A program made the translations under genes and the position numbers. Below are positions 1 to 64,000 of a DNA stretch of 64,000 bases, piece after piece. The DNA is from Nitrospirota bacterium (lineage in GTDB: Bacteria; Nitrospirota; UBA9217). The first letter of the stretch is position 1. The number at the start of each line of letters is the position of its first letter. The notes beneath the pieces are model-generated. The model was given only the letters and a program-made list of their open reading frames with translations, had not been told where the DNA came from and did no database searches. The stretch lies in the NCBI GenBank assembly GCA_963749655.1, contig CAVVOB010000012.1, positions 205,502 through 269,501 on the forward strand, written 5' to 3'.

Positions 1-213
1 CATTTTATCGAATATAACTACGCAGGGATGTTTTCGCCTGATCTCGACTTCCGTCAACAACCGGACAATACCTTTGTGATATTGACCAAAGACGAACCTT
101 GGTTCCCCTCGCTAGAACAAGCGGGAAAATATAATCAAGCCATAATCGATTTGAAAAAAAATCTGTCTCCCGTATATGAAGACGGATACTTTATCGTGGT
201 AAAAAAGCCGTGA
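1..213 (+). CDS. 3' end of a hypothetical protein (partial, enters from window edge)
   Basis: Open frame from position 1 to TGA at 211-213; AT-richer than neighbours; no motif recognised. Confidence 0.55.
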   Translation, partial: HFIEYNYAGMFSPDLDFRQQPDNTFVILTKDEPWFPSLEQAGKYNQAIIDLKKNLSPVYEDGYFIVVKKP

Positions 214-292
214 CTCCCTTCGCCGTGGACCGATCTGACGGGAATGCTCTTTTTTCTGGATGTTTCCCCGTCAATTTGTTACTCTACCGTCC

Positions 293-1561
293 ATGGCAAA
301 CCAACCTGTCTCCCGCAACCCCTGGTCTTTTCTTCCCACGCTCTATTTCGCCGAGGGTCTCCCCTACGTCCTGATCAACACCGTTTCGGTGATCCTGTAC
401 AAGCGAATGGGCATCGACAACGCCCACATCGCTTTCTGGACGAGCTGGCTCTATCTGCCCTGGGTCATCAAGATGTTCTGGGGCCCTTTCGTGGACGTGT
501 ACTCGACCAAGCGGAAATGGATCCTCGCCACCCAGGCAACGATGAGCTTCTGCATGTTCCTCGTCGCATTCTCGCTCAGGACGGACTCGTTCTTCGCCCT
601 GTCGCTTGCGGCCTTTTTCGCGGGAGCCTTCGTCTCCGCGACCTATGACATCGCCACGGACGGCTTCTACATGCTGGCGCTCACGGAAAAGGACCAGGCG
701 CTTTTCGTGGGGCTTCGCGCAGGCTTCTACCGGCTGGCGATGATCTTCGGGTCGGGCGCCCTGGTCTATCTTGCCGGCATGCTCGAGACATCGAGCGGGG
801 ACATCGCCTGGAGCTGGTCGACGGCAATGATCGTCTCAGGCCTCATCTTCGCGAGCGCGTGGCTGTACCATAAATTTATGCTTCCGTTCCCGCCAGCGGA
901 CCGGGGAAACCCGGCACGGGAACGAACAGCAGGAGCTTCCTTCGGCGAGGTCATCAATGCCTATTTCAGGCAGGACAAGATCGGCGTGACGCTCGCCTTC
1001 ATTCTCCTCTACCGCCTGGGCGAGGCCATGCTGCTCAAGCTGGTTACCCCCTTTCTTCTCGACAAGGCCGAAGCGGGCGGGCTGGGGCTGTCAACACAGG
1101 ATGTGGGGATCGTTTACGGAACAATCGGTGTGATCTGTCTGGTGGCGGGGGGGATCCTGGGCGGATGGCTCATCTCGCGGTTCGGATTCAGGCGCTGCGT
1201 CTGGCCCATGGTGATCGCCATGCACCTGCCCGACCTGTTTTTCGTGTATATGGCTTATGCGCAGCCGGGCATCGGCTTTGTGTACCCGCTCGTCGCCCTT
1301 GAGCAGTTCGGCTACGGGCTGGGCTTTACCGTGTTCACGGTCTACCTCATGTACTCCGTGGACAGCCGGTACAAGACGTCGCACTACGCCATTTCAACGG
1401 GCATCATGGCCCTCGGCATGATGCTTCCGGGTTTTGCCAGCGGATGGATCCAGCAGCAGGCGGGCTACAGGATGTTCTTCATCATCGTGTGCCTGATGAC
1501 CATCCCGGGAATGCTGACTATTCCTTTTCTCGCAAAGGAGCGGATGGACCGGCAGGGGTGA
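293..1561 (+). CDS. AmpG-like MFS permease
   Basis: About 12 hydrophobic segments; motifs LYFAEGLP, LPWVIKMFWGPFVD, SATYDIATDGFY typical of AmpG-family MFS; ATG at 293. Confidence 0.85.
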   Translation: MANQPVSRNPWSFLPTLYFAEGLPYVLINTVSVILYKRMGIDNAHIAFWTSWLYLPWVIKMFWGPFVDVYSTKRKWILATQATMSFCMFLVAFSLRTDSFFALSLAAFFAGAFVSATYDIATDGFYMLALTEKDQALFVGLRAGFYRLAMIFGSGALVYLAGMLETSSGDIAWSWSTAMIVSGLIFASAWLYHKFMLPFPPADRGNPARERTAGASFGEVINAYFRQDKIGVTLAFILLYRLGEAMLLKLVTPFLLDKAEAGGLGLSTQDVGIVYGTIGVICLVAGGILGGWLISRFGFRRCVWPMVIAMHLPDLFFVYMAYAQPGIGFVYPLVALEQFGYGLGFTVFTVYLMYSVDSRYKTSHYAISTGIMALGMMLPGFASGWIQQQAGYRMFFIIVCLMTIPGMLTIPFLAKERMDRQG

Positions 1562-1624
1562 AGCAGCCGCGGCCATTGGATGCTCCGCGGCGTTCCCGAC
1601 AATCTGCGGTTTTGCCGGGCGGAT

Positions 1625-1870
1625 CTAGTCCTTCCACCCTCCGGCCAGAACATATCCGATTATCACGCCGATGATCGGGCCGATGGTCTCGCGGCCGAGA
1701 ACGCCGATCGCGCCGAGCGCCAGCATGAGAGGCAGGACGAGTACGATCGAAACCAGCTGCAGCGTCTTGCCCCCGATCGTTGCGTTCTGCTTGACGATGA
1801 GCGAGTAAACGCCCCACAAACCTGCCCCCATGACGATCATCGCGACCACTGCGATCACTGTATTCCACAC
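1625..1870 (-). CDS. small membrane protein
   Basis: 81 aa, three hydrophobic helices, GGGAGG upstream. Confidence 0.7.
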   Translation of the reverse strand: MWNTVIAVVAMIVMGAGLWGVYSLIVKQNATIGGKTLQLVSIVLVLPLMLALGAIGVLGRETIGPIIGVIIGYVLAGGWKD

Positions 1871-2081
1871 ATTATTAATCCAGACGACCTCCCGGTAAAA
1901 TAATGGCTTTGCCGCAGACTGCGGCCAATGAACGAGGCACCATTATAAGGGAACCGGCAGTGCGTTGTCAAAGAGTAAAAACAACTGCGGTCCTGGACAA
2001 CAAGGGATGGCAATGTTCCGGGAAAGCAGGTACAATTGAAGCATCGACGGCTTTTATCGGGGCGTCAACAGGGAGGCGACT

Positions 2082-3011
2082 ATCGAAAAGGTTCTCTATG
2101 AATTCGGTCTCATCATCGCGGCGGGATACGGCTGGCGGTGGTTCAATCCCGGCGGGCTCGACCGGCACCGCGCGCGCCATGCGCTGAGCGTGACGGTACT
2201 GCACGTTTTTCTTCCGGCGCTGGCTTTCGGGCTTGTTGCATCGACGAAGGTAGACCGGAGCTTCGTCGCTGTTCCGCTCACGGCCGCTGCTGTTGTTCTT
2301 GTTTCGCTCGCAGCCGGTTTTGTTGCATACAAACTGCTTCCCTGGTTCCGGGACATCCCGCCACGCGCCTTCGGCGTCATGATGCTGTCCGCCGCCTTCG
2401 GCAACGTCACCTATCTCGGGCTGCCGGTCATTACGGAAATGCTCGGCCCCGGCTACGGCTATGTCGCGGTCCTGTACGATCTGCTGGCCTCGACGCCGAT
2501 TCTGCTCACGGTCGGGGTGTTCATCGCGGCGCGCTACGGCAGCGGCAGGGCGCTGTCCGTCGCCGCATCGTTGAAGCGGGTCGTGCTTCTTCCGCCGCTC
2601 TGGGGCGTGGTCGCGGGCATTGCGGTCCGGCTGGCCCACCTCCCGGTGCCTCAGCTGGTGCTGGATACAGCGACGCTCATGGGCAAGGCGGTGATTCCAA
2701 TCATGATCTTCACGGTCGGCCTCGCCCTCGATTTCCGGGACGTCAAGCGGCTGCCCATTGCGATCCCCGCGCTTGCGATCAAGCTGCTGGCCGCGCCGGT
2801 CCTGGCATGGTGGGCCGGATCGCGGCTCGGACTGGCCGGTCCGGTGCTCGAAGCATCGGTCGTCGAAGGCGCCATGCCGGTCATGGTGCTGTCGCTTGTG
2901 ATCGCCGACGAGTTCGAGCTTGATGTGCCCCTGGCCGCGGCGTGCATCGCGGCATCGACCGTTCTCTTGTTCTTTACCATGCCGCTCATGATGAAGGCGG
3001 TGCAGGTATGA
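2082..3011 (+). CDS. AEC (auxin efflux carrier) family transporter, probable ATC start
   Basis: FGNVTYLGLP and AMP motifs, many TM segments; frame is open back to ATC 2082, which follows GGGAGG at 2071-2076; in-frame TGA at 2037. Confidence 0.85.
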   Translation: MEKVLYEFGLIIAAGYGWRWFNPGGLDRHRARHALSVTVLHVFLPALAFGLVASTKVDRSFVAVPLTAAAVVLVSLAAGFVAYKLLPWFRDIPPRAFGVMMLSAAFGNVTYLGLPVITEMLGPGYGYVAVLYDLLASTPILLTVGVFIAARYGSGRALSVAASLKRVVLLPPLWGVVAGIAVRLAHLPVPQLVLDTATLMGKAVIPIMIFTVGLALDFRDVKRLPIAIPALAIKLLAAPVLAWWAGSRLGLAGPVLEASVVEGAMPVMVLSLVIADEFELDVPLAAACIAASTVLLFFTMPLMMKAVQV

Positions 3012-4394
3012 AAACAACAAAGGAGTACGACGTCATCATCATCGGGTCCGGGCCCGGCGGGCATTTTCGCCGCCCTCGAACTCGTCCGGAAGCCCGGGCT
3101 CAGGATCCTCATGGTCGAGAAGGGCAGCGACATCAACGAGCGCTCGTGCCCCATGGTCGAGTCCGACATCGCCTGTGTTCAGTGCAGCCTCTGCAGCATC
3201 CTCTGCGGATGGGGAGGAGCGGGGGCGTACAGCGACGGCAAGCTGACCCTCACGCCCGACTTCGGCGGCTGGCTCAAAGACTATATTTCCCAGGACGACC
3301 TCCTGTCGTTCATCGATTACGCTGATTCCGTGTACCAGTCCTTCGGCGCCGGCGGCGAAGTCCACGGCGGCGACACCGAAGCGGTGTCTCGTCTCAGGAA
3401 AAAGGCCGCAGGCTACAACCTGGAGCTCATCCCCGCGCGGATCAGGCATATCGGCACGGACCTCTGCCGCGAGGTATTGAGAAAGATCAGGGAGCATTTG
3501 AACGGAAAGGTGGACATCCTGTTCGACGTGCCGGTGGAGCAGATCAGGACGAGGGACGGCCAGGTGTCGGGAATCGTAACGACGAAGGGGGACGCCTACG
3601 ACGCCCGTTTTGTCGTCGCGGCAGCAGGCAGGGAAGGCTCGTCCTGGCTTTCGGGAGAGGCGAAACGGCTGGGGCTTCCGGTCCAGAAGAACCCGGTCGA
3701 CATCGGCGTGCGCGTCGAGCTTCCGGCGCACATCATGAAGGACATCACCGACATCGCCTACGAGGGCAAGTTCATCTACTTCTCCCGCCGGTTTCGCGAC
3801 CGCGTGCGGACGTTCTGCATGAACCCTTACGGTGAGGTGGTGAAGGAGTACAGCGAGGGCATCTGCAGCGCGAACGGCCACAGCTACAAGAACCGCAAGA
3901 CCGGCAACACGAATTTCGCCCTGCTCGTGAGCACCGACTTTACCCGGCCCTTCAACGATCCCATCGCCTACGGCAGGTATATTGCCGGGCTCGCGAACCT
4001 GCTGGGAGGCGGGGTGATCGTTCAGCGGCTCGGCGACCTCAAGATGGGAAGGCGTTCCACGGCCGAGCGCATCGCCGAAGGATCGGTCCGGCCGACGCTC
4101 GATGACGCGGCGCCGGGCGACCTCAGCTTCGTATTGCCCTACCGCCACCTGCACAATATCACCGAAATGCTCGAGGCGCTCGACAACGTGGCGCCGGGAG
4201 TGAACTCCGGTGACACGCTGCTCTACGGCGTGGAAGTGAAGTTCTACTCCATGAAGCTCAAGCTTTCCTCGTGCCTCGAAACGGAAGTGAGGAATCTCTT
4301 TGCCGCGGGCGACGGCGCGGGGGTGACCCGCGGCCTGATCCAGGCGTCCATCTCCGGGATCGTTGCGGCGCGGGAAGTGCTGAAAAGGGTGTGA
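3008..4394 (+). CDS. FAD-dependent oxidoreductase (uncharacterised dehydrogenase type), one frameshift near 3055
   Basis: YDVIIIGSGP Rossmann start, GWGGAGAYSDGKL, LFAAGDGAG; ATG overlaps upstream TGA. Confidence 0.85.
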
Positions 4395-4398
4395 CAGG

Positions 4399-4546
4399 CA
4401 AGCCGGAAGCAAAACATTTGTCACCATGAAGGCCACGAAGAACAGGCGCCGGTTCAATCTTGCAGATTGAACCGGAATTTTAACGCATGGTTCAGGCTTC
4501 AAGCCTGAACCAGTTCCTTTTGTGTACGGCCGTATCTTCATCGTGA
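4399..4546. repeat. nested palindromic element
   Basis: CAAGCCGGAA at 4399; outer arms TCACCATGAAG (4421-4431)/CTTCATCGTGA (4536-4546); inner perfect 12-bp inverted repeats at 4449-4475 and 4488-4512. Confidence 0.75.
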
Positions 4547-4779
4547 ATATTCTTCCCATAATGGGCGGAACGTTACTTTTTCGTAAAGTCATCACGTTTC
4601 TCCTCAAGTCTCCGAATTTACCCCGTCGTCCTGTAATGTGTGGCAACCGGTTACGCTCCTCCTCATTTTTCCCTTCCCATCTATTGGCTTGATTTTTCAG
4701 GTATATGGTGTTATTTTATGCCATTCATGACCGGCTGTGTGCAGAAAGGTTACATGCAGGGCACAAGAAAGGACAAGTC

Positions 4780-4955
4780 ATGAGAAGAGACATCTGGATT
4801 TTCCTGTTTTTCGTCGGCATCCTGTTCTTCGGCTGGCCGATCCTCAGCATCTTCAACAACGGCCTGGCTTCTATCTTTTCATTGTCTGGCTGCTCTTCAT
4901 CGTGTTCATCTTCATTGCCGTAACATTCCCGCGAAGAGAGGACAATAACGGATAA
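4780..4955 (+). CDS. small two-helix membrane protein upstream of SSS-kinase (frameshift near 4868)
   Basis: MRRDIWIFLFFVGILFFGWP joined to FYLFIVWLLFIVFIFIAVT; AAAGGA RBS; stop abuts next GTG. Confidence 0.7.
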
Positions 4956-7915
4956 GTGTTTTCTCCCTGGGTCCTGCTTGCTGTAATACTTTCCTATCTC
5001 CTGCTCCTCTTTTCGGTCGCCTATTTCGCCGAACGCAAGGAGGCGCAGGGCAGGAGCCTCGTCTCCAATCCCTACATCTATTCGCTCTCCCTTGCCGTAT
5101 ACTGCACCTCCTGGACGTTCTACGGCAGCGTGGGCAAGGCCGCCAATTCGGGCCTGAGCTTTCTCACGATCTATATCGGACCGACGCTCATGGCGGCGCT
5201 CTGGTGGGTCGTCCTGCGCAAGATCGTCCTATCGCGAAGGAGAACCGGATCACCACGATCTCGGACTTCATCTCGTCGCGCTACGGAAAGTCCCTCGGCC
5301 TGTCGGTCCTGGTCACGATCGTGGCGGTCGTCGGCATCACGCCCTATCTCGGGCTCCAGCTCAAGGCCATCATGACCGCCTTTGCCCTGCTCTCGGGGAG
5401 GTCCCAGGGCAGCCACCTGGCAGGCTGGTTCACGGGCTGGTTCATCTCGCTGCTGCTCGGGCATCTTCGCCGTCATCTTCGGAGCGCGAAGGCTCGATGC
5501 GTCGGAGCGCCACGGCGGCCTGGTCTTTGCCGTGGCCTTCGAGTCGGCGATCAAGCTGGTCGCGTTTCTGCTCGTCGGGGTCTTCGTGACCTACGGGCTC
5601 TTCAACGGGTTCGGCGACATCTTCGGAGGATCGCCGCGGGGCCCTACGCCCCGCTCATGAAGATCGGCGACGGGTCTCCGGTCAGCTTTCTGGAATGGAC
5701 CTCGCTCACCTTTCTGTCCATGATGGCCATCCTGTTCCTGCCCCGCCAGTTCCATGTGGCGGTCGTGGAAAACTATTCGGTGGACCACATCAAGAAGGCC
5801 ATGTGGCTGTTTCCGCTGTATCTGTTCCTGATCAACATCTTCGTGCTTCCCATCGCCTACGGCGGGCTGCTGCTGGGCGACATCCCGTCCACGGCCGACT
5901 ATTTCGTGCTGACCATCCCCATGCACCACGGCCACCCGCTCCTGGCGCTCATCGTGTTCATCGGCGGGTTCTCGGCGGCAACGGCCATGATCATCGTGGA
6001 ATCGGTCGCGCTTAGCACCATGGTGATGAACAGCTTCGTCATGCCGACGTTCTGGGACCTTCCGCCGTTCAAGAATTTTCATGCCGTGATGCTGAACATC
6101 AAGCGGATGGTCATCCTGGGGTGCGTGTTCCTGGGCTATATTTTCGCCGTGTACATCGGCGATTATTACAGCCTCGTGGACATCGGGCTCAAGTCCTTCG
6201 AAGCGGTCACGATCTTCGCGCCGTCCATCCTGCTCGGCCTCTACTGGAAGGGCGGCAACAAGAAGGGGGCCATCGCCGGCATCGTCGCCGGGTTCAGCGT
6301 CTGGATCTATACGCTGCTGATCCCGGCGCTCATGCGCGCCGGCATCATCCAGCAGGGCGATCTCCTGGAGGCGATCGTCAGGTCAACGCTGCTGAATCCC
6401 ACGGCGCTCTTCGGACTCGAAGGCCTCGACCGCTGGAGCCATTCCCTGTTCTGGGGGCTGTTGCTGAACCTGCTCTTCTATGTGGGCGTGTCGCTCTTCA
6501 CGAGGCAGTCCGATGCCGAGACGCACCAGGCCATCATTTTCGTCGATTCCTTTTCACCGCTCCAGTTCTCCGCAGACCCAGCGGCCGCTGGACATCGGCG
6601 AGATCGAGACATGCTCGGCCAGTATATCGGGCCCGGCGAAGCGCGCGAGCGTGGACGAGTTTTCTCAGATACAACGGACTGGAGCGCACAGAGCCTGTCC
6701 GGCGAGTGGCTGCTGAAGCTCCGGCAGGAGGCGGAGCGGATCCTTTCGGGCGCGCTGGGGCCGTCGATCAGCACGCTGGTGTTCCAGGACAAGACGGTCC
6801 TGACGCATGAAGAGGCGCTGCGGGTCTCGAAATCGATCCGGCAGATCTCGCGGAGCCTGCAGATTGTCGCGGCAGGAGCTTGCCGAGGCGAACCGGCAGC
6901 TCGCCATGCTCAAGGAGTTCAGCGAGAACATCATCGAAAGCCTTCCCCTCGGCGTGGCGACGCTCGATGAATCGCTGCGCGTCAAGTACTGGAACAGCGG
7001 CATGGAGCTGATCACGGGCGTGGAAAAGTCGGATGCCATGAACCGGGACGCCGCCAGCTGCTCACCTGCCTCGAGCCGCGCCTCTTCAGCCCCACGGTGC
7101 ATGAGGGCGAGATCACCTGCCGAAGGAACTTCGATCCCCAGATCATCCTGAAGGGGAACCTGAGCAAGCTCACCGGCGCCCACAAAGGGTATGTGCTCGT
7201 GCTCGAGGACATCACCGAGAAGAAGAAGATCGAGGAGGAGCTGTTCCGGGCGACCAAGCACGCCAGCGTGGGCCGGCTCGCCGCGGGCGTGGCCCACGAG
7301 ATCGGCAACCCCCTTGCCTCCATCTCGTCGCTGGTGCAGGAGCTCCAGACCGAGGAGCTGACGTCCTTTGTCCGGGAGTCGCTCACCACGATCAACGAGC
7401 ATGTGCACCGCATCGCGCGGATCGTGCGGAACCTCGGCGATTTCGCCCGGCTCTATCCGCGCCAGAAAATGCCGACGAGCCTCCGGGACATCCTGGAGAA
7501 CACGCTGAACCTGGTGCGGTACGACAGGAAGTTCAAAAAGATCGAGATCCGCACGGACGTGCAGGATACGCCGCCGCTCAAGATCGATCCCGGACCAGAT
7601 CCAGCAGGTGTTCCTGAACCTGATCCTGAACGCCCGCGACGCCATGCCCGACGGCGGAAGCCTCGACATCGTCCATCGGGCAGACCGACGGCCAGGTGCC
7701 GGATGGTCTTCGCCGACACCGGGACCGGCATCGAGACGGAGGTGAAGGACAAGGTCTTCGACCCCTTCTTCAGCACCAAGGGGCCGACCAAGGGCACGGG
7801 CCTGGGCCTCTCGATCTGCTACAGCATCATCAAGGACCACGGCGGCACGATCGAGATCGATTCGGAAAAGGACAAGGGGACGAAGTTCATTATCACGATT
7901 CCGGTGGAAGCGTAG
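4956..7915 (+). CDS. sodium:solute symporter-PAS-histidine kinase fusion (CbrA/CrbS-like), multiple frameshifts
   Basis: [31 protein letters not shown] (CbrA-type SSS domain); H-box [10 protein letters not shown]; FDPFFSTK and GTGLGLSI boxes. Confidence 0.88.
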
Positions 7916-7919
7916 ACGC

Positions 7920-8379
7920 TATCCGCAGATTACGCAGATTTCCAGATAGCTGACAAATATGCAGGAGCTGGCAAAAGAAATGGTCGAGGCGACAAAAAAT
8001 GATCCGAGGACTTATGCGGTCATTGGGGCCGCCATGGAAGTCCATCAACAACTAGGATGCGGGTTCCTGGAAGGTGTATATCAAGAGGCGTTTGCACTGG
8101 AGTTGGCGGCAAAAGGCATCCCTTTTCAATCCGAAATGGAATTGCCGATTTCTTATAAGAGTAAGAGGCTTCGTACATCCTATCGTGTCGACTTTATCTG
8201 CTATGATTCTGTCATCGTCGAGCTTAAGGCTTTAGCAAAACTGTCCAAAACGGAAGAGGCTCAAATAATTAATTACTTGAAAGCGACTGGCTTTCCAATA
8301 GGCCTTCTCATAAATTTTGGTTCCACATCGCTTGAATACCGTCGTTTTGCGTTTTCTCACTCTGCGGAATCTGCGGATA
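7920..8379. mobile_element. inverted-repeat-bounded GxxExxY cassette (putative)
   Basis: TATCCGCAGATTACGCAGA (7920-7938) and TCTGCGGAATCTGCGGATA (8361-8379) are reverse complements at 18/19 positions; AT-rich interior; sits between kinase and regulator. Confidence 0.6.
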
Positions 8380-8393
8380 AATATATACAATAG
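7959..8393 (+). CDS. GxxExxY protein (PD-(D/E)XK nuclease superfamily)
   Basis: LGCGFLEGVYQEA, RVDFIC...IVELKA, AQIINYLKATG, GLLINFG. Confidence 0.92.
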   Translation: MQELAKEMVEATKNDPRTYAVIGAAMEVHQQLGCGFLEGVYQEAFALELAAKGIPFQSEMELPISYKSKRLRTSYRVDFICYDSVIVELKALAKLSKTEEAQIINYLKATGFPIGLLINFGSTSLEYRRFAFSHSAESADKYIQ

Positions 8394-8401
8394 AGGTTTC
8401 A

Positions 8402-9763
8402 ATGTCCAAAAGCATCTTGATCGTGGAAGACGAAGAGACGCTGCGGGAGTCCATCAAGCGGATCTTCACCAAGGAAGGCTACGCCGTGGAAGGGGCGGAG
8501 TCGGCGGAGAAGGGCTGGAGCTGCTGGGCACGAACAGTCTACGACGTGATCATCTCGGACATCATCCTGCCGGGCATGGACGGCATCGAGATGCTCACCA
8601 AGGTGCGGGAGCAGATCCCGGACCAGATCGTCATCGTCGTCACCGCCTATGCGTCGCTCGATACGTCGGTCAAGGCGCTCCGGGCCGGCGCCTACGACTA
8701 CATCATGAAGCCGATCATCCACGAGGAGATCAAGCAGATCGTCCGGAACGCGCTCCGCCAGAAGAGCCTCCAGACCGAGAACGTGCTGCTCAAGCGGGAG
8801 ATCGGGAAGGACTACGATTTCAGCAGCATCATCGGCGAGAGCGCCGGCGCTCAAGACCATCTCGACGAGGTCAAGAAGGTCACGGACACCAAGAGCAGCG
8901 TGCTGCTCCTCGGCGAGACCGGCACGGGCAAGGAGCTCTTTGCGCGGGTCATCCACCACAACAGCTCCCGGCGCGACATGCCCTTTGTCCCGATCAACTG
9001 CTCCGCGATCCCCGAGAACCTGCTCGAGACCGAGCTCTTCGGCCACGTGCGCGGCGCCTTTACCGGCGCCGTGGCGACCAAGAAGGGCATCCTCGAGGAC
9101 GCCGAGGGCGGCACCGTGTTCCTCGACGAGATCGGCGACATGAGCCTGGCGCTCCAGGCCAAGCTGCTCCGCGTGATCGAGGACCAGGTGATCCGGCCCG
9201 TGGGCAGCACCAAGGGCACCAAGGTGGACATCCGGTTCATCACGGCGACGAACAAGGACCTGAAGTCCGCGGTCAAGACGGAGCGCGTTCCGCGAGGACC
9301 TCTACTACCGCATCAATGTCATCTCGCTCCAGATCCCGCCGCTCCGGGAACGGAAGGAAGACATCCGCGTCGCTGGTGCAGCACTACCTGGCAGATATGC
9401 CCAGGAGATGGGCAGGCAGGTCAAGGAGCTCTCCCCCGAAGCCATGGATCTCATGATGAACTACGAGTGGGCCGGGAACGTGCGCGAGCTCCAGAACGTC
9501 ATCGAGCGGGCCATCCTCATTTCCGACGGCGACGTCATCAGGCCGGAGCATCTGCCCGGCGGCGTGACGGCCGGGATCGACGTTCGAGCTCGAGTCCTTC
9601 GACCAGAAGCTTTCGATCGAGGACTACACCAAGGCCTTCATCCTGCGCTACCAGGCCGAGTTCAACGAACAGCAGCTCGCCGATCATGCTCGGGATCACC
9701 CGGAAATCGCTCTGGGAGAAGCGGAAGAAATGGGGGATCCCGAAAGAGCGGCAGGTCACATAG
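8402..9763 (+). CDS. sigma-54-dependent response regulator (NtrC/CbrB-like), frameshifted
   Basis: REC domain (VEDE, DIILPG), GETGTGKE, GAFTGA, FLDEIG, C-terminal LGITRKSLWEK HTH. Confidence 0.92.
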   Translation: MSKSILIVEDEETLRESIKRIFTKEGYAVEGAESAEKGWSCWARTVYDVIISDIILPGMDGIEMLTKVREQIPDQIVIVVTAYASLDTSVKALRAGAYDYIMKPIIHEEIKQIVRNALRQKSLQTENVLLKREIGKDYDFSSIIGESAGAQDHLDEVKKVTDTKSSVLLLGETGTGKELFARVIHHNSSRRDMPFVPINCSAIPENLLETELFGHVRGAFTGAVATKKGILEDAEGGTVFLDEIGDMSLALQAKLLRVIEDQVIRPVGSTKGTKVDIRFITATNKDLKSAVKTERVPRGPLLPHQCHLAPDPAAPGTEGRHPRRWCSTTWQICPGDGQAGQGALPRSHGSHDELRVGRERARAPERHRAGHPHFRRRRHQAGASARRRDGRDRRSSSSPSTRSFRSRTTPRPSSCATRPSSTNSSSPIMLGITRKSLWEKRKKWGIPKERQVT

Positions 9764-9841
9764 CTTCAGCCATCCGCTCTGTCCCTGATACAGAAAACCA
9801 CAGAACTTGTGTTTCTCTTTGCGCGACATATCCTTTCCCTT

Positions 9842-10118
9842 AAACCTGGAAGGGCAGTTGGAACCACAGATAAACACGGATGAACGCAGATGAAAAAAGG
9901 TATACGAGTGCTTCAAGGATTTGCATTAACGCTCTGACTTATCTGTGTCTATCAGTGTTCATCCATGGTTAATTGTTCTTCAGTCCATCAAAAACCTGGA
10001 AGGGCAGATGGAACCACAGATAAACACGGATGAACGCAGATGAAAAAATGCATACGAGTATTAACGCGCTTATTTATCCGTGTCTATCAGTGTTCATCCG
10101 TGGTTAATTGTTCTTCAG
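9842..10118. repeat. two tandem copies of a palindromic MITE-like element (9842-9983, 9992-10118)
   Basis: Both begin AAACCTGGAAGGGCAG.TGGAACCACAGATAAACACGGATGAACGCAGATG and end ATC.GTGTCTATCAGTGTTCATCC.TGGTTAATTGTTCTTCAG. Confidence 0.9.
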
Positions 10119-10161
10119 ACGAATTCAGTTCATACCCTTCTCCCCACGCTATAATATCCCT

Positions 10162-13100
10162 ATGAAGCTCTCCGATCTGCTCGATATCCGGGTCATAGCC
10201 GTCAATCTCCGGGCACGAGACAAGAAGGCCGCGCTCGAGGAGATGGCCGGCATCCTCAAGAAGGCCGGGACGGATAGACGATTCGCGGGAAGCTGCAAGG
10301 CCCTGCTGGACAGGGAGGCCGCGGGCAGCACGGCTCTCGGCCGGGGAATCGCGTTCCCCCATGCACGGCTCGACCGCCTCAGGGAACCGGTCGCCCTGCT
10401 CGCCCTGTCGCAGAGAGGGCATTGATTTCGGCGCAGGCGACGGGCATCCCGTTCACCTGTTCTTTCTGTTCCTTTCTCCGAGCGAGGCGACGGAGATCCA
10501 TCTCCGGATCCTTTCCCGCGCAGCGGCAATCTTTTCCGACGCCAACCTCTATCACACCATACGGAGGGCCAGGACAAGCCAGACGGTCCTGAGTCTTCTG
10601 CTCCACCACGAAAAGGGCCCGAAGGAAGCCTTTTTCCCCCTCGCCATCGAGGACATCTACCAGGAGCTGGGAACGGACAGCCGCGGGCTTGCGGAAAGCG
10701 AGGCTGCGAAACGGCTCGGCCGCTACGGTCCGAACCTCCTGAAAGAGGTGAGGGGGAAGCCCCTCGTTCTCCGGTTCGTCGAAAATCTTACGAGCTTCTT
10801 CGCGCTCCTGCTCTGGGTAGGCGGCATTCTTTCCTTTGTCGCGGACATGGCCGAGCTCGGCTGGGCGATCTTCAGCGTCATCATCATCAACGCGGTCTTC
10901 AGTTTCTGGCAGGAGTACAAGGCCGAGCGGGCGCTCGAGGCGCTTAAGAAACTGCTCCCCCAAAACGCCCGGGTGCTGCGCGACGGGGCAAAGAAGGAAG
11001 TGCCGGCTACCGATCTCGTGCCGGGCGATATCATCCTTCTGGAGGAGGGCGACGCGGTCTCCGCAGACGCGCGTCTCATCGAAGCCTTCGACATGCGGGT
11101 CGACAACTCCACTCTGACCGGAGAGTCGAAGCCCATCCACAAGACCGCCGAGGCCGTTGCCGACGGCAGTGAGTTTCTCTGGACCGAGCTCCCGAACCTG
11201 GTCTTTGCCGGGACTTCGGTCTCGTCGGGAAACGGAAAGGCGGCGGTCATCGCAACGGGAATGCATACCGAGATCGGCAGGATCGCTTCGCTGACCCAGG
11301 AGCTTGCAGATCGAGAAAAGCCCGCTTCAGCTCGAGATCGAAAAGGTCACGAAGATCGTGACCCTGCTCGCCGTGTCCATGGGCGTCCTCTTTTTCGTCG
11401 TCGGCACCTCCCTCGGCAAGCTGAGCCTTGCCGCTGCCTTCCTTTTTGCCATCGGGATCATCGTGGCCAACGTTCCGGAAGGCCTCCTCCCGACGGTCAG
11501 CCTGTCGCTCGCCATGGCGGTCCAGCGAATGGTCAAACGGCATGTGCTCGTAAAGAGGCTTTCGTCCGTCGAGACCCTGGGATGCACGAGCGTCATCTGC
11601 ACGGACAAGACCGGCACCCTCACGACCAACAAGATGACGGCGACGAAGGTCTGGGTAAACGGAAAAACGGTGGACATCAGCGGAGCGCACTACGAGCCTT
11701 CGGGAAGCTTCTACGAACAGGGAGTTTCCCTTTCCCACGAGGAGATGAAGAGCAACGGGCTCTACCAGCTCTTTGACGCGGCGCTTCTGTGCAACAACTC
11801 ATCGTTGATCGCGCCGAAGAGGCCGGGAGAGGAGTGGACGATCCTGGGCGATCCCACCGAAGCCGCCCTCCTCGTCATGGCTGCCAAGGGCGGAATAGAC
11901 GTGAGCGCCCGGGCGGCAGCACTTCCCCGGATCGGCCATCTTCCCTTCGAGTCCCTGCGAAAGCGCATGACCAGCGTCAACCTTGTGGAGGGAAAACCCG
12001 TAGCCCATGTCAAAGGAGCGCCCGCGGAAATGCTCGAGCTCTGCACGCGCGTACTTCTGAACAACTGCAGCGAGCCGCTGACCGAGGAGCTGCGGCGTCA
12101 GATCGGCTCGCAGAATGATGCCCTGGCAAAGGACGGTCTGCGCGTGATCGGTGTAGCGGCAAGGCCCCTTGAATCGACCGGGAAGTTCACGGTGGAGAAT
12201 ACGGAGCGCGACCTGGTGTTCCTCGGTCTCGTCGGGATGATGGACCCGCCGCGGCCCGAGGTGCCCGGCGCCATGGAACTTTGCCGCAGGGCCGGCATCC
12301 GGACCATCATGATCACCGGCGACTACGGTCTCACCGCCCTCGCCATAGCGCGAAAGATCGGGCTCGCGCGAACGGAAACGCCGCGCGTCGTGACCGGGCT
12401 CGAACTCGACGGAAGCGACGACAACGGTCTTACGCAGCTTCTGAAGGGCGAAGTGATCTTCGCCCGCGTCACGCCGGAGCACAAGATGAGGATCGTTTCG
12501 AGCCTGCAGCAGTCGGGGGAAGTCGTGGCGGTGACGGGCGACGGGGTGAACGACGCGCCTGCCCTGAAGAAGGCGGACATCGGCGTCGCCATGGGCATGC
12601 GGGGCTCGGATGTGGCCAAGGAGGCCGCGGCCATGATCCTGACGGACGACAACTTCGCCTCCATCGTGTCCGCCATCGAGGAAGGCCGGGCGGTCTATAC
12701 CAATATCAAGAAGTTCATTGCCTACATATTCGCGAGCAATATTCCCGAGGTCGTTCCGTTCATCGCCTTCGCGCTCTTCAGAATACCGCTTCCGCTTACG
12801 GTCATGCAGATCCTGGCGGTGGACCTCGGCACCGACCTCGTGCCCGCGCTGGGCTTGGGAACGGAACCTCCCGAGCCCGGAACCATGGACCAGCCGCCGC
12901 GGCCGAGAAACAAGCGGCTTCTCGATCTCCCGCTTCTCCTTCGCGCGTACTGTTTTCTCGGACCGATCGAGGCAGCGGCCAGTATGGCCGGGTTCTTCCT
13001 TATCTACTGGCAGAGCGGATGGCGGCCGGGAATGTCCATGGCGGATTCGGGAGCATTGTACGTAGCGGCCACCACGATGTCGCTGGCCGGCATTGTGGCC

Positions 13101-13361
13101 TCCCAAATGGGAAACGTGTTTGCCTGCAGGACCGAACGGGAATCGATCTTCCGCGTAGGATTTTTCTCGAACAAACTAGTTCTTTGGGGTCTTGCGACAG
13201 AAGTCGCCATTTTGACAGCGCTCGTGTATACGCCTGTCATGCAGGAGATCTTCGGTCTCGCGCCGCTCGTCTTCCGGGACTGGGCCCTGCTGCTCGTCTT
13301 TCCCCCGGTTCTCCTCCTGCTGGAGGAAGCGCGAAAATGGATTGTAAGAAGGGCACGATGA
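10162..13361 (+). CDS. PTS EIIA-domain fused cation-transporting P-type ATPase (frameshifts near 10420 and 11310)
   Basis: EIIA motif GIAFPHAR; TGES, VANVPEGLL, DKTGTLT, DPPR, TGDGVNDAPALK. Confidence 0.9.
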
Positions 13362-13493
13362 ACGATCCGCCGTACCTGCGCGATTTCCCGGTTTTTTCCC
13401 TGTTGTGAAACCGACCCGCCGTGGTTCAGCTTTGTTGATTTGCCGCTGCGTGGTATACTATTTTATAATTCACCGAACGGAAGACATCTGACA

Positions 13494-14471
13494 ATGAAAC
13501 AGATTACCATCCATGAAGCGATCCTGGACAGCATGAGCGACTCGGTCTACGTCGTGGACCGGCGCATGCGGATCCAGTACGCGAATCCCGCTGCTGAAAA
13601 ATTGACCGGGTACTCCTGCGATGCCTCCATAGGGAAGTATTGCCATGCTATCTTTTGTGAGCAGTCGGACCGGTGCGAGAAAGGGTGTCCGCCGAAACAA
13701 GCCATGCTGGAGGAGGCGCCGATCCTCCACCGCGACGCGGAAACGAGGGCGCTGGACGGCACAGTGCGCCGGACGCAGATATCGATCTCACCGTTCTTCG
13801 ACGACGGCCGGTGCATCGGGGCGGTCATCGTGATCAAGGATATTACGGATCTCAAGCAGGCGGAGGAAAGGATCAAGCACCAGAACACGTTCCTGACCGC
13901 GGTTATCGATGCTCTGCCTCATCCGTTCTCCGTTATCGACGCCCGGGACTACCAGTTGAGGCTTGCGAATTACGCGGCATACCGCGGCGACATGCCGGAG
14001 CGCATCACCTGTTATCAGCTCTCACACAGCCGTCAGTCGCCGTGCAGCGGCGAGGGCCATCCCTGCCCCATCGAGACGGTGAAGGAAACGGGCCGGCCGG
14101 TGACGGTGGAGCACAGGCACTGCGACGCGGCGGGAACGTGCAGGGACGTGGAGGTCCACGGATATCCGATCTTCGACGACAAGGGCACGGTCGTCCAGAT
14201 GATCGAATACTGCGTCGATATCTCCGAGCGGAAGCAGGCGGCAAAGGAGCGGGAAGCGCTCATTACCGACCTGCAGAAGGCGTTGAACGAAGTCAAGGCT
14301 CTGAGCGGCCTGCTCCCCATCTGCTCATCGTGCAAGAAGATCAGGGACGACAGGGGATACTGGAGCAACGTGGAGACTTACATCAGCGAGCATTCCGGCG
14401 CTGAGTTCAGCCACGGCATCTGCCCCGACTGCATGGAACGGCTGTATCCGGAATTCGTCAAGAAACGCTGA
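13494..14471 (+). CDS. PAS-PAS protein with C-terminal Cys-rich domain
   Basis: Two PAS/PAC repeats (KDITD, VDISE); C-terminal LLPICSSCKKIRDDRGYW...SHGICPDC. Confidence 0.85.
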   Translation: MKQITIHEAILDSMSDSVYVVDRRMRIQYANPAAEKLTGYSCDASIGKYCHAIFCEQSDRCEKGCPPKQAMLEEAPILHRDAETRALDGTVRRTQISISPFFDDGRCIGAVIVIKDITDLKQAEERIKHQNTFLTAVIDALPHPFSVIDARDYQLRLANYAAYRGDMPERITCYQLSHSRQSPCSGEGHPCPIETVKETGRPVTVEHRHCDAAGTCRDVEVHGYPIFDDKGTVVQMIEYCVDISERKQAAKEREALITDLQKALNEVKALSGLLPICSSCKKIRDDRGYWSNVETYISEHSGAEFSHGICPDCMERLYPEFVKKR

Positions 14472-14568
14472 AGCCGGCAACGGTCGTTTCTCCTATTCTT
14501 TTTTCCCATTTTCCCCTTTTTCTGCGTTCATCTGCGTCATCTTCGGACAATATGATGAACGGTTTTCC

Positions 14569-15186
14569 TCAGAGCATGACCATCAGGCTCATCATCGCCA
14601 CGGACCAGATGATGTCGGTGGGCAGCTGAAGATCGCAGGTCGAATCGAAGAGCAGGTCCGCCTTGGCCGGGAATTCCTCGTCTTCCAGCCAGAGCGTCAC
14701 GATAACCGGTATGCGCGGAAGAGGGGCGAGTTGGATCGAGACGTCTCCCAGCCGCACCCGGGGCAGCTCCGCGCCGAGCCGCTTTCCCCTGGCGAGAAAA
14801 GCCTCCCGGTCCTTCCCGTAGGCAGCCGCTATCCTGTCGAGGGGAAGAATGTGAGAGCCCTTCGTGAAGATCTCCCCTCCGCGGATATATTCGAGCTTCA
14901 CCAGCCGGTCGGTGCAGGCGATGTCCCGTGCGCTTACGAGGTACCACAGGACGGACAGCCGAAAGAAATAGCCGAGCTTTTTGAGCAGCAACTCGCTTCC
15001 CTCCGCCGTGCTCGTGATCGTCTTGTCCCTGACCGAAACAGTGAAATCCATGCCAAAGGACGTGAGGGTGTATGATGTTGTTTCTGGATCGTAGGTCACG
15101 GCTGCGGCCCTGCAGACGAACGCGGGGTCGAGCGATGCCAGTATCTCCCACGCCTTGTTCTCTCCGGGAATGTTCTGTTCAGCCAT
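14569..15186 (-). CDS. DUF3786-like protein
   Basis: PLPRIPVIVTLWLEDEEFPAKADLLFD motif; AAAGGA RBS. Confidence 0.8.
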   Translation of the reverse strand: MAEQNIPGENKAWEILASLDPAFVCRAAAVTYDPETTSYTLTSFGMDFTVSVRDKTITSTAEGSELLLKKLGYFFRLSVLWYLVSARDIACTDRLVKLEYIRGGEIFTKGSHILPLDRIAAAYGKDREAFLARGKRLGAELPRVRLGDVSIQLAPLPRIPVIVTLWLEDEEFPAKADLLFDSTCDLQLPTDIIWSVAMMSLMVML

Positions 15187-15450
15187 GGCGTCCTTTCAAT
15201 ACGACATACGGCATGCCGTTTCTTTAATAGTATCAGATTGAGATCCTTTCCTGCAACAGACGACAGCGAATCAGAAGAGGTATAATGTATTAGCGGTAGG
15301 GGCAAACGACCGTTCGCTCTGAGATTTCCTTTAATAGATGACCCATGTGTTCAGACCCTGCCCCCCGGGGACCTTAGCAGGGCAGGGTGATTTTTCCCTT
15401 TATCTTTCCGGGCAACTTTACTATACTTTTGCGCATCAAAGGAGGTAACG

Positions 15451-16302
15451 ATGAACAGAAAAAAAATATTGCGATCGTTGTTCGGAGTCATTGCTTTCGG
15501 AGCAATTGTTTTGCAATCCGCCGCGCCGATACAGGCCCAGGAGATGCAGCCTCCGCCACCGCCTCCTCCGGGGTACGAGCAGCAGGCTCCACCACCCCTG
15601 CCGCCCCCGCCTCCTCCGCCGTCGCCGTATCAGCGGCAGGTGCTTCCTCCGCAGCTTCAGCTGCAGGCTCCGCCCCCGCCCCGTCCGCCGATCGACACGA
15701 CAGGCAAAATGCGGCTCTCTTTGTCGGCTGCGGTCGGATTCGGCTTTGATCCCGTTGACGTCGGACGAACAAATGACGGAGACAAGGTCACGATCAGCGG
15801 CGGCGGCGGTTTCGGCATCGACCTGGGACTGGGATTTGCCCTTACGCCGATTATCGATCTGGACTTTGATCTCGGTGGTCAGCAATCCACGCTGACGCCC
15901 AGCGTGACGAATGCCGATGGAACATTCGACCGGTCCTTTCTGCTGGCAACGGTCAAGTTCAAAGTTCCGACGTCGGAGACCGGACAATTCAAATGGGGCT
16001 TCGGGCTCGGATCGTACAACAACGGAAAGCTCGACATAGACACCACAGGCGCAATAAACGGAGCACATACGATCGTCAAGTACGACGATGCGCTCGGAGT
16101 TCATCTGACCGGCGAGTTCGAGCGGTTCATCGGTCCCGCGACATCGGTCAATTTCGGGGCCAAGATGTATTTCGTGAAGTACAAGGCAAAGTCGGTGACG
16201 AATAACGGCGCGACCGTACCGGTCAGCGGCCTGGGCAGCGATGTAAAGGACTTCGACGGCAGCGGCATGGACTTCATGATCGGGATCAACCAGTATTTCT
16301 AG
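15451..16302 (+). CDS. outer-membrane beta-barrel protein with proline-rich N-terminus
   Basis: AGGAGG RBS, signal peptide, poly-Pro tracts, amphipathic strands, terminal YF. Confidence 0.8.
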   Translation: MNRKKILRSLFGVIAFGAIVLQSAAPIQAQEMQPPPPPPPGYEQQAPPPLPPPPPPPSPYQRQVLPPQLQLQAPPPPRPPIDTTGKMRLSLSAAVGFGFDPVDVGRTNDGDKVTISGGGGFGIDLGLGFALTPIIDLDFDLGGQQSTLTPSVTNADGTFDRSFLLATVKFKVPTSETGQFKWGFGLGSYNNGKLDIDTTGAINGAHTIVKYDDALGVHLTGEFERFIGPATSVNFGAKMYFVKYKAKSVTNNGATVPVSGLGSDVKDFDGSGMDFMIGINQYF

Positions 16303-16465
16303 AACTATGTACAAGATAGCTTGAAACAGGGTGATGTCTGTAATACCCTTCACGCCGGCTCAGAGACAGCGATGCTCTGAGCCGGTTTTTTCTGCGGCAA
16401 GCTTCAACTCCGCACCCGCGGTTTGTAGAGCGAAATCTGTTATAGTAAGAATCAGGAGGGCCTCA

Positions 16466-17329
16466 ATGAATGTCTGGCTGAGACTGGCACTCGCGATAAC
16501 CATTTTTTTCGGCGCAGCGTTCGGCGCAGCGATCTGGGTCGGCACCATACGCTGGAACGGGACGACGCACCGGATGATTGAAGAGATTTCGGGTGCCGGG
16601 CCCCGGGATGGAGCGAAGACAGTTTCCTTTCGGGACCTCGACAAGCTTCCCGCGCCTGTGGTCCGTTACTTCCGCATGACGCTCCGGGACGGACAGCAGG
16701 TCATCCGCTCCGCACGCATCGCGCATCAGGGGGAATTCCTCACCAGCCCCGCAACGAACGGCTGGAGCCCGTTCACGTCCCTACAGAATTTTTCCGCAAA
16801 TCCTCCCGGGTTCGTCTGGGACGCAAGCATTCGCTTTGCCCCGCTGATGGAGGTGCGGGTTCGGGACGCATACCTGGCCGGGAAAGGCGCGATGGAAGCG
16901 AGGACCTTTGCAGTTTTACCCGTCATGGACCAGCGCGACAAGACCGAGCTGGACCAGGGCGCCCTGCAGCGCTATCTCGCGGAAGCTGTTTGGTTCCCGA
17001 CGGCGCTGCTGCCGGAAGCGGGCGTTGTCTGGAGCGCGATCGACAACTCCCGCGCCAGGGCGACGCTCGTCGATTGGGGCGTCAAGGTTACCCTCGATTT
17101 CACCTTCAACGAAAAGGGAGAGATCACGCGCATTTATTCACCAAGCAGATATCGCGAAGCAGGCGGGAAGTACGAGCTCACGCCGTGGGTGGTCAGGGTC
17201 TGGAATTATGAGGAACGGGGGGGCATGCGGATTCCGCTCGAAGGGGAAGTCGCGTGGCAGCTGCCCGGCGGCCTGCAGCCGTACTGGAAGGGCAGGATCG
17301 TGGATGCGCAGTATGATTTCGTGAAGTGA
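16466..17329 (+). CDS. conserved membrane-anchored protein (DUF6544/DUF6920-like)
   Basis: LPAPVVRYF, PPGFVWDA, LQRYLAEAVWFPTALL; AGGAGG RBS. Confidence 0.75.
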   Translation: MNVWLRLALAITIFFGAAFGAAIWVGTIRWNGTTHRMIEEISGAGPRDGAKTVSFRDLDKLPAPVVRYFRMTLRDGQQVIRSARIAHQGEFLTSPATNGWSPFTSLQNFSANPPGFVWDASIRFAPLMEVRVRDAYLAGKGAMEARTFAVLPVMDQRDKTELDQGALQRYLAEAVWFPTALLPEAGVVWSAIDNSRARATLVDWGVKVTLDFTFNEKGEITRIYSPSRYREAGGKYELTPWVVRVWNYEERGGMRIPLEGEVAWQLPGGLQPYWKGRIVDAQYDFVK

Positions 17330-17377
17330 ATATTATGTCCAGCAAAGGCATCACGTATTTTGTGCCCGGTGTTTTAC

Positions 17378-17446
17378 CGTCATGCCGGACTCGATCCGGC
17401 ATCCAGATGTTTGATGGAGACTGGATTCCCGCCTTCGCGGGAATGA
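17378..17446. repeat. GTCAT..CCAG/CTGG..ATGA double-hairpin repeat (dRS3-like)
   Basis: CGTCATGCCGGACTCGATCCGGCATCCAG...CTGGATTCCCGCCTTCGCGGGAATGA. Confidence 0.8.
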
Positions 17447-17601
17447 GGAGCTTAGGGGTAGGATCGTGGTTAAGTCTTGCCTCGACGGCCCGATATCTCC
17501 ATATATTGTTTAACTGAGTTATTCCCCGGTTCTCATGTGAAATTTTCTCTCCCTTGCTTTTTCCCCTTTCCTGAATTATCTTTTAAACAGAAGGCAAAAC
17601 A

Positions 17602-20600
17602 ATGTCAGAATCGAACCTTTCATTATTCCATCCCCTCATCAGACAGTGGTTCAGGGAGAAGGTCGGCGCTCCCACCGAGGTCCAGGAGAAGTCCTGGCCC
17701 GCGATTGCCCGGGGCAGCCACGTGCTCGTGACCGCGCCCACGGGCTGCGGCAAGACGCTGGCCGCTTTTCTCTGGGCCGATCAACCAGCTCATTACGGGA
17801 ACCTGGACCGACGGCAAAGTCCGCGTCCTCTATATCTCTCCGCTCAAAGCACTGAACAACGACGTGCAGCGAAACCTGCTTGAAGCCGCTTCAGGAGCTT
17901 GCGGGAATCATTTCGCCAGCGCGGGAGAAGCCTTCCCGGAACATCAACGTCATGACCCGGAGCGGGGACACGCCCGGCGAAGAACGCAGAAGAATGGTCC
18001 GCAGGCCGCCGGAGATCCTGATCACCACGCCCGAGTCCCTGAACCTGCTCCTGACCTCCCGGAGCGGGCGCTCGATGCTGACCGGCATTGCGACGGTGAT
18101 CCTCGACGAGATCCATGCAGTCGTCGGAACCAAGCGCGGCACGCACCTGATCACCGCCGTCGACCGGCTCGTTCCTCTTAGCGGCGACTTCCAGCGCATC
18201 GCGCTTTCCGCAACGGTCAATCCCGTGGAGCGGGTCGCTGAGTTCGTGGGAGGCTTCCGGAAGATCGGGAAGGGCAGGGACAGTCATTTCGAAAAGCGCC
18301 CTGTTTCCGTGATCCAGTCCCGCCAGGCAAAGGCCTACGAGATCGTCGTCTCCTTCCCGCCTGATGCGCGGGAGAAGATGGTGGATGGCTCCTGGTGGCC
18401 TGCGCTCATCGATGCGTTCAAGGAGATCATCAACCAGCACCGCTCGACCCTGTTCTTCGCGAACAGCAGGAGGACCACGGAAAAGGTGACGCGGCTGATC
18501 AATGAGGCCGAGAGGAGATCCGAGCTTGCCTATGCCCACCACGGCTCGCTCTCCCGCGAGATCCGGCTGGCCGTGGAGCAGAAGCTGAAGAACGGCGAGC
18601 TCAGGGCCATCGTGGCCACGAACTCGCTCGAACTGGGCATCGACATCGGCGCGCTCGACTCGGTCGTGCTGATCCAGACGCCGCGGTCGGTCTCGTCGGC
18701 GCTCCAGCGCATCGGACGGTCAGGCCACTCCGTGGGGGAGAAGAGCAGGGGACTTCTTTTCCCGACGCACGGACGGGATTTCGTCGACGCGGCGGTCATG
18801 GCGCGGGCAAGCCTGGACCAGGACATCGAAGAGGTGCATCCCATCGAAGCGCCGCTCGATATCCTGGCGCAGATCATCCTCTCGATGTGCTCCATGGAGA
18901 AGTGGGACATCGACGAGCTCTACGCGTTCCTTAAAACCAGCTATCCCTACCGCGAACTGCCGCGCAAGCATTTCGACATCGTGCTCGAAATGCTCTCGGG
19001 CCGCTACGCCGACAGCCGGCTGCGGGAGCTCAAGGCCCGGGTGTCCCTCGACAAGGTGGACAATACGATCCAGGCCCACAGTGAAGTTCCCTACCTTATC
19101 TATACCTCCGGCGGGACGATCCCCGAGCGCGGCTACTTCGACCTGCGGCTCAAGGACACCCGGGCAAAGATCGGCGAGCTCGATGAGGAATTCGTGTGGG
19201 AGCGGTCCATCGGCGAGACCTTTACCCTGGGCACCCAGCTCTGGCGGATCGAGAAGATCACGCACAACGACGTGGAGGTCGTGCCGGTCCGCTCGGCAAC
19301 GGGCATCTTCCCGTTCTGGAAAGCGGAGCAGCAGGACCGCGATTTTCATTTCTCCGAGCTGATCGGTCTCTTCCTCGAACACGCGGACAGCGTCGCTCGA
19401 CGCTCCCGATTTCCGGCAGGAGCTCCGCACCCGCTATGTCATGGAAGAGGCGGCTGCGGACGAGCTCATCGGATTTTTGAAGCTCCAGAAAGAAGCCACG
19501 GGAACGAATCTTCCGCACCGTCATCATCTTTTGATCGAGCACGTGGAGGAGCCGGGGGACGCGGGCGATTTCAAGCAGGTGATCCTGCACACCTTCTGGG
19601 GCGGAAGGGTGAACCGTCCCTTTGCCCTGGCCCTGGCGCAGGCATGGGAAGAGAAGAACCGGAGTGCGCTTGCAGTTTATCGAGAACGACGATGCGATCC
19701 TGCTCATGCTGCCGCGCGAGTTCGAGGCTCCATGATCTTTTTTCGCTCCTGACGCCGGAGAACGTGGAGGCGTTTCTCAGAAAGCGGCTGGAGCAGACGG
19801 GCTTCTTCGGCGCCCGGTTCCGGGAGAATGCCGAGCGGGCGCTTCTGCTGCCGAAATCGAGCTTCAAGCGGAGGATGCCGCTCTGGGTCATCCGGCTCCG
19901 GTCCAAGGAGCTGCTTGCAGCAGTCCATTCCTACGAGGACTTTCCGATCCTGCTCGAAACGTGGCGCACCTGTCTTGAGGACGAGTTCGATCTCCAGCAT
20001 GTCAAGACGATGCTCGACGAAGCTCCAGACCGGCGTCGATCCGCGTCAGCGAGACCGTGACCCGCGTTGCCTCTCCCTTTGCCGGAAATCTTGTCTGGAA
20101 GCAGACGAACAAGTACATGTACGAGGACGATACGCCGGTCCTTGCCAAAGGAGTCGGCGCTCCGGCCTGATCTGATCAAGGAGCTGCTGTTCTCGACCCA
20201 CCTGCGGCCGAAGATCCCGGCGAGGTGATCAGTATCCTTGACGGGAAGCTCAAGCGTACGGCCCCGGGATATGCGCCGGCATCGGCTGTTGAGCTTCTGG
20301 ACTGGGTGAAGGAACGGCTGCTCATCCCGGAGCCGGAGTGGAAGGAACTGGCGCTCGCGATCAGGAGGGACCTTGAACAGGACGCGAGGCGAGTGGCTCG
20401 TCATCGCAGTCACGCAAGCTGTTCTGGATAAGCTGGCCCGGGGTCAGGCACCCGCTTCTCTGCGCTCTCGAAATACTGCCGAAGGTGGTCGTTGCCTTCC
20501 GGCTTCATACGGACGTCCTCGAGATCAGGCCGGTGACCAGCGGACGAAAAAGCGGACACGGTCAGGCGCCGGGTCATGTCCTTTCTCCGGGCCGTCCCGG

Positions 20601-22090
20601 AGTCGATCAGGACCGCGGAGGAGTACGACCTTACGGCTTTCTTGCCGAGTGGCTGGCCTTTTACGGGCCCGTGGAGAAGGAGGAGCTTGTCTCCACTGCT
20701 CGGCATAACCATGGAACGGATCGACGAAGCGATCGAACCGCTGATCGAGTCGCAGGACCTCGGTCATGGACCGCTTCGGAGAGGAGAGCCGCGTCACTCG
20801 AAATCTGCGACAGCGGAAATCTTGAGATCCTGCTGCGCATGGCACGGCGGTACCGCCAGCCGACCTTCGAGCCCCTTCCGCTGGAGAGACTGCCGCTGTT
20901 TCTGGCAGCATGGCAGGGCATCGCCCGGTCGGGAGAATCCCTGGAGGACCTGCAGCAAAGGCTCGAGCAGCTCTTCGGATGGCCCGCGCCGGTGAATGCC
21001 TGGGAGGAATATATCCTTCCCGCCCGCATGCAGGTCTACCGGAGCGAATGGCTGGACAAGCTCATGAATTCTACCGACCTCATCTGGTTCGGCTGCGGAA
21101 AGAAACGGATCAGCCTTGCTTTCAGCCAGGACCTGGAGCTCTTCCGTCCCGCGGGAGCGGGCGAACAGGACGGCGAGCTCAGCCACCTCATCCCTGACCG
21201 CCGCGGCAAGTACAGTTTCCTGGAGATGACCGAGTTCGCGCACCTGGACACGGTCCATGCCACGGAGCTTTTGTGGAAGGAAGCCTGGAAGGGGAATGTG
21301 ACGAGCGATTCGTTCCGCACGATCAGAAGGGGCGTCATGACGGGCTTCTCTGCCCAGACCTTCAGCGATGAGGCGAGGCAGACCTCGCGCAGGTCCGGGT
21401 TCAACCGGTGGAAGGTCTCCCGGCCGCTGGAAGGGAACTGGCACCGGATCGATTCGCTGCCGAACGGGAACGAAAAGGACCTGCTGTCTGAGACGAGGAG
21501 CTGGTGAAGGACCGCATCCGTCAGCTCCTGAAGCGCTACGGCGTCCTGTTCCGTCGCGACTTCTCGAGAACGAGCTTCCGCCTCTCCAGTGGCGGGCGAT
21601 CTTCCGGTCGCTCCGTCTCATGGAGCTTTCCGGCGAGGTGCTGTCAGGCTACTTTTTCGACGGCGTTCCCGGGCCGCAGTTCGTCTCCCACGAAGCCTTC
21701 CGCATGCTCCAGGAGCCGCAGCCGAAAACGCTGTCTACTGGATCAATGCGGCCGACCCTGCATCTTTCTGCGGCCTGGGACTTTCGTCGCTCCGGGCTTC
21801 CCTCGCGCATCGCCTCGACGCATCTCGTGTACCACGGCACCAGGCTCGTGATGGTCTCGAAGCGCTCGGGAAAGAACCTCGAGATCATGGTCCGGCCCGA
21901 TGATCAGCATATGGCTGAGTATTTCAAGCTGTTCAAGGACCTGCTCTCCCGCGAGTTCAACCCGCTCCAGAAGATTGTCATCGAGACGATCAACGGAGAA
22001 TCGGCTGCCCAGAGTCCCTTTGCCGCGGCGCTCAGGCAGTTCGGGTTCCGGTCTGCGAGGAGCGCGCTGGAGTTGTGGAGGGAGTATTAG
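17602..22090 (+). CDS. lhr: Lhr-family ATP-dependent helicase, multiple frameshifts
   Basis: APTGCGKT, ITTPESL, LDEIH, ALSAT, AHHGSL, ATNSLELGID, QRIGRSGH; Lhr-type C-terminus GYFFDGVPGPQF. Confidence 0.88.
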
Positions 22091-22160
22091 GATGAGACCG
22101 TGAGTGTCGGACAAATACGGCTTGTGGGGTTTATCAGGGAAAGGCTGGTCCGGACAGCTT

Positions 22161-22248
22161 GTAGGTTGGGCTGAACGCTTTAGATGTGAAGCCCAACGCA
22201 TTATGATTGAGAAAAGTTGGGCACTGTGGACCTTTTTGCCCAACCTAC
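22161..22248. repeat. GTAG-type REP doublet, copy 1
   Basis: GTAGGTTGGGCTGAACG...GCCCAAC...GTTGGGC...GCCCAACCTAC. Confidence 0.9.
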
Positions 22249-22317
22249 GAACTACGTCCCCAAAGTTTCGCGGAGTTACTAAGGAGTCAAAATCTACGCA
22301 AAATGGCAAGAATATTT

Positions 22318-22457
22318 TCGCGCAAAGCCGCAAAGGCGCCAAGAAAGGCGCAAAGAGAGGCTCAGGCTTCTGGTTTTAAACCATAGACTTAAAGGTTTTC
22401 TTTGCGTCCTTCGCGTCTTCGCGGTTCAAAGGTTGTTTCCGGCTTGTCCGGGTTAGG
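22318..22457. repeat. CGCAAAG-type palindromic element ending in TTCCGGCTTGTCCGGGTTAGG
   Basis: Left arm CGCAAAGCCGCAAAGGCGCCAAG, right arm CTTTGCGTCCTTCGCGTCTTCGCG; 18-nt end identical to 55700-55717. Confidence 0.75.
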
Positions 22458-22460
22458 TTA

Positions 22461-23915
22461 TTACCTCACCACCTTCGCAAGTGGTACGACGACTCGAAGC
22501 CCGAGTAAGGGCAACTCGTCCGCTTTTGCTCCACCAGGGAGTACGATTTCAAGGTGATAGGAAGCTGCGGGATCAGGCGGACCAAATTCGAAGGCGGCTT
22601 TCTCCATGGCAGCAGCCAGGGTGCAGCTCAAGCCGGACGTTGATGCCGAGGTGCAATCGCTGTCATCCTTTCCGGAAGTGAGTATGGTCTGCATAAGCCG
22701 CAGGGGCCTCATGACCGGCACGCTGTTGGCTGGGGTCGTTGAGAGGCTTGCGACGATCCTGACAGGGACACTCGGTGTCAGCCCGCTGGATGCGCTTAAA
22801 AGCGGCGCTGTCAGGTCCGAAAATAGCCGCGCTAAATATGCGGCGAGAGGCGCGGCTGGTTTTCCCGCTGTTATGTCCAGCTGTGTTATGATCTGGATTC
22901 TGGGGCTCAGGTCTGACGGAAAAGAAACCGCAACAGACTTGGCCTGTGGAGATTGCTCGAACGAGAGTGCCACCTGTGCTTTGGCATCGCGTAACGCGTC
23001 GAGCCCCTTAAAGGTCACCCGCCGCGTGAGGTCCGACGCCCCGTTCTCATCAATAGCGATCACAGCGCCGGGCGCATCGGGCTCAGCCGCGGAAATCTCG
23101 GCATAAACCCGTCTTTTTTTGTACTGTTCCGTCACCGTGTAGTGATAGGTCCTTGAGGGAATTCGGTCATCCACGGAAGTCAGTTTCAGCTCCACCTTCG
23201 TCACAACCGGGCAGTTGGTCGGCGGGATAGCCAGGGACCGGTATGTGACGCCGTATGTCCAGAGGGCGAGGCTGCTTAAATGGTCGCCGTTTTCCAATTG
23301 TCTCGCGGCCGACTGTGCAACCAATTGGGGCGTATCAAAGGGAGTGAACCATGGCTCTATCAATTGACCTGACGAGCTCCAGGCCGCAATGGTGCGATTA
23401 GTATGAACGACGGTCGGGCTGTCTTTCGACGGCATCACTTTCACGGAGCGCAGGTAAAGGCCCCCTGGCAGACAAGGGCCGGAGTAAGGCAAAAAAATGA
23501 GATCGACGGAAAAGAAGGAGTCCTTCGCACGGTTCGAATAGCTGAGCTCATTGGAGCCCGGAAAGAGGCGTGTCGAGAGGTGGTGTTCGGAACCGAAGGA
23601 AAAATCCACTTTGGCGCTGTTATACTGTGGTGCCAGGACCGTCGTCGTGATCACTAAACCTTCAAGGTTGTGCGTGCTGATAATGGGAGGAGAGGAACTT
23701 TCCGGAAGCGTTTCCGGAGCCGGGGCGCCGGCGACAGCCCGGGAAGAGAGGACCAGGAAGGCGCCGAGAGCCGCCAATATTCCGCGCAAGCAATTCAAAA
23801 GGGGGAGAGATTTCATAGAACATTCCGGTTGGGGAGAGCGGAACGAAGTCCGACAGAATTCATTGCTGTTCCTGATTACTTTTATGCAGGTCGCGACGAT
23901 GTAGACTGGTCTCAT
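22461..23915 (-). CDS. hypothetical exported protein (start 23915 or 23816)
   Basis: 484-codon ORF with signal-peptide-like segment; no family recognised. Confidence 0.65.
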   Translation of the reverse strand: MRPVYIVATCIKVIRNSNEFCRTSFRSPQPECSMKSLPLLNCLRGILAALGAFLVLSSRAVAGAPAPETLPESSSPPIISTHNLEGLVITTTVLAPQYNSAKVDFSFGSEHHLSTRLFPGSNELSYSNRAKDSFFSVDLIFLPYSGPCLPGGLYLRSVKVMPSKDSPTVVHTNRTIAAWSSSGQLIEPWFTPFDTPQLVAQSAARQLENGDHLSSLALWTYGVTYRSLAIPPTNCPVVTKVELKLTSVDDRIPSRTYHYTVTEQYKKRRVYAEISAAEPDAPGAVIAIDENGASDLTRRVTFKGLDALRDAKAQVALSFEQSPQAKSVAVSFPSDLSPRIQIITQLDITAGKPAAPLAAYLARLFSDLTAPLLSASSGLTPSVPVRIVASLSTTPANSVPVMRPLRLMQTILTSGKDDSDCTSASTSGLSCTLAAAMEKAAFEFGPPDPAASYHLEIVLPGGAKADELPLLGLRVVVPLAKVVR

Positions 23916-23949
23916 GATTTGCCTTTCCCCTTGTATTGCAGCTTAGCTT

Positions 23950-24037
23950 GTAGGTTGGGCTGAACGCTTTACATGTAAAGCCCAACGCATCATGATTGAG
24001 AAATGTTGGGCAGTGTGGAGCTTTTTGCCCAAACTAC
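23950..24037. repeat. GTAG-type REP doublet, copy 2
   Basis: Near-identical to 22161-22248. Confidence 0.9.
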
Positions 24038-24300
24038 GAACTGATCTTTAAAGTGAGTTTATTGCCGGTTATTTGATATGTCCCACTATAGAAATCACCA
24101 CCTTCGTAATTTGAATCTGTTTTAAAAGTGTTGTCTGGTGTAAATTTGAAATACAAGCCTAATTCGCCTATATCCGGCCCCCATACATTGTTCATTAGAT
24201 AATTCTTCGTCAGCACATCTGCTGCGCTGCCAACTTTCGAAGAAATCACCGACACAAACATCGCAAGGATCAAAAATAAAAAATTTGTAGTTCTAGCCAT
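24034..24300 (-). pseudogene. exported protein, probably 3'-truncated at a REP
   Basis: GGGAGAGG RBS, signal peptide, AT-rich; its TAG stop lies inside the REP end. Confidence 0.6.
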
Positions 24301-24340
24301 GACCTCTCCCTTACAAAATTAACAAAATAACTGGTAACTT

Positions 24341-24469
24341 GTAGGTTGGGCTGAACGCCTTACATGTGAAGCCCAACGCATCATGATTGAGAAATGTTGG
24401 GCAGTGTGGAGCTTTTTGCCCAACCTACGAACTTCACGCTGCAGGTCGGGTCGCGTTTGTGACCCGACA
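24341..24469. repeat. GTAG-type REP doublet copy 3 (24341-24428) plus single GTCGGG REP variant (24441-24469)
   Basis: Near-identical to copy 2; then GCAGGTCGGGTCGCGTTTGTGACCCGACA. Confidence 0.88.
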
Positions 24470-24510
24470 GCTGCTCTGAAAGCCTGAACCGGCAAAGAAG
24501 GGAAAATATT

Positions 24511-24634
24511 TTACCTCCACTTTACACTCTTCTCTTTACTTTAACGAACGTGGAAGTCGGCGAGCTTGCGAATTAAGCGCAGAGGAAGTGGTTCATCCAA
24601 AAGAAACTGGATTCTGCCCTTCGAGATGTTTCGC
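24511..24634 (-). pseudogene. 3' remnant resembling DUF1801 (YdhG-like) proteins
   Basis: Manual translation SKGRIQFLLDEPLPLRLIRKLADFHVR*SKEKSVKWR*; no start, internal stop. Confidence 0.55.
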
Positions 24635-24710
24635 TTACGTTTTCGAGCTTAGTAGGCCCACAAGTCAGTCGGCTTAACTTTGAAATTATCGTTAAACAAA
24701 TATGCAGCTG

Positions 24711-24818
24711 GTAGGTCGGGTAGAGCGAAGCGAAACCCGACATTTTCAGTTCATTATCTGTGCGAATATACTAGCATACAGGCGTCGGGTTTCACAAAAA
24801 ACGTTCTACTCGACATAC
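24711..24818. repeat. GTAG-type REP doublet (GTCGGG subfamily)
   Basis: GTAGGTCGGGTAGAGCGAAGCGAAACCCGAC...GTCGGGTTTC...CTACTCGACATAC. Confidence 0.8.
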
Positions 24819-24859
24819 CCGGCTACCTCATACAAACCGTCACAAGGCCGCTGCCCCAA

Positions 24860-25516
24860 TTACGTTTTCGAGCTTAGTATGGCCCACAAGTCAGTCGGCT
24901 TAACTTTAAAATTATCGTTAAATAAATATGCAGTAAAAAAAACAAAGACAATAAAGCTGGCAAGAATGCCGATCTGCTTCGTCGATATTTTCTGAATTTC
25001 CTGTCTGGCTTTTGCATCGCATATTTCACCAGGGCAATACTGCGCTTTCTCCCTATAAAACCAGCCGTAGAACAGGCACCCTAAACAAATGCCGAAGGCG
25101 GATTCGAAAAACAGGAATATCAGGCAGGTTAGACAGATCAAACCCGTGATGATGCTGTAGGAATTTACGATCACCATGAGAAGGAACATGATTGACGCCA
25201 AAACCAGACCTATCACCCAGGCGAACTTTTTCTGAGGCGCGCCGACGTATTCGGGATTCTGCCTGCGCACAATCAACCGGCCGATGATCAGGGTTGGAGA
25301 AAATCGTGGATTGACGAAGACACGGATTATGAAATCTGCGAGAAAGATGGTGATAATGTACTTGATCATTAGAAAGTTTTCTTTGAAGATTATCAGCATT
25401 AAAGCTATAAACATAAATAAAAAGAGAATTCCTGCCGATGCCCGTACTTCACGCTCATTCAGGACCGGAATCTTAAAGCCTTCTACCGTTTCGCCGAATT
25501 GTATCGCTTTGTTCAT
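24860..25516 (-). CDS. DUF4395-family membrane protein
   Basis: VLNEREVRASAGILF, PQKKFAW, FFESAFGICLGC. Confidence 0.8.
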   Translation of the reverse strand: MNKAIQFGETVEGFKIPVLNEREVRASAGILFLFMFIALMLIIFKENFLMIKYIITIFLADFIIRVFVNPRFSPTLIIGRLIVRRQNPEYVGAPQKKFAWVIGLVLASIMFLLMVIVNSYSIITGLICLTCLIFLFFESAFGICLGCLFYGWFYREKAQYCPGEICDAKARQEIQKISTKQIGILASFIVFVFFTAYLFNDNFKVKPTDLWAILSSKT

Positions 25517-25565
25517 TTTGCTCTCCTGTTCGTGGTAAGATTGAAATTCAGAGAGATAAAAGTTT

Positions 25566-25641
25566 GTAGGTTGGGCTACGCATCATAGCCCAACATTTTT
25601 TGAATTCTGTTGGGCAAGGTAAGGCTTTTTGCCCAACCTAC
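25566..25641. repeat. GTAG-type REP doublet, shorter variant
   Basis: GTAGGTTGGGCTA...TAGCCCAAC...GTTGGGCAA...TTGCCCAACCTAC. Confidence 0.85.
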
Positions 25642-25819
25642 GGTCTCATCCTGACGGATCACTTACGATACCTAAGCGAATATATGCGTGGCCTGGGGAA
25701 ATGTCAACGACATTGATGGGGTATTTTAAGGGTATTCGGGAGAAGTCTGGAAATCGGGATGCATCAAGCCGACGAGCTGTGGGGTCTGTCCGGGTCGAAA
25801 ATGTTTACTTCGGCTGCTG

Positions 25820-26119
25820 TCAGTCCAGCGTATCGTTAAAATACTTCCGGTGCGCCTCGCAGCGGCACTTTTTGTCCCACGGTTCGAAGCAGTGACCTAT
25901 GAGCTCTATTCTTTCATCTCCCTCCTGCTTTGACAGGGGGCCGTTGACACTCACCGTCTCTGTGCCGGTAAAGTCATCCCACCAGGTCACGACGGTGTAC
26001 ACCTTGCACAGAGGACAGAGAAAATAGACGTCCGTATGCTCGTCGCCCATGATGCTGCCCGAGATGGAGGCGATCCGCTCTGCATCCAGAAAGGGCCTGC
26101 TGCATTGAGTGCACTGCAT
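25820..26119 (-). CDS. small Cys-rich hypothetical protein
   Basis: CxxC, CxxC and CxCxxH motifs; GAGGTGA RBS. Confidence 0.75.
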   Translation of the reverse strand: MQCTQCSRPFLDAERIASISGSIMGDEHTDVYFLCPLCKVYTVVTWWDDFTGTETVSVNGPLSKQEGDERIELIGHCFEPWDKKCRCEAHRKYFNDTLD

Positions 26120-26123
26120 CAGT

Positions 26124-26492
26124 TCACCTCATATCCTTCAGCATATCGCCGTCGGACAGGAAATAGATAATGCAGATCCCGATGACTATTACCCCCCAGC
26201 CGCCATATACCACTGCCTGCTCATGGGCCTGAAACCACTTGACGAAAATAAACGCGCCATTGCCGATTTTCAGCTGCAGGACGATGAATAACCGCACCGC
26301 GAGCGGGACGATTGCAAAAGCCATGGTGCAGAACAATACAAGGTATGCTAATGTTATGGCATCAGTGCCTTTGGGCCCGATCTTTTCCTCGCTTAAGATC
26401 CCGTTGGATTCGAGAATATTGACAATGATCGCGCCAAGGACCATAAGTCCAAATGAGGAGCCAAGGATGATCAGGTAGATTTTGGTATTCAT
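26124..26492 (-). CDS. hypothetical membrane protein
   Basis: Three TM segments; GAGGAGG RBS. Confidence 0.75.
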   Translation of the reverse strand: MNTKIYLIILGSSFGLMVLGAIIVNILESNGILSEEKIGPKGTDAITLAYLVLFCTMAFAIVPLAVRLFIVLQLKIGNGAFIFVKWFQAHEQAVVYGGWGVIVIGICIIYFLSDGDMLKDMR

Positions 26493-26623
26493 GGGGCCTC
26501 CTCGAAAAACAATCTATGTCGCGAAGAGCCATTGACTTCAATTGAAGAATTTTCTATGGTTACCCTATCGATCTGCTATCATCTAAAGAATATCATAAAT
26601 AGGGAAGAAAAATGACCTCCCCC

Positions 26624-26682
26624 GTCATTCCTGCGCAGGCAGGAAACCAGGCTGTCACGGGTCCTCGTTTCACGGGGATGAC
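26624..26682. repeat. GTCATTCC double-hairpin repeat (dRS3-like)
   Basis: GTCATTCCTGCGCAGGCAGGAAACCAG...CACGGGGATGAC. Confidence 0.75.
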
Positions 26683-26726
26683 AAATCAGGCTGCAAGTGC
26701 GGCTTTTAAATGCTGAAGATTATTGT

Positions 26727-27449
26727 ATGAACGTTATTCACAAAATATGCCGTCCTGACGGCTTAAAGACGATCGTGAGCGCAGGCGCCTTCCTTCTCTG
26801 CTCAGCCGCTGCAATCGGTTTAGCAGGCCAGGACCTTTCCTCGCCCGATTCTGTTGACGCCAAGCGCGCGGTGACCATTGAATACAGCGCCCTGAATCAC
26901 GCAACCTCTTATACTGCTTCCAGCGGAGACTGCTCCATCACCTGGATCGCCTACGACAACGGGCCCAACCAGGGCATCATCAAGCACTCGCCCCGATGCG
27001 ATGCGCCCATGGAGTTGCAGATTTCACTTATGACAAAGATCTGCACGGCGTTCTTCGGCCATGACAAGAATGCCCGAACATATCGAACATTGTTCTGGGG
27101 CGGGCTTGAAGCAGAACAAAAACCTGCTTCCCAGGATCTGCAGTTCAGGCTCGCGCTGGCAGCATATCGATCACCCGGGTGGGATGCTCGGAAGGGGAAG
27201 CCGAAAAACGGGGACATCAACGGGTTCATAAGGAAGCTTGCGAACGAGACGCCGATCTACCGGGAACTGCAGGAGCTGTTTCGCGGTTTTGATATGCAGA
27301 TAAAGCTCGCGAGTGTGGAGAAGGTCAGGGTCCTGGAAGCGGGGAAGCTTCCGTTTTACAGCCGGCTCAGACAGCAGGGGGTCGCGGCAACAGACAGGCT
27401 GCCCTTCGACTGTATGGCATGGTTTTCCTTATCAGTCCTTTCCCAATAG
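26727..27449 (+). CDS. hypothetical exported protein
   Basis: ORF with N-terminal hydrophobic segment; no family recognised. Confidence 0.65.
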   Translation: MNVIHKICRPDGLKTIVSAGAFLLCSAAAIGLAGQDLSSPDSVDAKRAVTIEYSALNHATSYTASSGDCSITWIAYDNGPNQGIIKHSPRCDAPMELQISLMTKICTAFFGHDKNARTYRTLFWGGLEAEQKPASQDLQFRLALAAYRSPGWDARKGKPKNGDINGFIRKLANETPIYRELQELFRGFDMQIKLASVEKVRVLEAGKLPFYSRLRQQGVAATDRLPFDCMAWFSLSVLSQ

Positions 27450-27568
27450 AAATCTGCCGGCAAAGGTTCTAACCTTTTTAAACAAGAAACCGTTTTTGAT
27501 TTTCTTTGCGGGTTTTGCGCGAGATAAGTTTTTCTTTTCTATTTATGATATTCTCCAAGGAGGCGGCA

Positions 27569-27982
27569 GTGGATCAGGAATTCAAACTGGGAATCACTGA
27601 GATAGACAATCAGCATGAGGAGCTGCTTGAGCGCATGGAGCTGTTGCGCGATTACATGAGAAGGGGACAGAGCAGGGACGCTATTCGCGATACCCTGAAG
27701 TTTCTGGAAACATATGTAGTGGAGCATTTCGCCACCGAGGTCAAATACATGAACCGGTACGGCTATCCGGGCATTATCCAGCACAAGGCCGAGCACGAAA
27801 CGTTCCTCAGGGACTTTACCGCCTTCAAGGAAAGGTTCACATCCATGCAGGCGCAAGGGGACATCACAACCTTCCTGGGTCTCGAAATCGTGCGCAAACT
27901 CAATGCCTGGTTCACAAATCATATCGCCACGGTCGATATGACAATGGGCGAGTTCCTGGCGAAGAAGATGGGGGCGAAGTAA
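27569..27982 (+). CDS. bacteriohemerythrin
   Basis: IDNQH, HFATE, HKAEH, HIATVD iron ligands; AGGAGG then GTG. Confidence 0.9.
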   Translation: MDQEFKLGITEIDNQHEELLERMELLRDYMRRGQSRDAIRDTLKFLETYVVEHFATEVKYMNRYGYPGIIQHKAEHETFLRDFTAFKERFTSMQAQGDITTFLGLEIVRKLNAWFTNHIATVDMTMGEFLAKKMGAK

Positions 27983-28192
27983 GGGAACGTGATTGTAAAC
28001 GTTCAAGGTGAAACGGGAAAAGGGAAAAGAAAATCGTTGTTGGGAGCTCCATCCCGTTCGTCACCCGATCCTGGTGCACTGAGTAAGGAACAGACGGTAA
28101 ACCTGGATTTTGCCTTGATTTTCCTCTGATTCCCCGTATATAATGTCGCTTCGCGGCTGAATCCCGGCCTTGCAATGAGGTATAATCATCCC

Positions 28193-28420
28193 ATGGCGGA
28201 AAAAAAATTCGAAGCGGCGATGGAGCGTCTTGAGGAGATTGTCCAGGACCTCGAAAAAGGCGACCTTCCCCTTGAACAATCGCTGAAACTGTTCGAGGAG
28301 GGCGTCAAGCTTTCCCGCATCTGCACGAAACGGCTGGACGAAGCGGAACGTAAGGTGGAGATCCTGGTCAAGGACAAGAACGGAACGATCAAGGCCGAGC
28401 CGTTCGAGGAAGAGGAGTAA
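28193..28420 (+). CDS. xseB: exodeoxyribonuclease VII small subunit
   Basis: FEAAMERLEEIVQDLE..LPLEQSLKLFEEG; synteny with ispA-dxs. Confidence 0.95.
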   Translation: MAEKKFEAAMERLEEIVQDLEKGDLPLEQSLKLFEEGVKLSRICTKRLDEAERKVEILVKDKNGTIKAEPFEEEE

Positions 28421-28423
28421 TTA

Positions 28424-28484
<61 letters not shown>

Positions 28485-28510
28485 TCTCCTCACTCCTCAC
28501 CGAGTTAATC

Positions 28511-29401
28511 ATGGACATCAAGATATACCTCAAGAAGAAAAAAGAGCTCGTTGACAAATCACTCGAAAAGCTCGTGCCCCAGGCCAAGACCTTTCCTCCA
28601 TCGATCCATGAGGCCATGCGCTACAGCCTCTTTGCCGGCGGCAAACGCGTACGGCCCATTCTCGCGATCGCTGCCGCGGAATCGCTCGGCGCGAAGACAG
28701 CGGACCTGCTTCCCATTGCAGGGGCGCTGGAGCTGATCCATACCTACTCCCTGATCCATGACGATCTGCCTGCCATGGATGACGACGACTTCCGGCGCGG
28801 GCAGCCCACGTGCCACAAAAAATTCGGCGAAGCGATCGCGATCCTCGCCGGCGACGGGTTGTTGACCATGGCCTTCGAGACGCTGTCCGATCCCAGGCGC
28901 CTGAAGGCGGTCCCCGCAGCTAGGCTCCTGCCGATCATCCGGGAGATTGCGTTTGCATCGGGCGCTTTCGGCATGGTGGGCGGTCAGGTTGTGGACATGG
29001 AGTCGGAAGGCAGGGAGATCGATTTTCCCACACTCGAATACATTCACACCCGCAAGACCGGCGCCCTGATGCGCGCATCAGTGCGCGTCGGAGCGCTGTA
29101 TGCCAAGGCGGGCAAGCGGCAGCTGCTGGCGCTGACGCATTACGGGGAAATGGTGGGCCTGGCCTTCCAGATCGCCGACGACATCCTGGACATCACCGGC
29201 AAGCAGGAAGAGATCGGCAAGGACGTGGGCAGCGATATCAAGAAGGGCAAGAAGACCTTTCCCGCCTTTTACGGTCTGGAAGAGTCGCGCCGCAGAGCGG
29301 GCGAAGTTGCAGACAGGGCAGTCCAGGCGCTCGCCGGCTTCGGGCGCAAGGCAGACCCGCTCAGGGAACTGGCGAAATATATCGTGCAGAGAGTGAATTG
29401 A
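28511..29401 (+). CDS. ispA: farnesyl/geranylgeranyl diphosphate synthase
   Basis: GGKRVRP, SLIHDDLPAMDDDDFRRG, FQIADDILD. Confidence 0.93.
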   Translation: MDIKIYLKKKKELVDKSLEKLVPQAKTFPPSIHEAMRYSLFAGGKRVRPILAIAAAESLGAKTADLLPIAGALELIHTYSLIHDDLPAMDDDDFRRGQPTCHKKFGEAIAILAGDGLLTMAFETLSDPRRLKAVPAARLLPIIREIAFASGAFGMVGGQVVDMESEGREIDFPTLEYIHTRKTGALMRASVRVGALYAKAGKRQLLALTHYGEMVGLAFQIADDILDITGKQEEIGKDVGSDIKKGKKTFPAFYGLEESRRRAGEVADRAVQALAGFGRKADPLRELAKYIVQRVN

Positions 29402-29404
29402 CAG

Positions 29405-29586
29405 CAGGGTCCAGGGTCCGGTAAAAACTGGGTTCAGGGTCCGGTAGCAAGGGTCTGGTAGAAACAGGGTCAAGGGTCCAGTAACGAGGGTCCGATAAAA
29501 ACTGGGTCCAGGGCCCGGTGGCAAGGGTCAAGGGTGGGGTATTTCCTGGCCCCTGGACCCCGGCCCCTGACTTCCCGGCCCCTGAC
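29405..29586. repeat. GGGTCCA-based tandem/inverted repeat
   Basis: About 37-bp degenerate units of GGGTC.AGGGTCCGGTA...AAAAACT followed by complementary arm CCCTGGACCCCGGCCCCTGAC. Confidence 0.8.
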
Positions 29587-29601
29587 TTTTGAGAGGTAAT
29601 C

Positions 29602-31524
29602 ATGATTCTCGACAAGATTCAGAACATTGACGACGTGCGGGCACTGGCCCCGGCAGAGCTTCAGCCGCTGGCCGATGACGTGCGCCAGGAGATCATCGAC
29701 ACGGTGGCGAAAACAGGCGGCCATCTTGCGCCGAGCCTCGGCGTCGTGGAGCTGACCGTTGCGCTCCATTACGCCTTCAATACGCCGCAGGACCGCATCG
29801 TATGGGACGTGGGGCATCAGGCTTATGCGCACAAGATTTTGACCGGCAGACGCGCGCAGTTTCCCACTCTCAGGCAGCACGGCGGCCTGAGCGGGTTCCC
29901 GAAGCGCGACGAGAGTTCCCACGACCATTTCGACGTGGGCCACGCGAGCACCTCGATCTCGGCAGCCCTGGGCATGGTCGCGGCCCGCGACATCAGCGGC
30001 GGCGACTTCAAGGTGATCGCCGTGATCGGCGACGGCTCGATCTCGGCGGGCCTTGCCTTCGAAGGCATGAACCAGGCAGGGCACCTGAAAAAGGATCTCA
30101 TCGTCATCCTGAACGACAACGAGATGTCCATTTCGCCGAACGTGGGCGCGCTGTCGTCCTACCTCAGCAGGATGCTGACGGGCAACTTTTACACGCGCCT
30201 GCGCCAGGAGACCAAGCAGTTCCTGCAGGGCATTCCCAAGGTCGGCGAATCCATGTTCAACCTCGCGAAGAAGGCCGAAGACTCCATCAAGGGCCTGATG
30301 TCTCCGGGGATGCTCTTCGAGGACCTCGGCTTCCAGTATGTCGGACCCATCGACGGCCACAATATCAGCCATCTGCTCGAAACCTTCCGGAACATCAAGG
30401 GCTACACCTGGCCGGTGCTGGTCCACGTGATCACCAAGAAGGGAAAGGGCTGCGAGTTCGCCGAGTGCCGTCCGTCAAAGTACCATGGAACGCCGCCCTT
30501 CGACCCTGATACGGGAAAGGTCATCACCAAGAAACAGTCCATCATGAGCTACACCGAGGTCTTCGGGAAGACCATGATCAGGCTCGCCGAAGAGAACGAG
30601 CGGGTCGTCGCGATCTCGGCGGCGATGTCCGAAGGCACGGGACTCGACCTGTTCGCCGAGCAGTTCCCCGGCCGTTTCTTCGACGTGGGCATCGCGGAAT
30701 CGCACGGCGTGACCTTTGCCTGCGGCCTCGCCGTGGAAGGGCTGCATCCCGTTGCGGCCATCTACTCGACGTTCACGCAGCGGGCCTACGACCAGATCGT
30801 CCACGACCTCTGCCTGCAGAACCTTCCCGTCACGCTGGCGCTCGACCGCGCCGGTCTCGTAGGCGAGGACGGACCCACGCACCACGGGGTGTTCGATATC
30901 GCCTATCTCCGCCATGTGCCGAACATGGTCGTGATGGCGCCCAAAGACGAGAACGAGTTCCAGCACATGATCAAGACCGCCGTGGAGCACCCCGGGCCGA
31001 CGGCGCTGCGCTACCCGCGCGGCATCGGCTGCGGCGTGCCCATGGACCAGGAGCTGACGACGCTCCCGATCGGCAAAGCGGAGGTCATCAAGGAAGGGAG
31101 CGAAGCGGCCATCATCGCCATCGGCAACATGGTCTGTCCTTCCATCGAGGCGGCGAAACGGCTCGCCGACGAGGGAATGTCCGTCGCGGTCGTGAACGCC
31201 CGGTTCGTGAAGCCCCTGGACGAAGAGCGGATCATTGCCTTCGCGAAAAAGACCGGCAGGATCATCACGGTGGAGGAGCATGTGCTCCAGGGCGGCTTCG
31301 GCAGCGCAGTGCTCGAATGCCTCGACGCGCGGGGCATCACGGGGGTCAAGACGCTTCGCATCGGCCTTCCCGACGCCTACGTCGAACACGGCACCCAGGC
31401 GGTGCTCCGGAAAAAGTACGGCCTCGACGTGGACGGGATCTATACCTCGGTCAAAGCGTTCATCGAAAGGTCGCGGCTCAAGGTGGTGACTCCGGTGGCG
31501 GCAATACGGATGAAAGACGCGTAG
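29602..31524 (+). CDS. dxs: 1-deoxy-D-xylulose-5-phosphate synthase
   Basis: GGHLAPSLG, WDVGHQAYAHKILTGR, IGDG..NDNEMSI, DRAGLVGEDGPTHHG. Confidence 0.97.
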   Translation: MILDKIQNIDDVRALAPAELQPLADDVRQEIIDTVAKTGGHLAPSLGVVELTVALHYAFNTPQDRIVWDVGHQAYAHKILTGRRAQFPTLRQHGGLSGFPKRDESSHDHFDVGHASTSISAALGMVAARDISGGDFKVIAVIGDGSISAGLAFEGMNQAGHLKKDLIVILNDNEMSISPNVGALSSYLSRMLTGNFYTRLRQETKQFLQGIPKVGESMFNLAKKAEDSIKGLMSPGMLFEDLGFQYVGPIDGHNISHLLETFRNIKGYTWPVLVHVITKKGKGCEFAECRPSKYHGTPPFDPDTGKVITKKQSIMSYTEVFGKTMIRLAEENERVVAISAAMSEGTGLDLFAEQFPGRFFDVGIAESHGVTFACGLAVEGLHPVAAIYSTFTQRAYDQIVHDLCLQNLPVTLALDRAGLVGEDGPTHHGVFDIAYLRHVPNMVVMAPKDENEFQHMIKTAVEHPGPTALRYPRGIGCGVPMDQELTTLPIGKAEVIKEGSEAAIIAIGNMVCPSIEAAKRLADEGMSVAVVNARFVKPLDEERIIAFAKKTGRIITVEEHVLQGGFGSAVLECLDARGITGVKTLRIGLPDAYVEHGTQAVLRKKYGLDVDGIYTSVKAFIERSRLKVVTPVAAIRMKDA

Positions 31525-31594
31525 AGAAGCAATGCGGAATTCGGAATGAAAGCTGTGGTTTCAATTGCGTTGTGAATTGTGGATTAGAACACAA

Positions 31595-31683
31595 GGCAGT
31601 TGGAACCACGGATGAACACGGTTTAATAACCTTGTAATTCAATGAAAGAAGTCATCCGTGTCTATCCGTGTTAATCCGTGGTT
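31595..31683. repeat. palindromic MITE-like element, same family as 9842-10118
   Basis: GGCAGTTGGAACCACGGATGAACACGG...ATCCGTGTCTATCCGTGTTAATCCGTGGTT. Confidence 0.85.
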
Positions 31684-31708
31684 AAATGCTTTTTGATACG
31701 GGCGCCGG

Positions 31709-32344
31709 TTACGGCGTCTTTTTCTTTTCTTCCTGCCTCAACTCGTATCCGTAGCCGCCGATCCTGATGTCCGTGAGCTTTCCGTTTCTGAAGGTGAGAA
31801 TGCGGACAAAGCGGTTCGGTCCGAGATTGTAGGTCCATTCTTCGATCGTTACAAGAGTTTTCTGGACCAGCCCGGTTTCCAGCCGAGCGCTTTTTTCTTC
31901 CTGCCTCGTGTCTTTCCACGTGGGCTCGCCGCACTTGGCAATCACGTCGCTCGTCCGTTCTCCGGTTGAAAGGGACTGTTCGGTGCATTCCCGCGCCGGG
32001 GTCTTCGTATTCCCGCTGTATCCGTAGCCGCCGGTCCCGATGCGGAACACCTGCCCGTTTTTCAGCGTCACGATTCGCGTAAATTTGCTCGGTCCGAAGT
32101 CGTACGTCCACTCATCAACGGTCACGTAGGTTTTATGTCTCACTCCCGGGGAAGTGAAGTCGACGATCTCCTCCTGGTGGGATTCTTTGGAGGACGGTTC
32201 ACCGCACTTCATGAGAAGATCAACGCGGGAATCGCCGGCTGATATGATGCCGTTGGTGCAGTCGAGCGTTGCGGCGAACAGGGCTGTGCCGGGGAGTGCC
32301 CAGACGATCGCCACCATGGCAAATAGTATTCCCTTTTTCTTCAT
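31709..32344 (-). CDS. exported protein with two DUF2845-like repeats
   Basis: Signal peptide; twice C...G....V..KCGEP...EWTY..GP..F.RI.T..NG. Confidence 0.85.
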   Translation of the reverse strand: MKKKGILFAMVAIVWALPGTALFAATLDCTNGIISAGDSRVDLLMKCGEPSSKESHQEEIVDFTSPGVRHKTYVTVDEWTYDFGPSKFTRIVTLKNGQVFRIGTGGYGYSGNTKTPARECTEQSLSTGERTSDVIAKCGEPTWKDTRQEEKSARLETGLVQKTLVTIEEWTYNLGPNRFVRILTFRNGKLTDIRIGGYGYELRQEEKKKTP

Positions 32345-32460
32345 TCGGTAATCTCCGTCCTGCTGATAATTCGACCCGTACATCTGACTAAAGTTTATCG
32401 TTTGGTGGATTGGACGTCAATCGGCAATAATTCAATAATCGCCGTTCACCTTATGACTCC

Positions 32461-32487
32461 GTCATTCCTGCGAAGGCTGGAATCCAG
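32461..32487. repeat. half copy of GTCATTCC hairpin repeat
   Basis: GTCATTCCTGCGAAGGCTGGAATCCAG. Confidence 0.7.
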
Positions 32488-32573
32488 AGCTTAAGATTCT
32501 ACAGTATTTGCAGATTCGACGCACTTTGCAGCATAAATATTTTTGCTTTGCCTACATCAAAAAGATTGTAACG

Positions 32574-32602
32574 TTGACAGCTCCTCCGTGTTCTGATACG
32601 CT
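32574..32602 (+). promoter_or_regulatory. sigma-70-type promoter of tlyA
   Basis: TTGACA-17 nt-TACGCT with extended TGn. Confidence 0.6.
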
Positions 32603-32631
32603 TCATGGTGAAGGATCGTTCATCCCCACCC

Positions 32632-33393
32632 ATGTCCACCAGCGATAAACAAAAACCGAAAAAGATCAGACTCGACCGGCTCCTTGCGGAGCGGGGCCTT
32701 GCGGCAAGCAGGGAGCGGGCGCAGGCGCTGATAGTAGCCGGCCAGGTGCTCGTGAACGGACAGAAGCAGGACAAGGCCGGTTCGCCTGTTGCCGGAGACG
32801 CAGACATCCGGATCCTCGGCGAGCAACTCCCCTATGTGAGCCGCGGCGGATTGAAGCTTGAAAAGGCGCTGCAGGAATTTCGCGTGAATGTCGAAGGCAA
32901 GGTTGCCGTGGACATCGGCGCGTCGACGGGCGGGTTCACGGACTGCCTGCTCCAGCACGGTTGCGCGAAAGTCTATGCCGTCGATGTGGGCTACGGCCAG
33001 ATCGCATGGAAACTCAGGCAGGACCCCCGCGTCACGGTTATTGAGCGGACCAACATCCGCACGATGGATCCGTCGCTCATTCCCGAGGCAGCGGACATCA
33101 CGGTCATCGACGTTTCCTTCATTTCCCTTGATAAAGTGATCCCCTCTGCGCTCATGTTCCTGAAGCCGGAAGGCGAGATCATCGCGCTCATCAAACCCCA
33201 GTTCGAGGTGGGCAGGGAACAGGTGGGCAAGGGCGGCATCGTGCGGGACGAGGCGGCGCGGGATGCGGCAGTCGGAAAAGTCGCCGAGTTCGCGGCCGAC
33301 CTCGGCATGGAGGTGCGGGGCATCGTCCCTTCGCCGATCACCGGTCAGGACGGAAATGTCGAGTATTTAATTCATGCGATATGCCGGCCCTAA
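32632..33393 (+). CDS. tlyA: TlyA-family rRNA 2'-O-methyltransferase
   Basis: S4 domain RLDRLL, YVSRGGLKL, DIGASTGGFTD, DVSFISL, IKPQFE. Confidence 0.95.
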   Translation: MSTSDKQKPKKIRLDRLLAERGLAASRERAQALIVAGQVLVNGQKQDKAGSPVAGDADIRILGEQLPYVSRGGLKLEKALQEFRVNVEGKVAVDIGASTGGFTDCLLQHGCAKVYAVDVGYGQIAWKLRQDPRVTVIERTNIRTMDPSLIPEAADITVIDVSFISLDKVIPSALMFLKPEGEIIALIKPQFEVGREQVGKGGIVRDEAARDAAVGKVAEFAADLGMEVRGIVPSPITGQDGNVEYLIHAICRP

Positions 33394-33667
33394 GTCCCTC
33401 CATTCTGTAAATAGCAGATGCCTTCAAATATCTCATCGCTGTCCTTTGGCAGATGTCCTGGCCAGGCGGATATGAGCGACAGAGCAGGGGCGGCGGGGCG
33501 GCAAACGCCATATACGATCGCTGCCAGCCGGGATTATTCAAAATATGACCTGTCAGGCGTGCAGCAGCTTCGCGGACCGGTAACGGCACCGCGAAATTCG
33601 GATCATCGGTTTGTCAGAATATGTCTTACACGCGGAGGATAGAAAACCGGCAGTCGAACTCCACTAT

Positions 33668-33696
33668 TTGACAATTCTTCATCCCTGCGGTATCGT
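33668..33696 (+). promoter_or_regulatory. sigma-70-type promoter
   Basis: TTGACA-17 nt-TATCGT. Confidence 0.55.
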
Positions 33697-33812
33697 TAAT
33701 CATCAGCACACATGGCATGCAGCAAGCGGCAAAAAACTGCATGTTCCCTCCTTTTTATCAAACGGAATGCTCTGCAAAGGTTCACTGCCTCGCTGCCTGA
33801 GGGGGATGCTTT

Positions 33813-35318
33813 ATGAACTGCTCTGTGCCAGTTTACGCTCATTCCTCCGCACTATCGCGGTTCATGAACGCCCTTCACCGTCTCGGTGAGCTCCTGGGGA
33901 GCGGCGATCAGCAAGCAACATCGCCGTTGAAGGACCGCAATTTTCTGTTCAAAACCATACTTGATTCGATCAGCGACGCGGTCCTCGTCGTTGGACTGGA
34001 TCGCCGCATCGTGTTTGCCAACCCCGCCTCATGCGTGTTCTTCGGCTACAGCATGGAAGAGCTGCATGGACAAACCACCGAAATGATCTATCCCGATCGG
34101 GAGTCTTATGAAAAGGCCGCCGAAGAACCCTGCGCATCCCTGCTGCAGGGGAAGCGCCTCCTCATGGAGTTCGCGTTCAAGCGGAGGGACGGCGGCGTTT
34201 TCGAAGCGGAAACGCTCGGCGCTGTGCTGCGTGACCTGCGCGGAGCGCCCGTCGGCTTTCTTGCCATGATCCGCGATATTACGGAGAGAAAAAGATTGGA
34301 ATCGGCGCTTTGGCGGAGCGTGGAACATTACCGGGATCTCCTCTCAGCCATCGAAGCACGGCACCTTATCTATACCCATGACGCGAACGGAAACTTCACG
34401 TACCTCAGTTCCTTGGTGGGTGCAATACTGGGGTATTCGCCGGAAGAGTTCATGACGCACTTCAGCAGGTTCATGACGGACCATCCGGCCAACGCCGAAG
34501 CCGTCAAGCGGACGGCGCTCAGCATGCGGGGAGAGCAGCAGCCTGCCTATGAAGTCCAGATCTTTCATAAGAACGGCGAGCGCCGGTGGTTCGAGGTCGT
34601 CGAAACTCCCCTCCGGGGGCCCGACGGCACCATCGTTGCAGTTCATGGCATCGGGCTCGACTGCACCGACCGTAAACGCAGCGAGGAGCTGTTGATCGAG
34701 AGCGAAACGCGCTTCAGGAACATTTTCGAGTCGGCCCCAATCGGAATGCACATGTACGAGCTCCGTGCCGACGGCAGGCTGGTCTTCATCTGCGCCAATC
34801 CGGCCGCCGACCGGATTCTGGGTGTCGATAACAGCGCCTTTATCGGAAAGACTATTGAAGAGGCGTTTCCTCCCTTGGCGGGAACGGAGATCCCGGACCG
34901 GTATCGCGAGGCAGCGTCCGCGGGAACTTCCTGGCGTTCCGATAATGTGCAGTACGAGAACGGACTGATCCGGGGGGCCTACGAAGTCGCTGCCTTCCAG
35001 ACATCGCCCGGGATCATGGTCGCGGCCTTCATGGACATCACCGAGCGGAGGAGAAGAGAGGAGGAACTCGGACGTCTGAATGCGGAATTGCGGGAAGCCT
35101 CCGAGAAGGTCCGGGTTCTCAAGGGTCTGCTGCCGATCTGTTCATACTGCAAACGGATCAGGGACGACAACGGCAATTGGGAGCAGATCGAGTGGTACAT
35201 CAAAACGCGTTCCCAGGCCGAGTTCAGTCACGGCATCTGCCCGGAGTGTATGAAGAAGAGGTTCCCTCCCGGTCCGCTCTCGATCCAGGACCACGAAGAT
35301 GACGACGATCGTTCGTGA
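33813..35318 (+). CDS. three-PAS protein with C-terminal Cys-rich domain
   Basis: DITE/DCTD/DITE PAC ends; LLPICSYCKRIRDDNGNW...SHGICPEC. Confidence 0.85.
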   Translation: MNCSVPVYAHSSALSRFMNALHRLGELLGSGDQQATSPLKDRNFLFKTILDSISDAVLVVGLDRRIVFANPASCVFFGYSMEELHGQTTEMIYPDRESYEKAAEEPCASLLQGKRLLMEFAFKRRDGGVFEAETLGAVLRDLRGAPVGFLAMIRDITERKRLESALWRSVEHYRDLLSAIEARHLIYTHDANGNFTYLSSLVGAILGYSPEEFMTHFSRFMTDHPANAEAVKRTALSMRGEQQPAYEVQIFHKNGERRWFEVVETPLRGPDGTIVAVHGIGLDCTDRKRSEELLIESETRFRNIFESAPIGMHMYELRADGRLVFICANPAADRILGVDNSAFIGKTIEEAFPPLAGTEIPDRYREAASAGTSWRSDNVQYENGLIRGAYEVAAFQTSPGIMVAAFMDITERRRREEELGRLNAELREASEKVRVLKGLLPICSYCKRIRDDNGNWEQIEWYIKTRSQAEFSHGICPECMKKRFPPGPLSIQDHEDDDDRS

Positions 35319-35460
35319 TCAACGTGACGCTTCGCATTCTCGCGTTGTAAAGCGCAACGACCCCGTCGTTCCTGATCAACAAAAATTGGGAGCTGGAGAC
35401 GCCCGAACTCGCGGATCCCTGTCGAGATCCCGCCGTTCGGGTGCTCCGCAAGACATGTTC

Positions 35461-35489
35461 TTGACAAAAGCCCGCCAAAGTTTTACTCT
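35461..35489 (+). promoter_or_regulatory. sigma-70-type promoter of REC-lpxC
   Basis: TTGACA-17 nt-TACTCT. Confidence 0.6.
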
Positions 35490-35531
35490 ATCTTCACTTT
35501 AGACCGTACCGCCCGTCAGGAATAATTTATT

Positions 35532-36860
35532 ATGAACCCTATCTGTATCGTAGACGACGAAGCATCCATCTGTACCACCGTTGCAGGCATCCTGAAAGAC
35601 GAAGGGTATGAGTCCGCCATCTTTCCCGATGCCGAGAGTCTGTGGCAGAAGCTCGACACCCTGGAGCCCTCGCTCGTTCTTCTGGATATCTGGCTTCCGG
35701 GCATAGACGGCATGCAGCTCCTGAAGCGGCTGCATGAACGGTTCCCCGCGGTCCCCGTCATTATGATGAGCGGTCATGCGGGCATCGATGCGGCGGTAGC
35801 GGCGATAAAAGCCGGGGCCTTCGATTTTCTGGAAAAGCCCCTGCACCTCGAGGTCCTGCTCGACAAGGTGGCGTCCGCCCTGAAACACCGGCCCGCGGGC
35901 CGGAGCGTGGAGCTGCCGTCGGATACGAGGCTCGAGATAGCCAACGCCGATCTTTCGATCCCTCCCGGCACCGTGGAAGTGATGGATTCCCGCGAGCCCC
36001 AGCGCACGCTCAGGGGAAACGTGGTCCTGAACGGCATCGGACTCCTGAGCGGCAGGAATACGGGCATCATCCTGAGCCCCCTCGGCGCCAACGAAGGGAT
36101 CGTCTTTCAGACCCTTGACGGCCAGACCATCCGCGGGCATATCACCTCGCTCGAGGATTTCGCGCGCGGCGGCCCGTCGAAGACCTTCTCGGCCAACTCC
36201 ACGACGCTGGACAACGGCAGGCGGCGCGTGCGCACCGTCGAGCACCTCATGGCGGTCCTTTCCATGTACGGCATCACCAACGTGCTCATCAAGGTCAACG
36301 ACGAGATCCCGAACATCGACGGCTCGGCCAAGGACTTCTGCGACCTCATCGAGGAAGCGGGGATCGAAGAGCAGTCCGGCTTCACCAAAGTCGCCGTCAT
36401 CCGCCGGAAGATCGGCGTGGGAAACGAGGCCAGGCATGAAAAGCATCTCTTTGCCGAGCCTTACGAGGGGTTCGAGGTATCGATGCGGGTGGATTACCCT
36501 GCGCCCATAGGCGAACAGACGCTCTCGTTCAATCCTGAACAGGGGTCTTTTGTAAAGGATATCGCCCCCGCCCGCTCTTTCAATACGTTCGAGAACATCG
36601 AAATGGCGCAGAAGCTGGGCAAGGTCGGCGGCGGGTATCTCCATTCCCACATCATCATGTACGAAGGCAAGGTCATCAACACCGAGCTCCGGTATCCCGA
36701 CGAATTCGTACGCCATAAGATACTGGACCTGATCGGCGACCTCTACCTCCTCGGCCTGCCCATCCGGGGACGCATCACCGCCAACATGACCTCCCACGGC
36801 TTCAACCAGGCCCTGGTGCAGCGCCTGTACCAGGCCATCCAGAACAATTCCGGAAGATGA
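35532..36860 (+). CDS. lpxC: receiver domain fused to UDP-3-O-acyl-GlcNAc deacetylase
   Basis: REC: VDDE, LDIWLPG, SGH, EKP; LpxC: QRTL, TVEHLM, IAPARSF, RHKILDLIGDL; one uninterrupted frame. Confidence 0.9.
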   Translation: MNPICIVDDEASICTTVAGILKDEGYESAIFPDAESLWQKLDTLEPSLVLLDIWLPGIDGMQLLKRLHERFPAVPVIMMSGHAGIDAAVAAIKAGAFDFLEKPLHLEVLLDKVASALKHRPAGRSVELPSDTRLEIANADLSIPPGTVEVMDSREPQRTLRGNVVLNGIGLLSGRNTGIILSPLGANEGIVFQTLDGQTIRGHITSLEDFARGGPSKTFSANSTTLDNGRRRVRTVEHLMAVLSMYGITNVLIKVNDEIPNIDGSAKDFCDLIEEAGIEEQSGFTKVAVIRRKIGVGNEARHEKHLFAEPYEGFEVSMRVDYPAPIGEQTLSFNPEQGSFVKDIAPARSFNTFENIEMAQKLGKVGGGYLHSHIIMYEGKVINTELRYPDEFVRHKILDLIGDLYLLGLPIRGRITANMTSHGFNQALVQRLYQAIQNNSGR

Positions 36861-36914
36861 AGCACGGTGTGCGCCGGACAGGCTACCCGGTCCCTTCGCT
36901 CAAGCATTGATCCC

Positions 36915-37115
36915 TTATGATTTCCCGGCCCACCGCTTTTTCCCCCGTCCTGGTCCTGTCTTTCCCGCATCCCCCGCAGCGTTCAGTATCTGCCAGAGTT
37001 CATCGAGGTTGGAGAAAGCACGCTTCCCGTCCACGCCCACTTTTTCCACGAGGCCGACGAGCATGCGGGGATCGTCCTTCTCCCTCCGGTAAATGCGTAC
37101 GATGTAGTTGTCCAT
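36915..37115 (-). CDS. small hypothetical protein
   Basis: MDNYIVRIYRR...LVGLVE..G..GKRAFSNLDELWQIL; co-oriented with upstream genes. Confidence 0.7.
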   Translation of the reverse strand: MDNYIVRIYRREKDDPRMLVGLVEKVGVDGKRAFSNLDELWQILNAAGDAGKTGPGRGKKRWAGKS

Positions 37116-37151
37116 GGGCTGCCGCCATTCTGCTCTGCTGCAATGCAACCT

Positions 37152-37574
37152 TTATTTTTGTGCTGCACGTTCCACGGCATCAAGGTACTGGTTGATGGCC
37201 TTCCTGGTGACGTTGGCGACGATCCAGCCGGTGCCGGGAATTTTCGGCGTGAACTCGACGTTCCACCGGACTTCCGTTGATGAGCCATTCGACGCAAACT
37301 CAGCTCTTGCATGATGGTCCTTCATGGGCGCGCCGGAAAGGATCCGGTAGGTGAACGATTTGCCGGCCGGGTCCACGGACTCGAGCTTTTCGCGTACGCG
37401 TACTTTGCCGATGGTAATCGTACGGATGGCGCCGGTTCCGTGGGAATGGGCATCGCCCCTGTCTTCAACATCGACGGTAATTCCGCCTCCCGGAGAGGCT
37501 GTAAAATCTGCGGCTATGCTCCAGACGGTACTGACCGGCGCATCGACTTTCCTGGTCATCGTGAATGTTTTCAT
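37152..37574 (-). CDS. SRPBCC (polyketide cyclase/START-like) family protein
   Basis: VDAPVSTVWS, GTGAIRTI, REKLES.D...FTYRI. Confidence 0.85.
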   Translation of the reverse strand: MKTFTMTRKVDAPVSTVWSIAADFTASPGGGITVDVEDRGDAHSHGTGAIRTITIGKVRVREKLESVDPAGKSFTYRILSGAPMKDHHARAEFASNGSSTEVRWNVEFTPKIPGTGWIVANVTRKAINQYLDAVERAAQK

Positions 37575-37609
37575 AAATGCTCCTTGCCCTTTTTTCTCCA
37601 ATCCGTTAT

Positions 37610-38014
37610 TTATTGAAGAATCTCCTTCGCTCCCTGCCTGGCCCAGAGCAGAAGGACGAAAAGCGAAATGTTGATGAAGCACGGCGTCATGTGGAACCAG
37701 AGGGCGGAGGTTGAGTTGTCGAAGATCTTCGAATACCCGATCCCGAGCCCCACGAGCAATGCCGACGTTATTGCTATCGTCATAAAGACATTTTGCCCTG
37801 CAGGATTGCGATAGACCTGGAGCGCGCCGATTGCCAGCGCAAGCAGCGGCCCGCCTGCCCAGCGGATCCAGCTCAAGCCCAGCGGATCCGGACTCCCGGA
37901 CATCGCGAATACCACCGCGGGTAGAAAGAGGAACAAGATGCCGTAAAACAAATGAGTGAGGATGTAGATGACCAGTACGCCTTTCAATTTGCTGATTCCC
38001 TTGTCCTGTGACAT
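37610..38014 (-). CDS. four-helix membrane protein
   Basis: 134 aa, four hydrophobic segments; AGGAGG RBS. Confidence 0.75.
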   Translation of the reverse strand: MSQDKGISKLKGVLVIYILTHLFYGILFLFLPAVVFAMSGSPDPLGLSWIRWAGGPLLALAIGALQVYRNPAGQNVFMTIAITSALLVGLGIGYSKIFDNSTSALWFHMTPCFINISLFVLLLWARQGAKEILQ

Positions 38015-38265
38015 GGTAAAGCCTCCTTTGTGTGATGTAGTTGCATCCGTCTTTTGCTTGTGCGGTCAGACTACCACGCAGGAGGTTACGGATCGGATAC
38101 TTATGGGGGGAAATATTGCCTTGAAAAGGGGGGCCTCCGGCGGGAACCGGGGGTCGCAGGATCGTTGGATCCGAATTCAGGAAGACGCCGCATCTTGCGG
38201 ATTGCCGTATCGGGTTGCCGGGTCTCCGCGCGGCCGGATGGACGAAGACGGGAAGAGAATGCGGA

Positions 38266-41200
38266 CTACGGTCCGGCAATGCTGTTGTATATGCCCTTTG
38301 TTTCCTCTGAGGGCTCGACCCCGAAGGCTGCCGACAGCGCCGTCTTGCAGCGGCGATAAACCTTCATGACCTCCGCCCGTGAACCCGCCTGCTGATGACA
38401 GAGCATGAGATTCTGATAAAATTCTTCCGCCACTTCATCCACTTCCAGCCCCCGTTCATAGCACTCGATCGCTTTGCGGATAGCTGATTGCCGGTTTCGG
38501 ATTGCCGCGTGCGCGTTGTCTTCCCCTTTCGAGCTACCCTGCTCCAGCCAGTAAGCGCCGAGCGTGCTCACCGCGCGGAGATACTTGCTGCGCAGACGCT
38601 CCCTGGCCGACATTGTCCACGGTTTTTCTTCGTCTGCCTCCAGGAAATGGCCGCGATAGAGCCGGAGCGCTCTTTCGAGCTGCTGCAGCACTTCGGATTT
38701 CGGAATCCGGACAGTGGATGTATGCCCGCAGTCCCTTGCCTCTGCTTTGTTTGTATATTCCGCATTCCGCAATACGCATTCCGCAAATTCGAGCTGCTTC
38801 TCGAAGGCCCATGCGTCCACCCGGCAAAATCGCCGATCAAGACTCAGTCTCCCCTCGCGGAGCCGGGTCACGTCGTCATTCCCCAGCAGCTGCCGCAGGC
38901 GGTGGAGCGTGGTCTTGAATGAAATGCGGGCGGCGTCTCCCTCCGCCTCGGGCCAGAGCGCGTCGATGATGCGCTCTTCGGATACATCGCGACCGCCGAA
39001 CGCGATGACCGCCTTCAGCATCTCCAGGGGCTTCTTCTGGACCTTGCCGCTGAAGGAAACCGGCTCGTCCCGCAGCAGGAGCCTGAATTCGCCAAGCGTC
39101 TCGATCCTTACCGGCCAGGGCCAGCTTTCAATGTGGAGGGGCGGCTCTTCGGGAACGAGATTGCGCTTGCGGATCAGATCCCGCACGAATTCCGTTTCGA
39201 TCCCGGCTTCGAGCGCCTTCATGCACAGGGGGGTTATCTCCTGTGAAATCCAGAGGGTATAATTGAACTGGGCGAACCCCTTTTTTCGTCCCAGCGCCAT
39301 GGCGTCGCGCAAACGGCGCATACCGGCCGCTTCCCGATGCTCTGCGAAATCCGTGCCCGCCTCTGAGAGGAGGCAGAAAAATTCAACGAGATCGCTTTTC
39401 ACGTCCTGCCCGATCCGGCGGCATGCGGCGGTCTGCGCCCTGGCCTGCGCATGCTTTCCTGTCGCGCGCAGCAAATGCGCCAAAGCGAGCCCGCTCTTGA
39501 CCTGGGCGCCCAGGAAGCCGATCCGCTGCGCGAGATCGTTCGCCGTCGCGGCGACAGACAGGGCGCGGGGAATGTCGCCTTCATGCGCGTAGTGGCAGGC
39601 CAGCATGAGGTGATAGTAGAACTTGTCGAGAGGGCGGCCCTGTTCCAGCGCAGAGGACATGGTTTCCAGGAGCTTCTCGGATTCGGCGAGGTTCCCCGAG
39701 GAAAGAGAAGCGCATACGCCCATGGTGAGGATCAGGTAATCCCAGCGGTGGACGCCGCTTTCCCTCGATATCTTCAATCCTTCATGCATGAGCGACATGC
39801 ACCGGTCGTAGGAACAGACCGCCCATGCGAACCAGGCGTCCGCCATCTTCCCCATGCACTGCGCAAGCGGCGACACGCTGCGGCTCGACGCCAGCAAGCG
39901 CCTGACGGCTCCCAGGGCATGCTCGCACATCGTCCGGTCTCCCGCCTGGATGAAATGGGTGAACAGATAGTATCCCGTCAGCAGCCGCAGGCTCGGGTCT
40001 GCGGCGCCGTCGTTGAGAAGCGCCAGCGCCTTTTCCTTCCACAGGTCGAAGGACGGGTGCCGCGGTTGGCGGAGTGAAAGCGCCATGAAGATGCGGCTCG
40101 TGACATGTCCCTCCGTCTGCGGGGACGGGAACAGGGGGTATTCCTTCATCAGATCGCCGAGCAGCGCGATCCAGGCGTCCAGCTGGCCGAGGTCCCCCAA
40201 TTCCTGGATGATGGACTCCGTGACGCCAGACCAGGCGAGAAAGATCCCGAGGCGTCGCGGCGCTTTTTGAAAAGCTCGAAGGCTTTTTCAAAGCATCGAC
40301 GTCCCTCCCGAAGGTCGAAGGGCATCCTGCACACGCCCAACCAGTACGTCATCCACGGCTCTCCGCCGATGACCTCGTCGGGAACGGACGTGAGGTGCGC
40401 CTCGAGCGCACGGCTCCTTCCCTGGGACACCAGGACCCGTGCGATCGCAAGGACCGTCGGTACAAAGCTCTTCCACGCTCCCGCCAGCCGGTACAGTTCC
40501 ACCGCGTCCTCGGGCTGTCCTTCACGCTCGAGGAGCTTCCCTGCCTTTTGGAGGAGCTCCTCTATCTGCTCGGTGGAATAGGTCTGCCGCGCCCTGGCCT
40601 GGAGGAATTCCCTGAAGAGGGGGTGGTACTGATATACCGGATGGGGGAGGGAGCGCTGCTCCGTGAAAAAGTGGTTGCGGCTGAGCGTTGCAAGAACGGC
40701 TCCCGCGTCATCCCTGCCTGTCAGGGCCGACGCCGAGGGAGGAAAAATGCGCGGCAGGAAGGCGGTTTTGAGAAGGAAGGACCGTGTTTCCGGGTCCGTC
40801 TTTTCGAACAGCTCGGTTGCAAAGTAGTCGAAGAACTCCTGGGGGTTGAAACGGTCCATATCCATGGGAGCTCCGGCGAGCGTCCTCATCCGTTCCATCA
40901 GAAGCATGAGGCCTGCCGCCCAGCCCAGGGTCGTCTGCTGAATGCGGGTCAGAAGCTCCACCTTGAGCCCGCTCCGGCGGCCGGACCTGAAGAGCGCCCC
41001 GGTCTCGTTCATGTCGAACTTGAGATCCTCCCATCCGATGCCGTGGACCTTATTGTAGGTCTGCAGGACCGCCAGTGCAGGCGGAGGCGCGCCGCGGCTC
41101 ATGATCACGACCGAGATGCCCTCGGGAACGACGGACAGCGCTTCGCGGATCATGTCATGAAAGGGAGCGTCGTCGGCGATATGGTGATAATTGTCGAGAA

Positions 41201-41582
41201 CGATCGCATGGGGCGGCTTCAGGCGTGAGAAGAGATTTTCGAAATAGCGTTTCGTGAAGGCGGGTACGGCGCGCAGGTACTCCGGAGTGAGCAGCGGAAG
41301 GGGCGTCCGGTGGCGTGGCGCAGCTTTCTTTGCAGCAAGGCCGAGATAATAGAAGAACGACGCGATGTCTCCGTCACCTTCGTCGAGGTGGTACCAGAGG
41401 CAGGGACGCTTTCGGGCCTCGATCCAACTGGCGACGAGCGTCGTTTTTCCCGATCCCCCGGGGCCGGCGACCCAGGTGAGCGGATGCATGCTGCCTTTAT
41501 CGAGAAGGGTGAACAGACGGGTTCGCGGATAGACGGTCGACAGTCGCGGGCGGGTGATTTTGGCTATGGCTGTCTGAGGCAT
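38266..41582 (-). CDS. MalT-like STAND NTPase/TPR regulator with C-terminal winged-helix and BTAD (frameshift near 40240)
   Basis: AKITRP..YPRTRL, GPGGSGKT, VLDNYH, YHPLFREFL, IETLGEF, LWPEAEGD, LHRLRQLL, EEFYQNLM. Confidence 0.88.
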
Positions 41583-41799
41583 CGCAACTCACCTGCATAC
41601 CAGCTTGAACATGCCTGTTTGGACAGGACGCCATTACGGGTAAAGCGAAGAAGCGACTCTAATGATGGGGATCTTTGGTGCACTCAAGAACGGTTGAAGC
41701 GGCTCTCTATATGAATACTATACCCAGATTGTTTACTGGTGGCAACATTTTTTTGCAGAAAAGAGCATAGCGATTTAATCCTTAGGCATACATCGATAA

Positions 41800-42031
41800 A
41801 CCTGAAAAGAGCATGTAACCACGGATTAACACGGATAAACACGGGCAGGCTTCTGGGCTGCTTCAGGCTTGCATCGTGAATCACTCGGTAAGGTCTGGTT
41901 CAATCAGCATGATCGAACCAGCGAAAAAAACGAAGAGCTGTTTGGTTGAACCTGTCTGTGAGTAAGAGTCATTGTTCAAGAATCTTAACCGTGTTCATCC
42001 GTGGTTACAATTACTGTCTTTCTTTTCAGGT
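41800..42031. mobile_element. MITE-like element with nested terminal inverted repeats
   Basis: Outer perfect IR ACCTGAAAAGA (41800-41810)/TCTTTTCAGGT (42021-42031); inner GTAACCACGGATTAACACGG/CCGTGTTCATCCGTGGTTAC. Confidence 0.7.
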
Positions 42032-42232
42032 GTCGGCCGGACATTACCCCGTCATCCGTCCTCGCGAACTTCTGTTAGTTAGTTTTTCCTGAAATGCGCT
42101 CTTATTGTTTCTGCCTGCCACGTGTATTTCCCATCTTGAAACATATCTTCTCACACTCTTGCTATAATTGAACAGGAAAGAAGGCGAACCTTAGATCAAC
42201 CTTAAATGGTCCGAATAGGGGGAGCGGCCTTC

Positions 42233-42937
42233 ATGGGAATTGCGAGCCGAAGATTTGAGCGGGTTATTTTGAAAAAAGAGGTGCTGATCAACGGCTCCTT
42301 CAGAGCGCAGGGGCTCGATCTGAGCGTTGGCGGAATGTTCGTGCAGACGGGGCGCAGTTTTGCCATCGGCTCCGACGTTATGGTGACGCTGCCGCTGGAC
42401 GGAAAGTTCATCAACGCTCACGCACGCGTTCAAAATTCACAGCAGTCCCTGGGAATAGGGATCATGTTCATCGATCTTAGTCTTGAGCAAAAGCTCGATA
42501 TCGAGGCATATGTCGCTACCGTTGCGGAAAAGATAGCGGACACGAACACGGGAAAAAGGACTATATTGCTCGTTGACGACAATGAAGCGGCGCGGCGCAT
42601 GAATAGGGGCAGGCTGACGCTTGACGGCTACGCTGTTCTGGAGGCGAAAGACGGCATTGAGGCCCTGAACATGCTTGCAAAAGAAAAAGTTGATCTCCTG
42701 GTCCTCGATTTGTACATGGAACGGCTCGATGGATATAAGGTGCTGTCGATCGTGCGGGAGAAACCGGAATGGAAGGAAATACCTGTGCTGGTTCTTTCGG
42801 CGAGGAGTTCAGCCAACGAGGTCGATAAGGCTATCCTGGCCGGGGCCACGGAATTTCTCATGAAGATGACGACATCGCCGGTCAAGCTGAGCCAGCGAAT
42901 CAGCAACTACCTGACGCGCAGAAAGCCGCCTTTTTGA
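42233..42937 (+). CDS. PilZ-receiver domain protein
   Basis: RRFER and DLSVGG PilZ motifs; REC VDDN, LDLYM. Confidence 0.88.
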   Translation: MGIASRRFERVILKKEVLINGSFRAQGLDLSVGGMFVQTGRSFAIGSDVMVTLPLDGKFINAHARVQNSQQSLGIGIMFIDLSLEQKLDIEAYVATVAEKIADTNTGKRTILLVDDNEAARRMNRGRLTLDGYAVLEAKDGIEALNMLAKEKVDLLVLDLYMERLDGYKVLSIVREKPEWKEIPVLVLSARSSANEVDKAILAGATEFLMKMTTSPVKLSQRISNYLTRRKPPF

Positions 42938-42997
42938 TTAAGAATAGTTGATGATCTTGATGTTCATTCCGAATTCCGCATTCCGAATCCCTCATTT

Positions 42998-43786
42998 TCA
43001 CTCTTCCGTCATCCGTCCCGCGAACTCTTCCCCCAGCACTACGATCGATTCGATATCGAGAAACCTGTCCACGTTGCGGTCGAGGAGCAGCTTCACCTGG
43101 GAGGGGAAGTCCTCGTCCGGCACAGCGTCGTAGAAGAGGAGCAGAACGGGATAGTTCGGGAAGAAGCGGAACTCATAGGCTGCATCATGGTTGCCGCTGA
43201 CGGTCGCAGGTTCCCCTCCGAGCCGTTCGCAGGCCCCTTTCAGCCCTGCCGTGTTCCCGGAAAAATGCTTTGCGATCACGTTCTCCACATGTCCCGCCCA
43301 TGCCTTGTCTTTGGCGTGTGACGCCGGCACCGAGGCGAAGGTTATCCATTCTCCCGAAGGCGGGGGAGGGTCGGGCATGCAGAGGTGGTTGTAGATCAGG
43401 ATCGATAAGAACGGCTCAGGTTCGCATCCCGCGGAATCGAGGATGCGTTCCCTCGTAACGGAATAAACCTCGTTCAGGAATGCGATCTCCAGACAGTCCG
43501 GCTTACAAAGTTTGGCGCCGGACCATCGGGCGACGTCGGCAAAGTCGAGCGCCTCCACCTTGGGTTTGAGGGCGTGGAGCGTCTGCTCGAATACGGTGCC
43601 GCGAGAAGCGGTCTGCTGCTCTCCGATCTGAAGCGCTTCGCGCGCGCCTGCGGACAGATTGGGGCAGTCGTCGCTTGCAGCCTGGCCGGTTGCCAGTTTG
43701 GCTGCGAAGCCGATGCAGCTCGTGGTCCCGCATTTTCCGCAGTTGGTTTTGGGGAGGAACTTGTAGATCTCGATGGCGGTCTTCAT
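42998..43786 (-). CDS. Fe-S (AcsC/CdhE-type N-terminal) plus DUF3786-like protein
   Basis: LPKTNCGKCGTTSCIGFA...CP; FPNYPVLLLFYD..DEDFPSQVKLLLD. Confidence 0.85.
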   Translation of the reverse strand: MKTAIEIYKFLPKTNCGKCGTTSCIGFAAKLATGQAASDDCPNLSAGAREALQIGEQQTASRGTVFEQTLHALKPKVEALDFADVARWSGAKLCKPDCLEIAFLNEVYSVTRERILDSAGCEPEPFLSILIYNHLCMPDPPPPSGEWITFASVPASHAKDKAWAGHVENVIAKHFSGNTAGLKGACERLGGEPATVSGNHDAAYEFRFFPNYPVLLLFYDAVPDEDFPSQVKLLLDRNVDRFLDIESIVVLGEEFAGRMTEE

Positions 43787-43791
43787 GACTA

Positions 43792-43820
43792 AAACTAACG
43801 CTTTTCAATTCGCCTGTCAA
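43792..43820 (-). promoter_or_regulatory. sigma-70-type promoter, probably leaderless
   Basis: TTGACA-17 nt-TAGTTT, ATG 5 nt later. Confidence 0.55.
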
Positions 43821-43885
43821 ATGTCGACATCATTTTATACCGTTCGTGCCGTGACCATTTGTCGACGACGGGCGACAATATTTTT

Positions 43886-43915
43886 TTGACATTCAGTGCA
43901 TTTTTGTGTTACTGT
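43886..43915 (+). promoter_or_regulatory. sigma-70-type promoter at head of the exported-protein array
   Basis: TTGACA-18 nt-TACTGT with extended TGn. Confidence 0.5.
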
Positions 43916-44157
43916 TTTACTACATTTTCCCTCCGCTCATTGACCACGTCACCGAGAGTTTCGCATATCCATATCTATGAAATCCGGGACCGGTGAAAAC
44001 TGCGTCCGGTATACCATTATTGTTCTGATTACAAAGATCTGTTCGGCGCCGACGGGAGCAATGTCTTTTATCCGACATGCAGGCTGATGAATCGAACAGG
44101 GCTGAGTTCGTCGTCGACCGACACGACCCTGCCCTGAATCACTTTCAGGAGGTCCTA

Positions 44158-45714
44158 ATGCCGAGATTCCCTGCGTTTGCATCCATTGTTGTGTTGTGCC
44201 TGCTCTTGTCCGGCTGCACCAAAGGGCGCGACTCGACGTCGACCCCGGCCCAGACCCCTTCATCCGGCACAGCGCCGACAAAAACTCAGTATGTCCACGC
44301 CGAGACCGGCGCAGTTCTGTACGAAGCGCCCGATCTTCTGTCGCGGGCAACAGCCACCGCACCCGACCTGGCGCAGGTCCTTTCCGGAGAACGGTCCGGC
44401 CAATGGGTGCAGGTTGCGTGGCAGGGCAGGACCGGATGGACCTGCGCCAATAAGCTTTCCGACGTCAAATCGGGCATCGCCGTGACCAAGGACCTGATCG
44501 CCGATACCTGGTGCGGAGAGAACGAGCAGCCCGGGACCGGCTGCTACACCTTCCGCGACGACGGGACCCTGAACATCGAATGCCCCATGTGCTTCCACGG
44601 CACCTGGTATATCAGCGACGATAAAGTGTATGTGCAGCTCGAAAGCCCGGAGCAGAGTTCGGAGGGCCGTCCTCTGGAACGAATCACCTATGCCGGGACC
44701 ATGACCGTGCTGGACGGGAATTCGCTGGAAGCGAATTTCCCGGACGGCGACGGGGTAGCCCGCGATACGCAATCCTGGATCATGACCCGGTCCGACGGAG
44801 CGGTCAGGTATTCGGAAACTGCGCCGCCCGCGCAGAAGCAGCAGTTCGAACGATCACTTCCTTTCTCGCGGCCCGTGAGCGACATCGCCGTCAGCCCTGA
44901 CGGGAAAAGTATCGCCGTGGTCACCTATGATCCGGATGTGGTGCTCCTGAGCATGGACGGAACGAAGCGCACAGCGCTCAAGGGGCATCGCGAGGACGTC
45001 TGGGGCGTGGCGTTCAGTCCGGACAGCGCTATCGTGGCCTGCGGGGGCAAGGACAAAAACGTGATCCTCTGGGACAGGACCGGCAAGCAGCTCGCGACAT
45101 TAAAGGGCCATACCGACGGGGTCACCAGCGTTGCGTTCAGCCCTGACGGACAGACGATCGCGTCCGGTTCTGCTGACAAGACCGTCCGTCTCTGGAAGCG
45201 CGACGGGACGCTCATTCGCAGCATCGAAGGTCAGGGAGACACGGTCAGCCGCCTTGCCTTCAGTCCTGACGGGAAAACGCTTGCAGCCGCCCTGGGGAGC
45301 GGGACTGTGAAGCTCTGGACTCCCGAAGGAAAGCTCGTCAAGACGCTGGAAGGCCACACGAACGGAGCAGACGGCGTTGTCTTCAGCGCCGACGGGAAAA
45401 CGCTTGCTACCTATGCCGGAGACGGCATTGTGCGGCTCTGGAGCCCATCCGGCGGGCTCATCACGGTCCTTGATACGAAATCACCGCAAGCAGCGTCCTT
45501 TTCCCTGCGTCCTGACGGGAAGGTCGTCGCCACCGGCACCGCTGACCCGGCGCTCATGCTCTGGACGGCCGACGGCAGGCTCATCAAGACCCTCTACGGC
45601 CACAACGCCATCCTGCACACCATTGCTTTCAGCCCCGACGGAAAAACCATTGTTACCGGATCAGAGGACAGCACGATCAAGTTCTGGCCTTTCGACAGCA
45701 AGGCGTGCGAGTAG
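44158..45714 (+). CDS. lipoprotein: SH3-like + Cys module + WD40 propeller
   Basis: Lipobox LSGC; WVQVAWQGRTGW; repeated GH..V..VAFSPDG..IASGS.D..V.LW. Confidence 0.88.
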   Translation: MPRFPAFASIVVLCLLLSGCTKGRDSTSTPAQTPSSGTAPTKTQYVHAETGAVLYEAPDLLSRATATAPDLAQVLSGERSGQWVQVAWQGRTGWTCANKLSDVKSGIAVTKDLIADTWCGENEQPGTGCYTFRDDGTLNIECPMCFHGTWYISDDKVYVQLESPEQSSEGRPLERITYAGTMTVLDGNSLEANFPDGDGVARDTQSWIMTRSDGAVRYSETAPPAQKQQFERSLPFSRPVSDIAVSPDGKSIAVVTYDPDVVLLSMDGTKRTALKGHREDVWGVAFSPDSAIVACGGKDKNVILWDRTGKQLATLKGHTDGVTSVAFSPDGQTIASGSADKTVRLWKRDGTLIRSIEGQGDTVSRLAFSPDGKTLAAALGSGTVKLWTPEGKLVKTLEGHTNGADGVVFSADGKTLATYAGDGIVRLWSPSGGLITVLDTKSPQAASFSLRPDGKVVATGTADPALMLWTADGRLIKTLYGHNAILHTIAFSPDGKTIVTGSEDSTIKFWPFDSKACE

Positions 45715-45743
45715 GGGATCCTATTCCGAAAGGGGAAAAAAAT

Positions 45744-46442
45744 ATGTCCGCTCGATGCATTCAACAGAAACGGCTTTTGGTTCTTCTAATGGTCCTTGCC
45801 TCCCTGTCAGCAGCCCTCGCAGCTGAACGTATGACCGTCATCGATTATTACAACACGAACAAGCACGACTATCTCAAGATCGAAAAGCAGGACGGCGTCT
45901 GGAAAGGCCAGGGTGATTCAGGCTGGTATCCCCTGAAGAAGGCGGACATTGCGAACGGCTATGTGGAGTACGAAGACCCCGGTTACAACAACGGCGCGGG
46001 GCACGCAACATTCTCCGGAGCTCTCTTCCTCACCAGGGACCGGCAGCCCATGTTTGCTCTTCTGCAAACCATCACCTCTACCGAACTGAAGTGCCCTGAT
46101 ACGAATTATACGCTTGAGACCTATCGGATGAACGGCGACCGGATGGCTGAGGCGACCGACGTAGTGCCGCCGCTGCCTCCGAGCTTCTTCCTGAAGCAGG
46201 GTGCGAGCACGGAAAGCGGGATCGCCTATTCCATCGGCTTTCGTCTTCCTCAAAAGGGGACGACCGTGGAAGCGTTCCTCGATACGTCCTATATCTCCTG
46301 CATGCTTGAAAAAAGCAGCAAAGAGCTGACGAAAAAAGATATCGACGTTGCGAGGGAATTCCTCAAGAATGTGCGGACAGAGCCGCTCAAGCTGAAGTGG
46401 AACAAGGACACGGGCAGGTTCGAAATACAGACGGAGAAATAA
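45744..46442 (+). CDS. hypothetical exported protein
   Basis: Signal peptide; DIANGYVEY, FRLPQKGTTV, LKWNKDTGRF. Confidence 0.8.
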   Translation: MSARCIQQKRLLVLLMVLASLSAALAAERMTVIDYYNTNKHDYLKIEKQDGVWKGQGDSGWYPLKKADIANGYVEYEDPGYNNGAGHATFSGALFLTRDRQPMFALLQTITSTELKCPDTNYTLETYRMNGDRMAEATDVVPPLPPSFFLKQGASTESGIAYSIGFRLPQKGTTVEAFLDTSYISCMLEKSSKELTKKDIDVAREFLKNVRTEPLKLKWNKDTGRFEIQTEK

Positions 46443-46523
46443 GAGCCCGGGATGCGGGCCTTCGGCGGGAGGACATCACTTGAACGCCTATCCGGTCCGC
46501 GATTAAAAACAGGAGGAGATCGT

Positions 46524-47075
46524 ATGCACAAGATGAACAGGAACGCGCGCTTTTTTGCGGGAATGGCGGCAGTCCTTTTGTTCCCGCTTATTTCTGCGGC
46601 AGCGGCCGTCGCGGAGACCCCACTGCCCCGTTTTGCGGACTATCCCGTCAAGGAATGGTTCACGGGGAAGCCGGTCCCGCCCGACTTCAAGAACGATCCT
46701 GATGCCAAACGGTTCGCGACCCGCATACGGGAGGGCGCAACGAAGGGCCCGAACTTCGCCGGCCGCTACACCATCATCGAATGGGGCTGCGGCTCCGAGT
46801 GCCAGTCCTTCGCCATTGTCGATGCGAAAACCGGGGCGATCTTCTCCCCGCCGTTTTCCACGGCGTGGGGCATGATGTATCGTCTGGACAGCAGCCTGCT
46901 GATCGTGAATCCGGTGACGCCCGAGGCAGCAGCCGGCGACTGGGTGCCCGGCTGGCTGGTGACGGGCTTCTATGTGTGGGACGGCAGCCAGCTGAACAAG
47001 GTCCAGGAGGACAGGCCTTTGGTCATCGATCCGCAAACAGGGGCAGCCAGCGCTCCCGAAAGCCTGAGGAAATAG
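46524..47075 (+). CDS. conserved exported protein
   Basis: Signal peptide; PRFADYP, GPNFAGRYTIIEWGCGSEC, DSSLLIVN. Confidence 0.8.
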   Translation: MHKMNRNARFFAGMAAVLLFPLISAAAAVAETPLPRFADYPVKEWFTGKPVPPDFKNDPDAKRFATRIREGATKGPNFAGRYTIIEWGCGSECQSFAIVDAKTGAIFSPPFSTAWGMMYRLDSSLLIVNPVTPEAAAGDWVPGWLVTGFYVWDGSQLNKVQEDRPLVIDPQTGAASAPESLRK

Positions 47076-47100
47076 ATACAGCCGATTATTTCTAACCGGC

Positions 47101-47232
47101 CGGACCTACACCTACGATTCCAACGGCAACCAGACCGCGAGCGTTAATTATTCCGGGGCAGGAACAGACTTGACCTGGTTTACGACGGATGACGTTGTCG
47201 CGAGTGACAATACCTATGAATATGAAATGTGA
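47101..47232 (+). pseudogene. orphan 3' fragment with a YD-like repeat
   Basis: Manual translation RTYTYDSNGNQTASVNYSGAGTDLTWFTTDDVVASDNTYEYEM*; no start or RBS. Confidence 0.55.
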
Positions 47233-47302
47233 TTGCGAGGCAGGATTCCTGATAAACGCGGATCCCGCGAGCCCTTGCTGAAGTTTACGGAGGGAAAATC
47301 GT

Positions 47303-48100
47303 ATGCAGACAAAAAAGATGCTGACCGGATTTTTTGCGGGAATGGTCGTACTCCTGGCAACTGCAATGGCGGGACAGGCGCTCGCTGCAGGCCGGTCCGC
47401 GGAAATGTTCATCTGGGGCGGCGGCAATACGCAGGAAGATGCACAGGCGTCGCTGGACCAGTACCGCGACCGGTCCGCTGAATGGTCGGACATCGTGGCC
47501 CTTGCGCCCGAATTCCCGCGCATCCTGGAAAGCAAGTCGGTCCCCGGTCTGAAGCCCGGTTTCATCATCGTCGTGCTCGGCGTATGCGCCGCACCGGATG
47601 CAGCGACAGCTGCGAAATATCTCAAGGCGCTCGAGCCAACAGTGTACCAGCGCAGTGTGACCTGGAGCGACGCCGGTGGCGCGCTGCCCTGCCCGGGACT
47701 TGCGAAGGGATGGTCCTTCCGCGGCGCCGAGCGTGCACGAACGTCCGCCGGAGAGCTGAGCGGCGCTCTCTTTCTGCAAAACGAGCTGACTGAAGGGGCC
47801 GAGTTCGAGTTCAAGCGCTGGAAAGCGTTCATCGACCTGCGCGGGGCAAAGGGCGAAGTACAGGCCCACCTTACGGATAACAGCCGGAGCGACGTATCGA
47901 TCGTAAAGGCATTCAAGGCTGGGGCTTCGGGCATCGTCCTGGAGGAGGAGTACACCGACCCGCTCTGCACGGGGGAACCCGAGTTCAAGCAGTATCTTCG
48001 GACCCGGACGTATGCAGCATCAAGCGGGGAGATACGGGCAGGAGAGAAAGAACGGCTCATCAAGCAAGGCCCCTGCAGCTATCCTGAACTCGGCCGATAG
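47303..48100 (+). CDS. hypothetical exported protein
   Basis: GGAGG RBS, signal peptide, 265 aa. Confidence 0.8.
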   Translation: MQTKKMLTGFFAGMVVLLATAMAGQALAAGRSAEMFIWGGGNTQEDAQASLDQYRDRSAEWSDIVALAPEFPRILESKSVPGLKPGFIIVVLGVCAAPDAATAAKYLKALEPTVYQRSVTWSDAGGALPCPGLAKGWSFRGAERARTSAGELSGALFLQNELTEGAEFEFKRWKAFIDLRGAKGEVQAHLTDNSRSDVSIVKAFKAGASGIVLEEEYTDPLCTGEPEFKQYLRTRTYAASSGEIRAGEKERLIKQGPCSYPELGR

Positions 48101-48165
48101 GGGACGGGTCCGCGGATACGCGAGGAGCGATCCGCAGGATCTGAAACGGAAGGGGGCAGCCTGCA

Positions 48166-48622
48166 ATGAAAAAGCAAAGAAAAGACGCATTTTCAGATAT
48201 TCGCAAAAAGACCGAGGAGGAGATGGCCGCGTTGCAGCCCCCGCCGGTTCCTCCGGAGGAAGAACTCCGTTTCAAAAGGCGCAAGGCCGTGAAGGATCAG
48301 TTCTCCCCCATGGTCACGGAAGTCCTCACTGAACTTCGTGATGCCTTGATGCACCCGCGCGCGATCATCAAGGAAGGAATAAGTAATGACGATGAGTCGG
48401 GCTTCTGGGACCTTGTAGAGAGTTACAGTCTGCACCACGTGGGGGGCTCATCCGGAGGCAGCAGCGAGGCCTATGCCGAGGTTCAGCTTGTATTCGACAA
48501 GGAAGACCGTCCTCTTCATTTTCGTGTGCATTCGTTTCCGGACCATATTCGACAAGCGCAAGAAGGCGGGGCTCAGCCGGGAAGAGCTTGTTGCCGTTCT
48601 GCATGACCTGTTTGCAAAATAA
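48166..48622 (+). CDS. hypothetical protein (possible frameshift near 48545; unshifted stop 48606)
   Basis: ORF 48166-48606; alternative frame gives ...GLSREELVAVLHDLFAK*. Confidence 0.6.
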
Positions 48623-48645
48623 GCGGATGTCAGGGTCAACGTGCT

Positions 48646-49314
48646 ATGAAAAAAATAAAAAGAAGACAAATCACCGATGCAGTAAAAGCAGAGCCGATAG
48701 CGCTGTGGTCGCTCGACACGTTCTTCTATGCCTTCATCGTCGTCGGCGTCCTTTTCCATTGGGCGGCGCTGAACTATCAGATCATCAACGGGACGCGAAG
48801 CGCGGCGTGGCCCTGGACGAACGGCGTGATCGTGGATGTTCATACCAGGGAACACAGTCAAAGCAACGTGAACATGAAGGGGGCGTCGCGGCCGGGCGGC
48901 AGCGGTTCGACCAGTCATTTCTACGAGGTCGTTCCCACCTACGAGTATACGATCGAGGGAAAGAAGTACGTCAGCAACAAGGTCACGACGGGCGGCGGGT
49001 GGTTCCTCGGGAGTCGGGCAGATGCCAGGCAGAAGGCGGTCAGCCTCGTACCCGGTTCCCCGGTGGTTGTCTATTATGACCCCGCTGACCCGGCATCGGC
49101 TGTGCTGGAACAAGGCGTTGCCGACCGCACATCGTCGGGAATGCTCGTGACCATCCCCGCAATCGGCGGGGCAATGGGAATGGCGTTCAACTACTTCAGC
49201 AGGACCAGGTTCCCGGAGCGAAGAAGACGGCTGAAGCTTTCCATTGCCGCGGGGACCGGGGCGGCCGTTCTGGCGGCGCTTATGCTGTGGCTCGTGATGA
49301 GCGCGTTGGTTTGA
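48646..49314 (+). CDS. DUF3592-like membrane protein
   Basis: SAAWPWTNGVI, YEYTIEGKKY, GSPVVVYYDPADPASAVL. Confidence 0.8.
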   Translation: MKKIKRRQITDAVKAEPIALWSLDTFFYAFIVVGVLFHWAALNYQIINGTRSAAWPWTNGVIVDVHTREHSQSNVNMKGASRPGGSGSTSHFYEVVPTYEYTIEGKKYVSNKVTTGGGWFLGSRADARQKAVSLVPGSPVVVYYDPADPASAVLEQGVADRTSSGMLVTIPAIGGAMGMAFNYFSRTRFPERRRRLKLSIAAGTGAAVLAALMLWLVMSALV

Positions 49315-49355
49315 TGCAGTGATCCGGCTGGATATGATACGAACGGGGGGGAGTC

Positions 49356-50929
49356 ATGGAAAGGAAGGGAACGCATCGGTTCAATCGCGATACTGTGAAG
49401 ACCCTGCTCTATGTGGTCGGCGCGATCGCAGGCATTGCGTTCCTCTCGTCCGTCTTCTATAATCCCGTCATTTTTGTCCGGGGCACGGGCTTCGCATTCG
49501 CTCTGTTCGGCCTGTTGCTCCCCTTCGGGATCACCTACGAGCTTTATAACCGCAAGCCCTATGAATCATTGGGAGGAATCAAGGGCAGCGGCTTTGCGCT
49601 GATCCTGTTCTTCGGCATCATGCTTCCCGGCTCCGGGACCGTGGGAATGCCGGGCTTCCTGGAAATAGTCAAGCCCATGCTCTGCCCGACGGGCTTCGAG
49701 GAGATCAAAAGCGACATCGCCGTGCGGCAGTATGACATGCCGGGGCTGGTGCTGACCTTCAACAGAGAGGCTGTGTGCACCGGCGAACTGGGCGATTATA
49801 CGCCGGGACGGCTGCCCCGGCACCTGGGCGGCATGCTCCTGTATCTCCTCTACTGCGGTATGTACTTTTCCATCGTTGCGCTCGTCTGGAAACAGAAGTT
49901 CATCGTGCTGCACAAGTATGCGGCCCAGGGCATCATCCTTGCTCTCTTCATTCCGCTGTTGTTCGTCACCCTGCTGAACCCTTCTTTCCGCGCTGTCGTC
50001 TCCAAACCAATGAACGCACTGATCTACCGCGGCCATGCCGTATCGCTCGTGGAAGCGGTGAAGCGGCACAAGATCGGGATGATCAAGGAACTCCTGGCGC
50101 GGGGCGGGGACATCCGTGCCGAGGGGCAGGACAATGAGACCGCCTTGACCGTGGCCCAGCGTTATCAGGACAAGGAAGTGCTGAATTTGTTCGCAGGTCA
50201 GATCACCGGCGGGTCGGACAGCAAGAAGGCGCTGCTGGACAAGGGGATCGTATACGATCAAGCGAACTTCGTCAAGCAGGTCGGAGAGCGGGAGCGTCGG
50301 GAACGTCAAGCTGTTCCTGGACGCGGGGTGGACATCAACGCCCTGGTGGCCCTGGTGGAAGGCACGGCGCTGACTGTAGCGGTCTTCAACGGGCGCAAGG
50401 ACCTTGCGCGGTTCCTGCTCGACCGGAAGGCCGATGTCAACAAGCCGAGCGAGAAGGAATGGACGCCGCTCATCGCAGCGGCGCTTGCCAGCACCAGGCC
50501 TTCCGATGTCTGTCATGATGACATCGTTCTCATGCTGATCAGGAAGGGCGCGGATGTGCACGCGAAGACGAAGGACGGCGACACCGCGCTGATGATGGCC
50601 TCGAAGGTTGCCTGCCTGGCCGCGGTAAAAGTCCTCATAGAGAACAAAGCCGATGTCAACGCCCGAAACCGCGCTGGATATACGGCCCTCCTGCACGCGG
50701 TTGAAACGACACGGTATGACAACGTATATGACCGGGTGAAGGGATACCGGGTCGATGTGCTCGATCAGAACAGCTACAATCTGGTGAAATACCTTCTGGA
50801 GCACGGCGCGGACCCGAACGTGAACATTTACTCCGGTGGGTACGCCGGCATGACCCCGCTCAGGATGGCGAAGTTCCGGCGGGTCAAGGAAGTCGTTCAA
50901 CTCCTGAAGAGTACCACGGGCGGGAATAA
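49356..50929 (+). CDS. membrane protein with ankyrin repeats (frameshifts; end approximate)
   Basis: N-terminal TM helices; GDTALMMAS, GYTALLHA, LLEHGADPN repeats. Confidence 0.82.
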
Positions 50930-50942
50930 CACGAGGAGGCGA

Positions 50943-51112
50943 TCGAGGGATGGTTCTTCTCATTCTGGGTGCGCAGGCATCAGGAAGGGACCATGGACGC
51001 GGTGAAGGACCTTCTGGAATGGGGCATGACCGCAGTTCCCGCTGTTCCGGGCAATACTGCGGAATTTACCTGGTCCAAGGCCGCTCCCGGCGTTGCCGAT
51101 GAGCCGCATTGA
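50943..51112 (+). pseudogene. orphan 3' fragment paralogous to the end of gene 61423-62365
   Basis: EGWFFSFWVRRHQEGTMDAVKDLLEWG...FTWSKAAP; about 128/145 nt identical to 62205-62349 by manual count. Confidence 0.8.
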
Positions 51113-51197
51113 GCAGGAAACAATAGGCACAGAAGCTGACATGCGGGCGTCGGCGCGTGATCTATCCATACCTTATTAATTATAGGAGGGAGATCCC

Positions 51198-53235
51198 ATG
51201 AGGACAATCGTTGCCGCATGTCTGATAGTGCTGCTGCTTCTGCCGGGACGGCAGGCATCCTTCGCCGGAGACAGGGCAGGAGCGTCTGACTCCGATCCGC
51301 TCGCCGGCATGGAGTTCGTCGAGGTCAAGGGCGGATGTTTTCAAATGGGCGACGTTTTCAGCAGCGGCGAAGCGAACGAGCGGCCCGTGCATGACGCCTG
51401 CGTGCAGGACTTCTCGATCGGCAAGCGGGAAGTGACCCAGGCGGAGTGGCAGGCCGTCATGGGAATCAATCCGTCGGAGTTCAAGGCCTGCGGTCCGGAC
51501 TGTCCGGTGGAGAACGTTTCCTGGAACGACGCCCAGGAGTTCATCGCGAAGCTCAATGCACAGACCGGCAAGACCTATCGTTTTCCGACCGAGGCGGAAT
51601 GGGAATACGCGGCCCGGAGCGGAGGAAAGAAGGAACAATGGTCGGGAACGAGCAGCGAGGCCGACCTCGCCGAATATGCCTGGTATGACAAAAAGCAGTC
51701 CATCGGCACCGCTGTTTCCGGGAAAAGGAAACCGAACGGCCTCGGCATCCTGGACATGACCGGGAACGTGAACGAATGGGTGCAGGACTGGTACGACCCG
51801 GCCTATTTCGCGTCAGCGCCGAAGGACGACCCGACAGGACCGGCGAAGGGCAAGCAGCGCGTGCTCCGGGGCGGCTCCTGGGACGCAGCAGCGAAGTATA
51901 TTCGCGCGACGAGCAGGTACAAGGCCGATCCTTCCACGAAGAACAGCGGACGCGGACTCCGACTCGCACTGGGCGCGCAGACCGTCCCGGCTGCAGCGGC
52001 AGCGAACAACGCCGGCGCGGTCCGTTGCCTCGATGCACAGGCGTGCAAAGAGCCGGTTGCGGCAATGGGACTGGACATGGTCCGCGACTTCGGCGCGGCT
52101 CCCTCATGGGCCGACAAAACCTTGTGGAACAGGGAGAACGAATTGCTGGGCAGGATACCCCGGACCTGCCCGTCCTACGACCAGTTCAAGAGCATCTACC
52201 GGACGCGGATGAAGCTCTTCGCCCTCCGCACCGAGCTGAGCTATGTGGAACCGAAGGACGCGGATAAGTATAAGGCCCACTCGTACCGCGAGCGATTGTT
52301 CAGCCGGGACGGGTCCTGGCTTCTGAAGGCATTCGAGCTCAGCCGTTCGAAGTTCTTCAAGGCAGTGTCGATCGATCCCCAGCTTTCTTCGGACCTCCGG
52401 CTTTTTGCGCTGGAGCTTCTTCGCTACCGATCTATGATCGAATCCGTTCCGGATTGGAAGGAAAAGTTCGATGCGCTGCTCGCCGCGAGCGACAAGCAGG
52501 AGAAGAATCTCGTCAACGGCGCCCATTTTCACGCAGCCGGATTTCCGGTGACCGGGAACGAATGCTCTCATACTGTCAGCCTTTTTACGGGATCGGGAGA
52601 GGGACTCGGCTACGACTGGGGCAATGAAGGGTGGTTCTATTCCTTCTGGGTGCGGAGATACCGCGAAGGCACGATGGATGCAACGAAGCGGATCCTGGAA
52701 TGGATCGCGGCGAGCCTTCCCGCATCGCAGGCGAACACGCCGGCCTTTACCTGGTCGCCGCTTGCAGCCGAGGTCAGACGTTTCGTGGACCCGGGGGCGT
52801 ACGTGAAATTCGTAAATGCCGGAGACTTCGACGCGGATTCCCTGCCGGACGTCTTCCTCGTGCTCGCCAAGGACGGCCGGAACAATCCCTATGCCATGAA
52901 CCGGCTGCTCCTGCTCAAGAGGAACAAGGACATGTCGCTGACGATTGCCGGCCGGAACGACCGGATCCTCATCTGCTGCAGCGGCGAGAATTTCCGGGAC
53001 CCGCTCGTGGACATCCGGATGCAATCCTATCCGCCGTTGGTCACGATCGTTCAACGGTCAGGCTGCACCTGGGACACTTCGTTCGAATACGACAGCGAGA
53101 AGAACAAGTTCTTGTTCAAGAATGTCGCTGTCTATGAACTGTCCGGGGCAGGACGAGAACAGCCAGAACATATTCACATCGACTCGAACGATCGAGTTCG
53201 ACGATTTCGATCCGGACACGTATAAGGGGCAATAA
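51198..53235 (+). CDS. exported SUMF1/FGE-sulfatase-domain protein with additional modules (frameshift near 3' end)
   Basis: FQMG, EVTQAEW, PVENVSWNDA, PTEAEWEYAAR, DMTGNVNEW, RVLRGGSW. Confidence 0.88.
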
Positions 53236-53405
53236 GAAGCAGTGCAGGACCAGGACTTTTCGCTGCCTCGGGGAGGAAGGCCGTGGCATTGCAGCACGGG
53301 TTGGCTGCCCAAGAAGGTCATGGAACCGATGCAACGGTATCAGGTACGGAAAAAGCAGACCGGCGGCGGGAACGACATCAAAAAAGTCGATGGGTGCGCT
53401 CTATC

Positions 53406-54436
53406 ATGGCTGAACTTTTCAAGGTATCGCGGGAGGAGATAGAGCACTGCATCCGTATGATCGGCCGGGCAGACAAGTCCGTGTCAGCCGACACGATCGA
53501 GACGATCCTGGAGCAGCTGCGCCCCACCCTTTCGAAGCTTAATGCGGCGCCGCTCTTCTGGAAGACATCCGTTCCCGCCTCGAGTGGGGAAGACCGGAGG
53601 AGGCCGCTTCGCTCCTCAGGGACCATGACAGGTCACGGAGGTTTCTGAACGGAAGTCTTCTGATGTGGTCGGGTCTGGCAATCGGGGGCCCCCTGATAGC
53701 CGCCGTTGTCATGTTCGCAGGCGGCTCCATGCCCAGGATGGACGGCGCCTACGGGATCGCCATGCAGGAACTCAACTCCTGCTCGGCCGTGACGGACCGC
53801 CTTGGCAAGCCCGTCGAACAAAAACGCTGGGGCGGAACGTGGGGGTCCAGCGACACGCGGGGCGGGCAATGGGGCAACGCGCAGTGGTCCATCCCGGTTG
53901 CGGGCCCGAAGGCGTCGGGAAGATACTCTTACGCAGCCGAGCTGCACGGCGGCGGCGCGTGGCAGATCCTCCGTGCCTCGCTCAAGATCGGGGAAGATAC
54001 GATCAACGTCGTGCCCTGCGGCGACGGATGGCTGGCGAAAACGATCGAATCGGGCAAGAAGAGCGCGCCCCTGTACCAGTCGTTCGGCGAGGTGGGTACC
54101 GTAGCGAAGGCGTCTGGCCGCACGAGCGTGAAATCCGGCGACGTCTGCGAGGTGAGCGTCACGCCCGTTGCGGGATTCCAAAAGAACACTCAATTCAACT
54201 GCCGGATCATCGTCCGGTGCGGCCCGAAGGTGATCTACGGATGGGAAAATTCCGGATACATGAACTGCGAGACCGACAGAGGAATGCCGACCCGCGCGAA
54301 CGATCCCTGGGGCACGGCCAAGGACACCGATCCCATGATCGAGGTGGATCTGCCGAACAACCGGGTCGTGGTCAGCGATGACAACCCCGAGTCCACCTAT
54401 ACCATCACGATCGTCTGGCCTGCGAAAGGGAAATAG
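53406..54436 (+). CDS. membrane-anchored protein with Coa1-like domain (frameshift near 53590)
   Basis: ORFs 53406-53648 and 53663-54436 join with one shift; Y..AM..L.....V..RLG.P...GNA.WSIPVAGPKASG. Confidence 0.6.
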
Positions 54437-54508
54437 TCTGCAGCTGTCTATTCCCGCGCGCCAACGTCCTGTTCCACCCTGTCCTGCAGCAGGAGAAGGA
54501 GCCCGACC

Positions 54509-55514
54509 ATGACATACTGTATTTCTGCCCTACAAGGATGCCGGATCGCGGCGCAAATTTTTTTTATCGTTCTGTTCATCGTCTTTTCAGGCTGGTCGAA
54601 AACAGAGGGCGCTCCCAAGGGGCTCGCTGCAGTGCCCGGTCCGGCCGCGGCCGAGGGCGAGCTCGTGCAACCAATCCTGGCATTTGCCTGGAGCGGCGAG
54701 CCTCACCTCGATCTCAAAACGAAGTATCCCGTCTACAACGCCCTCGACGGCAATTTGGCCACCACCTGGGTGGCGAACGGGCAGACGGCGATCATCGAGT
54801 ATGAGCCCGCGATCGTGAAGTCCGTCGCGCTCATTCCCGGGCTACGCCAAGAGCGGGCCGCTGTGGCAAGCCAACCGCCGGCCCACACGGATCCGCTTCC
54901 GCCTCTACCGTGAAGAGGCCGGGGGAGCGCGTGCCGCGGCCGGGCCTTTTGTCGAGGTTACTCTCGACGCGCCGGCGACCCTGCCGCGTGCGGATATGCT
55001 CTGGGCCCGCATCCCGGTGAATGACACCGCCCCGAGCGTTGCCATCGAGCTCCAGGTCGTCGAAGGCTCGAAGGGCGAGGCGAAGTCGGACGATATCTGC
55101 ATCACCGAGATCGCATTGATCGGCGCGGCGCAATCAGCGCAGCCGGCCGGCTGCAAGCCGGTCGTGAAGACCTGGAGCATCGTTGAAACCTCCAGTGCCC
55201 TGGGGATCGACCTGCAGGACCGTCTGGCAGCGCCTTTCGATACCATCTCCTTCGAGGATTGCACCTACGAGCACAGCTTCACCGGGGGCGCGCATCGCAG
55301 CTTCTCCGGCAAATGCCGTGTCGAGGGCAAAGCAAAAGAGGGAGCGGGCGAGATCCGGTATCGCTTCGAGGGGCAAGAGGAACTGAGTGAGGGAACGCCG
55401 CGGATCGAAAAAGCTGAGGTGCGGCGAACGATCGGCTTTCGGCGTTTCGGACAGCGCCTCGCCGAGATCGACGGCTTGCTCTTCAGCGGCCGCGTCGACT
55501 ACCTCTGCCCGTAG
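54509..55514 (+). CDS. exported discoidin/galactose-binding-like domain protein (frameshift near 54845)
   Basis: YPVYNALDGNLATTWV...ICITEIAL; AGGAG RBS. Confidence 0.65.
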
Positions 55515-55668
55515 GCTGACGTGACGGCATTCAGTTGTCCTTCACGGGAAGACTAGGCGCAAAAATTAAATTCAACTCAAAAGGGTAGAATATCACGACA
55601 TAAGGCCGGAACGCACAGAGACGGCAAAAACAAATGGGATTATTGAATTCATTCATGATCACAGCTTT

Positions 55669-55720
55669 CTTTGCGGCTTTGCGGCTTTGCGCGAGACGAT
55701 TCCGGCTTGTCCGGGTTGGG
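55669..55720. repeat. CTTTGCGG tandem arm plus TTCCGGCTTGTCCGGGTT end
   Basis: Same end as 22437-22454. Confidence 0.75.
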
Positions 55721-55731
55721 AGACGATCACC

Positions 55732-57254
55732 ATGATAAGCACGTATCAGGCCAAGCCTTCATCGTTTCAACGCTGCACAGCCCGGGCGCTGTCCGTTCTC
55801 CTGTGCTGCTGTCGATCGTCGCATCGGATGCTGTTGCGGCGCTCGATCCCGGATCGCCGCTCGAGTCCGTTCTCAATTCCGGGTCCCGGACCACGCCGCC
55901 GCTCGTCTGCACACCGGAAATTTTGCAGCGTCTCTCCGCGGGCGAGCTCAGGCTCATGCGCAACTTCGTTTTCGCCCGACATGGCCGGGCCTTTGCCGCA
56001 GAAGACCTCAAGGCCCTCTTCGGCAGTCTTGCCTGGTACCGCCCTGATCCGGGATACAGCGACGCCAGACTCGGCCCGGAGGACAAGGCCTGTGTAGACG
56101 CCGCTGCGGCGGCCGAGGCCCGGGCCAAGAGCGGGGGCGCGGCGCCGGTCTCGGCAGCGGCTCCGCCCGCGGCCTGTGCGGCTCGCGGTGCAGGGCGGCT
56201 ATCGCGATGCAACAGGAACTCTCGTTCTGCAGCGCGTCGGAGCTTCCTTTGCGGAAGGGCTCGCGGCAGTCAACGACCGGGAGAGTGGAAAGACCGGATA
56301 CATGGACACGAGCGGTAAGATGGTGATCAAGGCGGCATTACGACGAAGGCGGTCCGTTCTCCGAAGGGTTCGCGGCAGTGCGCGTCGGCAAGAAATGGGG
56401 CTTCATCGATCGCACAGGCAAGTGGATCGTGCGGCCCCGGTTCGCTCTCGCACGGGAGTTCCATGAAGGCCGCGCGTGGGTGTGGGATGAAGGCGCCTGG
56501 AGCTACGTCGACGTCAGCGGCAATGTCGTGATCCGTTCACCTTGCCCCCTTATCCCCTGTCAGGTTGCGGGTCAGGGCGGGAGCGAGCGGGTCTGGCGCA
56601 AGGCCTGCAGCGACACTGGTTATGTCGAGGTCAAGGGCGCTGCCGGCAAATCCATCTGGCTCAAAGAGGATGCAGAACTCGGATTCGTCGGCGCCCCGGG
56701 GTGCAGGGACGCCCGCGACTTCTCTGACGGTCTGGCAGCGGTGCAGATCGACGGACAATTCGGGTTCATCGACCGGACCGGCAAGCTCGCAGTGCCGGCA
56801 ACGTTCGCCGATGTCGGCGATTTCAGCGAAGGCCTTGCCTGGGTGTTCGATGCGCACGCCGCTCCCGCCCCCCGTTACTTCTTCATCGACAAACAAGGGA
56901 CGTGAGGCGCTGCAGCCGGCGCGTCAAGCCTCGGGCATCGGCCCGTTTCGCCGCGGCCTCGCCGCTTTCAGCGACGGGGGATCGTGGGGCTTCATCGACC
57001 GCCAGGGGCGCATTGCGATCCCTCCCAAGTTCGACAAGGTGGAGCCGTTCGACTGCGAGCTGGCGGCGGCGAAATTGCGCGACGGCGCATGGGGGCTGAT
57101 CGACCGCGCCGGGGCATTCGTTGTTAAGCCCCGCTTTTCCGACCCGCCGCGCTGCTACGCCGGCTTTCTGGAGGTTCAGCTCCTGGAGGGGCTGAGCGGG
57201 GTCACTTACTGGATCGACGCCAAGGGGAACTTTGTCGGTCCAAAGCCGCGTTGA
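55732..57254 (+). CDS. YARHG-domain and WG-repeat protein (several frameshifts)
   Basis: LRLMRNFVFARHG; repeated FSEGLA.V....WGFIDR.G. Confidence 0.82.
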
Positions 57255-57396
57255 CGTTGAGCAGGCCTGCCCTGGGCCATGGCAATAAAAAAAGTTGACC
57301 GTAGCGCGGGCGGCATCGTGAAGTCCATGGCCGCGTCGGCCATTTTACGAATTCATCTAACTACTGGGTCCAATCCCACGCTTCCGGAGGTGTCTT

Positions 57397-59663
57397 ATGC
57401 ACGCATTGCCACACGGTTTTTTGTCACGACCGGTCCCCAGGTCCATCGGCGCCGGCCTTTTGGCCCTGATTTTCTTTTTCTCGGCCGCGCCGGCTGTTGC
57501 CGGAACGCATTGGAGTCACTCTGTCATCGGGTTCTCTCCCGACGGCAGGTATGCTGCCCTGGAACAATCCGGGAGTGGTCGATGGGATCGGAATGCCGGA
57601 CTGCTTTGTGGAGCTCTACGATCTTGATGCCAACACAAGGAACGATGTTCGCCCTGCTGCCCCGGCGGGTACAGCGCGGCCGATGCAGACCTGCGATGAA
57701 GCGCGTGAGTACGCCCGTGCCGCACTCAAAGGTTACGGCATCGACAAAAAGCACCAGGGGTCGACGCTGACCCTCGATCCGCAGTCGGGCGAGCCGGACC
57801 CGGACGGCACGGCGCGGAAGATAACGGCCATGGACTTTCTGTACAAGAACAAAGCGTGCCGCCTGAAGCTGTACAAGAAGTCCGACGAGGGCAATAACCC
57901 CTGGGGCCGCACGATGATAAACTGGAACGTGGGCCTCTCCTGCGGCAATGAAAAGGAGCGAATGATCCTGTCCGAGGAATGGTCGAACTTCAGCGTGAAA
58001 ATCGAAGAAGCCCGGATCGTGGGCGACCGGCTGGTGCTGTTCCCCGCCACCACCTATCAGGATTTCGAGGAACCCGGATCATCAACAGGCGTCATCGGCA
58101 TTGTTATCGACCAGACGCCTCCCGAGGGTATCAAGCTCGATGATGGAGGTCTCGGTTTCAGCGACGGCGGAGACCTGTTCGGATACTGGTTGAGCGGCGC
58201 GGACAGGCGACCGGAACAGCCGAGGCTTCCCTGCGGGTATTTCATCCGTTCTTCCGGACGACGGAAGGGACGTTCTGAAGGAATCCGAAACCGGGCCCGA
58301 GATCAGCGATCCCAAGGCCGTTTTGGCAAAGTTGAAGGAGCGGATGAAGGGGAAGCTCGCTGAACTCAAGCTCGGCAACGATCCGGGTGCGGAACTCTAC
58401 AAGTCCGGCACCGCGGTGAGTACGAAGATCCTTATTAACGGCAAGACGTACAAGGTCGATCTCAAGACGGCGACCACGTCCGATGATACGAATATACCGG
58501 TCCAGGTCGTCCTGACGAAGCCTGACAATTCGGTTCTTACGCTTCAAGACGCCACTCTGGGGTACAACCGCTCGTTGAACACGATCAGGCTTTCCAGGGA
58601 CAAGAATTCCGTTGCCGTAGTCACCAAGTACAGCGTCCAGGGTGCCTCCGGCGAGGACCGCACCTATTCCGCGGCCTTTGCCCGGCTGGGCGCGGCGGCT
58701 GCAGCTCCGGTTGCGGCTGCTGCTCCGGTTGCGACTGCTGCTCCTCCTCTTCCTCCGGTTCAGGAACTTCTGGGGAAACCGGGCCTCGTAAGATCATTCA
58801 GCGCAGCCGATAACGTGCTCTGTATGGCCCTGAGCCCCGATGGAAAGATTGTTGCTACAGGTTTTAATAACGGGACGGTCAAGCTCTGGGACCTCGACGG
58901 CAAGCTGCTGAAGACGCTCAAGGGACATACGGACTGGATAAGCAGCATATCCTTCAGCCCCGACGGGACCATGATCGCGACAGGCCAGGGCACGCAGCAG
59001 CTGGACAGCGACCGATGGGTCAAGCTCTGGCGAACGGACGGGAAACTCCTCTGGTCAATGCCCGGCACCGACATGATCTTCAGCCCTGACTCGAAGTCCG
59101 TGGCCTACATCAGGGAAGGCAAATCAGGGACACTGGAGACCATCAAGGGGAAGACCCTGGCGAACCTGGGCAACACGTCCTTGATCGCCATAAGCCCTGA
59201 CGGGAAGATGATCGCGACAGCGCATTCCGTCTGCAATGACAAGTGCCGCGACAAAGTGTTCTTTTTGAATGAAAAAGGGAAAAAGATCAGCGACCTGGCC
59301 CCGTTCACCTTCCCCATCGCCGTTGTCTTCGGTCCTGACGGGAAAACGGTCCTTTTCCTGTCCAATGAAATCAACGCCTCCTCTACTCCGCGCCTGGGGA
59401 GCGTCGACGGGAGGTTAGGCGGGTTCCTCCGTGGCCACACCGGAATCGTCGGGACCGCGGCCTTCAGCCCAGACGGAAGGATGATCGCAACGGGAGCTGA
59501 TGACAAGACCGTCAAGCTGTGGAACAGCGACGGGGTACTGCTCGAAACGCTGACCGGTCATGCCGATGAGGTGAGAGGCGTGGCTTTTACTCCCGACGGG
59601 AAAATGCTCGTTACCGGGTCCAAGGACAAGACGGTGAAGATCTGGAACTTGAATGTTCCGTGA
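57397..59663 (+). CDS. exported DUF2259-like plus WD40 protein (frameshifts)
   Basis: Signal peptide, VIGFSPDGRY..EQSG..DG.G.P; Ala/Pro linker; C-terminal WD40 repeats. Confidence 0.75.
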
Positions 59664-59752
59664 CGACGGCACGCAGTGTCCGTTGCAGAAGGTAAGACCC
59701 CGACGGCGGGGTCAGGTTGTTGATAATTCACTCTTTGGACAAGGAGAATCCC

Positions 59753-61150
59753 ATGACACAAGACATCGGCAGCGCTGCTGCGGCAGCATCCCTTCCCGGC
59801 ATCGGCGACCTCCTCACCCGCGGATGGAAGATTTACCGGTCCCGGCCGGGACGGTTCATCGCGTTGATGCTCATCGGCTTACTCGCCACGGTGCTGGCGA
59901 CAACGGCTGTTTTTGCCGTCCTGGTCTTTACCTACGAGAAGATCAAATACACTACTTCCTACTCCCTGCTGCAGATATTCAGTAATGCGGCGCTCACCCT
60001 GATGGCGTGCGTTTTTTTAGCGGCATCGACGTTTTCGTTTTTTGCGCTTCTTGCGGCCGCAATAGACGAGGGCGCAACGGTGGGCACGGCGCTCAAGGCC
60101 GGCCTGCGAAAAATTCTTCCGGGATTATGGATCATGCTTGCGTCCTCGGTCCTGATCATGGGCGGCTCGCTGATTTTCATTGTTCCCGGCATCGTGCTCG
60201 CGGTCTGGTTCGCTTTCAGCCCGGTCATTGTCGCGTCAGGCGAGGCGCGAGGTCTGAACGCCCTTCTCCGGAGCAAGGCCGCGGTCAAAGGCCGTTGGTT
60301 CCCGGTATTCGGCAGATTGTTCCTCCTGAACCTTCTGGCCTCGGTCCTGTCCGCAACGATCATCGGCATCCTGCTGCTCCCCCTGCCTCTCATCTGCCTT
60401 TCCCTGCTTTACCGGGACCTGAAGGAGCGCGCCCCGGAGCTGCCGGAGACGAGTCCGGCAGCGGCCAAGTTCAAGGTCGCCGGTTTCGCGGCAGCGGGGT
60501 ATGTCGCGGCAATCGCTCTTGTCGTGATCTTTCCGCAAATGCGGCAACAAACGGCGCTTGTGTCCCAGCCGTACGCCCCTGTCCAGCCATCCGCGCCGGT
60601 CCAGCCGCCGACGGTGTTCATGGTAGTGACCGCCCCGTTCGTCGAAGTCTTCGATTCAGACGGGACTGACGCGAAAATCATCGGCACGATTTCCCGTGCA
60701 GAACAGGTGAGACTGCTCGAGAAGGGAGAGAAGATGTTCAAGATCCACTATTCGACCCCGAGCGGGGAAGATGACCTTGTCGGCTGGGTCGATGGAGCCG
60801 GCCTGGCCTACCCTGAAACAGAACAGGCGCCTGAGTCCGCATCGATCGTCGGCACCTGGTGCGGGCAGAACGAGCAGCCCGGGAGCGGCTGCTACCGGTT
60901 CTCCGAGGACGGAACAGTCGGTATCGAATGTCCCATGTGCTTCCACGGGACCTGGACGCAACAGGGCGACACCGTCTCGATCTCTCTCGAAGGCCCGGAC
61001 CAGGGACCGGCGGGCGAACGGCTCGAACCCGTTTATTATTCCGGCACCATGACCTTGCAAAGCAACAACAACAGCATGGTCGCCGACTTCCCGAAGGGTG
61101 ACGGGAGCGGCCACAACGAGGGCGGGACCTGGATGGTATATCGGCAGTAA
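59753..61150 (+). CDS. multi-pass membrane protein with C-terminal SH3-like and Cys module
   Basis: Six to seven TM segments (ALLRSK..VKGRWF); C-terminus paralogous to 44506-44790. Confidence 0.82.
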   Translation: MTQDIGSAAAAASLPGIGDLLTRGWKIYRSRPGRFIALMLIGLLATVLATTAVFAVLVFTYEKIKYTTSYSLLQIFSNAALTLMACVFLAASTFSFFALLAAAIDEGATVGTALKAGLRKILPGLWIMLASSVLIMGGSLIFIVPGIVLAVWFAFSPVIVASGEARGLNALLRSKAAVKGRWFPVFGRLFLLNLLASVLSATIIGILLLPLPLICLSLLYRDLKERAPELPETSPAAAKFKVAGFAAAGYVAAIALVVIFPQMRQQTALVSQPYAPVQPSAPVQPPTVFMVVTAPFVEVFDSDGTDAKIIGTISRAEQVRLLEKGEKMFKIHYSTPSGEDDLVGWVDGAGLAYPETEQAPESASIVGTWCGQNEQPGSGCYRFSEDGTVGIECPMCFHGTWTQQGDTVSISLEGPDQGPAGERLEPVYYSGTMTLQSNNNSMVADFPKGDGSGHNEGGTWMVYRQ

Positions 61151-61422
61151 ACAGAACGCCGCAGGCAGGCCGTTTGGTCCAACGCCCAAGACCTGGAGCT
61201 CGGAAACGGATGCTCTTTGAAGATCAACGAGTCGGAGGATGCGGTCTCCTCCCTGTTTCCGTGCGGCGGGCAGACCTCAGGGTCGGCCGAGGTGAGTTTT
61301 GCCGGCATCGGCGAGGAGAATATCCGGAAGGCGAAACTCCGCGAGGGAATCGAAATATAGTTCATCACTGCCTGGGAGCGGGGCTCGACCGCACAGGTCG
61401 GATATATTAAGGAGGATTCCAT

Positions 61423-62365
61423 ATGCCGTTCATGCGTACTGTTGTATCGATGGTTTTTCTTTTGTTCTTTCTCGCCGGATGCACCAAGGGATGTTCGGGA
61501 ACGCAGAAAGACACCACTGCCGGCAGCGCTGTGCAGCCCACGTCGAAACCGACTGTGTCCTTCCGGATCGTCCCGTCCGGCGTGGAGTGCGTAGCCGGAC
61601 AAGCCTGCCAGGACCGCGATATCCTGGAGCTCGGCGATCTCAGCAGAGACCTCGCACAGCCGATCGACTGGACCAAAGAAGCCGACGCCTGGCAGGTCAA
61701 CCACGATTTCGAGGCGAACCTTAAAAAGGCGCAGGAGGAGAACAAGCTTTCCGTGAGCTGCGACACGGAGCAGATCAAGAGCCTTTACCGGACGCGCCAG
61801 AGGCTCTTTTACATCCTTCACAAGCTGACTGAGGAGGACGAGCGGTGGAGGGACAGGGGATGGCTCCACAACCGTTCTTATTATGAATTTTTTATTTCTC
61901 CACGACGCGGCCCGGCTCGCCCGGCTCTTCGGGGTGCTGAACAACGTCCGGGCGGATGTCGGGATCACTGATCAGGGGCTGGCCTCGGACTGGCGGCTCT
62001 TCGCTTCGGAGCTTCTGCGGTACCGCGCCATGGTCCTGTCCGTTCCCGACTGGGAGAAGCGCTTCGACGAGCTCGTGAAAAGCGAACGCAACCTCGTGGC
62101 TGGCGCCCCGTTCCATGAAGCCGGGTTCCCGAAGACGGACGACGCCTGCCATCATTTACCCTGGATCTTCGGAGGCAATTATATCGTCGGGTACGACCAT
62201 GGGCTCGAGGGATGGTTCTATTCCTTTTGGGTGCGCAGGCACAAGGAAGGCACCATGGACGTAGTGAAGGACCTGCTGGAATGGGGTGTTGCCGCAGTCC
62301 CCGCTGCTCCGGGCAATACTGCGGAATTTGCCTGGTCCAAGGCCGCTCCTGTGGCAGCCCCGTGA
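61423..62365 (+). CDS. lipoprotein sharing a domain with gene 51198 (frameshift near 61895)
   Basis: Lipobox LAGC; RLFASELLRYRAM..SVPDW..FD.L...GWFYSFWVRR..EGTMD. Confidence 0.8.
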
Positions 62366-62416
62366 GCAACGATGAGCAGGCAGGAAGCAGCCGGCTTCAG
62401 GAAGCTGGGGACACAG

Positions 62417-62445
62417 AACGCCTTGTAATGGCAGGGCGTTTTTTT
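62417..62445 (+). terminator. probable intrinsic terminator
   Basis: Stem AACGCCTTG/CAGGGCGTT followed by T run. Confidence 0.55.
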
Positions 62446-62567
62446 CGGAGGGACATGCCATGAGAGTCTCACACGCCGCACAGCCGTCATTGATGGATTC
62501 TTCATCTGCCCGTAGGCTGATGGCGATGGACTTCGGACAAAATACAATCTTTTAAAGGAGCTCTTGT

Positions 62568-63322
62568 ATGACGATCAAGGATATGAAAGAGGTTGGTGTG
62601 ATCTGCCTCGTTGCCGGGTTCTGCGTTTTCCATGGCGCCCAGGGAACGGCGCACGCGGCAAGCTTCGACTGCAAAAAGGCCAAGGCGCCGATCGAGATAG
62701 CGATCTGTGTTGACAAGGATATCTCCGCGCTTGATGAGCAGCTCGCGTCGAAATACAAAGCGCTGCTCAAGACCCTCGATGAGGCCGGGAAAGGTGTGGT
62801 GAAGAAGGAACAGAAGTACTGGTTGAAGAATATTCGCGGTCATGCCATGGTGGAGAACGGCCCGCGCTGGACCTGGACAGATACCCAGCAGGGCGACGTC
62901 GTGTCGCTCAAGACCCGGTATCAAAAGCGGCTGCAGGACCTCGAACTGAAAAAGAAGATGGTGGAGGGCGGCTATCGGATGCTTTCGGGCGTGTATGTGA
63001 TACCAACCGAATGTATTGCGCCTATCCAGGACTATGTGCCTGCAGCGGCCGTGGACGAATTGAAACTGGAATTTAAAACGGACAAACTTGCGGTGTCCAT
63101 CAGGTCGATCGGCGGGTCCTGCAACATCTGCTCTCTGGAAGGGATCGCGGAAAAACAGCCGGATGGCGCGTATCTGCTGACGGAACAGGATTGCCGCATG
63201 ACCTTTGCTGTCAAGGATAGGAAGATCATGGTCTCCGAGAAAGACTGCGAGATCATTCTGCGGCGCGGGAGCGGAATTTTTCCCCGGAGTTTCCGCTCAT
63301 CGGCATCACCAGCGGAAAATGA
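62568..63322 (+). CDS. LprI/DUF1311 lysozyme-inhibitor-like exported protein (3' end uncertain, frameshifted)
   Basis: ASFDCKKA...EIAIC....SALD..L...Y....EQKYWL. Confidence 0.8.
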
Positions 63323-63401
63323 TCGGGAAGGCGCCGGTCCGCAGCGCCTGCGGCGGCGTTTGATAAGCAACGGCAGTAACCTTTTGGAGGAGAAACATCC
63401 C

Positions 63402-64000
63402 ATGAAAGTCAAGATCGTTGCAGCATGTATGACAGCGCTGCTGCTCCTGTCGGGACCGCAGGCGTCCTCTGCCGCGGACCTGAAAGAGGCGGGCGGCAAG
63501 CTCTGGCGGATCGTCTCCGGCAAGAACGCCAGGGACCAGAAGGACGTGACGGACCTGCTCGAAAAATGGCTGGCCGCTCAGAACAGCGGCAACTTCGGCG
63601 TTTACGAGTCCTGCTATGCGGCCCGTTTCCAGGGCGTGCGCAGGACCGGAACTTCACGCTGCGCCTCGACCGGGCCGGTGGCCGCGGGACCCGGCAGGAT
63701 GTTCAAGAAGCCCATGACCGTGCAGATGGACGGGGTGGAGATCGTGCTCAAGCCCTCGAGCGCGGTGGTCGCTTCGCGCAGACCTGGGCGTCGGGCACGT
63801 ACAAGGACGTGGGGCCGAAGGAGATGGTGGTTCCGCAGGAAGGGGCGACCTGGAAGATCGCCCGCGAGGAGCTGCTGCGGTCGAACGTGGTGTCCGGGAG
63901 GAAAGGGAAGGTCTACGGCGTACGGAGGGGGAGCGGTTCTTCTTTGCGGGAGCTGGGCTCAACGCTGCACCTGATCCTGGACCCGATTCCTGGTTCCACG
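63402..64000 (+). CDS. exported protein with NTF2-like domain (partial, frameshifted)
   Basis: GGAGGAG RBS, signal peptide similar to 51198; LLEKWLAAQNSGNF..Y..CYA..F. Confidence 0.65.

Follow-up and report, generated by a model that had tools for sequence, protein, structure and literature searches.

GxxExxY nuclease genes are, in most of the loci that we analyzed, enclosed by repeats made of tandem units, and in a few informative cases the unit follows the protein subfamily and not the host. The best explanation, to which we give a probability of roughly 0.6, is that a family of small polar repeats has GxxExxY as its cognate nuclease, a system comparable in lifestyle to RAYT and REPIN, long resident and rarely moving; cleavage and mobility are the parts that we infer. 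What favors it is the combination of enclosure by arms, occurrence at many sites, gene-less copies and their turnover, the match between unit and subfamily, an intact active site, and purifying selection. Against it count two of the 80 close loci without an arm, the weak signal in loci of the plasmid collection, and a hairpin subtype in the window that differs from the arms of the window's gene. "The window" is the whole 64-kb stretch of DNA under study, in which a motif scan found one GxxExxY gene.

The element and its protein

The gene is wedged between those of a histidine kinase fusion and a sigma-54 regulator (Table 1), and the closest named relatives of the latter are from Nitrospirota. 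The original prediction of a 19-bp inverted repeat around it was borne out: the 19-nt arms (7920-7938 and 8361-8379) are complementary at 18 of 19 positions, and their score of 16 was the highest among 976 equally spaced pairs across the 64 kb (runner-up, 14). The predicted junctions also held, since the kinase stop ends at 7915, with the left arm starting five bases further on, and the open reading frame (ORF) ends at 8393, just ahead of the regulator start at 8402. The CGCAGA(T) units said to bracket the gene are real, and the left arm gains a third, degenerate one that extends it to 7947, but the right arm lies inside the ORF and is translated in frame as SAESAD. The gene had further been described as AT-rich. 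Its GC content (0.44) is indeed below that of three host genes (0.59 to 0.63), but six intergenic stretches of the window are similar to it (0.42 to 0.47), so low GC alone does not indicate a recent arrival, and we discarded it as a sign of recent transfer.

The same order of kinase, element, and regulator, with similar arms, is found in locus L012 (contig JBLMWN010000206.1). The frameshifts of the window's kinase and regulator are probably assembly errors, since the L012 ortholog is intact. Frameshifts are numerous in conserved genes (4956-9763 and elsewhere), which suggests an uncorrected long-read assembly. A small membrane-peptide ORF (4781-4955) lies directly 5' of the kinase and is kept in L012 (around 424-600); the order of this ORF, kinase, and regulator is reminiscent of CbrX-CbrA-CbrB.

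Table 1. Features of the window, with positions counted from its first nucleotide
Feature	Position	Strand	Description
Upstream host gene	4956..7915	+	Sodium/solute-symporter-histidine kinase fusion, in several frameshifted pieces; L012 ortholog intact, 981 aa
Left arm	7920..7947	+	ATCC head and three 9-nt units of the C(G/C)CAGAT type, of which the last is degenerate
GxxExxY gene	7959..8393	+	144 aa, predicted RecB/Cas4-like PD-(D/E)XK nuclease; putative catalytic E38, D78, E88, K90, Q102, Y106
Right arm	8361..8379	-	Two units in the opposite orientation to the left arm; lies within the final codons of the gene
Downstream host gene	8402..9763	+	Response regulator, sigma-54 (NtrC-type); frameshift after about residue 293
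Gene-less hairpin	9862..9970		10-nt units, AACCAC head, right after the regulator; absent from the corresponding place in L012
Gene-less hairpin	10012..10105		Tandem near-duplicate of 9862-9970, outer flanks included
Single arm	14521..14545	-	Arm of the same broad type, 3' of a stop codon and flanked by convergent genes
Gene-less hairpin	31604..31683		10-nt-unit subtype, between convergent genes
Gene-less inverted pair	41814..42009		10-nt-unit subtype, 146-nt spacer

The family assignment made in the original prediction proved right, with 146.7 bits for the ORF against TIGR04256 (GxxExxY; cutoff, 35) and 140.8 bits against PF13366 (PDDEXK_3; cutoff, 22), the only two profiles that matched. A structure model built from an alignment of 110 sequences (pLDDT 91) had Cas4 SSO0001 as its nearest fold (Z 8.2, rmsd 3.2, 99 aligned residues), with further matches to type II restriction enzymes, Hjc, and lambda-type exonucleases. 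These middling scores allow a fold to be assigned, but not a function. I-Bth0305I (rank 42) and tRNA splicing endonucleases were among the weak matches; no HUH protein was among the fold matches listed, which by itself excludes nothing. A sequence search of solved structures gave nothing below E 0.96, and an Atlas search matched only the GxxExxY family itself.

RecB-like PD-(D/E)XK nucleases combine the core fold with the residues E...D...ExK...QxxxY. In the GxxExxY loci, D78, E88, K90, and Q102 are conserved in 88 of 88 and Y106 in 82; E38 is conserved in 87, a count that is circular because this residue belonged to the scan pattern. From the model and the alignment, we predict a RecB/Cas4-like nuclease of the PD-(D/E)XK superfamily in which the catalytic residues are intact. 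Cas4 itself lies in a cas context and binds an Fe-S cluster through four cysteines, whereas the window protein has two cysteines and a kinase and a regulator as neighbors. Twelve locus translations contained apparent stops, eleven of which are the true stop ahead of an arm peptide; the remaining one (L057) lies in the core and is the single such case among the 80 genome loci. The family is large (10,487 clusters at 50% identity, E up to 1e-10), and many homologs have SAKSA-like C-terminal ends or TQITQ-like starts, which are arms read in frame. Four proteins of 250 to 295 aa (P0257, P0290, P0318, and P0327) carry two tandem GxxExxY domains, a hint that GxxExxY may act as a dimer. PMC3424549 lists PDDEXK_3 as being of unknown function, with multiple transfers.

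Flanking repeats are a trait of the family

A genome scan with the GxxExxY protein confirmed at least 587 loci (at least 606 stretches), and the best 80 (56 to 70% identical, with labels from about 15 phylum-level groups) were analyzed for repeats in their 130-nt flanks. The original prediction had proposed looking for enriched inverted repeats around other GxxExxY genes, and the enrichment was clear: inverted repeats with a score of at least 14 were found in 57 of the 80 loci and in none of 1,185 control pairs from the same loci. Direct repeats of this score were rarer (17 of 80 loci, against 5 of the 1,185 controls). When each neighborhood was represented by one locus, 42 of 61 kept the inverted repeat (19 neighborhood-sharing rows dropped, window not counted). 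A motif finder placed arms on both sides of 68 of the 80 genes, on one side of 10 (one flank cut off), and on neither side of 2. Arms lay within 200 nt of 78 of the 80 genes, while elsewhere only 82 were found in 1.07 Mb, compared with none in 0.53 Mb of shuffled sequence.

In consensus, the arm reads ATCC(A/G)CAGATT and continues with units of 9 nt (222 cases) or 10 nt (47 cases). The innermost arms of the 68 two-sided loci point inward in 51, outward in 5, and in the same direction in 12 (8 + 4). Judged by its sequence, the arm is a polar repeat rather than a fixed terminus, since the consensus is directional and the orientation of the innermost pair varies. The arms had initially been called terminal inverted repeats; flanking repeats are indeed a family trait, but the inverted arrangement is not strict, 17 of the 68 two-sided loci being oriented otherwise and some GxxExxY genes sitting within arm arrays. 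Elements are compact, spanning 415 to 556 nt in the 42 measured, and single arms fold at -0.1 and -2.5 kcal/mol.

The two arms of an element resemble each other more than they resemble those of other elements: in 32 elements, the left/right match was 518, against 478.8 between elements, a value reached in none of 20,000 permutations. The effect extends to bases -10 to -3 outside the arm (102 versus 75.8, P = 0.0004) and is lost at bases -20 to -11 of the same elements. As originally noted, the window element has no target-site duplication, and the longest direct repeats flanking 43 elements equaled the between-element control, with no excess attributable to target duplication. The eight plasmid-collection loci, which are distant members, showed a flanking inverted repeat with a score of at least 14 in only 3 cases; several of the others have, by eye, tandem-unit repeats in other arrangements.

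Gene-less copies

At 12 of the 80 loci, inward pairs that contain no gene lie more than 300 nt from the GxxExxY gene. They number 16, of which three belong to arrays close to the gene, and they fold as hairpins of 70 to 190 nt. Two loci (L073 and L078) carry alternating arm arrays. In L063, a methyltransferase-like gene has three in-frame arm inserts (net +30, +51, and +57 nt) that are missing from its L081 ortholog. Other cargo was under-sampled, since loci were fetched via the gene; 14 stretches with stray arms yielded no other gene enclosed in the same way, and a 0.9-kb inward pair in L036 contained no convincing gene.

The window contains four gene-less pairs and a single arm (Table 1), and the place in L012 that corresponds to the first hairpin is occupied by other repeats. 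All four pairs have 10-nt units and an AACC head, whereas the arm of the window's gene has 9-nt units and an ATCC head. The proposal that this gene is the autonomous member of the local family is weakened accordingly: because the subtypes differ, the gene is not established as the partner of the local hairpins.

The repeat unit follows the protein subfamily

Among the close loci, the C(A/G)CAGAT unit is common to different phyla. More distant proteins have other units, namely, CACAGAG in Bacteroides and Bernardetia and CGCGAAG in Sphingomonas. One Gemmatirosa replicon carries two paralogs with different units: CGCGGAT for the one nearer to the window protein (L002), and CGCAGAG, in hairpins to the left and right of the gene, for a frameshifted one (L092) nearer to the Bacteroides protein with its CACAGAG unit. 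In the plasmid collection, three GxxExxY paralogs share one replicon. The unit thus tracks the subfamily across phyla and within one replicon, and these few cases are the best sign in the sequences that the protein, and not the host, would set the repeat. Arms or hairpins with 8-nt CGCAAAG units, often near a short palindrome, occur in the window (22317-22425, 27505-27525, and 55669-55695) and in L012 (5580-5678); they resemble the arms of Sphingomonas GxxExxY and may belong to another paralog.

This association bears on the possibility that GxxExxY is a passenger, the hairpins being spread by another enzyme (RAYT or TIRYT) or by a host process while the gene lands in their loops or homes to a fixed site. 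Gene-bearing units do resemble hairpins with a long loop, the window junction seems patchily occupied among the matches listed (an indirect count, given below), the synonymous divergence of the nuclease exceeds that of its host genes, and a homing enzyme, I-Bth0305I, is among the weak fold matches. We nevertheless hold this account to be unlikely, as a passenger would be expected neither to share its unit with its subfamily nor to have an arm within 200 nt in nearly every case when arms are so sparse elsewhere, and the many unrelated sites described next do not fit a single homing target.

Insertion sites and empty alleles

The 81 loci fall into about 62 neighborhoods (crude ORF calls). Of 32 neighbors scanned, the named ones were unrelated and mostly housekeeping genes (gltB-gltD, nuoD, cysS, purH, gatA, and cysteine desulfurase/iscS-like), the typical placement being just 3' of a stop codon. 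In L031 and L039 (around 9870-9960), the element begins right after a tRNA-like sequence instead of a protein gene. Long ORFs ending within 60 nt of the left arm were co-oriented with the gene in 37 of 40 cases. Since, in addition, no sense-strand sigma-70 promoter or terminator was found in 7800-8450 of the window (a single antisense match was at chance level), the gene most likely rides on host transcription.

Empty alleles were found for two distant members, at junctions other than that of the window. The fabD-fabG junction of Sphingomonas is filled in L007 and empty in L009, and that between radA and a gene for an FAD protein in Bacteroidales is filled in L004 and empty in L011, with a different gene in a third species (L010). 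These alleles come from other species or genera, so the ends of the element could not be mapped with them. Only 8 of 72,556 plasmid records matched, all of them non-mobilizable and several chromosome-like, and none of 50,697 phage records did. Three copies (L063, L068, and L081) are hosted by restriction-modification operons. GxxExxY units in or beside such operons occur in different phyla (L063 10490-13240, L081, L068, and L086), and these operons are a possible transfer vehicle.

It is also improbable that GxxExxY is a host-domesticated repair or defense nuclease, with arms that serve as binding or self-marking sites, repeats that spread passively, and a gene that is not the mover. The RecB/Cas4-type active site, the copies in restriction-modification operons, and the long vertical inheritance under purifying selection described below would all suit such a role. 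However, PADLOC reported nothing beyond a weak Cas4 stretch (E 0.041), the neighbors show no functional theme, and operators need neither enclose the gene nor enter coding regions in frame.

Age and inheritance of the window copy

The L012 nuclease is 70% identical to that of the window. L012 is labeled Betaproteobacteria, although the listed relatives of the operon are from Nitrospirota; its contig is probably mis-binned, since its regulator is 88% identical to the window's. The presence of the element at the same junction in L012 partly agrees with the fixed, syntenic position in relatives that was to count against a selfish element, although the other half of that argument, a lack of flanking repeats at other GxxExxY genes, is contradicted by the family survey. 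Between the window and L012, the nuclease has pN 0.137 and pS 0.80, against 0.06 to 0.08 and 0.43 to 0.48 for the host genes. Synonymous sites were saturated in most same-site pairs, at dN 0.05 to 0.30.

Among the matches listed (for GxxExxY, the best 120 of at least 7,985 proteins), contigs seem to be shared with a regulator by five GxxExxY proteins and with just a kinase by two others, an indirect count; over 120 shifts, chance gave a mean of 0.9 regulator matches and never more than 4. Similarly indirect is the occupancy: 2 of 26 contigs that seemingly carry both host genes also match a listed GxxExxY protein. Eight operon-linked GxxExxY proteins form one side of a branch that separates them from 14 loci at other sites (support, 93/89; 20 ungrouped rows not counted) in a 42-row tree whose bootstrap was not fully settled; a quick tree of 110 rows left 62 of 107 branches open. 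The regulators of the operon-linked contigs are scattered among their relatives. The best other GxxExxY protein is 76% identical to that of the window, while the regulator has at least 119 relatives at 85 to 92%. These sequences are most simply read as the outcome of a single ancient insertion into a Nitrospirota-like lineage, which then persisted under purifying selection and was frequently lost; repeated re-invasion of the same junction is a possible alternative. Long residence under purifying selection needs either a benefit to the host or such re-invasion, and we favor neither. Eleven loci of Pyrinomonadaceae and four of Verrucomicrobia show a similarly long residence. Monophyly of the Acidobacteriota proteins is rejected (p-AU 8.6e-5 in a test on 30 of the 81 rows, 13 of the 30 from Acidobacteriota), which could reflect transfer, paralogy, or mis-binning.

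An active element of the insertion sequence (IS) type, with the arms as terminal inverted repeats, the protein as transposase, and the window copy as a recent hop, is quite unlikely in view of this history. The mostly inward arms, the compact span, the many sites, and the split Acidobacteriota proteins would agree with it, and PMC3424549 offers TnsA as a PD-(D/E)XK protein of transposition. Yet the element occupies the same junction in L012 with a well-diverged protein, the operon-linked proteins keep to one side of their branch, and the closest other nuclease is far less similar than the many relatives of the regulator; target duplications are missing, arm orientations are mixed, and plasmids and phages are nearly devoid of the gene. 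An RNA intervening sequence, with arms that pair in the operon mRNA and a gene excised by RNase III or by its own protein, is highly improbable: the arms do pair in the predicted fold of the transcript, genes are co-oriented within operons, and tRNA splicing endonucleases are among the weak fold matches, but mismatches in arm pairing on the sense strand are as often G-U (19) as A-C (20), which points to pairing at the DNA and not the mRNA level, whole-element folding is unremarkable (z = -1.24), the 12 direct arrangements are unable to pair, the intragenic inserts keep the reading frame, and no Rfam family matched in the window or in three repeat-rich loci, one tRNA excepted.

A possible mechanism

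If GxxExxY is the cognate nuclease of the repeats, its binding sites would be the C(A/G)CAGAT units, which recur at intervals of roughly one helical turn, and it would nick or cut at or near the arms, most simply at the cruciform or hairpin of an inverted pair. PD-(D/E)XK enzymes hydrolyze DNA without a covalent intermediate. With such chemistry, the copying would have to be done by host repair, which might bring arms into the break by template switching, gene conversion, or end joining. Repair-based copying would account for the lack of target duplication, the variable number and orientation of units, the local tandem duplicates, and the replacement-type inserts. Gene-less hairpins would turn over faster than the gene, and the gene-bearing unit would move rarely, by the same route as the hairpins, and would often be lost. 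The mover could also be a tyrosine transposase elsewhere in the genome, since the window carries GTAG- and CGTC-type repeats as well. More generally, and at slightly less than even odds, we tentatively propose that there is a second class of REPIN-like replicators, which differs in its chemistry and is driven by GxxExxY proteins, with a unit specific to each subfamily, a cut at arms or a cruciform, and copying by host repair without transposase chemistry.

Comparison with known systems

The original analogy with REP/RAYT holds well, and many unrelated operons, gene-less copies, and empty alleles of two distant members were indeed found. In REPtrons (RAYT or TnpA-REP with its REPs, REPINs, and BIMEs; PMC8266576 and PMC5581495), an enzyme gene is likewise surrounded by its cognate repeats, and inverted doublets without a gene as well as alternating arrays occur elsewhere; of the gene-less GxxExxY copies, the window has only a related subtype. 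As with GxxExxY, the position is mostly after stop codons, and the repeat type is specific to the protein group. RAYTs are also single-copy, rare on plasmids, and inherited vertically over long periods. The shared sites, the purifying selection, and the few plasmid records of GxxExxY are in keeping with such a distribution, the three paralogs on one replicon and the roughly 62 neighborhoods less so. RAYT is an HUH enzyme with a catalytic tyrosine (Y1 transposase) and not a PD-(D/E)XK enzyme, and a REP is a palindrome of 20 to 50 nt preceded by GTAG (or CGTC), whereas the single GxxExxY arm is a run of tandem units without such a tag. A further difference from RAYT is the occurrence of GxxExxY genes at many sites.

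TIRtrons (Di Nocera 2013, PMC3733652) also place a gene between long inverted repeats, which may extend into either end of it, and TIR repeats too occur as singles, dimers, and clusters, in Acidobacteria among others. TIRtrons encode tyrosine transposases, however, while the GxxExxY protein matches only its own family profiles, and the GGGGWSAS of many TIRs is missing from the arm consensus; this comparison with TIRs is one of descriptions, not of sequences. Bacterial MITEs with a partner IS (RUP, NEMIS, and ERIC; PMC3733652) share with the gene-less copies a non-coding length of 70 to 300 nt, inverted ends of 15 to 30 nt, and a position beside genes. Unlike MITE/IS pairs, the GxxExxY arms come without a DDE transposase, target duplication, or conserved interior, and their tandem-unit ends vary in number and orientation. 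In-frame inserts in proteins recall RPE elements. Homing endonucleases target a single site, at which they cleave the empty allele, whereas GxxExxY is a solitary gene that occupies many sites and lies within repeats of its own. TnsA requires TnsB and TnsC, and XisH requires a recombinase. These two and I-Bth0305I (PMC3424549) are examples of the same nuclease superfamily in DNA mobility.

The window protein is a plain member of TIGR04256/PF13366, whose records do not mention an association with repeats. In the literature covered, which lies largely outside the subscription journals, does not extend to figures or supplements, and includes 10.1101/2021.01.26.428298, PMC12085832, and 10.1101/2021.07.10.451892, two papers mention GxxExxY in passing, and no account of a link between it and repeats was found.

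If the nuclease proves to be the mover, the system would be categorically new. The large GxxExxY family gains a specific and testable candidate substrate, and a lifestyle like that of RAYT and REPIN, in which a long-resident enzyme tends small non-coding replicators, may have arisen a second time via an unrelated nuclease. This bears on the open question of the spread of such repeats and the reasons for which the enzymes are retained. A 130-residue nuclease whose target unit would vary with its subfamily is also a compact model of protein-DNA coevolution. The arms explain the recurrent TQITQ- and SAKSA-type tails of GxxExxY proteins and similar inserts in other genes, and, if the proposal is true, one cause would underlie much of the unexplained tandem-unit inverted repeat DNA, and the peptide inserts that it leaves in proteins, in Acidobacteria, Planctomycetes, Chloroflexi, Bacteroidota, and Nitrospirota.

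Other repeats in the window

GTAG-tagged REP doublets resembling REPINs lie at 22160-22250, 23950-24040, 24341-24433, 24714-24750, and 25567-25641, and CGTC/GTCAT-type palindromic repeats lie at 17381-17445, 26624-26682, and 32460-32488. Heptamer tandem repeats (GAGTCAG x8.7, ATTCCGC, and ATTCCGA) follow stop codons at 28424-28500, 38757-38785, and 42966-42996, as well as at 5450-5530 of L012; one of them is wedged between genes resembling those of the exonuclease VII small subunit and of a polyprenyl synthase. We take heptamer repeats after stops to be typical of the flanks of four-helix-bundle genes. A 37-nt repeat (x3.2) with a CAGGGTC unit and an inverted partner lies between two co-oriented genes (29405-29590). 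An inverted repeat of 26 nt (92%), with its copies at 26587-26612 and 27529-27554, 916 nt apart, surrounds an ORF of 250 aa (26697-27449) together with a CGTC-type repeat, and the 3' end of the gene at 24860-25516 is directly duplicated around a GTAG repeat (24641-24715 and 24863-24935).
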